Source: a virus | Lineage: Duplodnaviria > Heunggongvirae > Uroviricota > Caudoviricetes | Strand: one strand, 5' to 3' | Virus record (IMG/VR): IMGVR_UViG_2925891887_000008 | Length of the DNA stretch: 38,557 bases | Shown: positions 1 through 38,557 of the stretch, one piece after another | How positions within the stretch are numbered: position 1 is the first letter of the stretch | Layout of the letters: every line of letters starts with the position of its first letter | Notes under the pieces: model-generated | The model's input: the letters and a program-made list of their open reading frames with translations, nothing else | The model's database searches: none | Told to the model about the DNA's origin: nothing | Position numbers and translations under genes: made by a program

Positions 1-288
1 TCAATGGTTGGCGTCATTATCTTTTTCTCTTTCTGAACGTGAATATTGCGGTGGACGGTTCATCAGCTGTGGGGCAAGACGTTTTGCCACCTGAAGAATA
101 ACCACCACCGCAGCGGGAAGCATGAGCAAAACACCGAGAAAAATCATCAGAATCTGCACTTCTGGCCGAGAAAATGGCTCAGGCAGCGACAGGGAGTCGC
201 TTACCGACAGCAGCGCCACCGCCAGTAGCATCATTCCGATAAATTCCAGTATCAACACGCCTTTAGGCAATTTACCGATCGCGCGCAT
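1..288 (-). CDS. ybjC: Small inner-membrane protein YbjC (95 aa)
   Basis: Complete 95-aa hydrophobic ORF divergent from grxA; gene order ybjC-grxA-ybjM-ybjL matches the E. coli neighbourhood as I remember it. Confidence 0.7.
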   Translation of the reverse strand: MRAIGKLPKGVLILEFIGMMLLAVALLSVSDSLSLPEPFSRPEVQILMIFLGVLLMLPAAVVVILQVAKRLAPQLMNRPPQYSRSEREKDNDANH

Positions 289-447
289 ACGCTTCCCTCT
301 GCAAAGTGAGCCTTCAGTCTAAAACTTTTCACTGTATTGTGTTTAACAGTTATAGCTTTTAGCAATTAATGCAACAGGTTAAACCTACTTTCAGCGAATA
401 CATTTTAGCGTGATCATTACAGGCATAAATCTATGAGGAGAGAAATA

Positions 448-705
448 ATGCAAACCGTTATTTTTGGTCGTTCGGGTTGCCCTTACTGTGTGCGTGCAAA
501 AGATCTGGCTGAGAAATTGAGCAATGAACGCGATGATTTTCAGTATCAGTATGTAGATATTCGTGCGGAAGGGATCACTAAAGAAGATCTACAACAAAAG
601 GCAGGTAAACCCGTAGAAACCGTGCCGCAGATTTTTGTCGATCAGCAACATATCGGCGGCTATACCGATTTTGCTGCATGGGTGAAAGAAAATCTGGACG
701 CCTGA
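448..705 (+). CDS. grxA: Glutaredoxin 1
   Basis: ATG at 448 gives MQTVIFGRSGCPYCVRAK... with the CPYC active site, 85 aa; the track ORF 433..705 has an in-frame upstream extension. Confidence 0.9.
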   Translation: MQTVIFGRSGCPYCVRAKDLAEKLSNERDDFQYQYVDIRAEGITKEDLQQKAGKPVETVPQIFVDQQHIGGYTDFAAWVKENLDA

Positions 706-734
706 TCGTCTGACAAGCCCTCGCGTTGAGGGCT

Positions 735-1112
735 TTACTGATTTTTTCTGTGCTGTGGTTTAAACAAACTACTGATAAATAAGAAACACAGTGCCCCCAG
801 CGCACACCAGAACACCGCGCTTAGTAACCATGCCAGCTCTTGCCAGAATGAGCGCGTCGGTGAAAAAAACAGCCGCATAATGAGCATCGAACAGGGTGCC
901 GCCAGCATTGCGCCAAACAGAGGTTTCAGGACTTCTCTACGCTGTGAAAAGAAGCTGGCGACTGCTCCAGGAAGAATGAAAAATAGCAAGCCGATTTCAG
1001 GATGCCCGGCAGCCCGAAAAGCGCCTTTCATGTGCGTCGCCAGAAAAAGGCACACCACAATGAAGAGGACAAAACAGCAGATTGCCCCCGCCCAACGTTG
1101 TTTATGTTTCAC
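735..1112 (-). CDS. ybjM: Inner membrane protein YbjM (125 aa, multi-pass)
   Basis: 125-aa strongly hydrophobic ORF convergent with grxA; position matches ybjM. Confidence 0.7.
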   Translation of the reverse strand: MKHKQRWAGAICCFVLFIVVCLFLATHMKGAFRAAGHPEIGLLFFILPGAVASFFSQRREVLKPLFGAMLAAPCSMLIMRLFFSPTRSFWQELAWLLSAVFWCALGALCFLFISSLFKPQHRKNQ

Positions 1113-1381
1113 TCGTTCCTCCTGACACTGCGTCTATCGAACACATTTTTCGCCAGTGTGGCGTTCAGTAAGATAAAGCCGCTTCGCATTCCATGCTAAT
1201 ATAGGCCAACGCAATTCATATAGCCGTTGATACCTAATGTGATTACACTAGTAAAATATATTGTTACTTTACTATCGTTTAGGTGCGCTGAATGAATCTG
1301 CGCCCTGAATTCTGGTAAAAAACATTATCGTAAATTACCATTTCTTTCAACAGCTTACTAGTAAACAAGAAGTTAGCCTCC

Positions 1382-3067
1382 GTGAATATAAACGTCGCCG
1401 AATTGTTAAATGGGAATTACATTTTGTTATTATTTGTGGTCCTCGCGCTTGGGCTATGTCTCGGAAAGTTACGACTTGGTTCGATCCAACTGGGTAATTC
1501 CATTGGCGTTTTAGTCGTATCGCTGTTATTAGGCCAACAACATTTCAGCATTAACACCGATGCGCTTAATCTTGGCTTTATGCTGTTTATTTTCTGCGTC
1601 GGGGTCGAAGCCGGACCGAACTTTTTTTCCATTTTTTTTCGCGATGGGAAAAATTACCTAATGTTAGCACTGGTGATGGTTGGCAGTGCGCTGGTGATCG
1701 CCTTAGGGTTAGGTAAGCTGTTTGGCTGGGATATTGGCCTGACGGCCGGTATGTTAGCAGGCTCTATGACGTCGACACCGGTTCTGGTCGGTGCTGGCGA
1801 TACACTGCGTCATTCCGGCATGGAAAGCAGGCAGCTCTCACTGGCACTGGATAATCTGAGCCTCGGGTATGCCTTAACCTATTTAATCGGTCTGGTGAGT
1901 TTGATTGTTGGTGCGCGTTACTTGCCGAAATTGCAGCATCAGGACTTACAGACCAGCGCCCAGCAAATCGCCCGCGAACGTGGCCTGGACACTGATGCCA
2001 ACCGTAAGGTTTATTTACCGGTGATCCGCGCCTATCGCGTCGGCCCGGAGCTGGTGGCCTGGACCGACGGCAAAAATCTGCGTGAACTGGGTATTTATCG
2101 ACAAACCGGCTGCTACATTGAACGTATTCGACGTAACGGGATTCTGGCAAATCCAGACGGTGATGCCGTGCTACAAATGGGCGATGAAATAGCGTTGGTA
2201 GGCTATCCCGACGCCCATGCCCGACTCGATCCCAGCTTCCGTAACGGTAAAGAAGTTTTCGATCGTGACCTTCTCGACATGCGTATCGTCACTGAAGAAG
2301 TGGTCGTTAAAAACCATAACGCTGTAGGTAAACGTCTCGCACAACTGAAGTTGACCGATCACGGTTGCTTCCTTAACCGCGTCATTCGTAGCCAGATTGA
2401 GATGCCGATAGATGACAACGTCGTGCTTAACAAAGGTGACGTTTTACAAGTCAGCGGTGATGCCCGTCGCGTAAAAACCATCGCCGATCGCATCGGCTTT
2501 ATCTCGATTCACAGCCAGGTCACTGACCTGCTGGCATTTTGCGCCTTCTTTGTTATTGGGCTGATGATCGGGATGATCACCTTCCAGTTCAGCACATTCA
2601 GTTTCGGCATGGGGAACGCTGCCGGGTTGTTATTCGCCGGAATTATGCTGGGCTTTATGCGTGCTAACCACCCGACCTTCGGTTACATTCCGCAAGGTGC
2701 ATTAAGCATGGTGAAAGAGTTCGGCTTGATGGTGTTTATGGCAGGCGTTGGTCTGAGCGCCGGTAGCGGTATTAATAACGGCCTGGGCGCGATTGGCGGT
2801 CAGATGTTGATTGCCGGATTAATTGTCAGTCTTGTGCCCGTGGTTATCTGTTTCTTGTTCGGTGCTTATGTATTGCGAATGAACCGCGCACTGTTGTTCG
2901 GCGCAATGATGGGCGCACGCACCTGCGCGCCGGCAATGGAGATCATCAGTGATACAGCTCGCAGTAACATCCCTGCGCTGGGCTATGCGGGCACCTACGC
3001 AATCGCCAACGTCCTGCTGACGCTGGCAGGGACAATCATCGTCATGGTATGGCCAGGATTAGGATAA
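1382..3067 (+). CDS. ybjL: Putative AAE-family transporter YbjL (561 aa)
   Basis: 561-aa ORF with GTG start, hydrophobic N- and C-terminal transporter halves flanking a soluble central region; matches remembered YbjL. Confidence 0.85.
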
Positions 3068-3110
3068 AACTGAAGTTGCCCTGAAAATGAAATTTTTTTG
3101 CACAACCGCA

Positions 3111-3137
3111 GAACTTTTCCGCAGGGCATCAGTCTTA
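3111..3137 (+). promoter_or_regulatory. Sigma-E-type promoter of rybB (-35 GAACTT, 16-bp spacer, -10 TCTTA)
   Basis: GAACTT at 3111-3116 and TCTTA at 3133-3137 immediately upstream of the RybB 5' end at 3144. Confidence 0.45.
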
Positions 3138-3143
3138 ATTAAT

Positions 3144-3222
3144 GCCACTGCTTTTCTTTGATGTCCCCATTTTGTGGAGCCCATCAACCCCGCCATTTCG
3201 GTTCAAGGTTGATGGGTTTTTT
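3144..3222 (+). ncRNA. rybB: RybB small RNA (sigma-E-dependent, Hfq-binding)
   Basis: Sequence GCCACTGCTTTTCTTTGATGTCCCC...GGTTGATGGGTTTTTT matches remembered RybB; ends in a GC-rich hairpin plus U-run. Confidence 0.8.
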
Positions 3223-3280
3223 GTTGCCTAAAATTTATTCTATTTAAAATCATGAGGTTAGAAGCACTGTTTTTTAACGA

Positions 3281-3302
3281 TGGCGACAAAATGGCGGCAG
3301 CG
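3281..3302. repeat. Prophage attachment core, left copy (TGGCGACAAAATGGCGGCAGCG)
   Basis: 22-bp sequence repeated at 38518-38539 with one mismatch (A/G at position 11); directly abuts the ogr stop codon. Confidence 0.6.
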
Positions 3303-3518
3303 TCAAAGAGAGAGCGCCACCTGTCCTGATTTCATTGGATGCGGCTGAACCGGATTTGACTCTTTTGGCGTTGCAATCGAACGAACAAAAGTTTCATGGG
3401 TAACAAAAGTATGGCTGCAGTTAATATTCTGGCACTGGTTGTAACGCTCTTTGGTCAATGAAGATACCTGAAAACTGCTGCGAGTATGGGCGGCACTTCC
3501 ACACAGTGGGCAAATCAT
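3303..3518 (-). CDS. ogr: Late transcription activator Ogr (zinc-finger)
   Basis: MICPLCGSAAH...KERYNQCQNINCSHTF resembles P2 Ogr (CPLC...CQNxNC); start taken at the internal Met that gives a 71-aa product. Confidence 0.85.
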   Translation of the reverse strand: MICPLCGSAAHTRSSFQVSSLTKERYNQCQNINCSHTFVTHETFVRSIATPKESNPVQPHPMKSGQVALSL

Positions 3519-3611
3519 CATTTTTCGAGTTCTCCCCATTTTTGCTAAATTCACAATAATGATACCGCATTATTCCATTTTGCAAACTTAAAAGTTCTCC
3601 ATTGCGAAGAA

Positions 3612-4712
3612 TCATTCCATTTCGAAATCATCAATCCTCACTTCAAGCTCCAGACTGGTCGTAAAACCGTTATCCGGGCTGACGGTATGCGTCAGAGTCG
3701 TAATGGTCCATTCCGCATCATCTATCGGCTGTTTAAAGCCACTGACTTTCACTGGCATTTCCGTGTAGAGATCTGCCCGACCTTCCGCCAGTTGTAGCGA
3801 GAATGACGCAACGCCGCGTTGCAGGCGTTCCCACTGCATTTTCGCCGCTCGTTCGGCGTTGCTCCGGTTGGCATAAGTGCGATTAAGTACCAGCACGTTT
3901 TCATCCGTACCCACCAGGTAATCGCCCTGCTTCGCTTCCGGCTCTTTCTTCTGCTTCTTAGTCCTGCGCTTACGCTTCACCGTGGTGCTTTCTTTCTTCG
4001 AGGGTTCGCGAGTATGCAACCAGCTGGCAATTACGCCCGTGTAAGCTCCGCGATCTGCCAGGGTAAAGCGGTGACTGTCGCCGTCCTTACGTGTGATAGT
4101 GATCACCGGCAGTGGTTTACCGCTGGCACTTTTACCCTGTCCCTGTCGGATGAATAACAGATTGCCATTTTTCACTGACGCGATAGCACCGTACTGGCGC
4201 GCCAGCCGCATCAGAAAACTGCCGTCACTCTCATTAGTCTGGTCTATATGTTCCACGGGCTTATCCGACAGGTCATTACCCAGTGCCATCTTCAGCTTGT
4301 GACGCGCGGCTATTTCCTTGACCACTTCCCCGACAGTGGTCTTGTGCCACGACTTTTCACGGCGGGTATTCAGCGTTTCACGAAAATCAGCACTTCGCGC
4401 CCGGATAGTCAGGCGGTCCGGTGCGCCAGTGTGTTCAATCTCGTCCACCGTGAATGCCCCTTTCGGGAAAAGCGGCTGCCCCTTCCAGCCCAGCGCCAGC
4501 GTAATGACCGCACCACGGCGCGGCAGCGCTATTTTTCCATCGGCGTCGTCCAGCTCCAGATCAAGCTGGTCCGCTTCAAAGCCCCGGTTATCCGTCAGCG
4601 TCAGCCTCATCAGGCGGTTATCCAGCACAGTGGTGATATCCCTGCCCTCAATACTGATGCTGAATGCGGGAGTTTTGTTGCCTTTGTTAAGCAGTTCAGA
4701 GCTGAAATTCAC
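3612..4712 (-). CDS. D: Tail protein D (late control gene D)
   Basis: 366-aa ORF at the P2 gene D position, downstream of U and T. Confidence 0.85.
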   Translation of the reverse strand: MNFSSELLNKGNKTPAFSISIEGRDITTVLDNRLMRLTLTDNRGFEADQLDLELDDADGKIALPRRGAVITLALGWKGQPLFPKGAFTVDEIEHTGAPDRLTIRARSADFRETLNTRREKSWHKTTVGEVVKEIAARHKLKMALGNDLSDKPVEHIDQTNESDGSFLMRLARQYGAIASVKNGNLLFIRQGQGKSASGKPLPVITITRKDGDSHRFTLADRGAYTGVIASWLHTREPSKKESTTVKRKRRTKKQKKEPEAKQGDYLVGTDENVLVLNRTYANRSNAERAAKMQWERLQRGVASFSLQLAEGRADLYTEMPVKVSGFKQPIDDAEWTITTLTHTVSPDNGFTTSLELEVRIDDFEME

Positions 4713-5194
4713 GACAGCAGCCCTCCCACCGTTTTACTGATATCACTTAAGGCAGATGTTGCCGTGTCCTGCAGATTATTCAGTTGCGTACTGAGATCAC
4801 CGAACATATCGGACAGGGATTCATCCACCCGTTTGAGCGACAGGGTGAACTCAATCCGCCGCGGCATACCGTCGCGGAAAAACTCCGTTTTAGTCAGATT
4901 CAGTCCCTCAATCACATACATGCCGTAAATCGTGCCGCTGCCTTCAATCAGGGGCCATGCTTTTCCCTGTTCTGCCATCTGCTCCAGAGCCAGCAACGAC
5001 AGCCTGCCGCCCGTTATCTCCGGCATAAGAACACCAGAAAGCGTCAGCATGTCGTTGTCCGGTCCCAGAAACTGCGTGGACGGACGACGGTTTACCCGGC
5101 TGTTTGCCGCATGTCGCCAGCTGCGTTGATACTGCAGTTCCTGATACGGAACGGTGCGCAGCATAAACACGTACAATCCCAGCACCATCATCAT
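4709..5194 (-). CDS. U: Tail protein U
   Basis: 161-aa ORF overlapping the T stop and D start by 4 bp each, in the P2 T-U-D order. Confidence 0.8.
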   Translation of the reverse strand: MMMVLGLYVFMLRTVPYQELQYQRSWRHAANSRVNRRPSTQFLGPDNDMLTLSGVLMPEITGGRLSLLALEQMAEQGKAWPLIEGSGTIYGMYVIEGLNLTKTEFFRDGMPRRIEFTLSLKRVDESLSDMFGDLSTQLNNLQDTATSALSDISKTVGGLLS

Positions 5195-8100
5195 GCGTCG
5201 TATCCCCCCTGATCGCTGTAGTTACTCCTGGCTTTTGCCTTCAGCCTGCGTTCACGTTCATCAAGCTGGCGTGCCACCTCCCGCGCAATATCCTGCGCAC
5301 TTTGTCCTGGCTGCATCTGAATGATGATCTGCGTCGGTGCCTCAATCCTGTAAACGGGCGGCACAGTGGCTGCACGACTCACCATCGCTTCGCCGCCTTT
5401 CGCGGGAAGTGCCAAAGGATGCAACGGTGGAAGCTCTGCAGGCGCGGCAGCAACGCCCATCATTCCGGCAACAACGGCAGCCAGTGCAGCTGTATTTCTC
5501 CGGCTGGTCACATTTGCCGGGCCGTTAACAATTTCCGGCCCGTTTTCACCGACGATGCCAAACTGCCCGCGCGGGATATAGCCGCCGCTGTCATACATCC
5601 CCGCAAAGCCATATCCCCATGACGGAAAACCACCCGATGGCATCATCACTTTACCGTTTGTATTCACCGTCGCAGGTTGCTGACGCGTCACACTTTCCGG
5701 TAGTTTCGCCTTTGCGGCCTCTTTACTGACAACGCCGAGTTTCTCCAGCAACCAGGAAACGCCGGATTTCAGGGAGTCCAGCGGATGCATGACCATATTC
5801 AGCCCTTCCGCCAGTGCCTCCCCGAATCGCCGCCCCATTGCCGCTGCACTCTGCAGTTCGGCAGAGGTTGACTTAACGGGCGTCAGCAGATCAGTAAACC
5901 AGCCCCACAGCGCCTGTACTTTGTCGCCAATCCACTGGAACACGGGCTTAAGCGGTTCGAATGCTGCACTGACGGGACCTGCCGCCGCTTTGAATCCTTC
6001 CACCACGCCACCAAGAAATGCGGTGATGGGTTGCCAGTATTTCCAGACAACCAGCGCCACGCCCGCCAGTGCAGTAACCACAAGACCTATCGGACTGAGC
6101 AGAGCACCTAACAGACCAGATACGGCATACAGGGCAACGCGCAGCATCGCCAGTGGACCAGATGCCAGTACTCGCAGCACCGTGCCTGCGGCGGCCAGTC
6201 CACCACGCAGTACCGCCAGAGGATTCATAAACATCACAGCAACAGCACGTAAACCGGATAATCCAGACCGCAAAAGTGCAACCGGCGCACCTGCTACAGT
6301 TTTCAGGACATTTCCCGTCAGTGATGCCGTGCGGCGCAAAGACGACAACGGCGCAGTAAGTAAACCCGCAGCGTGGCCCGATGAAGCAAGCCCGCGTCGC
6401 AGCAGTGCCAGTGGTGCGCCAGCCAGCCAGGACAACGCGCTGCTGGTTCGAGTTACTGCTGCCGTAACGGAAGGTAACGTTTTGATACCCAGCACAGAGA
6501 ACCCCAGACGGATCACTGCCAGCGGCCCCAGCACTGCAGCTAACACCACCGCTAAGGTGCCGAGGCCCACGGTAACCGCAGCCACAACAGCCGCCGCTTT
6601 CATCAGTGTGCCCGTCAGTTCCGGGTTAGCTTCCACCCAGCGACGCAACGCCCCCGTGACGCTTTTCACCGTGAACAGAATATCCATCAGCGGCTGGCGC
6701 AGCGTTTCGCCCAGGCTGCTGAAGGTGTTCTGCGCTCCGGTTTTGACCAGCAACCACTGAGCAGAAAGTGAGTCTTTGTTGATGTCGGATTCTTTCTGCA
6801 TGGAGCCGAGCGCATCATTGCCCGCTGTCAGTTTTAGCTGGCGCTGCAGTTCCGGCAGGTTGTTTGCCAGTTTCGCCGCGTCATCGCCAAACTCTTTACC
6901 AAACAACATGGTCATGGCAGACAGGCGCTTATCCTGCGGCAGCGCGTTCACCTTCTCCAGCACGCGCTGGATGGTTCCCATCGCATCCTTCGTCATCTGC
7001 TTTTCAATCACTTCAGGATTGAGTTTCAGCAGATTCATCCCTTCAAAGAAACTCTTGCTCTGCATGGTGGCAATGGACAATTCACGCACCATCGCGTTTG
7101 CTGCACTGGCTGCAACCTCTGGCGCAGCGCCCAGTGTCAGGAAGGTGGAACCCAGCGCCGCCGCTTTACGATAATCCAGACGATCAGCCACACCGCCCAG
7201 GCGTTGCATGACATCAATGATGTCTGCCCCTTTCGACATGGCGTTATCATCCAGATAGTTCAGCGCATCACCGAGCTGTTCAATATTGCGGGTAGGGATT
7301 TTGTAGAGCTGGGCGATTTTCCCCAGACTTTCTGACAGTTCATCCGCTGGCAGCTCAAAGGCTGTTGCCGCCTTTGCTGCCGTACTGGCGAAGGCCAGCA
7401 GGTCACGTTTCTGGTCCTCCCAGCTGTCGTCAGGGTTTGCAACGTTCATACGCGCACCACCTTCAACCAGTGCAGCGAAGTCCACCGCACCGTTTTCCAT
7501 CGGCAACTGTTCGCTGGCAGCTTTGATGGCATCCTGCATTTCATAAAAACGTGCAGTGCGGTTGCCATTATCGTCACGCAGACCATTGACCTGCTTTGCC
7601 ACACCTTTCATGGCATCTTCCATGCTGGTATAGCTTTTTACTGCCGCCATCACTGGCGTCCCCATTGCCAGCCCTGCCGCCGTGGTGGTGGCTCCGGTTC
7701 CTGCGATGCGATCGCGCACCTCCAGCGAACGGGCATAACTGGCACGCGCTGCATTCATCCTGCGCTGAGCTTCCCCCAGTCGCTTCAGCCGCGCCTCCTG
7801 TTTCGACAGTTCCTGGTTATAACGTGATGTTTCACGGGCTAAACGGGCAGTTGCTCCCGCATCATCTTTCGCAGAAATTCCCGCCCGGTACAGTTCTGCA
7901 CGCACAAGCGCCGTTTGCTTCTGCAAATATTTTTGTTGTTCTTCCAGGCGTTGGACTGCCAGTGTTTGCCGACCTAAAGCCACAAGGTGCCGTTGTGATG
8001 GTTGTTCCATCGCTTCCAGCTCAGAACTAAGCAAATTTGCCTTCTGTCTGGCATAGTTCAGCCTGTCGCCTAACTTTTTGTTATCGGCCTGCAGCTTGCG

Positions 8101-8268
8101 AAATTTTTCCAGGCTGTTACCCGCCTGATTGAGTTGCTTTAATGCGTCACGGGAGTTTCTGATTGCGCCAGCCAGCTCTTTCGAACTGGCCTGTGCAGCA
8201 CGGAATGGGCGGGTGAGTTTGTCAACCGCATTAAGAATGACCTGCAGGCGCAGGTTATTATCACTCAT
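5191..8268 (-). CDS. T: Tail tape measure protein T
   Basis: 1025-aa ORF with coiled-coil N-terminal half, hydrophobic central repeats and Gly-rich C-terminus; follows E/E'. Confidence 0.9.
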   Translation of the reverse strand: MSDNNLRLQVILNAVDKLTRPFRAAQASSKELAGAIRNSRDALKQLNQAGNSLEKFRKLQADNKKLGDRLNYARQKANLLSSELEAMEQPSQRHLVALGRQTLAVQRLEEQQKYLQKQTALVRAELYRAGISAKDDAGATARLARETSRYNQELSKQEARLKRLGEAQRRMNAARASYARSLEVRDRIAGTGATTTAAGLAMGTPVMAAVKSYTSMEDAMKGVAKQVNGLRDDNGNRTARFYEMQDAIKAASEQLPMENGAVDFAALVEGGARMNVANPDDSWEDQKRDLLAFASTAAKAATAFELPADELSESLGKIAQLYKIPTRNIEQLGDALNYLDDNAMSKGADIIDVMQRLGGVADRLDYRKAAALGSTFLTLGAAPEVAASAANAMVRELSIATMQSKSFFEGMNLLKLNPEVIEKQMTKDAMGTIQRVLEKVNALPQDKRLSAMTMLFGKEFGDDAAKLANNLPELQRQLKLTAGNDALGSMQKESDINKDSLSAQWLLVKTGAQNTFSSLGETLRQPLMDILFTVKSVTGALRRWVEANPELTGTLMKAAAVVAAVTVGLGTLAVVLAAVLGPLAVIRLGFSVLGIKTLPSVTAAVTRTSSALSWLAGAPLALLRRGLASSGHAAGLLTAPLSSLRRTASLTGNVLKTVAGAPVALLRSGLSGLRAVAVMFMNPLAVLRGGLAAAGTVLRVLASGPLAMLRVALYAVSGLLGALLSPIGLVVTALAGVALVVWKYWQPITAFLGGVVEGFKAAAGPVSAAFEPLKPVFQWIGDKVQALWGWFTDLLTPVKSTSAELQSAAAMGRRFGEALAEGLNMVMHPLDSLKSGVSWLLEKLGVVSKEAAKAKLPESVTRQQPATVNTNGKVMMPSGGFPSWGYGFAGMYDSGGYIPRGQFGIVGENGPEIVNGPANVTSRRNTAALAAVVAGMMGVAAAPAELPPLHPLALPAKGGEAMVSRAATVPPVYRIEAPTQIIIQMQPGQSAQDIAREVARQLDERERRLKAKARSNYSDQGGYDA

Positions 8269-8697
8269 CGTTAGCCCCGCTTCTCTGAATCGCTTTATAC
8301 CGCCATTCCAGCACTTCGGTCAGCGGCATAACGTCAGTAACGGATGGCGGCCAGTGAAAGATGGTGGCGATATCAGCCACCAGATCGTCAACCGTCAGGC
8401 TGTCGGTAAACCGGCAAGCACCGACTTCTTCAACAAAAAAGTGACAACCTCAACCGACATAGCGGTGAGATCTGCCGGGTCCATCTCTGCAATTTCCTGT
8501 GCAGTCAGTGCCGGGCTGGAGATGCGGGGGATCACGGTCATCATCGCGTTCACATCCATATCCATAATGGCCTGCAGGCGTGTACCGCGCAGTGCACCAG
8601 ACTGCGGTTTACGCAGCACAATTTCGGTGATTTCCGTTTTACCGCGCTTGATAGGGGTATCCAGTTGAATAGTCTTTTCAGTCTGCTTATCGCTCAT
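8261..8697 (-). CDS. E': Tail assembly chaperone E+E' (-1 frameshift product)
   Basis: Slippery heptamer T_TTT_TTG in the E frame at 8434-8440; the -1 frame stays open and ends ...QRSGANDE at a TGA overlapping codons 2-3 of T. Confidence 0.55.
8395..8697 (-). CDS. E: Tail assembly chaperone E
   Basis: 100-aa ORF between FII and T, as in P2. Confidence 0.8.
   Translation of the reverse strand: MSDKQTEKTIQLDTPIKRGKTEITEIVLRKPQSGALRGTRLQAIMDMDVNAMMTVIPRISSPALTAQEIAEMDPADLTAMSVEVVTFLLKKSVLAGLPTA
8434..8440 (-). promoter_or_regulatory. Programmed -1 ribosomal frameshift slippery site (TTTTTTG)
   Basis: X_XXY_YYZ heptamer in the E zero frame, 13 codons before the E stop. Confidence 0.55.
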
Positions 8698-8751
8698 TTT
8701 GTTGTCCTGTAAATTGGGTTCTGGCGCGGAATCCCGCGCCGTTCAGATACA

Positions 8752-9267
8752 TCAGAGGCCGAGGGCGTTGCGGTGCGCTTCCATCAGGTCCACACCGTCC
8801 ACAATTTCCACCATGTTGATAAGGTCCACTTCATAGAGCACCTCACCATTGATAGTCAGCTTCGCGTAGCTGTTGGTACTGGTCACTTTGGTGGTGTTGC
8901 TTTCGCCCGTCTTCCACTCACCGGAATCCACTTCTTTGTGACGTCCGCGCACCACAAGCTCCACGGCCTGCACTTCCCCGGTATCGTCACGCTGGATAGA
9001 GCCGGTAAAGCGCAACTGGATACCATCCACCGTGGCTTTGCCCATCTGCTTAAACAGCAGCAGTTCAGTACCACCAATGGAAAATTCCGTATCCAGTGCG
9101 CCGTCATCCAGCCCCAGATCAACATCCACTGCACCCGGCATTCCGCCGCCGCGATACTTCTCATATTTGCGGGTGAATTTCGGCAGCGTCAGCGACTCAA
9201 CGATCCCCTGCCAGTTGTTCCCGTCATTAAACAGGTTCAGGTGTTTTAATTTGCGTGGTAAAGCCAT
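8752..9267 (-). CDS. FII: Tail tube protein FII
   Basis: 171-aa ORF directly downstream of the sheath gene. Confidence 0.85.
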   Translation of the reverse strand: MALPRKLKHLNLFNDGNNWQGIVESLTLPKFTRKYEKYRGGGMPGAVDVDLGLDDGALDTEFSIGGTELLLFKQMGKATVDGIQLRFTGSIQRDDTGEVQAVELVVRGRHKEVDSGEWKTGESNTTKVTSTNSYAKLTINGEVLYEVDLINMVEIVDGVDLMEAHRNALGL

Positions 9268-9276
9268 GTTGTCCCC

Positions 9277-10449
9277 TTACGCGCTGACCTGGCTGGAGAA
9301 ATTCACCAGGTACTGATCGGTGATGCGCTGACGCAGCATCAGGTTTTCAAGTGGCGGCACTGGTGTGTAGTCGTAGTCGATGGTGAGTTTTCCAGCTTTC
9401 AGAGTGTCTTTGTCGTTCACCGACTCATCCAGCCAGCAATCGCCACCAATGAGATAGCCCTGACTGATCAGGCTGCGCATTTTGGCGCGGATACCTTCGA
9501 TAATGTCGCGGGCCAGCGACGGATTCAGCGGTTTGTCGACAGCCCACATTGGCGCTTCTGCCATCGTGTCCATCAGCACCTGCGCCGTGCGGGTGTTGTT
9601 TTCGAAGGCAAAGAGTGGGTCATCACTCAGACAGCGGGAACCCCAGAAGCGAAAGCCGTCTTTGCGGATAAGTGTGGTAACATCGTTCTGGTTAAGCAGT
9701 CCCGCATCAGTTGCCGGGTCCTGCAGATCCCAGAACACATCAGCAGAAATTCCAGTGACACCGTTCACGCCCACGTTGGACAGGCTTTTGTGCCACCCTG
9801 TCTGCTCATCAATTTTGGCACGCAGACCAAGCGCACGGGCGGTGGCATATGCCGTTGCGTCGGCATTCAGCACCGTGTCCCAACCAGTAAAGTCAGGCCA
9901 AATCAGCATCCCTTCACGCTGACTGAAGTTTTCACGGTAAGTGATCGCCTCCTGCACCGTCTTGCAGCCATACGCTGACAGGTAAGCAAACCCACGCAGG
10001 CTTTGCGCCACGCCCAGCAACTCAGTAGCAACGGCTTTATTATCGTGCCCCGGCACGCCGAGGATGCGCGGTTTAACACCGAGCTGTGACTGGGCAGATA
10101 ACAGGGCTTTCATACCAGTTTTTTTACCTTCAGCAGTCACTGCGCCGATGATATTGGTCGTGGTTTCTTCTTCCGTTTCACCCTGCGGCACACGCACAAC
10201 AACGGTCACGGGTTTTGCCTGGTCAGCGATGGCATCCAGCGAGCGGGCCAGCGTACCGGATTCACCCGCCTTACCGCTGGCAGTAAGCACATCAGTGATT
10301 AGCACGGGTTTATTAAGAGGGAACATTTTTGCATCGGCATCATCGCCCGTGCAGACCATGCCCACGATGGCGGTGCTCACCGTGGTAATGGATCGAGTGC
10401 CTTCGTTGACTTCAACAACGCGCACTCCGTGGTGGTAATCCTGAGCCAT
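9277..10449 (-). CDS. FI: Contractile tail sheath protein FI
   Basis: 390-aa ORF with sheath-like sequence; position matches P2 FI. Confidence 0.9.
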
Positions 10450-10555
10450 AGTGGCGAACCTCCTGATTGGATTAGGCTTCGCCCTATGTTGAAGTGATTG
10501 TGTCTGACAAGCAGCTAAGCGCAGTTGTACCGTTATTCACACAAAATGACGGTAT

Positions 10556-10969
10556 TTATCTGCTTGCAGGGAAAACAGGCCAAATAATATCAGGTGCGGT
10601 GCTGGTATCTGTTGCCGTCACAGCCTCGATATAATCCAGCACAACGTTAAGTCGGGTAGTTTCCTCTTGCGTCAGTTTGCGCCCGGCCTGCAGCTTTAAC
10701 TGAATCACGCTGATATTGACCATTGCTGCGTCTATCAACGACTGTTTTTTCTGTTCAGCGTCAGCTACCAGTTCATCATGAGAACGTTCCGGAGTGGGTG
10801 GTGCAGTAAATACCCCGTCTGAATACGCCCAGCCGATTCCGGGCTGCTCACTGATATCAGAAATATTAATGAGCTGCAGATTATCCGGCACAGTGAATTC
10901 ATCCTCGCCATCCCAGACAATGACATTCACAACCATCCCATTTTCAATAACTGCATATGACGCATTCAT
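10556..10969 (-). CDS. Tail fibre assembly protein
   Basis: ATG MNASYAVIENG... overlaps the stop of the tail fibre gene by 1 nt (TAATG); the track ORF has an upstream TTG extension. Confidence 0.7.
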   Translation of the reverse strand: MNASYAVIENGMVVNVIVWDGEDEFTVPDNLQLINISDISEQPGIGWAYSDGVFTAPPTPERSHDELVADAEQKKQSLIDAAMVNISVIQLKLQAGRKLTQEETTRLNVVLDYIEAVTATDTSTAPDIIWPVFPASR

Positions 10970-12888
10970 TATGCAAACTCCTCGATAATACAAACCCCAT
11001 CAGCACCTTTCCCGCCCGTCATACTGGTTCCGCTATAACCTGCATCGTATGCACCACCTCCGCCTGAACCAAATGCCCTGCCTCTAACGCCACCGCCAGC
11101 GCCTGCGCGTCCACCGCCACCCCAGTACGATGTTCCGCCTTCACCGCTGACGCCGATATTTCCGGACTGACCGTCGCCTCCATCTCCACCAGTGATGCGG
11201 ATATCGCCAGTACTCGGCACACCTCCGTTACCGCCGTTTGTGTTTGTAACACCCACTTTCCCGCCACCTTCGCCACCAGGAGCAATTAACGATGCGAATA
11301 CGCTATTCCCGCCCCTGGTGCCGTTCGTTGCACTAACACCACCGGCCCCACCTGCGCCGATAGTGACTGGATAACTATTCTGTGTCGGGGTCATTATTGA
11401 AATTATTGTTCCACCGGCCCCACCGCCAGCACCGAAAAACGTTTCATTATTGGATGTAGCCTTGCAGCCGCCCCCTCCGCCACCGCCGCCCGTTATTGTG
11501 ACCCTGATCCGTTTTGTTTCTGGTGATGGGGTATACGTACCTGATGACGCGAAAGCCCGGGTACTCAGCCGGCGTCCCACGTATCCGCTTGTATCTCCCA
11601 AACCAAGATAACGAATAACCTCCTGTTTGCTTGTTTTAGCCAGAATATCCCGTCCAACATTAGTCAGGGTTGTCAGGCTGGCTGTATCATTCCCCGTAAA
11701 ATACGGTAGTTTGTCTGCCGCAGTGGCAAGGCCTGCCAGTGCGGTCAGTGTGGCGTCGGCAGGTTGTTTTCCATTGGCAAGGTCATATACAGCCTTCACA
11801 GCTTTTGGTGTGGCAGCCTGCGTTTCTGACGTGCTGTTAGTGGCGCTGCTGAGTTGCACGGTACCTTTTACCGTCAGTGAAGCTGCAGGCACATCCGTTA
11901 TCTGGCTCCACGGGTGCGTGTGACTGACAGGTGCCTTACCTGCTGCAAGGTCATATGCCGCCTTCACTGCCTTTGGTGTGGCAGCCTGCGTTTCTGACGT
12001 GCTGTTAGTGGCGCTGCTGAGTTGCACGGTGCCTTTTACCGTCAGTGAAGCTGCAGGCACATCCGTTATCTGATTCCACGGGTGTGTGTGACTGACAGGT
12101 GCCTTACCTGCTGCAAGGTCATATACAGCCTTCACTGCCTTTGGAGTGGCAGCCTGCGTTTCTGATGTGCTGTTAGTGGCGCTGCTGAGTTGCACGGTGC
12201 CTTTTACCGTCAGCGAGGCTGCAGGTACACCTGTTATCTGATTCCACGGGTGTGTGTGACTGGCGGATGCTTTACCTGCTGCAAGATCATATGCAGCCTT
12301 CACAGCCTTCGGTGTTGCGGCCAGTATTTCGGATTCACTGTTGGTCGCACTGCTTAACTGAGTAAAACCTTTTGCGGTCAGCGAGGCGTCCGGGTGACGT
12401 CGTGACTGTTCGTGCTCTGATATTTTGTCATCCACATACTTGCGGGTTGCCAGCACTACAGCAGGGTCGATTTTCAGGATGATATTGTCCGTACTGCTGG
12501 TAATCAGCACCATGCGCACGGTCTGGGTACGCCCACTGCCTTCAGCCAGTTGCGGCTTATAGCTTTCCGGGCAGTTACCCACGGCAATCAATGCCCCGGA
12601 CTCATCAAACAAGCCCACTTCACGTATCCACCAACCGCCCTCGTTTTCAGGGATCACCTGTTCAGCAATAATCTGGCTGCTGTTCTGCGGGTCGATATAA
12701 AGCATATTCAGCGCAGCCCGGCGTTTCTCATTTACCAGTGCCGTCTGCTTTGCGTCCGGCGTTGGCAATACTCCGCCGCCATCGCCCACCGCCATATGGG
12801 TAATTTTTAGCGGCACACCGAGCGCGGCGGCGCTGGCAAGTTTCGCCGCGCCAATATCCGTCAGCAGGGTATAAAATTTTGTGCTCAT
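10969..12888 (-). CDS. H: Tail fibre protein (P2 H-like N-terminus, internal 56-aa repeats, Gly-rich C-terminal domain)
   Basis: 639-aa ORF; N-terminus MSTKFYTLLTDIGAAKLA... is typical of P2-family H; the C-terminal roughly 170 aa are very Gly-rich. Confidence 0.85.
   Translation of the reverse strand: MSTKFYTLLTDIGAAKLASAAALGVPLKITHMAVGDGGGVLPTPDAKQTALVNEKRRAALNMLYIDPQNSSQIIAEQVIPENEGGWWIREVGLFDESGALIAVGNCPESYKPQLAEGSGRTQTVRMVLITSSTDNIILKIDPAVVLATRKYVDDKISEHEQSRRHPDASLTAKGFTQLSSATNSESEILAATPKAVKAAYDLAAGKASASHTHPWNQITGVPAASLTVKGTVQLSSATNSTSETQAATPKAVKAVYDLAAGKAPVSHTHPWNQITDVPAASLTVKGTVQLSSATNSTSETQAATPKAVKAAYDLAAGKAPVSHTHPWSQITDVPAASLTVKGTVQLSSATNSTSETQAATPKAVKAVYDLANGKQPADATLTALAGLATAADKLPYFTGNDTASLTTLTNVGRDILAKTSKQEVIRYLGLGDTSGYVGRRLSTRAFASSGTYTPSPETKRIRVTITGGGGGGGGCKATSNNETFFGAGGGAGGTIISIMTPTQNSYPVTIGAGGAGGVSATNGTRGGNSVFASLIAPGGEGGGKVGVTNTNGGNGGVPSTGDIRITGGDGGDGQSGNIGVSGEGGTSYWGGGGRAGAGGGVRGRAFGSGGGGAYDAGYSGTSMTGGKGADGVCIIEEFA
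11700..12390. repeat. Four tandem 168-bp (56-aa) in-frame repeats inside the tail fibre gene
   Basis: Repeat unit GGTCATAT(A/G)C(A/C)GCCTTCAC...GGCAGCCTGCGTTTCTGA recurs with period 168 bp at 11781, 11949, 12117 and, more degenerate, 12285. Confidence 0.8.
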
Positions 12889-13490
12889 GGATTCACTCTC
12901 ATTGTGTCAATAACATGGACCGCCCCGCCTTCATGCGCGGTGCCACCGGAAATAATCGTTTCGTTGATATACGGATAGATCGTGATTTCTTCGCCAAGAT
13001 AGCTGGCGGCTCCCACCCAATGCGGGCCGCTGGTCTGCAGATTGATGGACATGCCGATCATGTGGCGGCTACATGGTTTGGCATCGCTTATCAGTCGCTC
13101 AAGTTCCAGATAGGTATCTTCAGTGATACCCTGGTCCTGCACGCCGATATCCAGGCGAAACGTGCCCGGTGCCTCTCCGGTCTGCCACCACTCAATAATG
13201 CGGATCAGAAAGCCGAACGGCTCCACCACCCGCCGCACGGCACTGGTGGTCCCTTTATGCTGATGAATATAAAAAGCATCCTTCACCACCTGGCGCTTGA
13301 CGCTTTCTGTCCAGCCCTCGTCCCAGCGATCTACAGAGAACGCCCAGGCGAGATAAGGCAGGAAACTGACCGGACAGGTTGCCGGATTCCACAAGTCACG
13401 AAGCGGCACCTGCAGATCAGAAATCCCGCTGCAGGTTTGCGCCAGTCGGCGCTCCAGTGGTGTTGAACCCGGTGGCAGCAGACTATTCAT
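12885..13490 (-). CDS. I: Baseplate assembly protein I
   Basis: 201-aa ORF between J and H. Confidence 0.8.
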   Translation of the reverse strand: MNSLLPPGSTPLERRLAQTCSGISDLQVPLRDLWNPATCPVSFLPYLAWAFSVDRWDEGWTESVKRQVVKDAFYIHQHKGTTSAVRRVVEPFGFLIRIIEWWQTGEAPGTFRLDIGVQDQGITEDTYLELERLISDAKPCSRHMIGMSINLQTSGPHWVGAASYLGEEITIYPYINETIISGGTAHEGGAVHVIDTMRVNP

Positions 13491-14391
13491 CCGTTCCTCC
13501 GTTGGTTACGCTCCACTGCGTACATGATGCCGCCTGTGTTTTGTTCAGGACCACATCCTCCAGAGGAGAAGCCAGCTCCACACGCTGCACACCCTCAACA
13601 TGCAGGGCGGCAAAGATGGCGCTACGGCGAATATCCCGACCAAGACGCGTCTGACTGGCGATGTACTTCTGCAGGCTGGCTTTTGCCGCTGCCATTACCG
13701 GCTCTGCTTCCGGTCCAGGATAGAGAAAAATGGTGGCTTCCACGCGATACGGGATGATTTCTGCGCTGCGAACCGTAAGACGGTCAGCCACCGGGCGGAC
13801 GTTCTCACTGTTCAGAGCTTTTTCCACCACGTCCAGCAGGTCTTTTTCTGCAGTTCCGTCGCCTTCGCGGCTAAGGACAGTCAGCACCACCTCTGCAGGT
13901 GCCGGGCTGGTTGCACTGGCATCCGCCACCCGACCGTCGGCGCTTCGGGCATGAAATTCATAAGCTGCAGTTGGCCCCGCAACTGAAAGCCCTTCAAAGG
14001 CTGCAGGCACACGCAGGCGTAACGCTTCATCGCTTTCCATCACAGCTGCAACGGGCGGCACAGCGTCATTATCAGCAGGCGTCACCGTCAGGCGTTTCAC
14101 GTTGTAGTTGGCAGCGAGCTGGTCAAGATCGCTGCCCATCGCGTAAGCCACCATCACAGCCTGCGCGGCTTCGTTAATGCGCTGGCGCAGAAGCAACTCA
14201 CGGTAAGCGTTCTCCTGCAGCAATTTGGTGACGGGTTCAGATTCCAGTTCCAGCGTGCGGATCACTGCTTCCTGCTCATCTTTCGGATGAAGCGCAACAA
14301 ATCCGGCCTTGCGTTCGGCAAGCAGCGTCTCAAAGTCCGGCACATCCACAATCTGCGGCGCAGGCAACTGCGAAAGGTCAATCACTGCCAT
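13483..14391 (-). CDS. J: Baseplate assembly protein J
   Basis: Start taken at MAVIDLSQLPAPQI...; overlaps the 3' end of W. Confidence 0.8.
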   Translation of the reverse strand: MAVIDLSQLPAPQIVDVPDFETLLAERKAGFVALHPKDEQEAVIRTLELESEPVTKLLQENAYRELLLRQRINEAAQAVMVAYAMGSDLDQLAANYNVKRLTVTPADNDAVPPVAAVMESDEALRLRVPAAFEGLSVAGPTAAYEFHARSADGRVADASATSPAPAEVVLTVLSREGDGTAEKDLLDVVEKALNSENVRPVADRLTVRSAEIIPYRVEATIFLYPGPEAEPVMAAAKASLQKYIASQTRLGRDIRRSAIFAALHVEGVQRVELASPLEDVVLNKTQAASCTQWSVTNGGTDE

Positions 14392-14737
14392 TCTCTGCTC
14401 CTGTTGATACTGAAAGGGACACAGGCACACCGTTATTCCGCCGCCCGGTCAGCTCCACCACCATTGAACCGTCAAAATTGCTGTTAATAGTGATGGAATC
14501 CAGCGTCAGCCGTGGCTCCCAGCGACTCAGTGCCACATACACAGCCGACATAACCTGCAGGCGTAACGCCGGATTTTGTGGCTGATCTATCAGTGCCGAC
14601 AGCAGGGAACCATATTCCCGACGGGCAATGCGGCTACCCTGCGGCGTCAGCAGAATGTCCCGCACCGACTGGCGCAGATGGTCAATATCAGTAATGGCTT
14701 TACCGTTGGTATTGTTCATCCCGCTATAAAGCGTCAT
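14378..14737 (-). CDS. W: Baseplate protein W (gp25-like)
   Basis: 119-aa ORF between V and J. Confidence 0.8.
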   Translation of the reverse strand: MTLYSGMNNTNGKAITDIDHLRQSVRDILLTPQGSRIARREYGSLLSALIDQPQNPALRLQVMSAVYVALSRWEPRLTLDSITINSNFDGSMVVELTGRRNNGVPVSLSVSTGAENGSD

Positions 14738-15312
14738 ACCGGGCCTCCGGTTGTGTCGCCGCCTTTCAGGACGCCAGTATGCTGATGCGCATCAACCACG
14801 ATCCCGTTAGAACTCATTGCTCCGCCGCCCTGGGTAACGCCACCATTGATCACCACTTCGCTGTTAATGCGCGTGCGGTCAGCCTCCAGTACAAACTCAC
14901 TGGTTTTCATGGTGATGTTGTCAGCGGCCTCAATGACCATTGATTTGATGCCCCTGACATACCAGCGCCCGGTGGCGGGTTCATATTCAAACCAGCCACC
15001 GTCCGGGTATTCCGTCACGTTGCCGTCCTCAGAGCCTGAAGGTGGCGGAAACTGGTTTGAGTAGACCGCAGGCAGGGCAAACGCGGTTTCCAGATTGCCG
15101 CCAAGGCTGAACAGCACAACCTGCTCACCCACAGACGGTTTCCACCAGGTGCGCGATTTGCCCGCGCGCAGTGTCAGCCAGTTAATCCAGTTGGTTTCGA
15201 GGTCGCCAGTTTTCACCCGACACAGCCAGTTTGCCCTGTCCACTTCGGTGACTACACCTGTGCGGATCAGGTTGGTGATAAGGCGCATGATTTCGGTTAA
15301 TTGTGCGTTCAT
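14734..15312 (-). CDS. V: Baseplate spike protein V
   Basis: 192-aa ORF, first gene of the V-W-J-I-H operon. Confidence 0.85.
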   Translation of the reverse strand: MNAQLTEIMRLITNLIRTGVVTEVDRANWLCRVKTGDLETNWINWLTLRAGKSRTWWKPSVGEQVVLFSLGGNLETAFALPAVYSNQFPPPSGSEDGNVTEYPDGGWFEYEPATGRWYVRGIKSMVIEAADNITMKTSEFVLEADRTRINSEVVINGGVTQGGGAMSSNGIVVDAHQHTGVLKGGDTTGGPV

Positions 15313-16083
15313 AGGGAAAGGTTGCCATCAATAGCAAGCAGTAGACAGCCTTTGTAATTGTATTAGACATAGAACAAATGCCTTTCAATGGTCTGCGTTA
15401 GAGCATTAATACGTTGCAAAAGGTCGAATGACGTTGCGCAAGTTAAGAAGTTCAATGCTCTTAAAAAAGCACTTGAAAGCAACGCCTTTAATTATTAAAA
15501 GCCAATTAATTTAGGCGGTTACTATGTTATCTTTGACACAAAAGATGTTTATTGACAATATATAAGTTCAATCTAACAAGGAGAAAAATTATGCCAAATG
15601 AAAATCTTGATATTGACTCAAGGACTACCGAGCAATTATACGAATGGTATTTGCAAGGAAATTTGATAGTCAATAGACGTTATCAAAGGAAACTTGTATG
15701 GTCTCTAGAAGAAAAGACTTCTTTAATATCTTCTATGCTGCAACAATATCCTATTCCGTTATTATTATTTGTTACCATCAATGAACAAAGAGAAATATTG
15801 GATGGAATGCAAAGATTAGAAGCAATTATGAGCTTCATCGAACAGAGATTTTCATTAGATGGACAATATTTTGATTTGGACTCTATAGCTTTAACAAAAC
15901 AACTTAAAGATAATGGAACTTTAATTCAGAAAGAACCAATCCTTTCCCGTGATTCTTCAGCAATTATTGCACGTTATCGATTTGCAATATCAGAATATAG
16001 CTCCACAAATGAAAATATTGACGAAGTATTCAGACGAATAAACTCAAACGGGAAGATTTTATCCAAACAAGAATTACGTAGTG

Positions 16084-16092
16084 CAGGAACAG
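16084..16092. repeat. IS1 target-site duplication, left copy (CAGGAACAG)
   Basis: Identical 9-mer immediately flanks both IS1 ends. Confidence 0.85.
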
Positions 16093-16147
16093 GGTGATGC
16101 TGCCAACTTACTGATTTAGTGTATGATGGTGTTTTTGAGGTGCTCCA

Positions 16148-16423
16148 GTGGCTTCTGTTTCTATCAGCTGTCCCTCCTGTTCAGCTACTGACGGGGTGGT
16201 GCGTAACGGCAAAAGCACCGCCGGACATCAGCGCTATCTCTGCTCTCACTGCCGTAAAACATGGCAACTGCAGTTCACTTACACCGCTTCTCAACCCGGT
16301 ACGCACCAGAAAATCATTGATATGGCCATGAATGGCGTTGGATGCCGGGCAACCGCCCGCATTATGGGCGTTGGCCTCAACACGATTTTCCGCCATTTAA
16401 AAAACTCAGGCCGCAGTCGGTAA
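16148..16423 (+). CDS. insA: IS1 InsA
   Basis: 91-aa [26 protein letters not shown]... typical of InsA. Confidence 0.85.
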
Positions 16424-16845
16424 CCTCGCGCATACAGCCGGGCAGTGACGTCATCGTCTGCGCGGAAATGGACGAACAGTGGGGATACGTCGGGGCTAAA
16501 TCGCGCCAGCGCTGGCTGTTTTACGCGTATGACAGGCTCCGGAAGACGGTTGTTGCGCACGTATTCGGTGAACGCACTATGGCGACACTGGGGCGTCTTA
16601 TGAGCCTGCTGTCACCCTTTGACGTGGTGATATGGATGACGGATGGCTGGCCGCTGTATGAATCCCGCCTGAAGGGAAAGCTGCACGTAATCAGCAAGCG
16701 ATATACGCAGCGAATTGAGCGGCATAACCTGAATCTGAGGCAGCACCTGGCACGGCTGGGACGGAAGTCGCTGTCGTTCTCAAAATCGGTGGAGCTGCAT
16801 GACAAAGTCATCGGGCATTATCTGAACATAAAACACTATCAATAA
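16342..16845 (+). CDS. insB: IS1 InsB frame (expressed as InsAB' by -1 frameshift)
   Basis: -1-frame ORF overlapping the insA 3' end; slippery A6C at 16399-16405. Confidence 0.8.
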
Positions 16846-16860
16846 GTTGGAGTCATTACC

Positions 16861-16869
16861 CAGGAACAG
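16861..16869. repeat. IS1 target-site duplication, right copy (CAGGAACAG)
   Basis: Identical to 16084..16092. Confidence 0.85.
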
Positions 16870-18187
16870 TTAGTAACTTCTCTGAACTGGTCAGATCGAT
16901 ATCAACATCGATCAGAGGTGATACTAGCCATTCTGACATTATGAATCTCCAGCAAATGCACAAAATTTCAATCAGTAACGATAGATTGGAGTACGGGGTA
17001 AATATCGATAACCACTTTTATATAAAACATCATATTTTAACAAGACGAAGTATTCGTGATTCTGATGACGAGGAATTGATAGCCAATATCCTTGCATATA
17101 TCAGTCTAGAAGAAAAACCCACATCTGGGTCAACTTCTCTCGACACATTCTATGGTCAAGGAAACTCCTCTCATGCTCATGGTGTCAGACAGCAATTAGA
17201 GTCTTTCATTCAAACCAATAACGCTGCCACTATTAAGCAGAATTTCATAGCTGTATATGAATTAATTACAAGCCTATATGACGGAAAAAATGATACTTTT
17301 AGAAGCCATATTTTAGGGGAGGATAATTCATCTCAAGAATGCCCTCGTTATTATCAAGCTGTGTTTTTGTCTATTTATGAACTTCTTTTCAACCAAAATA
17401 TGCAATTAATTGATAAAGAAGGTTTATTCTCGCAATTAAAAAACACTGGCAATACCATAATTATGGTTACCGATGGTGGCCGCTGGGCTGCAAGCACTCG
17501 TGAAAAAAGTGTTAATGATCTTGTTGCATTAATAAGTCGTTACTTCCAACCTGCTCCTCAAAAGTATGTGAATCATGCTTGGGTAACTGAAATTCGCAAT
17601 CTATTAACAAATTCTAGAACTGAACAACCAAGTTATGATTTCAAACAAGGGTTCTTTAATTTATCAGGTAAAAATGAATTTGATGATGAATGTTTAAAAG
17701 GAATATTACAAACTTGCGTAGCAATAAATAATATTGGAAAAAGCGCAAAAGGCTATATTTTAGTTGGTATTGCCGAAAATAAATTAACCGCAGATAGAAT
17801 TCAACATTTATATGGAGTAAATTCAATTGAGTTCAATGGGTTCTATATAAACGGAATTGATCATGAAGCAATGTTAGTCTCTGGTAGCATTGATGATTAC
17901 TTTATGTTAATAAAACAAAAAATACAAGGATACAATTTCACTGAAACTCTAAAACAGCAGATACTTAAGAATATTGAGTTTTGCTCTTACAATGGCTTAC
18001 ACATACTCAAGATAACTATTCAGAGCACAGGTCAAATTTGCGACTTTGAGAATATGTTTTATATCAGACAAGGCTCATCGACTGATCCAGTTACGGATAC
18101 ACAAAAAATCTCAGCTCTATTTAACTCTTACATGAACAGCTAATCAATCGCCATCTCCACTGGAGCTGGCTTATGGATAAAAACAAA

Positions 18188-18226
18188 AGACGAGAGGGCT
18201 ATTTAAACCTCCTCGTCTTTATTTTG
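18188..18226. terminator. Hairpin plus T-tract between the convergent cargo gene and gene S
   Basis: AGACGAGAGGG / CCTCCTCGTCT inverted repeat followed by TTTATTTTG. Confidence 0.4.
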
Positions 18227-18665
18227 ATAGCTCCTCCTTTATGCTCATAATAATATTTTCTTCTGTTTTATAAGATAAGCCCAATAAAGTACGTTGCGGA
18301 TATTTCGCGATTAAACCTTTTTTATTTACCCGATCACGCAGGCCGTAATGGTGAACACGGGCAATACGCTGTACCATACCTTCAAACTGCACGCTGGCAG
18401 AATCGGCGCTGGCGGCAGTTTTCAGGTATTTTGTGGTGCGAAGCTTTGTAAACATCTGACGTTTGATGCGCCCCTTTTTACTACGTGCTGTTACCCTTCG
18501 CGGTTCATAGCTGCTGCCATCAGGATTACGCTGCATCCTGATGTTCTGCTGCTGTGTCCGGCGCAGTTCCTGCGCCAGCTGGCGCATCATGCGGCTTCTT
18601 GCGGCTGGCTCCAGATTCGCCAGCAAGGCACTCAGCCAGTCGTCCACCTTCTGCAATTCAGCCAC
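18219..18665 (-). CDS. S: Tail completion protein S
   Basis: 148-aa ORF following R in P2 order. Confidence 0.8.
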   Translation of the reverse strand: MAELQKVDDWLSALLANLEPAARSRMMRQLAQELRRTQQQNIRMQRNPDGSSYEPRRVTARSKKGRIKRQMFTKLRTTKYLKTAASADSASVQFEGMVQRIARVHHYGLRDRVNKKGLIAKYPQRTLLGLSYKTEENIIMSIKEELSK

Positions 18666-19110
18666 GTTTCACCGTCCACATTTCTTCAGGTTCATCGGGT
18701 TCCGCTACAGCTTCAACACTCGACACACTGCCGTCAGTGCTGACCAGCACACGCTCCGTCAGTTGCAGGTTAAGGCTGATATCACAGACATCGTTGCGCA
18801 AAATATCCACCTCAAAGGTGAATAACTTTTCCCGTAACGCCGGGTTATTGATGGCATCAGGCTGGTTATCCCGCAGCCACAATAAAACCGGGGCCATCAG
18901 CAGATTCTGGTCGCCGCTGAAATCCTCAATCACCGCGTTCAGGGTGTAACGGTACTCCCACGACATGGAGCTGGCCCCCGTGGCAACCAGCGAACCGTTA
19001 TCCACAAACAGATGCAGTTTGTCCGGGTTATTGCGGACATAAGGCACTGCTTTATTGAGGGCGTGGCGCAGGGACTGTGGTTTGTTCACTGTTTCGCTCC
19101 TGACACGCAA
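18658..19110 (-). CDS. R: Tail completion protein R
   Basis: 150-aa ORF downstream of the lysis cassette. Confidence 0.8.
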   Translation of the reverse strand: MRVRSETVNKPQSLRHALNKAVPYVRNNPDKLHLFVDNGSLVATGASSMSWEYRYTLNAVIEDFSGDQNLLMAPVLLWLRDNQPDAINNPALREKLFTFEVDILRNDVCDISLNLQLTERVLVSTDGSVSSVEAVAEPDEPEEMWTVKRG

Positions 19111-19342
19111 TAATCATGTCCACTTTGTCTGCACAGACCGCCCAGGCGGCCTCCGTTTCATCCAGCAATGCGTTCAGATCACCGTTAGTGCGCGGCGCTG
19201 CCTGCTCCAGCCGACACGGCGTCACTCGCGGACAACCACTGACGGTAAGCTGCACCTCCGGTGAGTGCCGGACGTTCCCGCAGCCGGATAATGTCAGCAG
19301 GCAAAGGAGTATCAGCCCAGCGGCGTAAATCCTCGTTCTCAC
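19052..19342 (-). CDS. lysC: LysC-like outer-membrane spanin lipoprotein (Rz1-like)
   Basis: Signal peptide plus lipobox LTLSGC; embedded out of frame in the 3' part of lysB, then extends past it. Confidence 0.5.
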   Translation of the reverse strand: MRTRIYAAGLILLCLLTLSGCGNVRHSPEVQLTVSGCPRVTPCRLEQAAPRTNGDLNALLDETEAAWAVCADKVDMIIACQERNSEQTTVPAPRPQ

Positions 19343-19613
19343 GTTTCAGTTCCTCGATCCGGCGTTGTCGTTGTCTCAGCAGTGCGCTGGTCTGTTCTGC
19401 TTCGGCGTAGAGCCGCGCCTGCTCCCGGTTGTTGGTTTCAGCCAGAATGGACAGACCGATCAGCTGGCTGTTTTTCTTCGTCAGTTCTTGCGCTTTACTT
19501 TTCAGCGCCGCGCGCTGCGTTTCGATGGTGTGGCTGGCGCTGTTAAGCCGCCACGACTGCCAGCCCAGCGCAACGAGTGCCAGCGCCACCACTACTGCCA
19601 GCGCACGCGTCAT
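19185..19613 (-). CDS. lysB: LysB-like inner-membrane spanin (Rz-like)
   Basis: N-terminal TM helix followed by a charged coiled-coil region. Confidence 0.6.
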   Translation of the reverse strand: MTRALAVVVALALVALGWQSWRLNSASHTIETQRAALKSKAQELTKKNSQLIGLSILAETNNREQARLYAEAEQTSALLRQRQRRIEELKRENEDLRRWADTPLPADIIRLRERPALTGGAAYRQWLSASDAVSAGAGSAAH

Positions 19614-20125
19614 AGTCCAGCTCCTTTAAGGCACCAGGCCATCTCCCGCGCACGGCGGTTATCCAGCCCCTGATTAAACACACCTTTCACATAAACCCAG
19701 CGCGGCAACTGTCGGCACGCATCCGCCCAGCGCCGCTGATTGAGTAACTTCACCAGCGTGGAACTGCAGGCATTGCCCGTCCCCACGTTGAAGGCAAACG
19801 ACACCACCGCGTCATACACCTTTTGTGGCGGCTGTTGCTTCACACATCTTTCCAGCGCCCGCTCCACACGTAGCACGTTTGAGATCAGCCCTTCTGCTGC
19901 CTGTCGTTCCGTAATGGTTTTGCCGGGAATGACGCCCGATGTATTACCAATGCCGTCGGTCCAGACACCCGCGCTGCACTGATACGGCTGCAGACGACAG
20001 CCTTCGTAATCGGCAATCAGTTTCAGCCCCTCCACGGAGGTGTGAAGCTGCTGAAAACCCGGCAGCGTGGCAGCAATAGCCAGCACGGCTCCGACAAGGC
20101 AGCGTTTAACGATTGATGGATTCAT
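19610..20125 (-). CDS. K: Endolysin (T4-lysozyme-like, P2 gene K equivalent)
   Basis: Start MNPSIVKRCLVGAVLAIAA... with RBS GGGAGG; lysozyme-like motifs; the track ORF carries an upstream extension. Confidence 0.8.
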   Translation of the reverse strand: MNPSIVKRCLVGAVLAIAATLPGFQQLHTSVEGLKLIADYEGCRLQPYQCSAGVWTDGIGNTSGVIPGKTITERQAAEGLISNVLRVERALERCVKQQPPQKVYDAVVSFAFNVGTGNACSSTLVKLLNQRRWADACRQLPRWVYVKGVFNQGLDNRRAREMAWCLKGAGL

Positions 20126-20321
20126 AGTCCTCCCGCGAGATCTGCCCGTCACGCAGAAGCTGGTAGGCTTTGTGTTTGTAGTACCAGTTGATAGCCAGCA
20201 TCAGCACACCAATCATCAGGCCGCCCAGCGTTGAGGCATCCTTGATGGACAAATCGCCCAGCCAGGCCAGCACGACGGCGATGCAATACGTGATAAAGGC
20301 GCTGATTCGCTCAAGCGTCAT
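20106..20321 (-). CDS. Holin
   Basis: 71-aa protein with two TM helices and a charged C-terminus, directly upstream of the endolysin. Confidence 0.55.
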   Translation of the reverse strand: MTLERISAFITYCIAVVLAWLGDLSIKDASTLGGLMIGVLMLAINWYYKHKAYQLLRDGQISREDYESINR

Positions 20322-20324
20322 AAT

Positions 20325-20528
20325 TCAGTCCCATAGCTGGACGGTCTGCACGGTGGTGGTTGTCGGTATGTCCGGCAGCTCCACCTGCAACCCGTGAGGT
20401 AAAAAGGGGCCGTATTCGGCAAGCCCCGGATTTGCCTTCAGTACCTGCTCCGTGACACCCTGCGTGCGCCCGTAATGACGCCAGCAAAGCGCGTCCACCG
20501 TGTCATACTGATGCGCACGCACTTTCAT
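20325..20528 (-). CDS. X: Tail protein X
   Basis: 67-aa ORF between L and the holin, as P2 X. Confidence 0.7.
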   Translation of the reverse strand: MKVRAHQYDTVDALCWRHYGRTQGVTEQVLKANPGLAEYGPFLPHGLQVELPDIPTTTTVQTVQLWD

Positions 20529-20992
20529 CAGATAAGCTCCACTGTGCAGTGCGGCGCATCCTGCACCCGGCTGATGGCCCAGCGGGCGTCACGCCACAAA
20601 TCACCGCTTGCTTCCGCCAGTTCCTCGCCCCGCTTCACACCGGACGCCGTGGCGTCATAGTCCTGATAACGCTCGTTGAGCATGGCGCGTGCCCAGCAGT
20701 AAACCGCGTTGAAATAGTGCTGAATGCGCTCACTTTTGCCGTCCAGCAGTTCCGCCGGAACCTCAGCCAGCGACGCATACCCCAGCATCTGCTGACGTCT
20801 GCGAAACTCATACAACTCTGCGTTGACCTCCGAAATTGCCGACAGGGCAACCTGCTTTAAACGCGGCTGCGTCACCGTGCCGTCAGTGCGCATGACACTG
20901 CGAAACTCCGACAGGTCCACATCAGGCCAGAACGGCGTATTTCTGATGATTTCCGCCTGTTCCGGTGCCTGTTCTGGCGCAACAAACTTCAT
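20528..20992 (-). CDS. L: Head completion protein L
   Basis: Start MKFVAPEQ... with RBS CAGGAG; the track ORF extends upstream from a GTG. Confidence 0.75.
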   Translation of the reverse strand: MKFVAPEQAPEQAEIIRNTPFWPDVDLSEFRSVMRTDGTVTQPRLKQVALSAISEVNAELYEFRRRQQMLGYASLAEVPAELLDGKSERIQHYFNAVYCWARAMLNERYQDYDATASGVKRGEELAEASGDLWRDARWAISRVQDAPHCTVELI

Positions 20993-21087
20993 GCTGCTTT
21001 CTCCTGAAATAGAGGGCGGTGGACGGGGTTTTGATGTGGCAGTGCCTTTCGCCACCCCGTGCCGCCCGTGCGCGGGGGCACGTTCTG

Positions 21088-21738
21088 TCAGCGGCTGTCA
21101 TTGCGCAGTCTGCGCTCCAGCTGCTGTTTGTCTTTTTTCACGCCACAGCGGGGATCGAGCTGTAGCGCATGGTTGAGATGATTAAGGGCGGAAGCCGGAT
21201 TGCTTTCACTCAGTACAGCGCCAATCGCTTTATGCAGACGCGCCCGTGACTGGTCCGGCATATCCAGACCGTCTGTCAGTTCCAGTGTCTGCAGTAACAG
21301 ATCGGCATCAAAGCCGGTGGCGGCAAGCATTGCGCTCTGGGCTGCATCTGCCATTTCCTCTGCCAGCACGGTCTGCACGTTGCGGTTACCCAGCGGCATC
21401 ACCCAGCCATGACGCAGGGCATGACGCCCGATCTCCAGCGCCCCGGCATAATCTCCGGCATCAATGCGCCACAGCATCACGTACATCAGCACGTCATCCT
21501 GTTGAGTGCCTCCGGCAGCCAGGACGCCCTCTGCCCAGGCGGCGTACTTCGGCAGCAGCTCCACCTTTATTTCCGCTTTTTTCACCGTGGACTGAACGCC
21601 CTTGAGACGGCGGCGGTCTTCCGCCAGTTGCAGCAGCATCAGGTCATAGCCCGACGCGTGGCGAACACTGCCGCCCTCACGGGCGGCCTGTTCAGCCTGA
21701 ACGCGCAGGCGATGCTGCCGTGCGGGACTCAGGCTCAT
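21088..21738 (-). CDS. M: Terminase endonuclease subunit M
   Basis: 216-aa ORF after N. Confidence 0.8.
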   Translation of the reverse strand: MSLSPARQHRLRVQAEQAAREGGSVRHASGYDLMLLQLAEDRRRLKGVQSTVKKAEIKVELLPKYAAWAEGVLAAGGTQQDDVLMYVMLWRIDAGDYAGALEIGRHALRHGWVMPLGNRNVQTVLAEEMADAAQSAMLAATGFDADLLLQTLELTDGLDMPDQSRARLHKAIGAVLSESNPASALNHLNHALQLDPRCGVKKDKQQLERRLRNDSR

Positions 21739-21741
21739 GGA

Positions 21742-22800
21742 TTACGCTCCGGTTTCTGCTGCGGCGGCGCTGAAGTCGCCAATCTGGATGTTTTCCACCA
21801 GTGCGGCGCAGCGGTAGTCCTCAACCACATAGGCTTCGTTAACGGATTCAAAATTTTCAATCCGGTCACGTTTCGGGTTGTCGATAACTGAACGGCGGCG
21901 GGTGTCTTCCTGCCAGTAGATGGACAGGTTATCCAGACGGGTGATTAGCAGCGCATTCGGCGGGAAGAACGGCGCACGCACGGCCTGCAGGCCACCCATG
22001 CGTTTCTGACTGATGATCATATCGGCAGCCAGTTTTTCACTGTTTTCCTGCTCTTTGTTGACCAGCGGGAAATACTTGTCAGACAGCAGTTCACGCCCGC
22101 AAATAACCACCAGATCGTCATCGTCCTGGTAAACCATGTCGATAAGCTCATTGACGGCATCCATCACTACGGCGTCCAGGTTGGCATATTCGCCACCTTT
22201 CCCGACTTTCACCGCACCCGGTGTGGTTTCACCGCCCGTGGTGGTGCTGCCCATGACGTGATCCGGTGCATCCTCACGGATTTTCTGCAGCCAGCCTTTA
22301 TTCACATCCTGCAGCAGCGGGTTTTCGCTACGGTTGGAGGTTTTCGCACGCTTCACGCCGTTAAAGCCGATCATGATGCGGTCCAGTGCCTGACGTTTCA
22401 CGATGGCGTCACGGATACGCACCTGGAAATCCTGAAACTTCGCCCACAGGTCCAGCTTCGCGTAGGTCAGCACCGTGTCAAAGTTGGTCTGCTCGCATTT
22501 ATATTCCACATTGACCATCAGCGTCGGATCGACAGGTTCACGCTCTTTCGCGGTGGTATCAGTGGTTCCGGCAATGGTGCTGCCAACACCCAGCCCCAGC
22601 AACTGACCGGACTGCTCAGTCACTGGCGTGACGTTAATCAGTGTCAGGAAAGCGGCGGACTGCTGGATCTGGTCTTCCAGCGTCTGCTGCACGGACGGTT
22701 CGACGGTGAACTTGCTGGACAGTTCTTCAACTGCAACACCGTTCAGACGCGCCAGCTGCTGCAGGTAAGCGTTAAAAGCAAAGCGGGTATTCTTCTTCAT
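21742..22800 (-). CDS. N: Major capsid protein N
   Basis: 352-aa ORF after O. Confidence 0.9.
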   Translation of the reverse strand: MKKNTRFAFNAYLQQLARLNGVAVEELSSKFTVEPSVQQTLEDQIQQSAAFLTLINVTPVTEQSGQLLGLGVGSTIAGTTDTTAKEREPVDPTLMVNVEYKCEQTNFDTVLTYAKLDLWAKFQDFQVRIRDAIVKRQALDRIMIGFNGVKRAKTSNRSENPLLQDVNKGWLQKIREDAPDHVMGSTTTGGETTPGAVKVGKGGEYANLDAVVMDAVNELIDMVYQDDDDLVVICGRELLSDKYFPLVNKEQENSEKLAADMIISQKRMGGLQAVRAPFFPPNALLITRLDNLSIYWQEDTRRRSVIDNPKRDRIENFESVNEAYVVEDYRCAALVENIQIGDFSAAAAETGA

Positions 22801-22816
22801 CGGGTTTTGTGCTCCA

Positions 22817-23650
22817 TCAGCAATTGGTCAGAGTGTCAGCGGGGGCGTTACCGCCTGTTGCACGCTGGCGGTAGTCCTGGCGGCTGTCTTCATGACTCAG
22901 CTTATCCACCAGTTCGTTAAAGGCGGCTTGTTGTGCCTGCAGGGCAGTCTCCAGCTCAGACAGACGTTCTTCCTGCTCAGACAGGGATTTTTCGGTGCGT
23001 GCGCTCAGGTTTTGCTGCTCAGTGGCGACCAGCTCCACGGCCTTATGCACATCAGAGAACCGGGCATCGTCGGACTGCTCTTTTTTGGTAAACAGCGCCG
23101 TGACACGGGCAAACAGGGAGGGTTTGTCATCCTGGATTTCTTCCAGTTCGATCACCGTTTCCTCTGCAGCGGTAAAGAGATTGGCAGGATTCTGCTTGCG
23201 GTTTGCCAGCGGGTTATGGGCTGCACTGGCGCTGAATGTCAGCATTTCAGAGCCCAGACTGGCAGGGTCATCAGTGGCAGCCAGGCCGACCAGGTAGGCT
23301 TTGCCCGTATCAGCAAACTTCGGGCTGACTTCCATAGAGGTGAATAATTTCTGGCCTTTTTTCACCAGCTCCACCAGTGATTCCGTTGGCTCAACGTCGG
23401 CATACAGCGCCATCTTGCCTGCCAGCGGACCTTCCGTGATTTCTTCAGCAAACAGCGCCGTCACCTTGCCGTAGCGGTTAAAGGTGCTGTCCGGCAGATA
23501 AGACTTGATGTGCTCAAGGTTAATCAGCGCGGTATACACCGCCGGGTTATAGCTGGCTGCCATCTGTTCCAGCCATTCACGCTGGATTTCGCGTCCGTCG
23601 GTGGTGGCACCTTCCACCCCGATGCGAAAACGCTTTGCTTTCACTGTCAT
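22817..23650 (-). CDS. O: Capsid scaffolding protein O
   Basis: 277-aa ORF with coiled-coil C-terminus, divergent from P. Confidence 0.85.
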   Translation of the reverse strand: MTVKAKRFRIGVEGATTDGREIQREWLEQMAASYNPAVYTALINLEHIKSYLPDSTFNRYGKVTALFAEEITEGPLAGKMALYADVEPTESLVELVKKGQKLFTSMEVSPKFADTGKAYLVGLAATDDPASLGSEMLTFSASAAHNPLANRKQNPANLFTAAEETVIELEEIQDDKPSLFARVTALFTKKEQSDDARFSDVHKAVELVATEQQNLSARTEKSLSEQEERLSELETALQAQQAAFNELVDKLSHEDSRQDYRQRATGGNAPADTLTNC

Positions 23651-23792
23651 GAGCCGTGCTCCGTTAGAAAAAACTTACTGGAGCCTTATGGTTGCGGTGA
23701 TGGGGGCAGTGAAACAATGCGCGGTATTTGTACCGACAACCACACAAACCGCAGGCGGGGAAAGCCTTCATTCAAGGCTGTAGGTTTGTGCC

Positions 23793-25559
23793 ATGAACAC
23801 CACACTGACACTCGCAGATCTCGATCCCCGTCGGCAGGCCATGCTGCTGTACTTTCAGGGATACCGCGTAGCCCGCATTGCTGAAATGCTGGGCGAGAAA
23901 GTTTCAACCGTTCACAGCTGGAAAAAACGCGACAAGTGGGGTGACTATGGGCCGCTGGATCAGATGCAGCTCACCACCGCCGCACGCTACTGCCAGCTCA
24001 TTATGAAGGAGCACAAAGAAGGGAAAGATTTCAAAGAGATTGACCTGCTGGCGCGCCAGTCGGAACGCCACGCGCGGATCGGCAAGTTTAACAATGGCGG
24101 CAACGAAGCCGACTTAAACCCTAACGTCGCCAACCGCAACAAAGGCCCACGCCGTCAGCCGGAAAAGAACGTTTTCACCGATGAACAGATTGAGAAGCTG
24201 GAAGAAATCTTCCATTCCTCCATGTTCAACTACCAGCGCCACTGGTGGGAAGCTGGAAAAACCAACCGCATCCGCAACCTGCTGAAGTCACGCCAGATCG
24301 GCGCGACCTTTTACTTTGCCCGTGAAGCCCTGATTGACGCCCTGCTTACCGGACGTAACCAGATTTTCCTTTCCGCCAGTAAGGCACAGGCTCACGTCTT
24401 TAAGCAGTACATCATCGACTTCGCTAAAGAAGTGGAGGTGGAGCTGAAAGGCGATCCGATGGTGCTTCCTAACGGGGCCACGCTTTACTTCCTCGGCACC
24501 AATGCCCGCACGGCCCAGAGTTATCACGGCAACCTGTATCTGGATGAATATTTCTGGATACCGAAATTCCAGGAGCTGCGCAAAGTGGCTTCCGGTATGG
24601 CTATTCACAAAAAATGGCGACAAACCTATTTTTCCACGCCATCCAGCCTGACACACAGTGCTTATCCGTTCTGGTCCGGTGCGCTGTTCAACCGTGGGCG
24701 CAACAAAGCCGATAAGGTGGACATCGACCTGTCCCACAGCAATCTGGCCCCCGGCCTGCTGTGCGCAGACGGGCAATACCGCCAGATAGTCACCGTAGAA
24801 GATGCGGTGCGCGGCGGCTGTAACCTGTTCGACCTTGACCAGTTGCGCATGGAATACAGCCCGGACGAATACCAGAACCTGCTGATGTGTGAGTTCGTGG
24901 ACGATCTCGCGTCCGTGTTCCCGCTCAGCGAGCTGCAGGCGTGCATGGTGGACAGTTGGGAAGTCTGGACCGACTTTCATGCACTGGCCCTGCGCCCGTT
25001 TGGCTGGCGCGAAGTGTGGATCGGTTATGACCCGGCAAAAGGTACGCAGAACGGCGACAGCGCCGGATGCGTGGTGGTGGCACCGCCAGCCGTGCCGGGC
25101 GGTAAGTTCCGCATTCTTGAGCGTCACCAGTGGCGCGGAATGGACTTCCGCGCCCAGGCTGACGCCATCAAAAAACTGACCGAACAGTATAACGTGACCT
25201 ATATCGGCATCGACTCGACCGGCGTCGGTCACGGGGTTTACGAGAACGTGAAAGCGTTTTTTCCTGCCGTCAGGGAGTTTGTCTACAACCCCAACGTTAA
25301 AAACGCCCTGGTACTCAAGGCCTACGACATTATCAGCCACCGCCGTCTGGAGTTTGACGCCGGGCACACCGACATTGCGCAGTCATTTATGGCAATCCGT
25401 CGCGCCACCACCGCCAGCGGCAACCGCCCGACCTATGAAGCCAGCCGCAGCGAAGAAGCCAGCCACGCCGATCTGGCCTGGGCAACGATGCACGCATTGT
25501 TTAACGAACCGCTGCAGGGCGAATCCGCCAATACCAGCAATATTGTGGAGATTTTTTGA
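23793..25559 (+). CDS. P: Terminase ATPase (large) subunit P
   Basis: 588-aa ORF; N-terminus MNTTLTLADLDPRRQAMLLYFQGYR... typical of P2-family P. Confidence 0.9.
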   Translation: MNTTLTLADLDPRRQAMLLYFQGYRVARIAEMLGEKVSTVHSWKKRDKWGDYGPLDQMQLTTAARYCQLIMKEHKEGKDFKEIDLLARQSERHARIGKFNNGGNEADLNPNVANRNKGPRRQPEKNVFTDEQIEKLEEIFHSSMFNYQRHWWEAGKTNRIRNLLKSRQIGATFYFAREALIDALLTGRNQIFLSASKAQAHVFKQYIIDFAKEVEVELKGDPMVLPNGATLYFLGTNARTAQSYHGNLYLDEYFWIPKFQELRKVASGMAIHKKWRQTYFSTPSSLTHSAYPFWSGALFNRGRNKADKVDIDLSHSNLAPGLLCADGQYRQIVTVEDAVRGGCNLFDLDQLRMEYSPDEYQNLLMCEFVDDLASVFPLSELQACMVDSWEVWTDFHALALRPFGWREVWIGYDPAKGTQNGDSAGCVVVAPPAVPGGKFRILERHQWRGMDFRAQADAIKKLTEQYNVTYIGIDSTGVGHGVYENVKAFFPAVREFVYNPNVKNALVLKAYDIISHRRLEFDAGHTDIAQSFMAIRRATTASGNRPTYEASRSEEASHADLAWATMHALFNEPLQGESANTSNIVEIF

Positions 25560-26626
25560 TGGGAAAGAGTAAGAAGAACCGCGCTGCGGCGACGAAACAG
25601 ATCCAGCTTAAAAGCCAGACTACAGCCGAAGCATTCAGCTTCGGCGATCCCGTTCCTGTTCTGGACCGCCGAGAACTGCTGGACTATGTGGAATGCGTAC
25701 AGATGGACCGTTGGTATGAGCCGCCCGTCAGCTTTGACGGACTGGCGCGCACCTTCCGCGCTGCCGTGCATCACAGTTCCCCGATTGCAGTAAAGTGCAA
25801 CATTCTGACCAGTACCTATATCTCTCATCCACTGCTCAGCCAACAGGCTTTTTCGCGTTTTGTGCAGGACTATCTGGTATTTGGTAACGCCTACCTGGAG
25901 AAACGCACGAATCGATTCGGTGAAGTTATCGCCCTTGAGCCTGCGCTGGCAAAATACACCCGACGCGGGTTAGACCTGGATACCTACTGGTTTGTGCAAT
26001 ACGGTATGGCCACGCAGCCGTATCAGTTCACGAAAGGCAGCATTTTTCATCTGATGGAACCGGACATCAACCAGGAGATCTACGGCCTGCCCGGTTATCT
26101 TTCAGCCATTCCGTCCGCCCTGCTCAATGAGTCCGCCACGCTGTTCCGTCGAAAGTATTACATTAACGGCAGTCATGCTGGCTTCATCATGTACATGACC
26201 GACGCTGCGCAGAACCAGGAGGATGTGAACAACCTCCGCAACGCGATGAAAAGCGCCAAAGGTCCAGGCAACTTCCGCAATCTGTTTATGTACTCGCCTA
26301 ACGGCAAAAAGGACGGACTTCAGATTATCCCGTTGTCAGAAGTCGCAGCGAAGGATGAGTTTCTGAATATCAAGAACGTGAGCCGCGATGACATGATGGC
26401 TGCGCATCGTGTGCCGCCACAAATGATGGGGATAATTCCCCAGAACATCGGCGGCTTTGGGGATGTAAGCAAAGCAAGTAAGGTATTTGTTCGTAACGAA
26501 CTGACGCCTTTACAAAGGCGAATACAAGAACTTAATGAGTGGCTATGTGACGAGGTTATCAAGTTTGACCCCTACAAACTTGATATTGAAGATAACAATC
26601 ACTCTGCTATCATACCTATCATCTAA
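25556..26626 (+). CDS. Q: Portal protein Q
   Basis: 356-aa ORF overlapping the P stop (ATGA). Confidence 0.9.
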   Translation: MMGKSKKNRAAATKQIQLKSQTTAEAFSFGDPVPVLDRRELLDYVECVQMDRWYEPPVSFDGLARTFRAAVHHSSPIAVKCNILTSTYISHPLLSQQAFSRFVQDYLVFGNAYLEKRTNRFGEVIALEPALAKYTRRGLDLDTYWFVQYGMATQPYQFTKGSIFHLMEPDINQEIYGLPGYLSAIPSALLNESATLFRRKYYINGSHAGFIMYMTDAAQNQEDVNNLRNAMKSAKGPGNFRNLFMYSPNGKKDGLQIIPLSEVAAKDEFLNIKNVSRDDMMAAHRVPPQMMGIIPQNIGGFGDVSKASKVFVRNELTPLQRRIQELNEWLCDEVIKFDPYKLDIEDNNHSAIIPII

Positions 26627-26631
26627 ATTTC

Positions 26632-26655
26632 AACCGCCATCAGGCGGTTTTTTGT
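26632..26655 (+). terminator. Intrinsic terminator after Q
   Basis: AACCGCC-ATCA-GGCGGTT hairpin followed by TTTTTTG. Confidence 0.6.
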
Positions 26656-26710
26656 TTCCAAACCAAACCTACTATGATACACACAGTAGGAAAAAAATTG
26701 GAGCATTTAT

Positions 26711-27337
26711 ATGGATATCGAAAAGCTAAAAGAATTTTACGAAAAACTTTACTTTCAGGAAACGGAAAATAAAGACAAGATTTACAACAGAATTCAAATG
26801 ATATTTGGATTAATAGTAATCGACGCAACTATCGTAACATATCTGCTTAAAAACACATCCTTTGAAAATCATGCATTCTTTGCCTGCATTGTTATAGGAC
26901 TTTCATTATTATCAGTGTTTTTTATTTATAAAGCCTGCATGCTCCTAAAAAAAGCATTTTGGGGTAATGAATTCAAATACATTCCCAAACCTAAGGAAAT
27001 AGACGAATACTACAATGGCCTCATTAAATATGAAGCAGACTATAAAAAATATTGTGATAATAATGGGCTTACCTATAATGGTGAGCACTCATCAAGTAAA
27101 AAGTTCAATGAATACTTAGTAAAACAACTAGTAGAGTGTACTAGTTGGAATACTAAGAAAAATGAAATGAGAACAAGTCAAATATATCGAGCCACTAAAT
27201 TCTTTTTTTTCTCACTAATTCCATTAGTGATAGCGGTTGGCTTTTTTTTAGCGATGGATCTCGATTCAGCCTCGCCAAGGAAGACTAATGAGCCACATTT
27301 CATTATTATACCTGTAGATAATATCAGGAGATTATGA
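26711..27337 (+). CDS. AT-rich cargo membrane protein (208 aa, about three TM helices), unknown function
   Basis: RBS GGAG, ATG at 26711; hydrophobic segments at about residues 30-46, 55-73 and 164-182. Confidence 0.5.
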   Translation: MDIEKLKEFYEKLYFQETENKDKIYNRIQMIFGLIVIDATIVTYLLKNTSFENHAFFACIVIGLSLLSVFFIYKACMLLKKAFWGNEFKYIPKPKEIDEYYNGLIKYEADYKKYCDNNGLTYNGEHSSSKKFNEYLVKQLVECTSWNTKKNEMRTSQIYRATKFFFFSLIPLVIAVGFFLAMDLDSASPRKTNEPHFIIIPVDNIRRL

Positions 27338-27462
27338 TGGGAAAAGCCCCTACACCTAACAAGCCACCAGCGAAGACTCCAACTCCGCCGACACCGCCGA
27401 CACCGCCTAAATCTAGGCTAGTGAGAGACGATGATTCGAAAGCCAAAAGCAAAAGAGGTTAA
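27334..27462 (+). CDS. Proline-rich micro-protein a (42 aa; KTPTPPTPPTPPK core, SRLVRD motif)
   Basis: ATG overlaps the upstream stop (ATGA), RBS AGGAG; 9-bp in-frame repeats. Confidence 0.4.
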   Translation: MMGKAPTPNKPPAKTPTPPTPPTPPKSRLVRDDDSKAKSKRG

Positions 27463-27468
27463 AGTATC

Positions 27469-27642
27469 ATGATAAAGCCCAGCAACGAAGGAACTGGAAA
27501 ACCAAATTCTACAAGTAAATCACCTGTACCGCCTCAGCCGCCTCAGCCGCCTCAGCCGCCTCAGCCGCCTCAAACAAGGTTAGTACGAGAAAGCTTTGGA
27601 GAATACATTTCAAAGAGAGATACGAAAAATGACAAAAAATAA
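27469..27642 (+). CDS. Proline-rich micro-protein b (57 aa; (PPQ)5 core, TRLVRE motif)
   Basis: RBS AGAGG, ATG at 27469; (CAGCCGCCT)x4 tandem repeat. Confidence 0.4.
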   Translation: MIKPSNEGTGKPNSTSKSPVPPQPPQPPQPPQPPQTRLVRESFGEYISKRDTKNDKK

Positions 27643-27736
27643 CGAGCAAAAACCACCACCACCACCACCACCACCACCACTACCACCATCGTCCCGCATG
27701 CTATTTGATCACGCGGCCCCCCCTAAGAAGAAATAA
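27629..27736 (+). CDS. Proline-rich micro-protein c (35 aa; P9-L-PP core, SRMLFD motif)
   Basis: ATG at 27629 overlapping the end of b; (CCA)n tract. Confidence 0.35.
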   Translation: MTKNNEQKPPPPPPPPPLPPSSRMLFDHAAPPKKK

Positions 27737-27778
27737 CCTTAAGCCTGCGACTTAGCAGGCTTTCTTCATTAGCGCGCG

Positions 27779-27797
27779 CTCGTATCCCCGCCACGCC
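27779..27797. other. Candidate cos site (19-nt cohesive end)
   Basis: CTCGTATCCCCGCCACGCC closely resembles my recollection of the P2/186 cos core (complement GGCGTGGCGGGGA...); lies between Q and A as expected. Confidence 0.35.
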
Positions 27798-28139
27798 TGC
27801 CCGCTTTATGTAGTGGTTTTCATGCAGGTGCATGATCTACGCAAAAGCCCGCCAGTTCTGGCGGGCCTTAGCAAAAACGATCCTCAAACGATCATGCAAT
27901 CTCATGCAGCATAGACATGCACAGACGAGTAAAGCGAATCGGACTTTACGCAAGGTGAACTCCTCAGCGGGCATAATCAGTATGTCGGAAGATCTCTAAA
28001 AATGAATAATTCGGTTAACAGGTATGCTTACAAAAGCATATATTTGATTAAAAATCATGTAAGGGGGAGGATCTCAAACTGAATCGCCACGGGTTTTACA
28101 AATTTCGATAGTCTCTCTAACGTTTCGGCTGAGGTCAAA

Positions 28140-28565
28140 ATGAAAAGCTTTTACGTATTAATTTTAATTCTGGTTGCAAGCTTTGTTAGCGTCCCAGTTC
28201 AGGCGGTAACAGCTAAAAACTATGAGAAAGGAACTAAAGCTCAACAGAAATCAATATCTTACCTTTCATGTGCATTCTATGGCAGTAGCACACAATTAGA
28301 TCCTAGCTACACGGAGCAAGTACCTACAGCCGATATCAAGATATTACAGAAAGCAGCTTACCACGCTTACAACGATGCGCTCTCATACTTTGGCTATGAG
28401 GAACCAGATCACGAACAACGCATAATTGATTATGCTGAATTTGTGGCGTCGCAAGAAGCTGTGTTATGGGATAAGCCGGGAATGAATGGAAAGCAGGTAA
28501 CACTAATTGCTCGTTCTCTCTACAATGAGAGTAACTGTAACTTGTTACTGGACTCAATTAAGTAG
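28140..28565 (+). CDS. AT-rich cargo secreted protein (141 aa, Sec signal peptide), unknown function
   Basis: RBS GAGGT, ATG at 28140; N-terminal hydrophobic signal with ...VQA/V cleavage-like site. Confidence 0.5.
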   Translation: MKSFYVLILILVASFVSVPVQAVTAKNYEKGTKAQQKSISYLSCAFYGSSTQLDPSYTEQVPTADIKILQKAAYHAYNDALSYFGYEEPDHEQRIIDYAEFVASQEAVLWDKPGMNGKQVTLIARSLYNESNCNLLLDSIK

Positions 28566-28724
28566 GAAAAAGATGGTATTTTGCCCGTAGTTTCAACCTT
28601 AATCTCCGAACCTGTCGCAGAACGGGCGTTCACTCATCAAATAAACGCCACACCTAACGCCTCACTGTACTCGTTGTTCAACCTTGCTGACGCCAGAACC
28701 AAGTTCAGACGCCAGCAACTTTTC

Positions 28725-28958
28725 TTAATGCAGCCAGCTGTCGTCTTCCCACACCTTCTGCATAATCTTCATCACTTGTTTTCTTTCTTCGTCCAGTTGC
28801 AGTCCGGTCAGTTCCACACCGTTAGAGCTACCTTTGCGGATGCGAATTACCGTTTTGGGATACAGGGGGCGCAGATTGCGGTAAAGCTCGGATTCAAGGG
28901 CGTCCAGGGTAGACTGGCTAATCTTCTGCTCTTTATCGATCATTATTTCAATGCGCAT
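28725..28958 (-). CDS. dinI: DinI-family protein (DNA-damage-inducible protein I-like)
   Basis: MRIEIMIDKEQKIS...LDALESEL...KVWEDDSW parallels E. coli DinI; start taken at the internal Met. Confidence 0.75.
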   Translation of the reverse strand: MRIEIMIDKEQKISQSTLDALESELYRNLRPLYPKTVIRIRKGSSNGVELTGLQLDEERKQVMKIMQKVWEDDSWLH

Positions 28959-28968
28959 AAAGGTCACC

Positions 28969-29157
28969 TCAGCTGATGACATCCATTGAGCGGTTGTATT
29001 CGTGGGTTCTGATTTTTGCCATGAGTTCATCTGTCAGTTCAGAAACCCACTGCAAAGCCAGCCCCTTCTCTTCATCACTACACTCACTAGCCGCTACAAG
29101 CTTAAGAAAAAAATCAATGCGCTGGAGCTTCAAAGACTCCAAAAAATAGTCCTGCAT
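28969..29157 (-). CDS. Small SOS-controlled ORF (62 aa) upstream of dinI-like gene; possible Tum-like antirepressor N-module
   Basis: RBS GGAGG, ATG at 29157, LexA box about 45 bp upstream. Confidence 0.4.
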   Translation of the reverse strand: MQDYFLESLKLQRIDFFLKLVAASECSDEEKGLALQWVSELTDELMAKIRTHEYNRSMDVIS

Positions 29158-29200
29158 CTTTCCTCCTATGACACCACAAGCAATACTGTATACATAACCA

Positions 29201-29216
29201 CTGTTTATATTTACAG
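29201..29216. promoter_or_regulatory. LexA box (CTGTTTATATTTACAG)
   Basis: Perfect CTGT-N8-ACAG with AT-rich spacer, upstream of the minus-strand small ORF and dinI-like gene. Confidence 0.6.
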
Positions 29217-29310
29217 CACATAATAATCTTACTGATGTAAAACGTTTTTTTACGTTCATTAGCCTGATATGCCTGGTATTATTAAGAGCACGAATTGTTA
29301 ACCCGCGTAA

Positions 29311-31725
29311 TTAATACAGGTTTCGCCACTTATCATCTTCCTGCAAACGCTGGTTCCGATAGAAGATACGCAGGCCTGCTCCTGACGGAATACTGCCGCC
29401 GCGAAGGAGTAAATCGACCTCTTTCTCGCTGCCATTAAATCCTCTGGACTTCAGTTCATAGACGAGCTGCTGTCGCTGATGGTCTGTAATTCGCTGTTTG
29501 TAGTCTTTACGCCGTTTCGGTTTCACCAGGCGTAACCTTGCAGCCAGTTCCCGGCGCTCTTTTTTGCTCATACTGTGCAGGTAATCGTGCAACTCCTTGT
29601 CATCCATGCGGGTAATGTCCGTCCTAGTATCCCCATCAGCTGATTTGTCTTTCCCTTGTTGGTTCAAATTTTCAGCAAGGGGACAGTTATTGCCACGAGT
29701 CCAAGGGGCGCAAGCGCCCTGGTCGGCTGCCGCCTCCTGAACGTCAACGGCCTTACGAACCATTTTCCACTTCACCGCATGAGTGCAGATCTTGCCCTCT
29801 GCAATGGGTGACCAGATGCCATAAATACGAATACCGTGATCGCCATATGCGGTCGGTTCTTCGTTGATTTCATAAGCAGTTCTGATGAGGTGATATTTGC
29901 GGGGAACCAGTACGCCTCCCTGCTTCATGATGTAGGTGGCAAAACAACCAGCATCGGCAGCAGCCAGGATTGCATCAAGGCGCGGGTTATCCAGTACCGG
30001 CGCACCTGCTTTTTTGTCCCCCTGTTGCCTTGCCGCCTGACCAGCCAGCAATCGCAGTTCACGGTAAGCCTGACGCCCCGGAATGCCAAAGAAGCGGAAT
30101 TGCTGAACACGATGCAGAGACGCCCAGGCATTAACGTATTCAGCGTTATCACGCAGGGATTTACCCGTTTCCTTGCTGATCTCGCCAGCCAGACCACGCC
30201 CGTCAATGTTCTTACTGATGTATTTCGCGATGTAGCTTGTTGGCGTACCTTTGCGCGGGTTTATCAGCTCAGACTTAAAGCGTGGTCCCGTGTTATTACC
30301 CAGCTCCTCGCGGTCTTCACGAATGGCAAACTTACGCAACAAAGCAGTAATGGTGCGGCGATCTTTTTTGCGCATAAAACACAACAGGTGCCAGTGAACT
30401 GTACCGTCATGATGCGGCTCAGCCACCCGCACGCCATACCAGCGCAATCCGGCTTTGTGCATCGCCTTACGAAATGCAGCAAACATGCCGACCAGATAAT
30501 CACTGCTTTGTCTTACCGTCGTATTTGTCCAGGTCGGGTTGGGCCTGCCGTTATTTAGCGTGGAATGGAAACGTGACGGACAGGTGATGGTGTAGAAAAC
30601 GGCGCAGTCACCGCGCATTTCCGCGATAAGCTCCAGACCTTTAACACAGGCCATCATCTCATTGCGGCGATGCGCAGGGTTGCTGCTGCTGGCGTTTACC
30701 ACATCCTCCATGTCCAGCGTGTCGCCGTCTTCGTTCACCAGTTCATGAGAACGGAAAAACTCCAGCGACTTACGGCGCTGCTCACGTTTATGCATCATGG
30801 CTTCATAGCTGACATAGGGAGATGCTTTTTTGCTGACCAGGCAAACAGCACGCAACTGCTCTTCCCGCCATTCGCAACGCATCTTCCATAATTTCCGGTA
30901 CCACCAATCGGCGCACAACATACGCGCCAGCGAACCCGGAATGAGTTCATAGGGCACGGGTTTACGGCGGTTTCTTTTCCGGCGGAGTTGCTCAAACGCA
31001 GGCGGTATGACATCCAGTCGCAGGGTTTCTGCTGCCACCTTTTCCCATGTCTTGCGGATTTCTTCTGGCTTAACGTCATCGGTGGCATACAAATCGCCAC
31101 AAGCTGCATCAAGGCACATGCTCATATGCGCAGCAACAAGGGTGGACAGGCGTTTCACCTGATCCTGACTCATTTCAGGCAGAATCAGCAGGCCGTCCAG
31201 CCCTTCATGGCTTGCCATAAAGCGAAAAGAAGTGGATAGCTGACTGTCGCGTACATGCTCCAGCCGTTCCAGACATGGCTTAATCGTCTCACGTAAATAG
31301 CGGGAATAAGCCTTTGGCCTGCCAAGGCTGCTGAAGTATTCAATACGTTGCATCAGCGGCCTGCTGATATGGGAAGGCTGGGCGTTAACGTCTGCCAGAA
31401 TGACCATGTCCGGGTTAAAACGCTGCTGCTCATGCGCCAACTTTGCCCGGCTAATGAACTTATCCTGCTCCATTTCGCGCTGGACAGGATCACGGGATTC
31501 ATTAAAGAAATAACGCTCCCAAACCTGATCACTCAGTGCCTCGCGGCGCAGTTGTTCCTGCTCGTTATCGGCAGCGTACAGAGTGATCAGGTTTGAAAGC
31601 GCAGAAACCGGCGCAACTTCCGCCGGGTCCAGATAAGGGTTAATAGCCTTTTTCGGGCTGTTCCATGAGAATGCTGCGGCGGCCTCGTTAAAGCCGCTGC
31701 AGTTGTTCATATCAGCATGGCTCAT
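29311..31725 (-). CDS. A: Replication initiation endonuclease A (rolling-circle)
   Basis: 804-aa ORF at the P2 gene A position, upstream of cos. Confidence 0.85.
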
Positions 31726-32579
31726 GCACGCACTCCGTACACGGCAGAACTATCCACGCCACGCGAAGGATCAAATCCCACCCAGCAGCGCGCCCCAGAA
31801 ACAGCGATGATTTCTGTTGCAGATTTACTCTCGCCAGCCGACACACCGATGCTGCGTTGTGCCTTGATGTAGTGGTGAGTGAAATTTCGATACAGCGAAC
31901 GGATCAGGGATGTGTCACTGTTAGAAACAATGACTGGATGACCTTCTGATGATCGATATTCAAGAACAGATGCCAGGTGATACTGGTCATCTTCAGTGAA
32001 GCCGTTAGTGTGATAGCCGGAAAACGTACCGTCATAAGGCGGATCGCAATACACCACATCCCCCACCTGCAGCATCGCCAGCGTTTCATCAAAGCTGGCG
32101 CAGATAAACGTTGCTTGCTGGGCTTTCTCTGCAAATGCGCGAATTTCTTTTTCAGGGAAATACGGATTTTTATAATTACCGTATGGAATGTTGAAATGCC
32201 CGCTCTTGTTATAACGACATAACCCACGGTAACCATGACGATTGAGATACAGGAAATATACCGCTTTCATGAAATCAGTAATTTCAGTGGAGTAATTAAA
32301 CTCCTGCCTTATGTTGTAATAAGCCAACTCCCTGTTTGCTTCCTCAAATAAAGCTCTGGCACGAGATATAAACGCCTCGCAATCAGCAGCAACCTTTTTA
32401 TAGAGGTTGATTAAATCAGGATTAATATCCGCAACAAGATAGCTGGGGTAATCCGTCTCCATCATCACAGCACAGGAACCCGCGAAAGGTTCAACCAGTC
32501 GCGGGCCAGCAGGAAGGTGTTTTTTCAGTTCGGACATAATGGCGGTTTTATTTCCCGCCCATTTCAGGATGGTGCTCAT
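31722..32579 (-). CDS. dam: DNA adenine methyltransferase (Dam-like, N6-adenine MTase)
   Basis: LKWAGNK N-terminus and DPPY catalytic motif ([12 protein letters not shown]); start at MSTILKW overlaps the upstream stop. Confidence 0.85.
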
Positions 32580-32803
32580 ACAGCACCTCCGTTGTAATGT
32601 TTGCCTTTCAGCTCTGCAATTTCCTGGCAGGTAATGCAAAGCTGCACACCCGGAATGGCACGGCGGCGTGCTGGCGGAATTGGCGCTTCACACTCAATGC
32701 AAAGCACGCGAGACACGCCCGGTGTTTTGGCACGGGCAGCACGGATATGGCGCTGGCGTTCTTCTTCAACGCGCTGCTGTACGAGATCCATTGCATCAGC
32801 CAT
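32576..32803 (-). CDS. TraR/DksA-family C4 zinc-finger protein
   Basis: 75-aa ORF with CIEC...CITC Cys pairs. Confidence 0.7.
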   Translation of the reverse strand: MADAMDLVQQRVEEERQRHIRAARAKTPGVSRVLCIECEAPIPPARRRAIPGVQLCITCQEIAELKGKHYNGGAV

Positions 32804-33042
32804 TAGTGGATCTCCTGCGCTTCGTTCTGGATTGCTTCAGCAGTCACACGCAGCAGTTCTGCCGCTTCCACGTGGTTTAGCTGACGGGATGAGATATGAC
32901 ACGCCAGGCTATCAAGGCGAGCTGCCATTGCTTCAGCCCTTGCCCGGCGTTCTTCCAGACGAGCCACTGTCAGTAAAATATTAAGCCCTGCATCATCCGA
33001 TCCGGTTTTAGTCGTGAGGATCTCAATATTACGCATAATCAA
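32803..33042 (-). CDS. Hypothetical early phage protein (79 aa)
   Basis: ORF in the early operon; no recognisable motif. Confidence 0.4.
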   Translation of the reverse strand: MIMRNIEILTTKTGSDDAGLNILLTVARLEERRARAEAMAARLDSLACHISSRQLNHVEAAELLRVTAEAIQNEAQEIH

Positions 33043-33103
33043 TTCTCCTGAATTTAGATAAAGGGATGCTCGGCGGGTTTACGCCATTAATTTCATTAGT
33101 TGG

Positions 33104-33445
33104 TTAATTCGGCATGGTTAGCCGTCTGGGAAATAAGCTCACCACTGCACGAAAATGATTCATTGCTTTAATCAACTCCCGCTTTTCGTCAGTGGTCAGC
33201 TCATTGATGCTGATGCTATGACGTTCAGCCGGAATTTTTGCCATAAAGAATATGGCTGCCAGTGCTCGTTTATTTTGTTCGTTATTGATATCCCGTGGAT
33301 CACGCATATCTTTAATAAACCGCTCAAGCTCTGACTCAATATTCAGGCCAAAAACTTTTGCCCTTAATTCCGCTATGTGATTAAGTCCATTCAGGCGTTC
33401 ACCGGGGCTTAATGGAACAGTCGCCGCAGCGCCTTCAATAGCCAT
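33104..33445 (-). CDS. Hypothetical early phage protein (113 aa)
   Basis: ORF in the early operon between cII and the TraR-like gene; start uncertain. Confidence 0.4.
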   Translation of the reverse strand: MAIEGAAATVPLSPGERLNGLNHIAELRAKVFGLNIESELERFIKDMRDPRDINNEQNKRALAAIFFMAKIPAERHSISINELTTDEKRELIKAMNHFRAVVSLFPRRLTMPN

Positions 33446-33609
33446 TTGTTCCCCCGTTTTTTCGTAGATAGTTCTGCCAGCAATTCATCTTGTGAACGGC
33501 ACGGATGCCAGCGTTTACCATCCTCACCCATGATCCAGCCGTGACCGTAGTGCATTGCCGGGCTTTGTTTTACCAGCAGCGATGCAAATGATGGTTCTTT
33601 CGTCAGCAT
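33409..33609 (-). CDS. Hypothetical small early protein (fil/dhr position in 186)
   Basis: ORF immediately downstream of cII; start taken at an internal Met to avoid overlap with cII. Confidence 0.3.
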   Translation of the reverse strand: MLTKEPSFASLLVKQSPAMHYGHGWIMGEDGKRWHPCRSQDELLAELSTKKRGNKWLLKALRRLFH

Positions 33610-33616
33610 AAGCACC

Positions 33617-34126
33617 TCACAGCAAACCGAATGAAGCACCGAGGCCAGTCACGGTATCAACTGCACTCGCCATTGCAGGATTAGCCTGTAAACGGGCCTG
33701 CAATGAAACAGCAGCCAGCGCCATCAGTCGTGTTACAGAGTTAATGCTGCTGATAGCATCACGACGACCGGCACTAGTTTTTACATCACCAGATACCGCA
33801 CCTGCTGCAACACGTCCGATCTCTGCAGTTGCGCTCATGACGTAATGCGGCAGTTTCTCTTTTGCAACCTCATTAATCGGTACACATGGCAGGCAGTGAA
33901 TCTGTGCCAGAAAACCATCTACCAGCGTTGAATCTTCAGTCAGATCGGTAAGCAGCCAGATTTCTGGTGCGGTTAATAAATGAGGCTGAGCTGGGTTCAG
34001 CTTGTTCCGCAGAATCTGCACATTCATGCCTGCACGTTCTGCCAGTTGCACCAGATTGTGGCGCAGTGCAAATGCACGACAGGCTTCATCAAAATGTGGA
34101 TGTTTGGAAACTTGGTAATCAAACAT
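33617..34126 (-). CDS. cII: CII regulatory protein (186-like)
   Basis: [24 protein letters not shown]... closely matches remembered 186 CII. Confidence 0.75.
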
Positions 34127-34158
34127 GGTCAATGCCTCTGATGTATTTCAGAATCGAA

Positions 34159-34380
34159 CTAATTAAGGTTTAGATTGCATTCTGAAAGCGCATCAACGGT
34201 CATGGCTGCTATGTTGATCATCACTTTTTCGCGTTTTTTATCTTTGCGCAAACGGTGACGGATAAGGCGTCCATCAGCCAACATGTCATTGATGGTATCG
34301 ATGGACAGTCCTGTCAGCTCGCTATAGCGTTCAATAGTCACATGAGGCGTGGTAAGAGTGATTGAAATGTTAGGTCTCAT
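34159..34380 (-). CDS. apl: Apl/Cox-like excisionase and transcriptional regulator
   Basis: 73-aa basic protein, first gene of the early operon, divergent from cI. Confidence 0.6.
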
Positions 34381-34505
34381 GATGCAACATTCCTCGTTTA
34401 ATGATGATTAATCAGGACGAATACGGATCGTTTGTATTTTGTGAACACCATAAACATACGATCGCACTATGAAATCGTCAAGATAAAAGTTCACTTGGAG
34501 TGACC
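34381..34505. promoter_or_regulatory. Immunity switch region (face-to-face lytic/lysogenic promoters and operators)
   Basis: 125-bp gap between divergent apl and cI; GTGAAC...GTTCAC inverted repeat at 34442-34447 / 34489-34494. Confidence 0.35.
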
Positions 34506-35075
34506 ATGAATTTGGAGAAAGGCGGACGAGGCGCTATAGAGCGCATGGTAGAAGCTTATGGATTCAAAACTCGACAGGCGTTGTGCGATCATTTAGGAAT
34601 CTCTAAAAGTACACTCGCTACACGCTACATGCGTGACTCATTCCCAGCAGAATGGGTAATCCAGTGCGCCCTTGAAACGGGCACCTCGCTTAATTGGCTC
34701 ACAACTGGACATGGTTCAAAGCAAACTTCAGGTAATACAAATACGATGGAAGTTGCTAAATATGTATTATCTGATGGTGCCTTGCGTGAAGACGGTTTTT
34801 ATATTTTTGATAAGGGATTTCTACCCTCTACGTTTAAAAAACCTTTTGTCATCACAGATAACAATTCTGAATTTATTTGTGATAAAGAATTTGATGATAT
34901 ACGTGATGGTAAATGGGTAATAAGTATTGATGGCGAAATAACAATCCGCGACATTACTCGTTTACCCGGTGGAAGAATCTTCGTTGAAGGTGGAAACAGA
35001 ACCTTCGAGTGCAAGATAGAAGATGTTGAAATAATTGGAAAAATTATAAGTTTGACAATTAAGTACGTTAGGTAA
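34506..35075 (+). CDS. cI: CI immunity repressor (186-like)
   Basis: 189-aa protein with N-terminal HTH-like region (EAYGFKTRQALCDHLGISKSTLATRY), RBS GGAG; the track ORF starts 6 nt upstream at a GTG. Confidence 0.8.
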   Translation: MNLEKGGRGAIERMVEAYGFKTRQALCDHLGISKSTLATRYMRDSFPAEWVIQCALETGTSLNWLTTGHGSKQTSGNTNTMEVAKYVLSDGALREDGFYIFDKGFLPSTFKKPFVITDNNSEFICDKEFDDIRDGKWVISIDGEITIRDITRLPGGRIFVEGGNRTFECKIEDVEIIGKIISLTIKYVR

Positions 35076-35090
35076 TACCGGGAGGAAACT

Positions 35091-35282
35091 ATGCTTGGTA
35101 AGGTATTTTTTGTGGTTTTATCATGCTCTTTGTTATTAAACCCACTAACTACCTATGCTAAAAATTATCCTTGTTCTGGGAAAAAGGGAGGTGTCTCTCA
35201 CTGTACCTCCGATGGAAAGTTCGTTTGCAATGATGGAACTATTAGTAAATCAAAAAAAATCTGTACTAAAAACTCGCGATAA
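35091..35282 (+). CDS. Small secreted Cys-containing peptide (63 aa), unknown function
   Basis: Strong RBS GGGAGG, signal peptide (...TYA/KN), five Cys in the mature part; AT-rich. Confidence 0.4.
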
Positions 35283-35425
35283 TTTTTGCTTTTATATCTG
35301 CGCCTAATATAACAATGAGCCGCAGGCTAACCGCAAAAGTCACATACTCACATAGCAAAAAATAGCCAACTTCATTATGGCTTCAGTGAGATGTATGGTC
35401 GCAAGATTTCATACATTGACACTGG

Positions 35426-35433
35426 TTATACAT
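35426..35433. repeat. ISL3-family element target-site duplication, left copy (TTATACAT)
   Basis: Identical 8-mer flanks both ends of the element. Confidence 0.75.
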
Positions 35434-36748
35434 GGGTCTTCCCTTGTTGTGGTGGCTGAAGGCATGATAATGGTGTATTTAATCGCCAGAGGTCACCGCC
35501 ATGGACGAAAAGTCCCTCTACGCTCATATTCTCAACCTGTCCGATCCGTGGCAGGTAAAGTCCCTTTCTCTCGATGAAAATGCCGGTTCTGTTACTGTCA
35601 CTATTGAGATCGCTGAAAACACCCGGCTAGCCTGTCCGACCTGCGGTAAATCCTGTTCTGTTCACGATCACCGTCATCGTAAATGGCGCCATCTTGATAC
35701 CTGCCAGTTCACCACTATTGTTGAAGCCGATGTTCCACGAATTATGTGTCCGGAGCATGGCTGCCTGACGTTGCCTGTTCCGTGGGCTGGCCCCGGAAGC
35801 CGGTATACGTTGCTATTCGAATCGTTCGTTCTCTCATGGCTGAAAATCAGCACCGTTGATGCTGTCAGGAAGCAACTTAAGCTCAGTTGGAATGCGGTTG
35901 ACGGCATTATGACCCGGGCAGTTAAGCGAGGTCTTGCCCGGATAAAAAAGCCATTATCCGCCCGTCATATGAATGTGGATGAGGTCGCCTTTAAAAAAGG
36001 ACATCGTTACATAACGGTGATCTCCGATCGCGATGGTCGGGCGCTGGCCTTAACGGATGATCGCGGCACAGAGAGTCTTGCCGGCTATCTTCGCACGCTC
36101 ACTGATGGGCAGTTGCTGGCTATCAAAACGCTCTCAATGGACATGAACGCGGGCTATATAAGAGCAGCGCGTATCCACTTACCCAGTGCGGTTGAGAAAA
36201 TCGCCTTTGACCGCTTCCATGTGGCGAAGCAACTGGGCGAGGTAGTTGATAAAACCCGTCAGAATGAACATCCGCACCTCCCTGTTGAAAGCCGACACCA
36301 GGCAAAAGGAACCCGCTTCCTGTGGCAGTACAGCGATAAGTGGATGACCGAATCCCGGCAGGAAAAGCTGATGTGGCTGCGTGCACAGATGAAGCTGACG
36401 AGCCAGTGCTGGGCGCTGAAAGAGCTGGCAAAGGATATCTGGAACAGGCCATGGAGCGAGGAAAGACGGAGTGACTGGCAGAGATGGTTGGCGCTGGCGG
36501 CTAACAGTGACGTTCCCATGATGAAAAATGCCGCGAAAACGATAGGAAAAAGGCTGTACGGGATCCTGAATGCGATGCGACACAGTGTCTCAAACGGAAA
36601 TGCGGAGGCACTTAACAGCAAGATCAGGCTGCTGAGGATAAAAGCCAGGGGATACCGAAACCGGGAGCGCTTTAAACTGGGGGTGATGTTCCACTACGGA
36701 AAGCTGAATATGGCGTTCTGAGCCTTCCCACCATGATCGGGGAAGACC
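35434..36748 (+). mobile_element. ISL3-family insertion sequence (1315 bp)
   Basis: Imperfect terminal inverted repeats GGGTCTTCCC..TGGTGG at both ends, single transposase ORF, 8-bp duplication. Confidence 0.8.
35501..36721 (+). CDS. ISL3-family transposase
   Basis: 406-aa ORF with N-terminal zinc-ribbon-like CPTCG...CPEHGC and a DDE-like core. Confidence 0.8.
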   Translation: MDEKSLYAHILNLSDPWQVKSLSLDENAGSVTVTIEIAENTRLACPTCGKSCSVHDHRHRKWRHLDTCQFTTIVEADVPRIMCPEHGCLTLPVPWAGPGSRYTLLFESFVLSWLKISTVDAVRKQLKLSWNAVDGIMTRAVKRGLARIKKPLSARHMNVDEVAFKKGHRYITVISDRDGRALALTDDRGTESLAGYLRTLTDGQLLAIKTLSMDMNAGYIRAARIHLPSAVEKIAFDRFHVAKQLGEVVDKTRQNEHPHLPVESRHQAKGTRFLWQYSDKWMTESRQEKLMWLRAQMKLTSQCWALKELAKDIWNRPWSEERRSDWQRWLALAANSDVPMMKNAAKTIGKRLYGILNAMRHSVSNGNAEALNSKIRLLRIKARGYRNRERFKLGVMFHYGKLNMAF

Positions 36749-36756
36749 CTTATACA
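36749..36756. repeat. ISL3-family element target-site duplication, right copy (TTATACAT)
   Basis: Identical to 35426..35433. Confidence 0.75.
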
Positions 36757-36792
36757 TACAGTAAAAATGCTCTCTATTGGAGGGCATTTTTT

Positions 36793-37824
36793 ATGGCAGT
36801 ACGAAAACTCACCACAGGAAAATGGCTTTGCGAATGTTACCCCGCCGGACGTAGTGGGCGTCGTGTGCGTAAACAATTCGCCACCAAAGGCGAAGCACTG
36901 GCTTTTGAGCGTCACACGATGGAAGAAACCGAAGCAAAGCCCTGGCTGGGCGAATCAGTAGATCGTCGAACCCTGAAAGACGTGGTTGAGCTATGGTTCA
37001 AACTACATGGTAAATCTCTGACTGCTGGGCAGCATGTCTATGACAAATTGCTGCTGATGGTTGACGCTCTGGGCAATCCCCTTGCAACCGATCTCACATC
37101 TAAAATGTTTGCCCATTATCGAGATAAACGACTGACAGGTGAGATCTACTTCAGCGAGAAATGGAAGAAAGGGGCCAGCCCGGTCACCATTAACCTGGAG
37201 CAAAGCTATCTAAGTAGTGTTTTTAGCGAACTATCCCGCCTGGGCGAATGGTCGTATCCAAACCCACTGGAGAACATGCGAAAATTCACCATCGCAGAAA
37301 AAGAGATGGCATGGCTTACCCATGAGCAGATTGTTGAACTGCTGGATGATTGCAAACGTCAGGACCCAATTCTGGCACTGGTAGTCAAGATATGCTTAAG
37401 CACAGGCGCACGCTGGCGAGAAGCAATAAACCTAACCCGATCACAGGTGACCAAATACCGAATTACCTTTGTAAGAACGAAGGGGAAGAAAAACAGAAGC
37501 ATCCCTATCAGTAAAGAGCTTTATGAAGAGATCATGGCGCTTGATGGGTTCAATTTCTTCACAGACTGCTATTTTCAATTTTTATCCGTGATGGAAAAAA
37601 CGTCTATCGTGCTCCCTCGCGGTCAACTTACACACGTTCTGCGTCATACGTTTGCGGCGCATTTCATGATGTCGGGTGGAAACATCCTTGCTTTGCAAAA
37701 AATCCTCGGACATCACGACATAAAAATGACTATGCGTTATGCTCATCTATCACCTGATCACTTAGAGACAGCTCTTCGTTTCAATCCACTAGCAACTTTG
37801 GATGTTACTAAATCAGATTCTTAA
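36793..37824 (+). CDS. int: Tyrosine integrase (P2/186 family)
   Basis: MAVRKLTTGKW...LSTGARWREA...HVLRHTFA...YAHL has the tyrosine-recombinase catalytic residues; RBS GGAGG. The track ORF has a spurious upstream extension. Confidence 0.9.
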   Translation: MAVRKLTTGKWLCECYPAGRSGRRVRKQFATKGEALAFERHTMEETEAKPWLGESVDRRTLKDVVELWFKLHGKSLTAGQHVYDKLLLMVDALGNPLATDLTSKMFAHYRDKRLTGEIYFSEKWKKGASPVTINLEQSYLSSVFSELSRLGEWSYPNPLENMRKFTIAEKEMAWLTHEQIVELLDDCKRQDPILALVVKICLSTGARWREAINLTRSQVTKYRITFVRTKGKKNRSIPISKELYEEIMALDGFNFFTDCYFQFLSVMEKTSIVLPRGQLTHVLRHTFAAHFMMSGGNILALQKILGHHDIKMTMRYAHLSPDHLETALRFNPLATLDVTKSDS

Positions 37825-37834
37825 AGGTTCAAGC

Positions 37835-38557
37835 ATGGTTAAGTTTTTGTTTCAATTCCCAATATTCGACTTCTCCTTAACATTTGATATTATCGAGACG
37901 TTAATCACTCATAGCGAATCATCAATCGCTAAGGGTATAGCAGAATATAAAGACAAAGGACCTGAAGAATATATAATTGAAATATCTCCGGAAGATGGTG
38001 TATATCAGTCAATTGATCATTACATGGGACTCACCAGCTCATCGCTAGATCTCGATGAAATGTTTTTAGAATACTACCCAAGTATTATCCGCAGGTCAGT
38101 ATTCTTAACTATATTCGGAATTTTTGAGCACGAAATAGAAAAATTCTGTAACAACTTTGCTAATAGACATCATTCTCCTATAAATGTTTCAGATCTCAAA
38201 GGAAGTGGATTTGAGAGGAGCCATCTATTTATCAAAAAAATGATAGGGATGAAGTCAACATCCCACTATTCGAATATCAAAAAAATAACAAAATTAAGAA
38301 ACAGTTGTGCGCATAATGATGCAAAATACTTAGAAAACGATGGGCAAAATATTAAAAGCATTATTGAACTTATAGAAAAATATCCTGATTTTTTTAAAAA
38401 AGATGGAAAACAGGTCCTATTTATGGAGGGCTCGTTAAGCATGATCTTGAACTCATTCAAAGAGTATCTTTCTGATGTTGAAAGAGCCTTAGATGAATTC
38501 GAAAAACAAAGCACTAGTGGCGACAAAGTGGCGGCAGCGGTTGGCATTACCCCGTAA
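37835..38557 (+). CDS. AT-rich cargo protein (240 aa) with Rx4H (HEPN-like) motif; candidate abortive-infection/toxin RNase
   Basis: ATG at 37835; motif KLRNSCAHND fits the RNxxxH HEPN signature; the ORF crosses the att core and ends in host-side DNA. Confidence 0.45.
   Translation: MVKFLFQFPIFDFSLTFDIIETLITHSESSIAKGIAEYKDKGPEEYIIEISPEDGVYQSIDHYMGLTSSSLDLDEMFLEYYPSIIRRSVFLTIFGIFEHEIEKFCNNFANRHHSPINVSDLKGSGFERSHLFIKKMIGMKSTSHYSNIKKITKLRNSCAHNDAKYLENDGQNIKSIIELIEKYPDFFKKDGKQVLFMEGSLSMILNSFKEYLSDVERALDEFEKQSTSGDKVAAAVGITP
38518..38539. repeat. Prophage attachment core, right copy (TGGCGACAAAGTGGCGGCAGCG)
   Basis: 21 of 22 identity with 3281..3302. Confidence 0.6.

What the first reader, a model, noticed from the sequence alone, without database searches (positions are those of the whole stretch)
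27380..27700. In-frame 9-bp and 3-bp microsatellites encoding polyproline tracts, including an 11-proline-class run
The proline cores are encoded by tandem DNA repeats: ACACCGCCG units in ORF a, (CAGCCGCCT)x4 in ORF b, and a (CCA)n tract in ORF c. All are in-frame multiples of three, so slippage would change repeat length without breaking the frame, giving scope for length polymorphism. Consecutive prolines are established ribosome-stalling motifs requiring EF-P, so ORF c in particular should be translated only when EF-P is functional.
Basis: partly seen in the sequence, partly recalled or inferred. Interest (0 to 1): 0.55.

Follow-up and report, generated by a model that had tools for sequence, protein, structure and literature searches.

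The report
Polyproline micro-genes beside a prophage membrane protein
The proline-coding DNA repeats are real and vary in length between strains, and they lie in three unannotated small genes whose proline-rich peptides probably dock onto the membrane protein encoded next to them, in a variable, defence-gene-rich spot of a P2-like prophage.

Summary
Three in-frame repeats are present: 9 bp x2.6, 9 bp x4.9 and CCA x12. They encode TPP, PPQ and P9-L-PP tracts in three small + strand ORFs (a 42 aa, b 57 aa, c 35 aa).

The predicted length polymorphism is real. Among 14 near-identical E. coli copies, ORF b carries 3, 4, 5 or 6 PPQ units, ORF a gains one unit once, and ORF c gains one CCA once.

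The ORFs are real genes that PGAP misses. Their dN/dS is 0.14-0.20, their start and stop codons overlap in a conserved way, and they follow every sequenced relative of the upstream 208-aa three-helix membrane protein down to about 31% identity.

Each peptide has a polar N-terminus, a proline tract, then R-hydrophobic-hydrophobic-x-acidic and a basic tail. In many distant homologues the same module is fused to the membrane protein's C-terminus but keeps its own Shine-Dalgarno and ATG. AlphaFold2 docks that motif, as a beta-strand, onto the conserved WGNxFKYxP segment.

The cassette is low-GC cargo between portal gene Q and cos, in the known P2 gpA-gpQ defence hotspot. Its function is untested. 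I infer a membrane effector controlled by peptide ligands. EF-P dependence is plausible for ORF c but unproven.

The parts
26632..26649 (+). Intrinsic terminator after portal gene Q (Q stop at 26626). It separates the late PQ operon from the cassette.
   Evidence: 7-bp stem with 5 GC pairs, followed by TTTTGTTT.
26711..27337 (+). Gene for the 208-aa membrane protein ('body'). It has hydrophobic helices at about 28-46, 51-80 and 160-188 and a helical soluble bundle. The conserved segment WGNEFKYIP (residues 84-93) is the predicted peptide-docking site.
   Evidence: invariant W84 G85 N86 F88 Y90 P94. (AF2 pLDDT 93). (hydropathy). (1160 homologous clusters). (weak PADLOC 2TM/PycTM/SLATT hits). 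No Pfam family.
27334..27462 (+). ORF a, 42 aa: MMGKAPTPNKPPAKTPTPPTPPTPPKSRLVRDDDSKAKSKRG. Its ATG overlaps the body's TGA stop (ATGATG), and AGGAG lies upstream.
   Evidence: Orthologues in L014, L019 and L025-L036. dN/dS 0.12 against L014.
27385..27407 (+). 9-bp repeat CCGCCGACA x2.6, encoding the (PPT)n part of ORF a. L005 has one extra unit.
27469..27642 (+). ORF b, 57 aa: ...SPVPPQPPQPPQPPQPPQTRLVRESFGEYISKRDTKNDKK.
   Evidence: dN/dS 0.12 against L014. b-type peptides are called as hypothetical proteins in Enterobacter and Klebsiella records.
27529..27572 (+). 9-bp repeat CCGCCTCAG x4.9, encoding (PPQ)5. Alleles with 3, 4, 5 and 6 units occur among E. coli genomes.
   Evidence: P0169 is the 3-unit allele, found on 13 contigs.
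27629..27736 (+). ORF c, 35 aa: MTKNNEQKPPPPPPPPPLPPSSRMLFDHAAPPKKK. Its start overlaps the 3' end of ORF b by 14 nt.
   Evidence: R, F, D and H of the R-x-x-F-D-H motif are invariant in 9 orthologues. dN/dS 0.04-0.27 in the pairs where it could be computed.
27652..27688 (+). (CCA)9 CTA (CCA)2 microsatellite encoding P9-L-PP. L004 has one extra CCA.
27634..27639 (+). A6 run at the ORF b stop / ORF c start overlap. Loss of one A in L004 fuses b and c into an 86-aa ORF. This may be a real allele or a homopolymer sequencing error.
27741..27762 (.). Bidirectional intrinsic terminator hairpin that closes the cassette, 5 nt after the ORF c stop.
27767..27830 (.). cos region of the P2-like prophage. 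It bounds the cassette and is not part of it.
   Evidence: This is the only part of 26600-27830 shared with hundreds of P2-like phages and prophages, and it is annotated as the cos site in phage Cartapus.

Best explanation
The three repeat-bearing ORFs are real, translationally coupled small-protein genes. They are paralogous copies of one peptide module: a polar N-terminus, a proline tract, R-hydrophobic-hydrophobic-x-Asp/Glu, then a basic tail. This module belongs to the upstream 208-aa three-helix membrane protein. Body plus 2-3 such peptides is the conserved unit in every relative whose DNA I could read. In many distant homologues the first peptide is fused in frame to the body's C-terminus but keeps its own Shine-Dalgarno and ATG.

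Inferred from an AlphaFold2 model of a fused homologue: the R-hydrophobic-hydrophobic motif binds, as an added beta-strand, to the conserved WGNxFKYxP segment just after the second membrane helix. The proline tract would act as a stiff polyproline-II spacer whose exact length is weakly constrained. That is why slipped-strand changes of 3, 6 or 9 bp are tolerated and accumulate as in-frame length alleles.

Inferred from context only: the cassette is horizontally acquired cargo of the P2 gpA-gpQ/cos hotspot. It most likely acts in phage exclusion or abortive infection, with the membrane protein as effector and the peptides as its bound regulators. The long proline runs probably make peptide supply sensitive to EF-P and translation capacity, but that is a side prediction, not something shown here.
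For: Real genes:
- dN/dS for a+b+c is 0.14 (window vs L014), 0.20 (L019 vs L026) and 0.19 (L034 vs L035).
- Every length difference at the repeat tracts, and every length difference among the compared orthologues, is a multiple of three; only two homopolymer-run deletions in single assemblies (L003, L004) break a frame.
- Proline codons differ synonymously between homologues while proline is kept.
- The overlaps are conserved: a 4-nt ATGA overlap between body and ORF a, and a 14-nt overlap between b and c.

Linkage to the body:
- All 14 IMG/VR loci, plus the Serratia, metagenome and 216-aa-type E. coli loci, carry the peptides (a locus cut short by its contig end shows only the first). So do the 39%-identical (L041) and 31%-identical (L042) short forms.

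Same module in fused form:
-. In 55 of 67 long homologues an in-frame Met sits at the start of the module.
- GGAG lies 6-7 nt upstream of that Met in L039/L040 and L043, and GGGG in L037. A further separate peptide ORF follows in L039/L040 and L043.

Docking:
- AF2 of P0163 gave mean pLDDT 87. The linker (190-220) is disordered, but the tail (221-250) has pLDDT 81-94.
- The only two beta-strands in the model are 87-90 (after the F/W-G-x-x-Y motif) and 235-238 (R-V-I-K).
- In the tail-less window protein the equivalent segment 84-93 is an unpaired coil.

Polymorphism.

Cargo status:
- GC is 30-35% against 53-60% in the phage core, and terminators flank both sides.
- The cassette is present in 13 of 1271 E. 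coli genomes that share the cos sequence.
- The hotspot is described in PMC9122126 and PMC9519451.
- PADLOC membrane-effector models give weak hits.
Against: - No experiment or database annotation gives a function. Pfam, NCBIfam, PDB sequence search and three fold searches are all silent or generic.
- The docking rests on one single-chain AF2 model, and I could not inspect its coordinates or run a multimer prediction.
- There is a topology conflict. In the AF2 body model, helix 1 and helix 3 enter the membrane from the same face. The C-terminus should therefore emerge on the face opposite the docking segment, and a fused tail could not reach it in a membrane-embedded monomer. The conflict disappears only if the free, internally initiated peptide is the true ligand, or if helix 3 does not span the membrane.
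- The PADLOC hits are far weaker than family level (E 1e-4 to 3e-6, few members).
- The defence role is guilt by location. The P2 hotspot also carries non-defence cargo (PMC9122126).
Confidence: 0.55

Rival explanations
1. EF-P or translation-capacity sensor (an extension of the first reader's idea). The main point of the proline runs would be to make the peptides hard to translate. The peptides would act as labile antitoxin-like inhibitors of the membrane protein. When an infecting phage, or stress, impairs translation or EF-P, they would no longer be replenished, and the membrane effector would fire (abortive infection).
For: - P6-P12 runs recur in the c-type and b-type peptides across lineages, even though polyproline is selected against in E. 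coli proteomes and is not fully rescued by EF-P (PMC5811046; PMC4176338).
- The peptides are translationally coupled to the body.
- The body resembles membrane effectors weakly.
Against: - Several orthologues have interrupted tracts with only diprolyl units: window ORFs a and b, and L035 (PQPPKPPVPPP, PPSSPQPPQAP). Strong stalling is therefore not conserved.
- No toxicity or lability data exist.
- No phage is known to me that targets EF-P.
Confidence: 0.2
2. Adaptive contingency locus. The microsatellites would be selected as such, to generate peptide-length variants at high rate. This would retune the specificity or threshold of the system in an arms race with phages.
For: - Repeat copy number is almost the only polymorphism in an otherwise identical 1.1-kb cassette, with four ORF b alleles.
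- Independent perfect repeats arose in different lineages: (CCA)9 and (CCGCCTCAG)5 here, and a perfect (CCGCCT)4 in one Serratia locus with a longer, imperfect version of it in another.
Against: - Most homologues encode the tract with mixed proline codons that are poorly slippery. High mutability is therefore not a conserved property.
- All repeat-unit changes are in frame, so there is no on/off switching.
- Variation is equally expected from neutral slippage in a length-tolerant spacer.
Confidence: 0.12
3. Envelope-spanning or secreted role. The proline-rich segments would act in the periplasm like TonB/TolA rods or the proline-rich Rz1 spanin partner. This reading is suggested by the fused forms, where the tail follows the third membrane helix.
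For: - The AF2 helix layout predicts that the C-terminus lies on the membrane face opposite the soluble bundle.
- Fused homologues have 40-110-aa coiled-coil-like linkers before the tail.
Against: - Peptides a, b and c have no signal peptide, lipobox or hydrophobic segment. Their maximum Kyte-Doolittle 19-residue mean is -0.5 to -1.0.
- The fused tails keep their own SD and ATG, which argues for a free cytoplasmic product.
- AF2 docks the tail on the same side as the soluble bundle.
Confidence: 0.07
4. The peptides are themselves the effectors: intracellular analogues of proline-rich antimicrobial peptides that bind the ribosome exit tunnel or DnaK. The membrane protein would be an immunity or export partner.
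For: The peptides are short, basic and proline-rich with Arg after the tract. This is a superficial resemblance to oncocin/apidaecin-type peptides, recalled from my own knowledge.
Against: - No sequence match to any known family.
- The conserved part is the R-hydrophobic-hydrophobic-acidic strand, which AF2 pairs with the body, not PRP repeats.
- The long acidic/basic C-terminal tails are unlike proline-rich antimicrobial peptides.
Confidence: 0.04
5. The ORFs are spurious, and the repeats are non-coding DNA near cos, for example packaging or structural DNA elements.
For: - PGAP does not annotate them in any of 13 genomes.
- They lie within 40-450 bp of cos.
Against: - dN/dS is 0.14-0.20.
- The reading frames, starts, overlaps and peptide motifs are conserved down to about 31-39% body identity and outside P2-like contexts.
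- The same module is part of an ORF in fused homologues.
- Most P2-like phages lack the segment entirely.
Confidence: 0.02

Closest known systems
SLATT-type / 2TM membrane effectors of CBASS, Pycsar (PycTM) and RT-associated defence systems
   Same: A small helical membrane protein with an N-terminal helix plus a TM hairpin and a cytoplasmic helical region. It is located in a defence hotspot. PADLOC models 'Effector 2TM', 'PycTM' and 'RTasSLATT' give weak hits.
   Different: No Pfam SLATT hit. There is a third hydrophobic helix. No nucleotide cyclase, reverse transcriptase or other sensor gene is adjacent. Instead there are 2-3 proline-rich micro-peptides, which those systems are not known to have.
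Phage holin/antiholin dual-start genes (lambda S105/S107)
   Same: A phage-borne small membrane protein whose gene yields two nested translation products that are thought to regulate each other (the holin comparison is from my own knowledge). Here, fused homologues keep an internal SD and ATG.
   Different: The internal start here lies near the 3' end and would yield only the soluble C-terminal peptide. There is no sequence or fold relationship. P2-like phages already have their own lysis genes elsewhere.
EF-P-dependent polyproline proteins such as CadC, and the E. coli polyproline motif set
   Same: Runs of three or more prolines that stall ribosomes and need EF-P. A proposed role is tuning protein output (PMC5811046, PMC4176338; the CadC example is from my own knowledge).
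   Different: The runs here are much longer (9-12). They sit in 30-60-aa peptides encoded by microsatellites. Any regulatory use is untested.
Simple-sequence contingency loci of Haemophilus and Neisseria
   Same: Intragenic tandem repeats whose copy number differs between closely related isolates through slippage.
   Different: The units here are 3 and 9 bp, so the changes alter peptide length and do not switch the gene on or off.
Other cargo of the P2 gpA-gpQ/cos hotspot (old, tin, retrons, PARIS-like and uncharacterised systems)
   Same: Same insertion region, low GC, patchy distribution and own terminators.
   Different: This cassette sits on the Q side of cos. It is listed only as 'hypothetical' in Rousset et al., Table S5A. 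I found no report of it being tested. Its small genes were invisible to annotation-based surveys.

Membership tests
In-frame coding microsatellite with population length polymorphism | A perfect or near-perfect tandem repeat lies inside an ORF, with a unit that is a multiple of 3. | tested here: met
   TRF; ORFs.
In-frame coding microsatellite with population length polymorphism | Copy number differs among otherwise near-identical sequences. | tested here: met
   ORF b has 3, 4, 5 or 6 units; ORF a has +1; ORF c has +1. Searches show the same in other lineages.
Phase-variable contingency locus | A repeat change shifts the frame or the promoter spacing, giving on/off expression. | tested here: not met
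   The units are 3 and 9 bp, and all observed repeat changes keep the frame. Only the A6 and C7 homopolymer indels in single genomes shift the frame, and these may be sequencing errors.
EF-P-dependent polyproline stalling motif | Three or more consecutive prolines (a strong PPP-class motif). | tested here: met
   ORF c has P9. ORFs a and b have only PPT/PPQ diprolyl units.
EF-P-dependent polyproline stalling motif | Protein output falls in efp mutants, or ribosomes pause at the motif. | not testable with these tools
   This needs reporter fusions or ribosome profiling.
SLATT / 2TM defence effector | A significant match to the family's sequence models. | tested here: inconclusive
   No Pfam SLATT hit at E<0.01 for 26 members. 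PADLOC 2TM/PycTM/RTasSLATT hits reach only E=2e-4 to 3e-6, in 1-2 members each.
SLATT / 2TM defence effector | Genomic association with a signal-generating partner (CD-NTase, pyrimidine cyclase, reverse transcriptase, TIR). | tested here: not met
   The neighbours are portal/cos, an integrase, or TA genes, and no such enzyme appears in any of the neighbourhoods examined.
P2 gpA-gpQ hotspot cargo (moron) | Lies between portal gene Q and replication gene A next to cos. It is variable among P2-like prophages and atypical in composition. | tested here: met
   (13 of 1271 cos-bearing genomes).
Toxin-antitoxin / abortive-infection module | One component is toxic, and the other neutralises it or provides phage-triggered release. 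| not testable with these tools
   This is a context-based inference only.
Proline-rich antimicrobial peptides | Sequence relationship to known families and PRP-type ribosome-binding motifs. | tested here: not met
   No family hit for a, b or c. The conserved motif is R-hydrophobic-hydrophobic-x-acidic.

The most novel reading that the evidence does not exclude
A previously undescribed, widespread family (about 1160 clusters at 50% identity) of defence or exclusion modules. In this reading, a pore-forming three-helix membrane effector is held in check by 2-3 co-encoded polyproline micro-peptides that clamp onto it by beta-strand addition. Because the peptides are among the hardest sequences for a ribosome to make, the module would read out the cell's translation and EF-P capacity and fire when a phage compromises it. 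Microsatellite slippage would tune the threshold.
Probability: 0.12. Interest if true: 0.85.

Novelty: new variant of a known kind. Interest (0 to 1): 0.55.

Why it matters
- It shows that three conserved genes are missing from standard annotation in a heavily mined defence hotspot. Surveys based on annotated proteins have therefore seen this cassette as a single 'hypothetical' gene.
- It defines an uncharacterised membrane-protein family with an unusual partner: tandem polyproline peptides, sometimes fused but still separately initiated.
- It gives a concrete, testable binding model (R-hydrophobic-hydrophobic strand onto WGNxFKYxP).
- It offers natural length alleles and P9-P12 runs as ready-made probes of how EF-P-dependent translation affects a mobile-element function.
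- If the module proves to be an anti-phage system, it would add a new regulatory logic. If not, it is still a clean example of length-tolerant proline spacers evolving by slippage.

Tried and rejected
- Two scans of GTDB species-representative genomes found nothing: the profile patterns and a degenerate gapped DNA pattern for WGN...DLDxxSPRK. I therefore have no named-organism census beyond Enterobacteriaceae hits.
- The INPHARED phage collection holds no homologue of the body by tblastn.
- Pfam, NCBIfam and PHROGs give no functional name.
- Rfam finds nothing credible in 26400-28300, so an RNA-element reading was dropped.
The b-type profile worked.
- I considered a leader-peptide or attenuator role for the proline ORFs. 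I rejected it because nothing lies downstream except a terminator and cos.
- I considered collagen-like or triple-helix assembly of the 3-residue repeats. I dropped it because there is no Gly periodicity.
- I considered that the minus-strand ORFs across the repeats (poly-Val, poly-Gly/Ala) or the PGAP pseudo-CDS might be the real genes. I rejected this because conservation follows the + strand frames.
Full report
**Setting**

The window is a P2-like prophage of E. coli.
- The + strand carries the terminase ATPase gene (23793-25559) and the portal gene Q (25556-26626; Pfam Phage_portal).
- The - strand carries the replication endonuclease gene A (29311-31725) and a DinI-like gene.
- The only part of 26600-27830 shared with hundreds of P2-like phages and prophages is about 27767-27830. 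This stretch is annotated as the cos site in phage Cartapus.
- The finding therefore lies between Q and cos. This is inside the gpA-gpQ/cos region that Rousset et al. (PMC9122126) and Vassallo et al. (PMC9519451) describe as a hotspot of variable, often anti-phage, cargo.

**Checking the observation**

Tandem Repeats Finder reports three repeats:
- CCGCCGACA x2.6 at 27385-27407.
- CCGCCTCAG x4.9 at 27529-27572.
- A 3-bp ACC/CCA tract x12.3 at 27652-27688.

They account for 3 of only 10 repeats in the whole window. They sit in three + strand ORFs:
- a, 27334-27462, 42 aa.
- b, 27469-27642, 57 aa.
- c, 27629-27736, 35 aa, taking the ATG that is conserved in orthologues.

The encoded tracts are TPPTPPTPP, (PPQ)5 and P9-L-PP. 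The P9 run is the longest proline run in any frame of the window.

**Length polymorphism**

Thirteen of 5426 complete E. coli genomes carry the whole 1.2-kb segment at 98-99% identity. I fetched all 13 and aligned them with the window.

Between 26710 and 27810 the sequences are almost identical. The differences are:
- One SNP in the upstream gene.
- One 2-nt substitution.
- Repeat copy numbers. ORF b has 3 units (L005), 4 units (11 loci), 5 units (the window) or 6 units (L001). ORF a has one extra unit in L005. ORF c has one extra CCA in L004.
- Two homopolymer indels. An A6 run in L004 loses one A, which fuses b to c. A C7 run in L003 loses one C, which changes the C-terminus of c. These may be real or may be long-read sequencing errors.

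Other lineages show the same behaviour:
- Serratia ORF c has P8 or P12, encoded by a perfect (CCGCCT)4 in one locus and a longer, imperfect version of it in the other.
- The 216-aa-type cassette has P6, P7, P8 or P9 in ORF b.

**Are the ORFs genes?**

PGAP annotates none of them. In some genomes it places a pseudo-CDS or an antisense ORF there instead. The evidence that they are genes is strong.

1. The upstream 208-aa ORF (26711-27337) has relatives at 75%, 58%, about 50% and 47% identity in metagenomes, Serratia, other E. coli P2-like prophages and IMG/VR contigs. Every locus whose sequence reaches far enough downstream has the same small ORFs immediately after it. The Serratia loci have only the b and c types.
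2. Nei-Gojobori dN/dS for a+b+c is 0.14 (window vs L014), 0.20 (L019 vs L026) and 0.19 (L034 vs L035).
3. Proline codons differ synonymously between homologues while the prolines are kept.
4. Gene organisation is conserved. The ATG of a overlaps the stop of the 208-aa gene (ATGATG, with AGGAG upstream). The ATG of c lies 14 nt inside the end of b in all enterobacterial versions. In L034-L036 the overlaps are 4 and 8 nt. This is the signature of translational coupling.
5. Each of the three has its own conserved post-proline motif:
   - a-type: R[RL][IV]V[IR][ED]DDSKA.
   - b-type: R[LM]V[RQ]E[SG][YF].
   - c-type: R-x-[AVL]-F-D-H, with R, F, D and H invariant in 9 sequences.

   They are therefore three old, non-redundant paralogues.
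6. b-type peptides are called as hypothetical proteins in some Enterobacter and Klebsiella records.

**The wider family**

A profile search of 1.84 billion cluster representatives found 1160 clusters at E<=1e-3 and 341 at E<=1e-10. No Pfam or NCBIfam family covers them.
- About a quarter of the top hits are 205-210-aa 'short forms' like the window protein.
- Many others are 250-310 aa and end with the same module after a 40-110-residue linker. Examples are ...MSDKKPPPPPPQAPARPIARVFNDE......MAKEQPTPPPPPPPPPKRVIKED... and ...MTDEKNERPDPPPPQPPAEPEPRRIIED....
- In 55 of 67 such long forms an in-frame Met sits exactly at the start of the module.
- Where DNA was available, that Met is preceded by a Shine-Dalgarno sequence: GGAG 6-7 nt upstream in L039/L040 and L043, and GGGG in L037. 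A further, separate proline-rich peptide ORF with its own SD follows in L039/L040 and L043.
- More distant short forms carry three (L041) or two (L042) separate peptides.

The conserved unit is therefore 'body plus 2-3 proline-rich peptides'. The first peptide is sometimes fused but apparently still initiated separately.

**Structure**

AlphaFold2 on the window protein, with a 62-sequence alignment, gave mean pLDDT 93.
- The model has four long helices: 3-48, 55-83, 94-117 and 128-181.
- The hydrophobic halves (about 28-46, 51-80 and 160-188) form a three-helix membrane bundle. The rest forms a soluble bundle.
- Residues 84-93 (WGNEFKYIPK), the most conserved stretch in the family, are an unpaired coil.

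AlphaFold2 on the fused homologue P0163, with 53 sequences, gave mean pLDDT 87.
- The linker (190-220) is disordered, but the tail (221-250) has pLDDT 81-94.
- The only two beta-strands in the model are 87-90 (the equivalent of FKYI) and 235-238 (R-V-I-K, directly after the P9 run). DSSP assigns a strand only when it has a hydrogen-bonded partner, so these two must pair with each other.
- I infer that the post-proline motif of the peptides docks by strand addition onto the WGNxFKYxP segment.

I could not inspect the coordinates or run a multimer prediction, so this step is an inference.

One problem remains. The helix layout puts the body's C-terminus on the membrane face opposite the docking segment, so a fused tail could not reach it in a membrane-embedded monomer. 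A free peptide made from the internal start would solve this. Alternatively, helix 3 may not span the membrane.

The peptides themselves have no hydrophobic segment or signal sequence, which argues that they are cytoplasmic.

**What the cassette is likely to do**

- It is flanked by the Q terminator (26632-26649) and a bidirectional terminator (27741-27762).
- Its GC content is 30-35% in the body gene, against 53-60% in the phage core.
- It is present in only 13 of 1271 E. coli genomes that share the cos sequence.
- Homologues elsewhere sit next to a prophage integrase or among TA/Fic genes.
- PADLOC models for membrane effectors ('Effector 2TM', PycTM, RT-associated SLATT) give weak hits to several members (E 2e-4 to 3e-6). 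None reaches family level, and no cyclase or reverse transcriptase is adjacent.
- Fold searches against PDB and BFVD are uninformative.
- Rousset et al. list the protein (WP_048237166) only as 'hypothetical' in their hotspot table.
- I found no paper describing proline-rich peptides in such a system.

My best reading is a phage-exclusion or abortive-infection cargo, in which the membrane protein is the effector and the peptides are its bound regulators. That functional step rests on context only.

**The proline tracts and EF-P**

At protein level a proline tract before the Arg is universal. Its length (about 5-12 prolines) and purity vary widely, even between close relatives. In some orthologues it is interrupted (PQPPKPPVPPP, PPSSPQPPQAP).

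This fits a stiff polyproline-II spacer with weak length constraint. Perfect microsatellites arise and decay on such a tract by slippage: (CCA)9 and (CCGCCTCAG)5 here, (CCGCCT)n-type in Serratia, and mixed codons elsewhere.

It is established that PPP stalls ribosomes, that EF-P relieves this incompletely, and that polyproline is under-represented in E. coli (PMC4176338, PMC5811046). A P9 run in a 35-aa peptide should therefore be strongly EF-P-dependent. ORFs a and b, with PPT/PPQ units, should be much less so; the ranking of those units as weak stallers is from my own knowledge. Context dependence (PMC4176338, PMC4140641) and backup factors (EfpL, PMC11611912; ABCF proteins, PMC11162784) make 'only when EF-P is functional' too strong. 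Whether this dependence is used as a signal, for example as a translation-capacity sensor, is an attractive but untested rival.

**Verdict**

- The more interesting result is that the repeats mark three unannotated, conserved micro-genes. These belong to a large, uncharacterised family of membrane-protein/peptide cassettes found in a phage defence hotspot.
- Function and mechanism remain inferred.

Noticed in passing
window 11777-12322: A 168-bp tandem repeat x3.2 (92% match, TRF score 917) lies inside the 639-aa minus-strand ORF 10969-12888, probably a tail-fibre-type gene. A GCCGCCACC x2.7 repeat lies nearby at 11467-11490.
   Followed up: no
window 28140-28565 (+): A 141-aa protein with an N-terminal signal-like sequence (phrog_7437, E=4e-99; WP_000834899) lies on the other side of cos. 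In Rousset et al., Table S5A, it occurs in more than 30 hotspot loci with many different partners, so it is independent of the proline cassette.
   Followed up: partly
window about 27723-27905 (-); loci L001-L012: PGAP annotates a minus-strand 'hypothetical protein, internal stop' pseudo-CDS across the cos region (an intact CDS, WP_071779272, in L005). In L004 it also annotates an antisense ORF (WP_222701163) over ORF b. It misses ORFs a, b and c in all 13 genomes. These annotations look spurious.
   Followed up: partly
L004 (NZ_CP082120) and L003 (NZ_CP034404); window 27634-27639 and 27717-27723: Loss of one A in the A6 run fuses ORFs b and c into an 86-aa ORF. Loss of one C in a C7 run rewrites the last residues of ORF c. 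I cannot tell whether these are real frameshift alleles or homopolymer sequencing errors.
   Followed up: partly
window 26668-26690: A 9-bp-stem inverted repeat (CCTACTATGATACACACAGTAGG) lies between the Q terminator and the start of the 208-aa gene. It could be an operator or a minus-strand terminator. No convincing sigma-70 promoter for the cassette was found between 26650 and 26710.
   Followed up: no
homologues P0015-P0165; loci L037, L039, L040, L043: Long-form homologues keep an in-frame Met (55 of 67) at the start of the fused proline-rich tail. In the four loci with DNA, an SD-like element (GGAG or GGGG) precedes it. This implies nested translation products from one ORF.
   Followed up: yes
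AF2 models of window 26711-27334 and of P0163: There is a topology conflict. The predicted C-terminus of the body lies on the membrane face opposite the conserved docking segment, yet the fused tail is modelled docking there.
   Followed up: partly
window 27350-27800: The region shows strong strand asymmetry (GC skew down to -0.35, AT skew up to +0.44), caused by the C/A-rich proline-coding tracts.
   Followed up: no

Follow-up and report, generated by a model that had tools for sequence, protein, structure and literature searches.

What does the small protein encoded between the cos site and the SOS operon of this prophage do, and is its gene carried for the phage, for the host or for neither? 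The window analysed here, a stretch of 38,557 nucleotides, is a prophage of the 186/P2 type with an E. coli host, and 8 complete E. coli chromosomes are 100% identical to its segment 27700-28700. A first-pass annotation, made from the letters of the window, had singled out one ORF in this segment as an AT-rich gene for a secreted protein and a candidate lysogenic-conversion or exclusion factor. The ORF matches phrog_7437 with an E value of 4e-99, and the identical protein occurs in at least 1000 contigs. It is found in 100/5426 complete E. coli genomes, so that a gene without functional annotation is nevertheless carried by ~2% of them, in the best-studied prophage defence hotspot.

Both flanks of the ORF could be fixed by alignment and annotation (Table 1). 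On the left, the window sequence at the cohesive end (ctcgtatccccgccacgcc/tgcccgctttatg...) aligns with the reverse complement of the annotated P2 cosR (gtgctttccccgcctcgcc/cgcccgcttcacg...), and the right end of 186 aligns with it as well. The surrounding cos block is also conserved in Fels-2 and RE2010 and in P2-like phages of Klebsiella and Yersinia; among related prophages homology picks up again at ~27768-27773, and in prophages without the gene it ends at 27922. On the right lies an operon with the arrangement of the annotated 186 p95-LexA-tum region, preceded by the single perfect LexA box of the window. Since the cohesive end and the LexA-box operon were located on either side of it, the earlier placement of the ORF between cos and the SOS operon is correct. 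RefSeq gives the same setting for strain AR_0019, one of the 8 chromosomes identical in segment 27700-28700: terminase and portal genes, a hypothetical gene, WP_000834899.1, a DinI-like gene, a 62-aa hypothetical gene and a replication endonuclease. We considered membership of the ORF in the SOS operon and rejected it, because the ORF is on the opposite strand and is missing in most relatives; no LexA box was found in the cassette that contains it.

Table 1. Features of the cos-proximal region, in window coordinates.
Feature	Position	Strand	Basis or remark
Portal gene	25556-26626	+	
Conserved cos block, left boundary of the cassette	27770-27922		Homology limits among related prophages
19-nt cohesive end	27779-27797		Alignment to P2 cosR and the 186 right end
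AT-rich accessory cassette (moron), 732 bp: upstream region, ORF and 3' tail	27923-28654	+	Empty-site alignment
Sigma-70-like promoter candidate, TTAACA-18-TATATT	28015-28044	+	10/12 consensus positions
Perfect palindrome ATGCTT-ACAA-AAGCAT (ATGCTTacaaAAGCAT) in the promoter spacer	28024-28039		Read from the sequence
Shine-Dalgarno GAGG	28131-28134	+	5 nt before the ATG; conserved in relatives
CDS, 141 aa, WP_000834899.1, phrog_7437	28140-28565	+	RefSeq 'hypothetical protein'
Predicted Sec (SPase I) signal peptide, residues 1-22, putative cleavage after VQA	28140-28205	+	
Mature protein, 119 aa, 13.4 kDa, pI 5.1, predicted five-helix bundle with C44, W110 and C133	28206-28562	+	
SOS operon, right boundary, convergent with the ORF	28725-29216	-	Pfam, phrog, RefSeq annotation, LexA box
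DinI/Tum-like gene	28725-28958	-	Pfam DinI, E 1.3e-22
orf62	28969-29157	-	phrog_698
LexA box CTGTTTATATTTACAG, upstream of orf62 and the DinI/Tum-like gene	29201-29216		Perfect match
gpA	29311-31725	-	

The extent of the insertion is defined by an empty site. In one prophage (L049) 7 unrelated bases replace ~27923-28654, with junctions at 27922 and 28654; the cassette therefore consists of a 217-bp AT-rich upstream region, the ORF and a tail of ~90 bp, and it starts exactly where the conserved cos block ends. We surveyed 1289 E. coli records matching the cos-to-gpA interval, 100 of which contain the ORF. When these records were sampled at even steps down the ranking, the flanks were found to be contiguous (~815-820 bp in all) in many prophages, and the remaining sampled prophages had different inserts in the slot. 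Four of the latter were retrieved. Genes seen in place of the cassette encode an acidic protein of 111 aa (in the E. coli B lineage), a GNAT acetyltransferase, an HNH endonuclease and a DUF6236 protein. The prophages L050-L052 have such other genes in the slot, and most 186-like relatives are without the ORF. The GC content of the cassette is 40.9% (40.1% in the 217-bp upstream region, 40.4% in the ORF), as compared to 50.7% for the whole window and 51-53% for the backbone, and GC3 falls to 38.7% in the ORF from 56.9% in gpA (GC 52.8%) and 60.2% in the portal gene. In L026 the ORF is identical (dS 0) and the portal gene of the backbone is just 75% identical, which suggests that divergent phages have exchanged either the right arm or the cassette. 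The gene thus has two marks of a moron, presence or absence at precise junctions among close relatives and a base composition unlike that of the backbone, in support of an independent accessory cassette at the cos-proximal genome end. The AT-rich codon usage unlike the phage backbone that was described earlier is in this way borne out, and a moron for a secreted protein is a reading that we hold with high confidence.

The expression signals of the cassette are less uniform. The good ribosome-binding site noted at first pass is present and conserved. As to the further proposal, that the upstream region is suited to an independent promoter, the region is AT-rich and contains a sigma-70-like site kept with 1-2 changes in Klebsiella-type relatives (~86% DNA identity), but sigma-70-like sites are no commoner in the region than in shuffles, and the candidate is for this reason no more than suggestive. 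The palindrome in the promoter spacer is kept in 3/4 aligned relatives (L002, L042, L041 (1 change)) and absent from L044, and there is no second copy of it in the window. No Ogr-type TGT-N12-ACA late-promoter element was found in the cassette; such elements are present elsewhere in the window at the expected late-operon positions. Between the ORF and the convergent DinI-like gene, we found no intrinsic terminator and no significant RNA structure.

The ORF belongs to a small family that is confined to Enterobacterales and comprises about 25 clusters. A word-indexed search of 5.8 billion proteins returned 7 close clusters (E. coli, Klebsiella aerogenes, Hafnia alvei, Enterobacter roggenkampii), a full HMMER profile search across 1.84 billion representatives brought in 11 distant relatives, 126-168 aa long and 24-40% identical, and an additional profile search yielded members from Salmonella, Citrobacter farmeri and K. 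aerogenes. In an alignment of 15 full-length members C44, W110, Y128, N132 and C133 are invariant, and the most conserved stretch is DYAEFVASQEAVLWDKPGMN. With six members added, including the truncated P0005, C44 and W110 remain invariant among the 21 and C133 nearly so; all full-length members keep the C44/C133 pair, and a 20-residue motif persists in members with as little as 24% identity. Pairs of orthologues have dN/dS values of 0.14-0.27, and on this measure the protein is under purifying selection. Because of these ratios, the phrog_7437 match and the motif-sharing homologues at 24-40% identity, the comparisons confirm the ORF as a real gene, beyond chance.

The N-terminus (MKSFYVLILILVASFVSVPVQA/V) begins with MK, continues with a hydrophobic core whose 10 residues average 3.26 on the Kyte-Doolittle scale and ends in PVQA/V. 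The hydrophobic core and a small-x-small site are found in 21/21 family members despite their diverged sequence, so the typical Sec signal peptide claimed at first pass is a predicted three-part N-terminus retained throughout the family. A K or R precedes the core in 20/21 members, the exception being P0016, and in P0005 a lipobox (LSAC) replaces the SPase I site. Each of the 21 members has two Cys past residue 22. From these features we infer that the product is exported by Sec. The protein is acidic, with a GRAVY of -0.5. The structure prediction that had been suggested as a check gave a mediocre model for the full-length protein (pLDDT 76), in which the signal peptide is a detached low-confidence helix, and a model of the mature protein with a pLDDT of 95.5 and a pTM of 0.88 when AlphaFold2 was run on the 21-sequence alignment. 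The modelled helices span mature residues 3-31, 41-62, 69-88, 98-108 and 111-118, and we predict with confidence that the mature fold is a five-helix bundle. In the model C44 is part of helix 1, and C133 is located where the last helix begins; the two probably form a disulfide.

Neither sequence nor structure placed the protein in a known family. Searches of Pfam, NCBIfam and PADLOC gave only noise matches (PepQ and LolA, E 0.08-0.23), with no Pfam match at E up to 1 for the window protein or its 21 relatives and 0 families at E up to 1 among the PADLOC-DB 2.0 defence models. The Pfam negative covers the families of the periplasmic lysozyme inhibitors Ivy, MliC/PliC and PliG. Nothing useful was returned from the PDB by sequence or by profile, from deposited phage genomes by tblastn or from BFVD by Foldseek, and hhalign gave probabilities of 2.6% for K139 Glo, 3.2% for T4 Spackle and 0.3% for 186 Orf97. 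The family members are all named 'hypothetical protein' in the sources bar one automatic name, 'outer membrane lipoprotein-sorting protein', which we rejected because it rests on the insignificant LolA match. Homology to a core phage function, the result that the first-pass annotation had named as telling against a cargo gene, was not found in these searches; nor did they, or the gene neighbourhoods, give a homology, structural match or neighbour tying the protein to known exclusion, defence or virulence proteins.

All family members with an informative genomic context are in prophages or in plasmid-like surroundings. The K. aerogenes orthologues occupy the same slot in 186-like prophages, there without the DinI-like gene. 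A 77%-identical orthologue (L044) lies downstream of tail-tip J and tail-spike genes in another phage type, and P0026 is found close to genes for a tail spike, DinI and UmuDC at the end of a prophage. Two relatives (P0015, L047) follow the exonuclease, Sak4 and SSB genes of a lambdoid early-left operon, and three (P0016, P0013, P0009) adjoin an integrase at the eco/mqo site, two of them in overlapping small-gene operons. P0022 is carried by a replicon of 84 kb whose cargo is of plasmid type (IS elements, mer operon, HicA), and P0010 is found beside ParA/ParG. For P0008 a 1.3-kb contig with two unannotated neighbours was retrieved, too short to be informative on context. No neighbour gene is conserved among the relatives, and no T6SS, Rhs, CDI or bacteriocin gene was seen beside them.

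The position of the gene invites comparison with the cargo of the type phages. P2 has old-tin in the slot between the replication end and cosR, transcribed in the direction away from cos into an mRNA whose start is 150-170 bp inside cosR. The ORF shares this slot and orientation, so the earlier likening of the site to the end-of-genome position of P2 old/tin cargo holds. Like old-tin, it is non-essential, present in only some relatives and preceded by a promoter, here a candidate, just past the conserved cos block. The products differ: Old is annotated as an AAA-family ATPase/exonuclease, whereas the ORF product is small and predicted to be exported, and Pfam and PADLOC searches found no sequence relationship of it to P2 Old or Tin. 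Old and Tin act in the cytoplasm. In 186, the closest type phage, the same tum-cos interval is filled by orf97, which is annotated 'expression from plasmid blocks 186 infection' and whose product has two N-terminal hydrophobic segments, by eye suggesting membrane spans. Unlike the window ORF, orf97 encodes 243 aa on the tum strand, within the LexA-controlled transcript, and is not homologous. Judged by location and alignment, the protein is a positional counterpart of both P2 old-tin and 186 orf97 and a member of neither family.

Small periplasmic phage proteins offer likenesses in form. Glo of K139, from another prophage of the P2 family (Peduoviridae), has 137 aa, a signal peptide and Cys near both ends of the mature protein, and is annotated as a periplasmic protein involved in phage exclusion; unlike the window ORF, glo is located in the cI-int lysogenic operon, away from cos, and there is no detectable homology. 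T4 Spackle (Sp) is likewise a small periplasmic phage protein with a signal peptide, again without homology by hhalign. Spackle inhibits the tail lysozyme gp5 and thereby blocks superinfection. T5 Llp and phi80/N15 Cor are small exported outer-membrane lipoproteins that block the receptor from inside the envelope, and genes of this type are often encoded after tail-fibre genes. Two relatives of the ORF are found after tail-spike genes and one member has a lipobox, as in Llp and Cor, but the window protein has a predicted SPase I site and no lipobox.

Based on these comparisons, we propose tentatively, and at somewhat less than even chances, that superinfection exclusion is the most likely role of the protein. 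Interference at the level of the envelope is the best supported because carriage of the family is confined to temperate phages and plasmid-like contexts, because the slot of the ORF holds exclusion cargo in the type phages (old-tin, orf97), and because relatives occupy positions of the kind used by exclusion genes, namely after tail-fibre genes, in early-left operons and beside int. The gene would probably be transcribed from its own sigma-70-type promoter, away from cos, as in P2 old-tin. The 141-aa product would be exported by Sec and cleaved after Ala22, and the acidic 13-kDa five-helix bundle would fold in the periplasm, probably stapled by the C44-C133 disulfide. There it may work alone as a soluble, stoichiometric binding protein. 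Its most conserved surface is predicted to be the DYAEFVASQEAVLWDKPGMN helix and loop; the helix-3/loop surface would be the contact site. By analogy with known systems, the target would be either a component of the envelope that penetration requires or, in the incoming phage, a protein of the tail tip or of ejection, and cell-wall penetration or DNA entry of that phage would fail. A more far-reaching version of this proposal, possible but doubtful, is that the family represents an unrecognised stand-alone periplasmic gatekeeper, a helical protein, perhaps stapled by a disulfide, to which the structure libraries searched offer no match. It would block the genome entry of unrelated phages and perhaps of other incoming DNA, and would be carried as a single-gene cassette across at least 4 temperate-phage types and plasmid-like elements of Enterobacterales.

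Several observations speak against exclusion. A fast arms race would not be expected to leave purifying selection and a highly conserved motif as its signature. The searches gave no PADLOC match and no known exclusion protein related by homology or fold, and the promoter match is not statistically unusual, with no intrinsic terminator 3' of the gene. The tight coupling of some relatives to their phage operons could reflect a role in the cycle of the carrying phage itself, such as masking of a receptor or of an envelope component against the loss of progeny on debris, or tuning of lysis or of lysis-from-without in lytic growth. The distant relatives in lambdoid early-left operons after recombination genes fit such a role, as do those in overlapping, probably translationally coupled operons beside the integrase. 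The ORF is also convergent with the SOS operon, and induction could therefore change its expression. Yet the gene is dispensable in 186-like phages, it stands alone with its own upstream region and without a late-promoter element, and other members of the family are in plasmid-like contexts, so that we consider a role in the phage cycle quite unlikely. A further possibility, that the sequence hitch-hikes without selectable function or encodes no real protein, might be read from the lack of any function, partner or known domain and from the weak promoter and terminator signals. It is contradicted by selection and conservation: the dN/dS values, W110 in 21/21 members, the Cys pair in all full-length members, the persistence of the 20-residue motif, a predicted signal peptide in every member and a very confident model. 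This reading is barely credible.

If the protein does serve the bacterium, the threat that it meets need not be a phage. A lysogenic-conversion factor could help the cell, in the environment or in an animal host, against lysozyme, antimicrobial peptides, serum or envelope stress, and an AT-rich moron with predicted export features and a possible promoter of its own suits that description. P2 hotspots also carry virulence cargo, e.g. cytolethal distending toxin (PMC9122126), and clinical isolates of E. coli commonly have the exact protein. We regard conversion as unlikely, however, given that neither a lysozyme inhibitor nor any other Pfam family was matched at E up to 1 with the 21 members, that no known virulence neighbour was seen, and that the family occurs in prophage and plasmid-like contexts only, phage early operons among them, and never as a chromosomal core gene. 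Alternatively, the protein could be an orphan immunity protein against competitor toxins that act in the periplasm, such as a T6SS amidase, muramidase or lipase, a colicin or another bacteriocin. No relative adjoins an effector, which lowered our confidence in this reading to the point of calling it improbable; neither effector-adjacent members nor fold similarity linked the family to T6SS periplasmic immunity proteins (e.g. Tai4). Superinfection exclusion thus remains our preferred reading.

The interval from gpA to gpQ has been described as a hotspot for anti-phage systems (PMC9122126, Rousset et al. 2022; PMC13586616), and the ORF lies in its cos-proximal part, between gpA and the portal gene Q and adjacent to cos. 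In the accessible part of Table S5A of PMC9122126, WP_000834899 is listed among the P2 loci at least 32 times, and its partners in the locus table vary, e.g. HIRAN and DUF262/DUF1524 proteins; the protein sequence was not found in the accessible part of Table S5B of Rousset et al. The papers searched for WP_000834899 gave no mention in their text and no statement of function, expression or phenotype. We compared 30 loci that carry the ORF, taken from IMG/VR contigs, Klebsiella assemblies and the window itself. In these loci the sequence ceases to be homologous to the window where the portal gene ends (~26545-26586). Homology returns at cos (~27770), from where the carriers are 97-99% identical through the ORF to gpA, with the Klebsiella-type loci at about 86%. 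The portal-side segments of the 30 carriers fall into 22 unrelated clusters. Their cargo is nearly all on the minus strand and is therefore transcribed away from cos, and where Pfam annotation is available it includes AIPR, nSTAND and DUF4325-associated genes. The large cargo with rapid turnover is mostly on the portal side of cos in the carriers, and is defence-like where annotated. A single system made of the ORF and the Q-side cargo was considered and rejected, as the two vary independently (22 cargos in 30 carriers); the ORF is for the same reason outside those systems, a second small moron across cos. The main defence system of the hotspot is thus other than the ORF, which is an extra small moron.

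What is new here is the unannotated family; its kind, a prophage moron for an exported accessory protein, is known. Small exported single-gene cargo is missed by defence catalogues built from cytoplasmic, multi-domain systems. Should the protein block phage entry, it would be a cheap, portable barrier at the envelope, relevant to host range in phage therapy, and would offer a new protein scaffold with which to examine the passage of phage DNA through the periplasm. Should another function prove true, the cos-proximal slot would be more than a defence locus.

Across cos, the portal-side cargo of the window (26711-27736) is more unusual than the ORF cassette. It encodes a 208-aa protein for which we read two membrane spans, and 3' of this gene come three micro-ORFs (42, 57 and 35 aa) that lack annotation; each has its own Shine-Dalgarno sequence and a proline run. 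The three share the motif (S/T/K)R(L/M/I)V(R/F/I)(D/E), and in E. coli and Serratia the peptides recur 3' of genes whose products are 51-58% identical to the 208-aa protein. Between AR_0019 and the window, one in-frame 9-bp (PPQ) unit differs in the second micro-ORF.

Independent cargo slots are found on both sides of cos, at 26586–27768 and 27923–28654. Taking the window and comparison loci L002–L045 together, most cargo of both slots is transcribed away from cos. Thirty loci that carry the 141-aa gene have 22 unrelated portal-side cargos, and among those of the Klebsiella loci are AIPR, nSTAND and DUF4325-associated genes. A minus-strand pseudogene in the RefSeq annotation (27723–27905; 6024–6206 in comparison locus L001), labelled "hypothetical protein, internal stop", spans the cos block; the call is probably spurious because the stretch is the conserved packaging site.

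Features of the cargo slots, the SOS operon and the insertion
Feature	Position	Strand	Remark
Portal-side cargo (apparent module)	26711-27736	+	3' end at terminator 27741-27762
Micro-ORF 1	27334-27462	+	42 aa; ATGA overlap with stop of preceding gene
Micro-ORF 2	27469-27642	+	57 aa
Micro-ORF 3	27630-27736	+	35 aa
Recurring micro-ORF peptides, E. coli	L064 3651-3994
Recurring micro-ORF peptides, Serratia marcescens	L062 3755-3980
Perfect 16-bp palindrome ATGCTTacaaAAGCAT	28024-28039		inside spacer of the 141-aa gene's candidate promoter
DinI/Tum-like gene	28725-28958	-
62-aa phrog_698 gene	28969-29157	-
Perfect LexA box CTGTTTATATTTACAG	29201-29216		upstream of the 62-aa and DinI/Tum-like genes
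ISL3-family transposase gene	35501-36721	+	Pfam DDE_Tnp_ISL3, E 1e-55

The portal-side cargo of the window has the appearance of a multi-gene module and is without annotation. Its 208-aa protein (WP_048237166) is assigned to phrog_36961 and has a weak PADLOC match to "2TM effector" (E 2e-4). Downstream lie three micro-ORFs, all proline-rich, each with a Shine-Dalgarno site and all sharing the motif Pro-run-(S/T/K)R(L/M/I)V(R/F/I)(D/E). The repeat codons are not the same between the micro-ORFs (CCGCCGACA, CCGCCTCAG and ACC), and the matching prophage of the E. coli chromosome AR_0019 has one in-frame 9-bp unit less than the window. In E. coli and Serratia marcescens, the micro-ORF peptides recur 3' of homologues of the 208-aa protein, which are 51–58% identical to it. 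Together, the 208-aa protein and the micro-ORFs may constitute an unrecognised system of the P2 hotspot.

On the other side of cos, the palindrome within the 141-aa gene's candidate promoter occurs as a single copy in the window. Most Klebsiella-type relatives conserve it, L041 with a single change, and L044 lacks it; it may be an operator for a regulator. The 141-aa ORF is convergent with the SOS operon, and no terminator was detected between the two. This operon has the layout of the p95-tum SOS operon of 186, except that orf97 is missing. Within the 141-aa family, the 125-aa member from Enterobacter roggenkampii (P0005) has a truncated C-terminus, and its SPase I site is replaced by the lipoprotein signal LSAC, which suggests that a membrane-tethered form of the family's domain can also work.

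The ISL3-family transposase gene sits between the CI repressor gene (34500–35075) and the integrase gene (36733–37824). The early region survives in a prophage remnant of Klebsiella aerogenes (GCA_049153265.1; L004 4114–8426), as do the 141-aa gene and, as cargo, an nSTAND1 gene; the portal and the remaining structural genes of the portal side are missing. The remnant's cargo directly adjoins a host Asp-Al_Ex (YbjL-like) gene, of a family whose member at 1382–3067 borders the tail end of the window prophage.

What the first reader, a model, noticed from the sequence alone, without database searches (positions are those of the whole stretch)
28725..29216. LexA-box-controlled two-gene operon (small ORF plus DinI-like gene), likely the 186-type SOS induction (Tum-like) module
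A perfect CTGT-N8-ACAG LexA box (29201-29216) sits about 45 bp upstream of a 62-aa ORF with RBS GGAGG, followed 10 bp later by a DinI-family gene. In coliphage 186 the SOS-inducible antirepressor Tum is LexA-regulated, encoded near the right genome end, and I recall its C-terminal part being DinI-like. This pair may therefore be a split Tum-type antirepressor coupling induction to DNA damage, consistent with the 186-like CI/Apl/CII switch.
Basis: partly seen in the sequence, partly recalled or inferred. Interest (0 to 1): 0.5.

Follow-up and report, generated by a model that had tools for sequence, protein, structure and literature searches.

The report
Split Tum SOS-induction operon of prophage
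This is the DNA-damage switch of a Fels-2/186-type prophage: a LexA-repressed promoter drives a small antirepressor-like gene and a DinI-like gene, an arrangement already described for phages Fels-2 and PSP3, so it is real but ordinary.

Summary
On the minus strand, the only exact CTGT-N8-ACAG in the window (29216..29201) lies 43 nt upstream of a 62-aa ORF (29157..28969, RBS GGAGG). Ten nt later comes a 77-aa DinI-family gene (28958..28725, Pfam E 6.6e-23).

The interpretation also holds. The window is a Fels-2-like prophage with a 186-type CI/Apl/CII switch. The small ORF is 98.4% identical to Fels-2 STM2728, and the DinI gene is 100% identical to its Fels-2 neighbour.

BLASTP finds no similarity between the small ORF and 186 Tum. 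Profile methods do: hhalign gives 94.9% probability, E 4.5e-8, residues 3-44 to 3-44, and PHROG cross-hits agree.

The literature already states that Fels-2 and PSP3 carry tum split by a stop codon. In PSP3 the upstream half (tumA) is reported as the antirepressor and the downstream half (tumB) as the DinI homologue. The Fels-2 operon is induced 5-15-fold by a mutagen.

Verdict: already known; low interest.

Side observations:
- The operator is a colicin-type pair of overlapping LexA boxes.
- A nearly invariant TumA is paired with at least 20 divergent CI types.
- This copy has a rare change at the inferred -10.

The parts
29236..29241 (-). Inferred -35 hexamer TTTACA of the SOS (p95-type) promoter
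   Evidence: TTTACA, a 17-nt spacer and then TACTGT are conserved in Fels-2, 500465-1, SopEphi, Kp ST437phi4.1 and Yp MLG42. The spacer keeps its length while its sequence diverges. The layout is analogous to 186 p95, annotated as TTCACA-N18-TACTGT. The generic promoter scan did not call it.
29213..29218 (-). Inferred -10 position. It reads TGCTGT here and TACTGT in Fels-2 and its relatives, and it overlaps the left end of LexA box 1.
   Evidence: Alignment. The window's allele was found in 1 IMG/VR contig, against at least 120 for the Fels-2 allele. The assignment rests on analogy and conservation, not on a mapped transcription start.
29201..29216 (-). LexA box 1, CTGTAAATATAAACAG (exact CTGT-N8-ACAG)
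   Evidence: The weight-matrix score of 21.7 bits is the best in the window.
29186..29201 (-). LexA box 2, GTGGTTATGTATACAG. It overlaps box 1 by one nucleotide and aligns with the single box of 186, PSP3 and YenM.
   Evidence: It scores 15.4 bits, second best in the window and within the range of the weaker sites used to build the matrix. It is conserved in six Fels-2-type phages. The 35-nt pair is about 90% identical to the two overlapping SOS boxes upstream of colicin genes on small plasmids, such as pCol-Let colicin Y.
29162..29166 (-). Ribosome-binding site GGAGG of the small ORF
   Evidence: Read directly. AGGAGG is conserved before the start codon in relatives.
28969..29157 (-). tumA-like gene: a 62-aa predicted helical hairpin, the inferred antirepressor
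   Evidence: It is 98.4% identical to Fels-2 STM2728 and 100% identical to many Klebsiella and E. coli phage copies. It matches phrog_698 at 3.6e-38. hhalign to 186 Tum residues 3-44 gives 94.9% probability, E 4.5e-8. The AlphaFold2 model shows two helices (2-23 and 28-61) at pLDDT 88.
28725..28958 (-). tumB / dinI-like gene, 77 aa
   Evidence: Pfam DinI E 6.6e-23. It is 100% identical to the Fels-2 DinI-family protein, 78% to PSP3 TumB and 41% to 186 Tum residues 71-145. It matches E. coli DinI (1GHH) at E 2.7e-6.
28643..28718 (.). Two hairpins downstream of the operon, at 28718..28684 and 28662..28643. They are possible terminators between the convergent genes.
   Evidence: The RNA fold gives -32.3 kcal/mol, z -1.86. 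The first hairpin is followed by a T-run on the plus strand, and the second by a TTTATTT-type tail on the minus strand. The terminator scan called neither. Weak evidence.
34506..35075 (+). 186-type CI repressor, the inferred target of TumA (context, outside the finding)
   Evidence: PF07022 at 2.7e-33 plus PF16452 at 1.1e-28, with no other Pfam hit and hence no S24 peptidase domain. It is 32% identical to 186 CI and 37% to Fels-2 CI.
33617..34380 (-). apl/cox-like gene (34380..34159) and cII-like gene (34132..33617) (context)
   Evidence: phrog_575 'Cox-like excisionase and repressor' at 6.1e-31 and phrog_101 'CII-like activator' at 3.3e-57.
29311..31725 (-). Replication endonuclease gene A, immediately upstream (context)
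   Evidence: An 804-aa ORF, annotated as replication endonuclease or gpA in every matching phage record.

Best explanation
The locus is the SOS operon of a Fels-2-like (186/P2-family) prophage, in the split-tum form. A sigma-70 promoter just downstream of replication gene A is overlapped by two LexA boxes that share one nucleotide.

In an undamaged lysogen, LexA keeps the promoter shut. DNA damage activates RecA, LexA cleaves itself, and the operon is transcribed.

The first product is a 62-aa helical hairpin homologous to the N-terminal part of 186 Tum and to PSP3 TumA. It binds the 186-type CI repressor non-covalently and keeps it off its operators. The early lytic promoter then fires, and Apl and the replication genes are expressed. 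CI has no self-cleavage domain.

The second product is a DinI homologue equivalent to the C-terminal half of 186 Tum. It binds RecA filaments and tunes the strength or duration of the SOS signal. It is not needed for antirepression.

Shown here: the sequence anatomy, the homologies, conservation of the operator, and identity to the Fels-2 genes. Taken from the literature: SOS induction of the Fels-2 operon, LexA dependence of Fels-2 lethality, and antirepressor activity of 186 Tum and of PSP3 tumA. Inferred: that this particular TumA inactivates this particular CI, and that both LexA boxes are occupied.
For: Anatomy and LexA sites.

Identity to Fels-2:
- The small ORF is 98.4% identical to Fels-2 STM2728.
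- The DinI-like protein is 100% identical to its Fels-2 counterpart.
- The gene order is the same: A, small ORF, dinI.

Homology to Tum:
- hhalign gives 94.9% probability, E 4.5e-8, residues 3-44 in register.
- PHROG cross-hits are reciprocal.
- BLASTP against a Yersinia phage protein annotated 'tum protein' gives E 9e-8.
- The DinI-like protein matches the Tum C-terminal half at 41% identity, E 3e-24.

Database records and literature:
- The 186 record annotates p95, a LexA site, tum ('inhibits CI DNA binding') and shorter in-frame DinI-like products ('modulates SOS induction').
- The PSP3 record annotates tumA ('similar to 5' end 186 tum; UV induction of prophage') and tumB ('similar to dinI and 3' end of 186 tum').
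- PMC3121763 says Fels-2 and PSP3 have tum split by a stop codon, with the PSP3 upstream gene encoding the antirepressor. It also says non-polar dinI deletions in Gifsy phages did not affect induction.
- PMC2225428 Table 4 shows Fels-2 STM2727 induced 5.5-, 11.1- and 14.8-fold by the mutagen MX, and lists STM2726-STM2727-STM2728 among its operons.
- PMC12626290 summarises Bunny 2002: survivors of a lexA null mutation had all lost Fels-2.

Support for TumA as the autonomous unit: three relatives (YenM_06.16-2, ESSI2_ev015, Cronobacter ESSI-2) have a LexA box and a tumA-like ORF but no dinI within the fetched flanks.

Repressor type: CI is of the 186 type, and the scan found no domain other than PF07022 and PF16452.
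Against: - No experiment bears on this exact element.
- Pairwise BLASTP finds no similarity between the small ORF and 186 Tum or PSP3 TumA. The profile match to PSP3 TumA is weak, at E 0.0039 and 8.6% probability.
- The antirepressor activity of the upstream half rests on a personal communication about PSP3, cited second-hand.
- The generic promoter scan found no promoter on this strand.
- The inferred -10 in this copy reads TGCTGT and lacks the A at its second position, so the promoter may be weak.
- The window's CI is only 37% identical to Fels-2 CI although TumA is 98% identical. That this TumA acts on this CI is therefore assumed, not shown.
- There is no orf97 or STM2726 homologue downstream as in 186 and Fels-2.
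Confidence: 0.82

Rival explanations
1. The DinI-like protein, not the small ORF, causes induction, for example by altering RecA filament activity. On this view the small ORF is an accessory protein or a leader ORF.
For: The DinI-like domain is the only part with an easily recognisable family. PHROG and GenBank annotations label the whole 186 Tum as 'RecA filament binding protein DinI'.
Against: - CI has no S24 autocleavage domain on which RecA could act.
- Three relatives keep the LexA box and the tumA-like ORF but have no dinI.
- In PSP3 the upstream gene is reported as the antirepressor, and dinI deletions in Gifsy phages do not change induction.
- The 186 record assigns 'inhibits CI DNA binding' only to the full-length product that contains the N-terminal part.
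Confidence: 0.05
2. The module is present but no longer functions as an induction switch in this copy. The promoter carries a down-mutation at the -10, and an IS element separates cI from int. The operon would then be a relic, or would serve only as an SOS-modulating (DinI) cargo gene for the host.
For: - The -10 position reads TGCTGT instead of the conserved TACTGT. This allele is rare: 1 IMG/VR contig against at least 120.
- There is a precedent. A single -10 SNP in the dinI-gfoA promoter abolishes Gifsy-1 induction in strain D23580 (PMC5322425).
- An ISKox3 (ISL3-family) transposase gene lies at 35501..36721 between cI and int.
Against: - Both ORFs are intact and identical or nearly identical to those of phages in the INPHARED collection.
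- The same 621-nt sequence is 100% identical in several complete E. coli genomes, so the allele persists.
- The -10 assignment is inferred, not mapped.
- LexA's own operator tolerates TGCTGT (own knowledge).
Confidence: 0.1
3. The LexA box is a chance match and the two ORFs are expressed only by read-through from the early lytic operon (gene A). They would then have no role in sensing DNA damage.
For: One exact CTGT-N8-ACAG per 38.5 kb is within chance expectation (0.52). No canonical terminator was found between gene A and the operon.
Against: - The two best LexA-matrix scores in the window are adjacent at this spot.
- A strong box is conserved at the same position in ten relatives despite diverged flanks.
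- The Fels-2 orthologue is among the most strongly mutagen-induced LexA-regulon genes.
Confidence: 0.02

Closest known systems
Fels-2 (Salmonella LT2) STM2728 and the DinI-family gene STM2727/STM2726.1
   Same: Essentially the same module. The small ORF is 98.4% identical and the DinI-like protein 100% identical. Both follow gene A, and both have the same dual LexA boxes and the same TTTACA-N17 promoter layout. The Fels-2 operon is SOS- and mutagen-induced, and Fels-2 makes a lexA null mutation lethal.
   Different: The window has TGCTGT where Fels-2 has TACTGT at the inferred -10. It lacks the orf97-like STM2726 downstream. Its CI is only 37% identical to Fels-2 CI.
PSP3 tumA / tumB
   Same: Both have a split arrangement of a small upstream gene and a dinI-like downstream gene under a LexA box after gene A. 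TumB is 78% identical. tumA is annotated as responsible for UV induction.
   Different: The window's small ORF and PSP3 TumA are only marginally similar: hhalign E 0.0039, phrog_1993 hit at 2.2e-3, no BLASTP hit. PSP3 has a single LexA box.
Coliphage 186 Tum (146 aa) and the p95 SOS operon
   Same: Both have a LexA-controlled promoter after gene A. The N-terminal antirepressor region is homologous to the small ORF, and the C-terminal DinI-like half is 41% identical to the second gene. Both phages have a 186-type CI/Apl/CII switch.
   Different: In 186 the two parts are fused in one polypeptide, and internal starts give the shorter DinI-like products. 186 has a single LexA box, and orf97 follows tum. 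Here there are two cistrons, two boxes and no orf97.
Gifsy prophage dinI-gfoA/gftA LexA-controlled antirepressor operons
   Same: A LexA-repressed operon outside the immunity region encodes a small antirepressor plus a DinI homologue, and the repressor is not cleaved (PMC3121763).
   Different: The gene order is reversed, with dinI first. The phages are lambdoid and have different repressor and antirepressor families.
Colicin promoters with two overlapping SOS boxes (e.g. colicin Y on pCol-Let)
   Same: The operator architecture is the same: two 16-nt LexA boxes sharing one nucleotide. The 42-nt match to the window operator is 88-91% identical, and box 2 is identical. In colicins this pair binds two LexA dimers and prevents untimely lethal expression (PMC2994835).
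   Different: In colicins the boxes lie downstream of a TTGACA-N17 promoter and control a toxin gene. Here box 1 overlaps the inferred -10 and controls an antirepressor. Whether the similarity reflects descent or convergence is undetermined.
E. coli DinI (PDB 1GHH)
   Same: Same family and same length (PF06183; E 2.7e-6 over residues 1-75).
   Different: Identity is only about 29%. It is phage-borne and translationally adjacent to an antirepressor gene. RecA binding was not tested.

Membership tests
186-type Tum SOS induction module (split tumA/tumB form) | LexA operator overlapping the promoter immediately upstream of the gene(s) | tested here: met
   An exact box lies at 29216..29201 and a second box at 29201..29186. 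They are the two best matrix scores in the window, and the site is conserved in ten relatives. LexA binding itself cannot be tested with these tools.
186-type Tum SOS induction module (split tumA/tumB form) | Position downstream of replication gene A, at the end of the early region and before the portal gene | tested here: met
   Gene A is at 31725..29311 (-) and the operon at 29157..28725 (-). The portal gene is at 25556..26626 (+), with a cargo region between. The order is the same in 186, PSP3 and Fels-2.
186-type Tum SOS induction module (split tumA/tumB form) | Sequence homology of the small protein to the N-terminal (non-DinI) part of 186 Tum | tested here: met
   hhalign gives 94.9% probability, E 4.5e-8, residues 3-44 to 3-44. 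186 Tum residues 1-70 hit phrog_698 at 5.9e-6. Pairwise BLASTP is negative, so the relationship is remote.
186-type Tum SOS induction module (split tumA/tumB form) | DinI-like part homologous to the C-terminal half of Tum | tested here: met
   41% identity over 75 residues, E 3e-24.
186-type Tum SOS induction module (split tumA/tumB form) | Cognate repressor of the 186 CI type, lacking a RecA-stimulated self-cleavage domain | tested here: met
   PF07022 and PF16452 are the only Pfam hits. CI is 32% identical to 186 CI, E 8e-38.
186-type Tum SOS induction module (split tumA/tumB form) | The protein binds CI and reversibly prevents operator binding, and is required for SOS induction | not testable with these tools
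   Known for 186 Tum (Shearwin et al. 1998, as cited in PMC3121763). For PSP3 tumA it rests on a personal communication. No data exist for this element.
186-type Tum SOS induction module (split tumA/tumB form) | An orf97-like gene downstream in the same operon (present in 186 and Fels-2; not essential to the definition) | tested here: not met
   No minus-strand ORF follows the dinI-like gene. A convergent plus-strand 141-aa ORF (28140..28565) lies there instead. PSP3 also lacks orf97.
DinI family (PF06183) | Pfam model match above the gathering threshold over the full domain | tested here: met
   81.3 bits against a cut-off of 24.2, covering profile positions 1-63 of 63. It also matches E. coli DinI 1GHH.
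DinI family (PF06183) | Binding to RecA filaments and modulation of the SOS response | not testable with these tools
   Inferred from family membership only.
Colicin-type dual overlapping SOS boxes | Two 16-nt LexA boxes sharing one nucleotide | tested here: met
   Box 1 is at 29216..29201 and box 2 at 29201..29186. An ungapped alignment with the colicin Y promoter shows about 90% identity.
Colicin-type dual overlapping SOS boxes | Binding of two LexA dimers, giving tight repression | not testable with these tools
   Known for colicin operators (PMC2994835). Not tested for this promoter.

The most novel reading that the evidence does not exclude
The Fels-2-type TumA may be a broad-specificity antirepressor. 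On this reading it recognises the conserved N-terminal DNA-binding domain of many different 186-type CI repressors. A single SOS-induced TumA could then cross-induce co-resident prophages that carry different CI types.

Its expression may also be held by a colicin-type double LexA lock, which would give all-or-none, late induction.

The evidence so far is correlative. Across 68 loci, TumA is 92-100% identical while CI falls into 20 clusters below 90% identity, ranging from 37% to 100% identity to the window's CI. The CI N-terminal domain is far more conserved than the C-terminal domain (0.71 against 0.39 mean identity).
Probability: 0.3. Interest if true: 0.45.

Novelty: already known. Interest (0 to 1): 0.15.

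Why it matters
The module tells an annotator that this prophage is probably SOS-inducible through an antirepressor rather than through repressor cleavage. That bears on prophage mobilisation by DNA-damaging antibiotics. The same 621-nt region is found in about a fifth of complete E. coli genomes (1124 of 5426) and in many Klebsiella and Salmonella phages.

PGAP and most phage records still label the 62-aa gene 'hypothetical protein', and one labels it 'levan regulatory domain protein'. The practical gain is a better name, tumA-like antirepressor. Nothing here changes current understanding of 186/Fels-2 induction.

Tried and rejected
- BLASTP of the small ORF against 186 Tum and PSP3 TumA gave no alignment. 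Profile methods were needed.
- Pfam has no family for the small ORF.
- A sequence search of the PDB with the family profile found nothing.
- Foldseek of the AlphaFold2 helical-hairpin model against the PDB gave only non-significant hits to generic helical hairpins, best E 0.89. It was uninformative.
- An exhaustive phmmer search with the single sequence found 66 cluster representatives, almost all 50-100 aa stand-alone proteins. No fused Tum-length protein was detected at that sensitivity.
- The generic promoter and terminator scan called nothing on the minus strand. The promoter was instead inferred from conservation and from the 186 annotation.
- An Rfam scan of 26600..29400 found no match.
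- tblastn of the neighbouring 141-aa ORF against the phage collection found no match.
- The primary papers, Bunny et al. 2002 (PMC151935) and Shearwin et al. 1998, are not held in the library. Their content is cited second-hand through PMC3121763 and PMC12626290.
- Literature searches for 'TumA'/'TumB', and for dual SOS boxes in prophage antirepressor promoters, returned nothing relevant.
- The idea that the 96-aa ORF starting at 29259 is the real gene was rejected. That start lies upstream of the operator and promoter, and homologues align from the MQD start.
- The LexA weight matrix was built from E. coli sites recalled from memory. Its scores are indicative only.
Full report
**Observation**

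All features lie on the minus strand. The 804-aa replication endonuclease gene A ends at 29311. The sequence CTGTAAATATAAACAG lies at 29216..29201. GGAGG lies at 29166..29162. A 62-aa ORF runs 29157..28969. Ten nucleotides later a 77-aa ORF runs 28958..28725.

The second ORF is a DinI-family protein. Pfam PF06183 scores E 6.6e-23, 81.3 bits against a cut-off of 24.2. The protein also matches E. coli DinI (1GHH) at E 2.7e-6.

The exact CTGT-N8-ACAG motif is unique in the window. On its own it is not improbable, since 0.52 matches are expected per window. Its significance comes from position and conservation, described below.

**Context**

The window is a Fels-2-like member of the P2/186 family (Peduoviridae).
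- A 1.4-kb stretch around the locus is 92-98% identical to many Klebsiella, Escherichia and Salmonella phages of that family.
- The window encodes a 186-type CI repressor at 34506..35075. Its only Pfam hits are PF07022 and PF16452, and it is 32% identical to 186 CI.
- It also encodes an Apl/Cox-like gene and a CII-like gene.
- The portal gene lies beyond a short cargo region.

**What the two genes are**

The small ORF is 98.4% identical to Fels-2 STM2728, and 100% identical to copies in many Klebsiella and E. coli phages. The DinI-like protein is 100% identical to the Fels-2 DinI-family protein, 78% to PSP3 TumB and 41% to residues 71-145 of 186 Tum, the last at E 3e-24.

The 186 record annotates the following after gene A:
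- the SOS promoter p95 and a LexA site;
- tum, described as 'inhibits CI DNA binding';
- shorter in-frame DinI-like products, described as 'modulates SOS induction'.

The PSP3 record annotates two genes at the same place:
- tumA, 'similar to 5' end 186 tum; UV induction of prophage';
- tumB, 'similar to dinI and 3' end of 186 tum'.

**Is the small ORF related to the N-terminal part of Tum?**

BLASTP finds nothing against 186 Tum or PSP3 TumA. Three other lines of evidence do show the relationship.
- The small ORF matches a 60-aa Yersinia phage protein annotated 'tum protein' at E 9e-8.
- PHROG profiles link the groups reciprocally. The small ORF hits phrog_698 (3.6e-38), phrog_8554 (2.4e-8, the Yersinia protein's family) and phrog_1993 (2.2e-3, the PSP3 TumA family). 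186 Tum residues 1-70 hit phrog_1993 (1.5e-23), phrog_8554 (3.4e-12) and phrog_698 (5.9e-6), all in register.
- An exhaustive search gave 66 cluster representatives. A 28-sequence alignment of them has the consensus MxDLFxES..LQRI.L..RLVA...CS..DKELAL.W..ELT.EL. Its profile aligns residues 3-44 with 186 Tum residues 3-44 at 94.9% probability, E 4.5e-8.

The match to PSP3 TumA is weak, at E 0.0039. The homology to the Tum N-terminus is therefore remote but supported.

AlphaFold2 predicts a two-helix hairpin for the small protein at pLDDT 88. Structure and PDB-sequence searches added nothing.

**Literature**

- PMC3121763 (Lemire et al. 2011) states that Tum looks like an antirepressor fused to DinI. 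[quoted passage not shown] E. Christie. It also reports that non-polar dinI deletions in Gifsy phages did not change induction.
- PMC2225428 shows the Fels-2 DinI gene STM2727 induced 5.5-, 11.1- and 14.8-fold by the mutagen MX. It ranks among the top LexA-regulon responders, and STM2726-STM2727-STM2728 is listed as one operon.
- PMC12626290 summarises Bunny et al.: lexA null survivors had all lost Fels-2.
- I could not read Bunny 2002 or Shearwin 1998 directly.

**Operator and promoter**

I built a LexA weight matrix from E. coli sites recalled from memory, so its scores are indicative only. It scores the exact box at 21.7 bits. An adjacent site, GTGGTTATGTATACAG at 29201..29186, scores 15.4 bits. 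These are the two best scores in the window; the next best is 11.0.

The two 16-mers share one nucleotide. Box 2 is the one that aligns with the single, near-consensus box of 186, PSP3 and the Yersinia phage.

The two-box arrangement is conserved in Fels-2, E. coli phage 500465-1, SopEphi, Klebsiella ST437-OXA245phi4.1 and Yersinia MLG42, although their flanks differ. In those five phages TTTACA, a 17-nt spacer of variable sequence, and TACTGT are also conserved. This matches the annotated 186 p95 layout, TTCACA-N18-TACTGT. I therefore place the -35 at 29241..29236 and the -10 at 29218..29213. That is an inference, and the generic scan called no promoter.

**Mechanism**

Shown here are the anatomy, the homologies and the conservation. 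Taken from the literature are LexA control and mutagen induction of the near-identical Fels-2 operon, and antirepression by 186 Tum and PSP3 tumA. The steps below are inferred for this element.
1. LexA occupies both boxes and blocks the promoter.
2. DNA damage removes LexA.
3. TumA is made and sequesters CI, which has no self-cleavage domain.
4. The lytic promoter fires.
5. The DinI-like protein modulates RecA filaments.

Three relatives carry a LexA box and a tumA-like ORF without any dinI gene nearby. This supports the view that the small protein is the autonomous induction factor.

**Rivals**

- DinI as the inducer is unlikely, for the reasons just given.
- A chance LexA box is excluded by conservation.
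- A decayed switch in this particular copy remains possible (about 0.1), because of the -10 change and an IS element next to int, both described below.

**Side observations**

1. The 35-nt operator is about 90% identical, without gaps, to the two overlapping SOS boxes of colicin promoters on small plasmids. In pCol-Let colicin Y the sequence is GCTGTACATAAAACCAGTGGTTATGTATACAGTATT. In colicins this pair binds two LexA dimers and prevents untimely lethal expression (PMC2994835). I found no paper noting this for Fels-2-type phages, but the key 2002 paper was not readable.
2. Among 68 loci with a 92-100% identical TumA, CI falls into 20 clusters below 90% identity, ranging from 37% to 100% identity to the window's CI. 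The CI N-terminal DNA-binding domain is much better conserved than the C-terminal domain, at 0.71 against 0.39 mean identity. This fits a TumA that targets the conserved N-terminal domain and could act across CI types. It is only correlative.
3. The window reads TGCTGT at the inferred -10, where the relatives read TACTGT. The window's allele was found in 1 IMG/VR contig, against at least 120 for the other allele. It is nevertheless 100% identical in several complete E. coli genomes.
4. There is no orf97/STM2726 homologue. A different cargo region follows instead.
5. An ISKox3 (ISL3-family) element sits between cI and int.

**Verdict**

The feature is already known as the split tum (tumA/tumB) SOS operon of Fels-2 and PSP3. 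The same 621-nt region occurs in 1124 of 5426 complete E. coli genomes. Interest is low.

Noticed in passing
window 29184..29218 (- strand): The operator is a pair of LexA boxes sharing one nucleotide. It is about 90% identical, without gaps, to the dual overlapping SOS boxes of colicin promoters such as pCol-Let colicin Y. 186, PSP3, YenM_06.16-2 and ESSI-2 have only one box. I found no paper noting this for Fels-2-type phages, but Bunny et al. 2002 could not be read.
   Followed up: partly
window 28969..29157 compared with 34506..35075; loci L014-L133: TumA is nearly invariant (92-100% identical) across 68 loci, whereas their CI repressors fall into 20 clusters below 90% identity, ranging from 37% to 100% identity to the window's CI. 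The CI N-terminal HTH domain is conserved (mean 0.71) and the C-terminal domain is not (0.39). This suggests a broad-specificity antirepressor acting on the N-terminal domain.
   Followed up: partly
window 29213..29220 (- strand): This copy reads ATGTGCTGT where Fels-2 and four relatives read ATATACTGT. The inferred -10 hexamer therefore changes from TACTGT to TGCTGT. The allele was found in 1 IMG/VR contig, against at least 120 for the common one, yet it is 100% identical in several complete E. coli genomes. It may be a promoter down-mutation, analogous to the Gifsy-1 D23580 -10 SNP (PMC5322425).
   Followed up: partly
window ~35411..36740 (transposase ORF 35501..36721, +): An ISL3-family element (ISKox3-like, 99.5% identical to E. 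coli copies) is inserted between the cI region and int. No complete E. coli genome in the collection holds this junction. The insertion could be polar on int expression. No terminal inverted repeats were found by the repeat tool.
   Followed up: partly
window 28140..28565 (+): A 141-aa ORF with an N-terminal signal-peptide-like segment, convergent with the tum operon, occupies the place of 186 orf97 and Fels-2 STM2726. It matches phrog_7437 (E 4e-99), but it has no Pfam family and no tblastn match in the phage collection. It is probably a cargo (moron) gene.
   Followed up: partly
window 27385..27690: The cargo region contains short tandem repeats: a 9-nt unit CCGCCTCAG x 4.9 at 27529..27572, ACC x 12 at 27652..27688, and CCGCCGACA x 2.6 at 27385..27407. 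In some frames they give Pro-rich runs (PPQ repeats and poly-Pro), and on the opposite strand a poly-Val run. Coding status is unknown.
   Followed up: no
L002 (Yersinia phage vB_YenM_06.16-2), L009 (ESSI2_ev015), L010 (Cronobacter ESSI-2): These P2-family phages have a LexA box and a tumA-like small ORF after gene A but no dinI homologue within the fetched flanks. In ESSI-2 the small ORF is not annotated at all.
   Followed up: yes
window 28684..28718: A strong interrupted hairpin (11 + 4 bp) lies just after the dinI-like stop codon. It is followed by a T-run on the plus strand (CTTTTCTT), so it probably terminates the convergent plus-strand gene. A second hairpin at 28662..28643 has a T-rich tail on the minus strand. 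The scan tool called neither.
   Followed up: partly

What the first reader, a model, noticed from the sequence alone, without database searches (positions are those of the whole stretch)
35426..36756. ISL3-family insertion sequence with 8-bp duplication inserted 37 bp upstream of the integrase start codon
A 1315-bp element with imperfect terminal inverted repeats (GGGTCTTCCC...) and a single 406-aa transposase is flanked by TTATACAT on both sides. It sits between the cI-side transcription unit and int. In 186-type phages int is expressed from the cI (lysogenic) transcript, so the insertion is likely to alter int expression and hence integration/excision.
Basis: partly seen in the sequence, partly recalled or inferred. 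Interest (0 to 1): 0.5.

Follow-up and report, generated by a model that had tools for sequence, protein, structure and literature searches.

The report
Insertion sequence that homes on SOS boxes
A known mobile element (ISKox3) sits exactly in the middle of a LexA-type "SOS box" inside a promoter-like sequence just upstream of a prophage integrase gene; about 100 other copies show it nearly always lands in SOS boxes, so here it has probably cut integrase expression off from the DNA-damage signal.

Summary
A 1316-bp element (35434-36749) is 100% identical to ISKox3 (ISL3 family). It has an intact 406-aa transposase and an 8-bp duplication, TTATACAT, and its right duplicate ends 35 nt before the int ATG (36793). 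The precise empty site exists at 100% identity in at least 14 E. coli genomes.

In phage 186 cI and int abut. In this prophage, int is separated from cI by a cargo ORF and a conserved regulatory module. That module holds TTGACA, a 17-nt spacer and AAAAAT. The spacer contains a CTG-N10-CAG palindrome, CACTGGTTATACATACAGTA, which scores like real LexA boxes. A hairpin then covers the int ribosome-binding site. The IS splits this box at its exact centre and moves the -35 element 1.3 kb away from the -10.

This is not chance:
- 95 of 105 distinct ISKox3 flanks from genomes, metagenomes and viral contigs have CTG at exactly -12..-10.
- The target logo is TACTGT[ATATATAT]ACAGTA, the LexA consensus.
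- Flanking genes are umuD, sbmC, dinI, dinB, recA, ssb, cho, ydjM, sulA and dinD.
- Relatives with a variant end behave the same way.

I found no paper describing this. The likely consequence here (inferred) is loss of SOS-inducible int expression and impaired excision.

The parts
34506..35075 (+). cI repressor gene of the 186-like prophage (upstream transcription unit)
   Evidence: Pfam Phage_CI_repr + Phage_CI_C; RefSeq annotation of the identical AR_0019 prophage
35091..35282 (+). 63-aa cargo ORF (annotated hypothetical / YdcA family) between cI and int
   Evidence: no Pfam or PADLOC hit; this slot holds other genes in relatives
35392..35415 (.). conserved inverted repeat TGTATG-N12-CATACA directly upstream of the -35 element; binding partner unknown
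   Evidence: unique in the window; present in int-upstream variants
35416..35421 (+). TTGACA, -35 hexamer of the promoter-like site of int, now separated from its -10
   Evidence: in the empty site L001, TTGACA-17-AAAAAT (10/12) is the best promoter-like hit of the region; it is absent in the occupied window
35420..35433 (.). left half of the split SOS (LexA) box: CACTGG + TTATACAT
   Evidence: reconstructed box CACTGGTTATACATACAGTA scores 20.1, the top site of the IS-free window; maximum of 200 shuffles is 17.2
35426..35433 (.). left copy of the 8-bp target duplication TTATACAT
35434..36749 (+). ISKox3 (ISL3 family), 1316 bp, complete
   Evidence: 100% identity to annotated ISKox3 copies; inverted repeats and duplication; empty site
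35501..36721 (+). transposase gene, 406 aa, intact, same direction as cI and int
   Evidence: DNA identical to copies encoding WP_000343760.1
36733..36735 (+). ATG inside the right IS end, in frame with int (ORF 36733-37824, adding 20 codons), 11 nt after the transposase stop
   Evidence: possible but unproven route to a transposase-coupled, N-extended Int
36750..36757 (.). right copy of the 8-bp target duplication TTATACAT
36750..36763 (.). right half of the split SOS box: TTATACAT + ACAGTA
36763..36768 (+). AAAAAT, -10-like hexamer of the int promoter-like site
   Evidence: on empty-site locus L001
36763..36791 (+). hairpin (13-bp stem) followed by a T run; it contains the int Shine-Dalgarno sequence GGAGGG (36779-36784). 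Terminator-like and/or sequesters the ribosome-binding site in any transcript that starts upstream
   Evidence: RNA fold -18.5 kcal/mol, z = -5.4; no such structure if the RNA starts at 36775; stem kept in the other sequence type, with one compensatory change GTCCTC/GAGGAC
36793..37824 (+). int, tyrosine integrase, 343 aa
   Evidence: Pfam Int_N + Phage_integrase; 55% identical to 186 Int
29184..29218 (-). the prophage's other SOS-box locus (two overlapping boxes), upstream of a small ORF and a DinI-like gene (28725-29030): the equivalent of 186 p95/tum, left intact
   Evidence: scores 20.0 and 15.2; ORFs; DinI-like annotation; 186 record

Best explanation
The element is an intact copy of the known insertion sequence ISKox3 (ISL3 family). 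It transposed into the exact centre of a LexA-type SOS box that lies in the spacer of a promoter-like sequence, TTGACA-17 nt-AAAAAT, immediately upstream of int. The host is a 186-like (Peduoviridae) prophage integrated between ybjL and rcdA of E. coli.

Shown: ISKox3 and its close relatives are site-specific for SOS boxes. Strand transfer takes place right after CTGT on each strand, so the central 8 bp of TACTGT-N8-ACAGTA become the target duplication.

Inferred: in the uninterrupted prophage, LexA represses this int promoter. Transcripts arriving from the cI side carry a hairpin that masks the int ribosome-binding site or terminates them. DNA damage would therefore switch on both the antirepressor operon (29184-29218) and int.

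Inferred: the insertion leaves only half-operators at each junction and moves the -35 element 1324 bp away from the -10. It supplies no replacement promoter. Every transcript that can still reach int, whether from the transposase gene or from cI, includes the masking hairpin. SOS-inducible Int synthesis, and hence excision after induction, should be strongly reduced, while immunity and SOS induction of lytic genes stay intact.
For: Identity and insertion.

Target specificity:
- 95 of 105 distinct left flanks have CTG at -12..-10, against 0-4 at any other offset. The binomial P against 1/64 is about 1e-158.
- Right flanks have CAG at +10..+12 in 53-56 of 61.
- 26 of 28 distinct copies with an intact duplication sit in a CTG-N10-CAG in register.
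- The flanks fall into 92 clusters of unrelated flanking DNA, 82 of them conforming.
- The logo is TACTGTATATATATACAGTA.
- Genes facing the insertions are UmuD, SbmC, DinI, Pol IV, RecA, SSB, Cho, YdjM, SulA and DinD.
- 73 complete E. coli genomes have the IS in the sbmC box.
- Elements with a variant left end conform in 18 of 19 loci.

The int site as a LexA box:
- A weight matrix built from IS targets, excluding all int sites, picks out only the annotated LexA site in phage 186 (22.7; next best 12.7). It gives the window site 20.1.
- CTG and CAG are invariant while the centre varies across 23 int-upstream variants, including Klebsiella phage 4LV2017.
- A related prophage is hit at the same position by ISKox3 in 7 genomes and by a relative in 1.

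Promoter and hairpin.

ISKox3 is experimentally active (PMC12057282).
Against: - There is no experimental evidence here that LexA binds the int-upstream palindrome, or that a transcript starts there.
- The -10 (AAAAAT) is only 4/6, and the simple terminator scan does not call the hairpin.
- Int is also needed for integration in undamaged cells, where LexA is active. The hairpin cannot be an absolute block.
- The weight matrix comes from IS targets rather than from footprinted LexA sites. It was validated on only one annotated site, plus sites I recalled from memory.
- ISKox3 specificity is not absolute. About 10% of natural flanks do not conform, and under selection it inserts in capsule genes with AT-rich duplications.
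- An in-frame ATG in the IS end (36733) could allow some Int synthesis coupled to the transposase.
Confidence: 0.7

Rival explanations
1. One reading: int is expressed only as the distal gene of the cI (pL/pE) lysogenic transcript, as in phage 186. The IS acts simply as a 1.3-kb polar block between cI and int, and the target sequence has no regulatory meaning.
For: The 186 record shows cI and int in one operon. In the window, cI, the 63-aa ORF, the IS transposase and int all point the same way, and no + strand terminator is predicted between cI and the IS. Integration in undamaged cells needs a LexA-independent source of Int.
Against: Here int does not abut cI. A conserved promoter-like/palindrome/hairpin module stays with int while the upstream genes vary. 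That module is the best promoter-like site of the region. The palindrome is the top LexA-like site of the window. The hairpin covers the int ribosome-binding site in any read-through transcript. This model is compatible with the best explanation as a second, additive effect.
Confidence: 0.2
2. The palindrome is not a LexA operator. ISKox3 merely prefers AT-rich palindromes flanked by CTGT/ACAG, and the insertion is neutral for int, which is expressed adequately by read-through.
For: No binding data exist. ISL3 elements are generally described as preferring AT-rich targets (my own knowledge). ISKox3 inserts in capsule genes with AT-rich duplications.
Against: The sites it hits are upstream of ten canonical SOS genes. 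The matrix from its targets singles out the annotated LexA site of 186. In int-upstream variants CTG/CAG are invariant while the centre drifts, as expected for an operator. The site lies in a promoter spacer.
Confidence: 0.07
3. The insertion maintains or raises Int. Transposase transcripts read out of the IS, and ribosomes stopping at the transposase stop codon (36719-36721) restart at the in-frame ATG 36733. They would melt the hairpin and make a 363-aa N-extended Int independent of LexA.
For: ORF 36733-37824 is open and in frame, 11 nt after the transposase stop. No terminator is predicted inside the IS on the + strand.
Against: There is no Shine-Dalgarno sequence before 36733 (direct reading). 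IS transposase genes are usually weakly expressed (my own knowledge). A 20-residue N-terminal extension may impair Int. The frame match has a one-in-three chance expectation.
Confidence: 0.05

Closest known systems
ISKox3 (ISL3 family insertion sequence, common on IncX3 blaNDM plasmids)
   Same: 100% nucleotide identity over 1316 bp, the same transposase, the same inverted repeats and an 8-bp duplication. On the IncX3 plasmid it also sits beside a 79-aa ORF and an S24-peptidase/umuD-like operon.
   Different: Nothing in the element itself differs. What is new is where it sits, and the rule that explains this: the centre of SOS boxes. Of 87 papers naming ISKox3, none also names LexA. The 3 that mention SOS look like epidemiological reports by title and abstract; the one I read uses the word only in gene product names.
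Site-specific insertion sequences: IS1202-group elements next to dif/pdif XerC sites (PMC10132070), and REP-targeting IS such as IS1397, ISKpn1 and ISPpu9 (PMC1525189, PMC12288879)
   Same: Insertion at a fixed position relative to a short conserved host motif, across many unrelated loci.
   Different: Here the motif is the operator of a global transcriptional repressor (LexA). The insertion is at its dyad centre, in either orientation, and each insertion destroys the operator. The transposase is of the ISL3 type, not IS1202, IS3 or IS110.
LexA-controlled recombinase genes: integron integrase intI (PMC3108266) and SCCmec ccrAB (PMC5397144)
   Same: A LexA box overlaps the promoter of a site-specific recombinase gene, so that recombination is licensed by DNA damage. 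This is the arrangement proposed here for int.
   Different: Those cases are experimentally shown. Here the box is inferred from sequence, conservation and the IS's own specificity. The gene is a prophage tyrosine integrase of the P2/186 type.
Phage 186 lysogenic operon and SOS operon (NC_001317)
   Same: The same regulatory gene set (cI, apl-like, cII, fil) and an SOS operon with a LexA box and a DinI-like/Tum gene. Int is 55% identical.
   Different: In 186, int abuts cI and has no LexA box; the only site in that genome is p95. Here a cargo ORF and an int-specific promoter/SOS-box/hairpin module lie between cI and int.

Membership tests
ISL3 family / ISKox3 | DDE transposase of the ISL3 type with an N-terminal zinc ribbon and HTH | tested here: met
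   Pfam DDE_Tnp_ISL3 1e-55, HTH_Tnp_ISL3 3e-13, Zn_ribbon_ISL3 2e-11
ISL3 family / ISKox3 | Imperfect terminal inverted repeats and a single transposase ORF in an element of about 1.3 kb | tested here: met
   GGGTCTTCCC ends, 17/22 matching; 1316 bp; one 406-aa ORF
ISL3 family / ISKox3 | 8-bp target duplication, with a precise empty site existing elsewhere | tested here: met
   TTATACAT on both sides; empty site at 1077/1077 identity in at least 14 genomes
ISL3 family / ISKox3 | Nucleotide identity to the named element | tested here: met
   100% over 1316 bp to copies that RefSeq annotates as ISKox3. The ISfinder reference itself was not available to me.
ISL3 family / ISKox3 | Transposition activity | not testable with these tools
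   De novo ISKox3 insertions are reported in PMC12057282
Gammaproteobacterial LexA (SOS) box | 20-bp palindrome CTG-N10-CAG (TACTG(TA)5CAGTA) with an AT-rich centre | tested here: met
   CACTGGTTATACATACAGTA reconstructed from the two junctions
Gammaproteobacterial LexA (SOS) box | Score comparable to accepted sites and above the genomic background | tested here: met
   Score 20.1, against 22.7 for the annotated 186 site, a maximum of 17.2 in 200 shuffles, and no more than 13.1 for the rest of the window except the tum-type locus. The matrix is derived from IS targets.
Gammaproteobacterial LexA (SOS) box | Overlaps a promoter of the regulated gene | tested here: met
   Lies in the 17-nt spacer of TTGACA...AAAAAT, 30 nt upstream of int. 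Promoter function itself was not shown.
Gammaproteobacterial LexA (SOS) box | Half-sites conserved among relatives while the centre varies | tested here: met
   ACTG and ACAGT are invariant in 23 variants; at least 10 different centres
Gammaproteobacterial LexA (SOS) box | LexA binding and SOS-inducible expression | not testable with these tools
   Needs gel shift or ChIP, and RNA 5'-end mapping with and without DNA damage
186-type lysogenic operon (int expressed only from the cI transcript) | int directly abuts or overlaps cI, with no intervening promoter | tested here: not met
   In 186 cI and int share base 22433. Here a 63-aa ORF, 186 nt and a promoter-like site intervene.
186-type lysogenic operon (int expressed only from the cI transcript) | No terminator between cI and int | tested here: inconclusive
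   A hairpin plus T run lies just before int (-18.5 kcal/mol), but the pattern scan does not call it
Site-specific (motif-targeting) insertion sequences | Position-precise insertion relative to a conserved motif in many unrelated loci | tested here: met
   95 of 105 flanks, 82 of 92 unrelated clusters, and 26 of 28 copies with a duplication are in register
Site-specific (motif-targeting) insertion sequences | Targeting mechanism known (transposase-DNA or transposase-host protein contact) | not testable with these tools
   No LexA-like domain in the transposase by Pfam. Sequence-directed and LexA-tethered targeting cannot be told apart here.

The most novel reading that the evidence does not exclude
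ISKox3 and its close relatives form a clade of ISL3 elements that home on the operators of a global regulator. They insert at the dyad centre of LexA boxes, possibly guided by operator-bound LexA itself. Each hop would erase one SOS operator. The IncX3/NDM plasmids that carry ISKox3 would then rewire the SOS regulon (sbmC, umuDC, dinB, sulA, recA and others) and prophage induction/excision circuits in their new hosts. The hit in this window would in addition expose an unrecognised SOS-controlled int promoter in 186-like prophages.
Probability: 0.45. Interest if true: 0.85.

Novelty: new variant of a known kind. Interest (0 to 1): 0.72.

Why it matters
The element itself is ordinary, but the rule behind its position is not. 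An IS that travels on epidemic carbapenemase plasmids appears to seek out LexA operators.

- It gives a mechanistic reason why ISKox3 is always drawn next to 'umuD' on IncX3 maps.
- It predicts that acquiring such plasmids progressively removes LexA control from SOS genes (translesion polymerases, cell-division and gyrase inhibitors, recA). It also alters prophage induction and excision, with possible effects on mutagenesis and phage-mediated gene transfer.
- It provides a natural probe for SOS boxes; here it points to a candidate LexA-controlled int promoter in a widespread prophage family.
- It offers a tractable system for asking how a DDE transposase reads a transcription-factor operator, or the factor bound to it.

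For this particular strain it predicts a prophage that can still be induced but excises poorly.

Tried and rejected
- The default repeat listing did not show the terminal repeats or the duplication, because they ranked below the listed pairs. I checked them directly.
- Hybrid promoter from the IS right end plus the surviving -10: the bases 16-18 nt upstream (GGGGAA, GGGAAG, GGAAGA) do not resemble TTGACA, and the scan finds no such site. Rejected.
- The upstream -35 with a -10 supplied by the IS left end (TTCCCT): rejected by direct reading.
- The idea that the half boxes are part of the IS: rejected. The empty site holds one complete box, and the centres differ between copies.
- Selection rather than targeting: rejected as the main cause. 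Selection cannot place the 8-bp duplication at the exact dyad centre in 82 unrelated loci.
- The pattern scan for terminators does not call the int-proximal hairpin. I rely on the fold and mark its role as inferred.
- The pair count on alignment A1 was uninformative. MAFFT shifts the 3' arm by one column in the second sequence type. Covariation rests on reading one variant, GTCCTC/GAGGAC.
- Literature: ISKox3+LexA gave 0 papers; ISL3+'SOS box' gave 0; ISL3+LexA gave 9, all judged unrelated from their titles and abstracts. ISKox3+SOS gave 3; the one I read uses SOS only in gene product names. Searches on LexA box plus insertion sequence and target specificity, and on P2-like integrase plus LexA, found nothing relevant.
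- Supplements of PMC12057282, which might give the flanks of the experimental insertions, are not held.
- Pfam and PADLOC give nothing for the 63-aa ORF or for the gene after int.
- No complete E. coli genome has this exact insertion.
Full report
**1. The observation**

Reading the region and comparing the ends directly gives these coordinates:
- Left duplicate TTATACAT: 35426-35433.
- Element: 35434-36749, 1316 bp.
- Right duplicate TTATACAT: 36750-36757.

TTATACAT occurs nowhere else in the window. The ends are GGGTCTTCCC.../...GGGAAGACCC, 10/10 perfect and 17/22 matching overall. The only long ORF is 35501-36721 (+), 406 aa. It carries the three Pfam domains of ISL3 transposases.

The DNA is 100% identical over its whole length to elements that RefSeq annotates as ISKox3. 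These are present in about a quarter of complete E. coli genomes and on 46-kb IncX3 plasmids. Deleting the element and one duplicate gives a sequence found at 1077/1077 identity in at least 14 E. coli chromosomes. The insertion is therefore real, simple and recent.

The int ATG is at 36793, so 35 nt separate the right duplicate from it.

**2. The setting**

The window is E. coli chromosome from ybjC onward. It contains a P2/186-like prophage inserted between ybjL and rcdA, and it ends at the stop codon of the prophage's last gene. It is 99.9-100% identical to strain AR_0019 except for two extra insertion sequences:
- An IS1 at 16093-16860.
- The ISKox3 copy studied here.

The regulatory genes are of the 186 type: cI, an apl-like gene, cII and fil.

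**3. What the IS has hit**

The reconstructed target reads TTGACA-CTGGTTATACATACAGT-AAAAAT. It has a consensus -35, a 17-nt spacer and a 4/6 -10, and it is the best promoter-like site of the region in the empty-site locus. That site is gone in the occupied window.

The spacer holds CACTG-GTTATACATA-CAGTA. This is a CTG-N10-CAG palindrome of the LexA-box type, and the 8-bp duplication is its exact centre.

Directly downstream, 36763-36791 folds into a 13-bp hairpin (-18.5 kcal/mol, z = -5.4). It contains the int Shine-Dalgarno sequence and is followed by a T run. An RNA starting at about 36775, where a transcript from this promoter would begin, lacks the structure.

**4. Is the site a coincidence? 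ISKox3 target choice**

Other ISKox3 copies in E. coli showed short flank similarity to the window. One set lies between sbmC and dacD, in the SOS box of sbmC. Another lies at the same position upstream of int in a related prophage that has a different box sequence.

I then collected every stretch holding the 30-nt left end from one genome per species, from metagenomes and from viral contigs.
- Of 105 distinct left flanks, 95 have CTG at exactly -12..-10. Any other offset has 0-4.
- Right flanks have CAG at +10..+12 in 53-56 of 61.
- Of 28 distinct copies with an intact duplication, 26 sit in CTG-N10-CAG in register.
- The flanks fall into 92 clusters of unrelated DNA, 82 of them conforming.
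- The logo is TACTGT[ATATATAT]ACAGTA, the textbook LexA consensus.

ORFs whose 5' ends face the insertions are named by NCBIfam or Pfam as UmuD, SbmC, DinI, DNA polymerase IV, RecA, SSB, Cho, YdjM, SulA and DinD. Short S24 peptidases and DinI-like phage genes also appear.

The sbmC-box junction is present in 73 of 5426 complete E. coli genomes. On the IncX3 plasmid the IS lies next to a 79-aa ORF and an S24-peptidase gene.

Elements with a slightly different left end and different interiors conform in 18 of 19 loci. Some of them carry a passenger gene.

About 10% of natural flanks do not conform. Published de novo insertions under selection lie in capsule genes. The preference is therefore strong but not absolute.

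**5. Is the int-upstream palindrome a LexA box?**

I built a weight matrix from the IS targets, leaving out all int sites.
- In phage 186 it singles out the one annotated LexA site (22.7; next best 12.7).
- In the IS-free window it gives two outstanding loci: the int site (20.1), and 29184-29218 (20.0 and 15.2) upstream of a small ORF and a DinI-like gene. The latter is the counterpart of 186 p95/tum.
- Everything else scores 13.1 or less, and 200 shuffles never exceed 17.2.

In 80 viral contigs with the same int (98-100% identical), and in Klebsiella phage 4LV2017 and an E. coli phage, the DNA further upstream differs completely. The module itself is kept: ACATTGA, ACTG, a variable centre, ACAGT, a -10-like hexamer, the hairpin, the T run and the ATG. 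Its box scores 13.8-21.9.

The hairpin survives in both sequence types, with one compensatory change (GTCCTC/GAGGAC). LexA binding itself was not tested and remains an inference.

**6. Comparison with phage 186**

In 186, cI and int share a base and are annotated as one operon from pL/pE. The genome has no LexA site near int.

In this prophage family the cI-int interval is a cargo slot. It holds a 63-aa ORF here, and genes of 945, 1050 or 1677 bp elsewhere. Here int has its own module.

Some read-through expression is still required, because integration happens in cells with active LexA.

**7. Mechanism proposed**

Shown: ISKox3 inserted at the dyad centre of the box, duplicating its central 8 bp. 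The -35 is now 1324 bp from the -10. Each junction keeps only a half-site. No replacement promoter is created (direct reading).

Inferred: the uninterrupted module is a LexA-repressed int promoter that supplies Int together with the SOS-induced antirepressor. Transcripts from upstream carry the masking hairpin. After the insertion, only hairpin-containing transcripts can reach int. SOS-inducible Int, and hence excision, should fall, while immunity and induction remain.

An in-frame ATG in the IS end (36733) offers a minor alternative route to an extended Int.

**8. What is known**

ISKox3 is a known, active IS. I found no paper linking it, or ISL3 elements, to LexA boxes. I also found none describing a LexA box at the int gene of P2-like phages.

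The nearest parallels are:
- IS that target dif or REP sites (PMC10132070, PMC1525189).
- LexA-controlled recombinase genes of integrons and SCCmec (PMC3108266, PMC5397144).

The library is not complete, so prior description elsewhere cannot be excluded.

**9. Verdict**

- The position is explained by a strong SOS-box specificity of ISKox3 and its relatives, which appears to be undescribed.
- This specificity in turn points to a candidate SOS-controlled int promoter.
- Confidence is about 0.99 for the insertion and about 0.95 for the targeting pattern.
- Confidence is about 0.65 for the box being a functional LexA operator of int, and about 0.55 for reduced excision.

Noticed in passing
window 16093-16860: IS1 (768 bp) with a 9-bp duplication CAGGAACAG. 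It interrupts a prophage cargo gene that is intact in AR_0019, where it is annotated as a GmrSD restriction endonuclease domain protein; PADLOC gives NsnA/PD-T4-2-like hits. A candidate anti-phage defence gene has therefore been knocked out.
   Followed up: partly
window 29184-29218 (minus-strand promoter region): Two overlapping strong LexA-box-like sites lie upstream of a small ORF and a DinI-like gene (28725-29030), the counterpart of the 186 p95/tum SOS operon. The locus is intact here, but a homologous locus is occupied by ISKox3 in viral contig L111.
   Followed up: partly
window 35392-35415: Inverted repeat TGTATG-N12-CATACA immediately upstream of the -35 of the int promoter-like site. 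It is unique in the window and kept, with partly matching changes, in int-upstream variants of other prophages. No binding protein has been identified.
   Followed up: partly
L003 2365-4249; L228; L234: Relatives of ISKox3 carry a passenger gene between the left end and the transposase gene. One is a ClbS/DfsB-family protein (172 aa) in a 1885-bp element; another is a 116-aa ORF in a 1684-bp element. The 1885-bp element in E. coli ZY22049 sits at the same position, with the same duplication (TGTTATAT), as ISKox3 in seven other genomes.
   Followed up: partly
loci L006-L133: 32 of 60 distinct complete ISKox3 copies have no target duplication, although 20 of them have half SOS boxes on both sides. 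This suggests recombination between copies in different SOS boxes (rearrangements), or assembly chimeras in draft and metagenome contigs. Many are in Candidatus Symbiopectobacterium, where the recA, ssb, sulA, cho and ydjM boxes are occupied.
   Followed up: no
window 35091-35282 and the same slot in L002, L237, L238: The interval between cI and int is a variable cargo slot. It holds a 63-aa ORF with a hydrophobic N-terminus that looks like a signal peptide (YdcA family) here, and unrelated genes of 945, 1050 and 1677 bp in relatives.
   Followed up: no
window 37835-38557: The last prophage gene, downstream of int (240 aa as annotated in AR_0019), has no Pfam or PADLOC match. The window ends exactly at its stop codon.
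   Followed up: partly
L216 2227-2466 and many other loci (e.g. L024, L109, L114): A recurrent 79-aa ORF (MPRxYEIDxAWR...) precedes S24-peptidase/umuD-like genes directly behind SOS boxes occupied by ISKox3. It has no Pfam family.
   Followed up: no

What the first reader, a model, noticed from the sequence alone, without database searches (positions are those of the whole stretch)
37825..38557. Cargo gene between int and the att core: 240-aa AT-rich protein with an Rx4H HEPN-like motif
In P2-type phages attP normally follows int directly; here a 723-bp AT-rich ORF is wedged between int and the right core and reads through the core. It contains KLRNSCAHND, matching the Rx4-6H (RNxxxH) signature of HEPN RNase domains found in abortive-infection proteins and toxins. 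The surrounding sequence is predicted helical-type (K/E/I-rich), compatible with a HEPN fold. This is a candidate defence or toxin gene; no partner antitoxin gene is evident nearby.
Basis: partly seen in the sequence, partly recalled or inferred. Interest (0 to 1): 0.7.

Follow-up and report, generated by a model that had tools for sequence, protein, structure and literature searches.

The report
Solo HEPN cargo gene after integrase
A P2/186-like prophage of E. coli carries, squeezed between its integrase gene and its attachment site, a real and strongly conserved gene for a small stand-alone HEPN-type (predicted RNA-cutting) protein from an uncharacterised family, most likely a single-protein anti-phage "abortive infection" device, though this has not been tested.

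Summary
The ORF is real: 37835-38557 (+), 723 bp, 240 aa. Its GC content is 32.8%, against 46.5% for int and 50.9% for the prophage, and dN/dS is 0.03-0.22. KLRNSCAHND is present. R155 is invariant, and N156 and H160 are 97-99% conserved across 90 homologues down to about 20% identity, as are E28, R86 and E98.

The family has no Pfam, NCBIfam or PADLOC model. Its nearest families are RiboL-PSP-HEPN and AbiD/F. It comprises at least 2,096 clusters of about 230-aa stand-alone proteins and has no conserved partner gene.

One detail is wrong. The 22-bp repeat the ORF reads through is not the crossover core. The phage integrates into the 3' end of the sRNA gene rybB, and the right-hand core lies about 75 bp beyond the window. 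The repeat is a phage-internal attP-arm element, probably an Int arm site. The ORF's last 13 codons are the ancestral integrase tail.

The gene is rare: 24 of 5,426 E. coli genomes. The slot repeatedly holds diverged alleles, and the gene survives when int decays. It is a new member of a known kind, of moderate interest.

The parts
37835..38557 (+). Cargo ORF: 240-aa stand-alone HEPN-family protein (RefSeq WP_000238243.1, annotated 'hypothetical protein')
   Evidence: ORF list and sequence; RefSeq annotation; purifying selection with dN/dS 0.03-0.22; AF2 model with pLDDT 86.6; HEPN structures as top fold hits.
38291..38320 (+). KLRNSCAHND, the Rx4H (R155-N156-x3-H160) HEPN catalytic motif at the C-terminal end of predicted helix 3 (residues 145-161)
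   Evidence: R155 is 100%, N156 97% and H160 99% conserved in 90 homologues. The position at the end of helix 3 matches the HEPN definition in PMC3710099.
38078..38128 (+). Second conserved block, PSxxRRSxFLTxFGxxE, on predicted helix 2. It contains R86 (100% conserved) and E98 (99%), the conserved acidic residue in helix 2 that is typical of HEPN domains.
   Evidence: Alignments A1 and A2; HEPN description.
38516..38557 (+). Last 13 codons plus the stop (SGDKVAAAVGITP*). This is the ancestral 3' end of int, now used as the tail of the cargo ORF.
   Evidence: Cargo-less relatives end int with ...PLATLPSGDKVAAAVGITP*. The window's int ends ...PLATLDVTKSDS*.
38518..38539 (+). Right copy of the 22-bp repeat TGGCGACAAAGTGGCGGCAGCG (two TGGCGnCA units 11 bp apart). 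It is an attP P-arm element, probably an Int arm-type binding site, and not the crossover core.
   Evidence: Repeat pair. The repeat is absent from the empty site and present in Klebsiella phage 4LV2017 upstream of its annotated att. Every cargo allele ends exactly at or within it.
3281..3302 (+). Left copy of the same 22-bp repeat (P' arm), directly abutting the ogr stop codon
3212..3238 (+). attL crossover core, which is the 3' terminator end of rybB. The attR copy lies outside the window, 74 bp beyond position 38557.
3147..3225 (+). rybB sRNA gene, the integration target of this prophage
   Evidence: Rfam RF00110, 105 bits, E 7.6e-21; K-12 annotation.
36793..37824 (+). P2-type tyrosine integrase (343 aa) with a replaced C-terminal tail
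   Evidence: Pfam Int_N at 2.7e-32 and Phage_integrase at 4.1e-22.

Best explanation
The ORF encodes a stand-alone HEPN-superfamily protein of an uncharacterised family. It was acquired as foreign, AT-rich cargo in the narrow slot between the integrase gene and the attP P arm of a 186/P2-like prophage that integrates into rybB.

The most likely mechanism is as follows. The protein is made in the lysogen, co-transcribed with int. It is held in an inactive oligomeric state. When a competing phage infects, a phage component activates it. Paired R155/N156/H160 sites, assisted by R86 and E98, then cleave RNA, either tRNA anticodon loops or mRNA. This stops translation and aborts the infection. It would thus be a single-protein sensor plus effector, as shown for HepS.

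Shown: the gene is real and under purifying selection; it has a HEPN-like fold and a conserved catalytic signature; it is single-gene mobile cargo with no conserved partner; diverged alleles recur in the same slot; it is retained when int decays.

Inferred: RNase activity, the substrate, the trigger, oligomerisation, expression in the lysogen and the anti-phage role.
For: - HMM hits. The sub-threshold hits anchored on the motif are to HEPN families (other weak hits lie elsewhere in the protein): RiboL-PSP-HEPN in 19 of 33 close homologues and 20 of 90 diverse ones (best E 4.2e-8), plus Abi_2, pEK499_p136, MAE_28990, AbiU2, Apea and Cthe2314. PADLOC gives weak hits to RTasHEPN and Cas13a. PHROG gives a weak hit to an 'abortive infection' family.
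- Conservation. R86 and R155 are 100% conserved, E28, E98 and H160 99%, and N156 97%.
- Selection. dN/dS is 0.03-0.22.
- Solo cargo. The profile search found 2,096 representative clusters, nearly all 210-250 aa with full-length matches. Family members sit in P2-like prophages after int, in another P2 accessory slot between gpS and gpV, and on plasmids next to an IS, Rep or umuC gene. No neighbour recurs.
- Allele turnover. Alleles 100, 95, 79, 75, 60 and 48% identical all follow an int that stays 77-100% identical.
- Retention. The ORF is intact while int is frameshifted or reduced to a stub in L006-L011, L020, L031, L038 and L039.
- Defence context. The int-att region of P2-like phages has been described as a minor defence hotspot (PMC13586616). 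A sister phage carries PD-Lambda-1 in the adjacent cI-int slot.
- Precedent. HepS is a prophage-encoded solo HEPN abortive-infection protein (PMC13043305).
Against: - There is no experimental evidence for RNase activity or defence.
- No known defence model matches at a significant level. The best PADLOC E-value is 0.0045, and NCBIfam gives no hit.
- No sequence-similar solved structure exists.
- No homologue was found in 50,697 deposited phage genomes.
- In this particular window an ISL3 element (35434-36749) sits 36 nt upstream of int, inside the only good promoter-like site. Expression here may therefore be altered.
- Position in an accessory slot is also compatible with addiction or phage-benefit roles.
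Confidence: 0.55

Rival explanations
1. It is the toxin of a toxin-antitoxin or addiction module that stabilises the prophage or plasmid. The antitoxin would be one I could not see: a small or antisense RNA (as reported for phage-encoded AbiF in C. difficile), a very small ORF, or a host factor.
For: - HEPN toxins (HepT) are the best structural matches.
- The family also occurs on plasmids, including IncHI2 and about 110-kb IncFIB replicons.
- The gene persists when int is broken.
- RNA-regulated AbiF exists (PMC12373285, listed; only the title and abstract were read).
Against: - There is no MNT or other conserved neighbour gene.
- Only 10 nt separate int from the ORF, and the DNA downstream is the attP arm.
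- No Rfam hit was found at E<=1 in the locus.
- The 93-aa antisense ORF is a frame -1 shadow that is broken in L019 and absent from other alleles.
- No repeat array of the type III TA kind is present.
Confidence: 0.15
2. It works for the phage rather than the host. It could be an RNase used during lytic growth or induction for host shut-off or RNA processing, a weapon against P4-type satellites, or a counter-defence factor.
For: - It is carried inside the att-delimited phage genome and so is packaged.
- P2-like phages are parasitised by P4 satellites (PMC9122126 and PMC13586616, abstracts).
Against: - It is dispensable: about 98% of E. coli prophages with this int type lack it.
- It is kept intact in decaying prophages with broken int and on plasmids, where a lytic-cycle role makes no sense.
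- It lies downstream of int in the lysogenic-direction transcription unit (sequence).
Confidence: 0.12
3. It is a HEPN-fold protein that is not a nuclease, for example a binding or regulatory protein.
For: Many HEPN domains are non-catalytic (PMC3710099). No activity data exist.
Against: The complete catalytic signature, R-N-x3-H plus the helix-2 acid, is 97-100% conserved over homologues only 20% identical. This pattern is expected for catalytic residues rather than for a scaffold.
Confidence: 0.08
4. It is not a gene, only a chance ORF in AT-rich spacer DNA.
For: It is AT-rich, annotated 'hypothetical', and matches no curated family.
Against: dN/dS is 0.03-0.22 with saturated dS. There are thousands of full-length homologues, and the fold is predicted with confidence.
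Confidence: 0.01

Closest known systems
HepS (Gifsy-1 prophage, Salmonella; PDB 9oik; PMC13043305)
   Different: No sequence relationship was detected. Profile searches of all PDB sequences at E<=10 did not return HepS, and tblastn against phage records, including LT2 Gifsy-1, found nothing. The motif is at R155-H160 here and at R100-H105 in HepS. This protein has an N-terminal helix plus a beta-hairpin extension. The phage type (P2-like) and the slot (int-attP) also differ.
RiboL-PSP-HEPN (Pfam PF18735) and the AbiD/AbiF (Abi_2, PF07751) HEPN clade
   Same: These give the best HMM similarity. PF18735 is hit by 19 of 33 close and 20 of 90 diverse family members, with a best E of 4.2e-8. Abi_2 is hit by 11 of 33. 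All hits align over the Rx4H helix. [quoted passage not shown]
   Different: The window protein scores 17.1 bits against a gathering cut-off of 28.4. About 70 of 90 relatives give no Pfam hit at E<0.01, and 10 sampled distant relatives gave none to PF18735. There is no L-PSP fusion and no ParB neighbour.
HepT/MNT-HEPN type II (VII) toxins (PDB 5yep, 7ae2, 7bxo, 1jog)
   Different: They are about 130 aa and always paired with an MNT nucleotidyltransferase antitoxin. This protein is 240 aa, carries extra elements and has no MNT neighbour.
ApeA and other single-protein HEPN defences (HEPN_Apea, AbiU2, AbiJ)
   Same: All follow the single-polypeptide HEPN defence concept. Some family members give weak hits to the Apea and AbiU2 models.
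   Different: The hits are far below threshold. Those proteins are larger and have separate N-terminal sensor domains (from my own knowledge and PMC3710099).
int-att defence hotspot of P2-like phages (PMC13586616)
   Same: [quoted passage not shown]
   Different: That study counted systems recognised by DefenseFinder or PADLOC, and neither recognises this gene. The boundary rule found here, that cargo ends exactly at the TGGCGnCA repeats, and the takeover of the int tail were not found in the passages of that paper that I searched.

Membership tests
HEPN superfamily | [quoted passage not shown] | tested here: met
HEPN superfamily | [quoted passage not shown] | tested here: met
   R155-N-S-C-A-H160 lies at the end of helix 145-161. 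R is 100% and H is 99% conserved.
HEPN superfamily | Conserved acidic residue in helix 2 close to the motif | tested here: met
   E98 is 99% conserved and lies in helix 73-111.
HEPN superfamily | Metal-independent RNase activity from a composite dimeric active site | not testable with these tools
   This needs biochemistry or a multimer structure.
Pfam PF18735 HEPN_RiboL-PSP | Score at or above the gathering cut-off of 28.4 bits | tested here: not met
   The window protein scores 17.1 bits, E 0.0055. One distant relative reaches E 4.2e-8, which I estimate at about 34 bits by scaling. The family therefore borders PF18735 but is not covered by it.
Pfam PF18735 HEPN_RiboL-PSP | [quoted passage not shown] | tested here: not met
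   Members are single-domain proteins of 210-250 aa. No ParB neighbour was seen.
Abi_2 (AbiD/AbiF, PF07751) | Score at or above the gathering cut-off of 25.6 bits | tested here: not met
   The score is 14.7 bits, E 0.038, and the match covers only residues 133-162.
HepS family | Detectable sequence homology to STM14_3211 / PDB 9oik | tested here: not met
HepS-like mechanism (works like, not membership) | Solo gene with no partner, prophage-borne, non-toxic until triggered by a phage protein, tRNA anticodon nuclease | tested here: inconclusive
   The solo and prophage-borne features are met. Trigger, toxicity and substrate cannot be tested here.
MNT-HEPN (HepT) toxin-antitoxin | Adjacent minimal nucleotidyltransferase antitoxin gene | tested here: not met
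   Upstream is int, with a 10-nt gap. Downstream is the attP arm and then host rcdA. No MNT gene was seen in any of the contexts examined.
Known defence systems (PADLOC-DB v2) | Significant match to a system model | tested here: not met
   The best hits are HEC-01A at E 0.0045, RTasHEPN at 0.007 and Cas13a at 0.013.

The most novel reading that the evidence does not exclude
This is the founding example of a large, unmodelled family of self-contained HEPN 'sensor plus RNase' immunity proteins, with at least 2,000 clusters at 50% identity. It is unrelated in sequence to HepS but would work the same way. Its variable surfaces (the N-terminus, the beta-hairpin at 42-72, residues 162-199 and helix 4) would set which phage is sensed. 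Its alleles are swapped as cassettes into a slot whose right edge is fixed to the nucleotide by the integrase arm-binding repeats of attP. The cargo even borrows the integrase's old C-terminal codons and stop codon.
Probability: 0.35. Interest if true: 0.6.

Novelty: new member of a known kind. Interest (0 to 1): 0.42.

Why it matters
If the protein is an abortive-infection RNase, it adds a widespread single-gene defence family that current detectors (PADLOC, NCBIfam, Pfam) do not see. The family spans prophages, plasmids and many Enterobacterales, and extends beyond them.

It would also provide a second, independent lineage for testing how a lone HEPN protein both senses a phage and kills. 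The naturally diverged alleles (100 to 48% identity) sit in one isogenic slot, which makes them a ready-made panel for mapping specificity.

The locus further shows how cargo can be added at the int-attP junction without damaging attP. That rule is useful for delimiting prophages and for mining this minor hotspot.

For annotation, the prophage boundary is the rybB 3' end, not the 22-bp repeat.

Tried and rejected
- I first accepted the 22-bp repeat as the att core and concluded that the last five codons were host DNA and that the C-terminus would change on excision. I rejected this after three results. The reconstructed 'attB' was found contiguous in only 2 genomes. K-12 showed rybB and no such repeat at the empty site. 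Klebsiella phage 4LV2017 carries the same arm.
- Profile searches of PDB sequences with A1 and A2 gave only chance hits.
- NCBIfam gave no hit. PADLOC gave only weak hits.
- tblastn against 50,697 phage records gave no match.
- The afdb50 fold library was unavailable.
- I fetched LT2 Gifsy-1 to obtain a HepS sequence for direct comparison, but no hepS-like gene is annotated there.
- The search for related loci with the diverse alignment A2 failed because it has no conserved peptide stretch.
- The second homologous-protein run, with A2, added almost nothing and returned no Pfam labels.
- Scanning 10 distant relatives to find those that pass the PF18735 threshold gave none.
- The upstream 239-aa ORF in L024 was tested as a possible paralogue or partner and is unrelated.
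- The antisense 93-aa ORF was tested as a possible partner and is a shadow ORF.
- No Rfam family and no transposon-like terminal repeats flank the cargo.
- Literature searches for the accession WP_000238243, for 'RiboL-PSP', and for rybB as a P2 integration site found nothing useful.

Full report
**Where the window lies.** The window is E. coli chromosome. Host genes ybjC, grxA, ybjM and ybjL occupy 1-3067. The sRNA gene rybB follows at 3147-3225 (Rfam RF00110, 105 bits). Next comes a 186/P2-like prophage in the order ogr, tail genes, head genes, A, cII/fil, cox-like, CI repressor, int. The window stops at the stop codon of the ORF in question. In the complete genome NZ_CP024889 the next gene is host rcdA.

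**The observation.** The ORF at 37835-38557 is 723 bp and 240 aa. It begins 10 nt after the int stop, behind an AAGG ribosome-binding site, and contains KLRNSCAHND at residues 153-162. RefSeq annotates exactly this ORF as a hypothetical protein, WP_000238243.1. Its GC content is 32.8%, against 46.5% for int and 50.9% for the prophage, so it is of foreign origin. Pairwise dN/dS against homologues 75-95% identical is 0.03-0.22, with synonymous sites near saturation. It is therefore a translated gene under purifying selection.

**It is a cargo insertion.** The same int type runs uninterrupted into the att arm in 1,059 of 5,426 complete E. coli genomes. The cargo is present in only 24 of them, always single-copy and chromosomal. 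Related phages, Escherichia vB_EcoM-813R9 and Klebsiella 4LV2017, have int but no cargo.

**The 'core' was misidentified.** Three results contradict this.
- The attB I reconstructed from it is essentially never found contiguous in E. coli.
- The empty K-12 site has no such sequence. It has rybB followed directly by the end of rcdA.
- A second direct repeat, ATGGGTTTTTTGTTnnCTAAAAyTTAT, is the rybB terminator end. One copy is at 3212-3238 and the other lies 74 bp beyond the ORF stop (L001 7882-7908).

Klebsiella phage 4LV2017 carries the same int tail, the 22-bp element, a 75-nt spacer and then ATGGGTTTTTTGTT, where its att is annotated.

The phage therefore integrates into the 3' end of rybB. 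The 22-bp element is phage DNA present once in each attP arm, and the left copy abuts the ogr stop. Each copy consists of two TGGCGnCA units 11 bp apart. Between the right copy and the core lies a tandem 18-nt repeat, AAyCTAACTTATTGTTTT. By analogy with lambda and P2 attP architecture I infer that the 22-bp elements are Int arm-type sites. This has not been tested. One consequence follows: the ORF's C-terminus is entirely phage-encoded and does not change on excision.

**How the cargo sits in the slot.** Cargo-less integrases end ...RFNPLATLPSGDKVAAAVGITP*, reading through the 22-bp element. In the window, int ends ...RFNPLATLDVTKSDS*, and the cargo ORF ends ...QSTSGDKVAAAVGITP*. The insertion thus split off the last 13 codons and the stop of int, and the cargo now uses them.

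Every homologue found after a related int keeps the right boundary fixed to the nucleotide. The 240-aa alleles read through the element. The 229-233-aa alleles stop with a TAG immediately before TGGCG, or 12 nt before it in Enterobacter ludwigii. The arm element is therefore an untouchable boundary and the slot is a genuine cassette site. No terminal repeats mark the cargo.

**What the protein is.**
- *Curated libraries.* They do not recognise it. There is no NCBIfam hit. All Pfam hits are below threshold. PADLOC hits are at E>=0.0045. It matches a PHROG of unknown function at 2.7e-9.
- *Weak hits.* Those that cover the motif are all to HEPN families: RiboL-PSP-HEPN, Abi_2, DUF3644, RTasHEPN, Cas13a and an 'abortive infection' PHROG. 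A few unrelated weak hits (EzrA, FWWh, DUF7040) lie elsewhere. Across family members RiboL-PSP-HEPN is hit most often, in 19 of 33 and 20 of 90, with a best E of 4.2e-8. It is followed by Abi_2, pEK499_p136, MAE_28990, AbiU2, Apea and Cthe2314.
- *Family size.* A word-indexed search found 40 clusters, all in Enterobacterales and all annotated hypothetical. An exhaustive profile search found 2,096 representative clusters at E<=1e-3 and 548 at E<=1e-10, almost all 210-250 aa with full-length matches.
- *Conservation.* In 90 diverse members, down to about 20% identity, R86 and R155 are invariant. E28, E98 and H160 are 99% conserved, P82 98%, N156 97% and C105 96%.
- *Structure.* The AF2 model (pLDDT 86.6, pTM 0.82) has H1 at 14-41, a beta-hairpin at 44-63, H2 at 73-111 (carrying R86 and E98), an insert helix at 125-137, H3 at 145-161 (ending in RNSCAH), small elements at 174-196 and H4 at 200-235. 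This matches the published definition of HEPN: a four-helix bundle with an insert between H2 and H3, Rx4-6H at the end of H3, and a conserved acid in H2 (PMC3710099).

Together with the motif, its position and the HMM hits, I put superfamily membership at about 0.85-0.9. No solved structure is sequence-related.

**Context and evolution.**
- *Prophages.* Homologues 100, 95, 79, 75, 60 and 48% identical all lie directly downstream of an integrase that remains 77-100% identical. The cargo either diverges far faster than int or is replaced by allelic exchange. Such turnover is expected of conflict genes.
- *Decay of int.* In several lineages int is frameshifted or reduced to a stub while the HEPN ORF is intact. 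These are Phytobacter and relatives (L006-8), E. ludwigii (L009-11), L020, L031, Salmonella (L038) and Rouxiella (L039). This suggests selection for the gene that is independent of phage mobility.
- *Other sites.* Family members also occur in a different P2 accessory slot between gpS and gpV (L024). They occur on Pantoea, Vibrio, IncHI2, Klebsiella IncFIB and Leptospira plasmids.
- *No partner.* No neighbour recurs, there is no MNT gene, and no Rfam RNA is detected. The antisense 93-aa ORF is a shadow ORF.
- *Hotspot.* The int-att interval of P2-like phages was recently listed as a minor defence hotspot (PMC13586616). A sister phage carries PD-Lambda-1 in the neighbouring cI-int slot.

**Mechanism.**
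- *Best-supported reading (confidence about 0.55).* The protein is a solo HEPN abortive-infection RNase. It would be expressed in the lysogen with int, stay inactive until a phage component triggers it, and then cleave tRNA or mRNA through paired R155/H160 sites. HepS is the experimentally characterised analogue (PMC13043305). It is not a sequence relative.
- *Addiction-toxin rival (0.15).* The protein would be the toxin of a module with an unseen RNA or peptide antitoxin.
- *Phage-benefit rival (0.12).* The protein would be an RNase used by the phage, or a factor against satellites.
- *Non-catalytic rival (0.08).* The protein would be a HEPN-fold protein without nuclease activity.
- *What is inferred.* Activity, substrate, trigger and expression are all inferences.
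- *Strain-specific caveat.* In this strain an ISL3 element (35434-36749, with an 8-bp target duplication TTATACAT) sits 36 nt upstream of int, inside the only good promoter-like site. This may change expression of int and the cargo.

**Verdict.**
- *Observation.* It is largely right; only the 'core' was misidentified.
- *Interpretation.* The HEPN, candidate defence or toxin reading is supported.
- *Novelty.* The gene is a new member of a known kind: an uncharacterised but widespread solo-HEPN family in a recently recognised minor P2 hotspot. A specialist would not be very surprised.
- *Interest.* It is moderate. The family size, its invisibility to current detectors, the natural allele series and the nucleotide-exact slot boundary make it a reasonable experimental target.

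Noticed in passing
window 3147-3238 (rybB and the attL core); attR core at L001 7882-7908, about 75-100 bp beyond the window end: The prophage is integrated into the 3' terminator end of the sRNA gene rybB and supplies a substitute hairpin at attR. As a result, the window cuts the prophage about 100 bp short of its true right end.
   Followed up: yes
window 3281-3302 and 38518-38539; L001 7827-7862: attP-arm architecture: a 22-bp element (TGGCGnCA twice, 11 bp apart) occurs once on each arm. The P arm also carries a tandem 18-nt repeat, AAyCTAACTTATTGTTTT. These are probably binding sites for Int arm recognition and for IHF or Cox. This has not been tested.
   Followed up: partly
window 35434-36749: An ISL3-family insertion sequence (transposase ORF 35501-36721, terminal inverted repeats GGGTCTTCCC/GGGAAGACCC, 8-bp target duplication TTATACAT) is inserted 36 nt upstream of int, inside a TTGACA-17-AAAAAT promoter-like site. 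It is absent from the otherwise identical prophage in NZ_CP024889. It may uncouple int and the HEPN gene from the cI operon.
   Followed up: partly
window 15552-18143: This is an AT-rich island (33-40% GC) inside the tail-gene region, at the Z/fun-type hotspot. A DUF262/GmrSD_N fragment similar to NsnA and PD-T4-2_A (181 aa) is apparently truncated by an IS1 (transposase at 16342-16845). A 400-aa protein with a Schlafen AlbA_2 domain follows. This is probably a disrupted defence locus.
   Followed up: partly
window 26711-28976: This is a second AT-rich stretch (42-44% GC), at the old/tin-type hotspot between the replication gene A and the portal and terminase genes. It has three ORFs of 208, 141 and 131 aa with no Pfam hits. 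The 208-aa ORF gives a weak PADLOC '2TM effector' hit at E 2e-4.
   Followed up: partly
window 35091-35282: A 63-aa ORF just after the CI repressor gene has a signal-peptide-like N-terminus and several cysteines. It is also annotated in NZ_CP024889 as a hypothetical protein (WP_001321204.1). Its function is unknown.
   Followed up: no
L002 1286-2962 (Escherichia phage vB_EcoM-813R9); L007 226-2863: Sister phages with the same int carry other cargo in the cI-int slot. One carries a 558-aa PD-Lambda-1/SNIPE-T5orf172 protein (PADLOC E 3e-120), sometimes with a 314-aa partner. E. ludwigii carries an unannotated 526-aa protein there. Both sides of int are therefore cargo slots in this lineage.
   Followed up: partly
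L006-L011, L020, L031, L038, L039: The integrase is frameshifted or reduced to a C-terminal stub in several genera, while the adjacent HEPN ORF stays intact. This suggests domestication of the cargo after the prophage decays.
   Followed up: partly
L024 3074-4702: In another P2-like viral contig a 50%-identical HEPN homologue sits between gpS and gpV (the P2 orf30 position). An unrelated 239-aa ORF of unknown function lies beside it.
   Followed up: partly
L004 3146-6012 (IncHI2 plasmid CP035634): A 32%-identical family member is flanked on the same strand by a TPR protein upstream and a 437-aa hypothetical protein downstream. This may be a three-gene operon specific to that subfamily.
   Followed up: no
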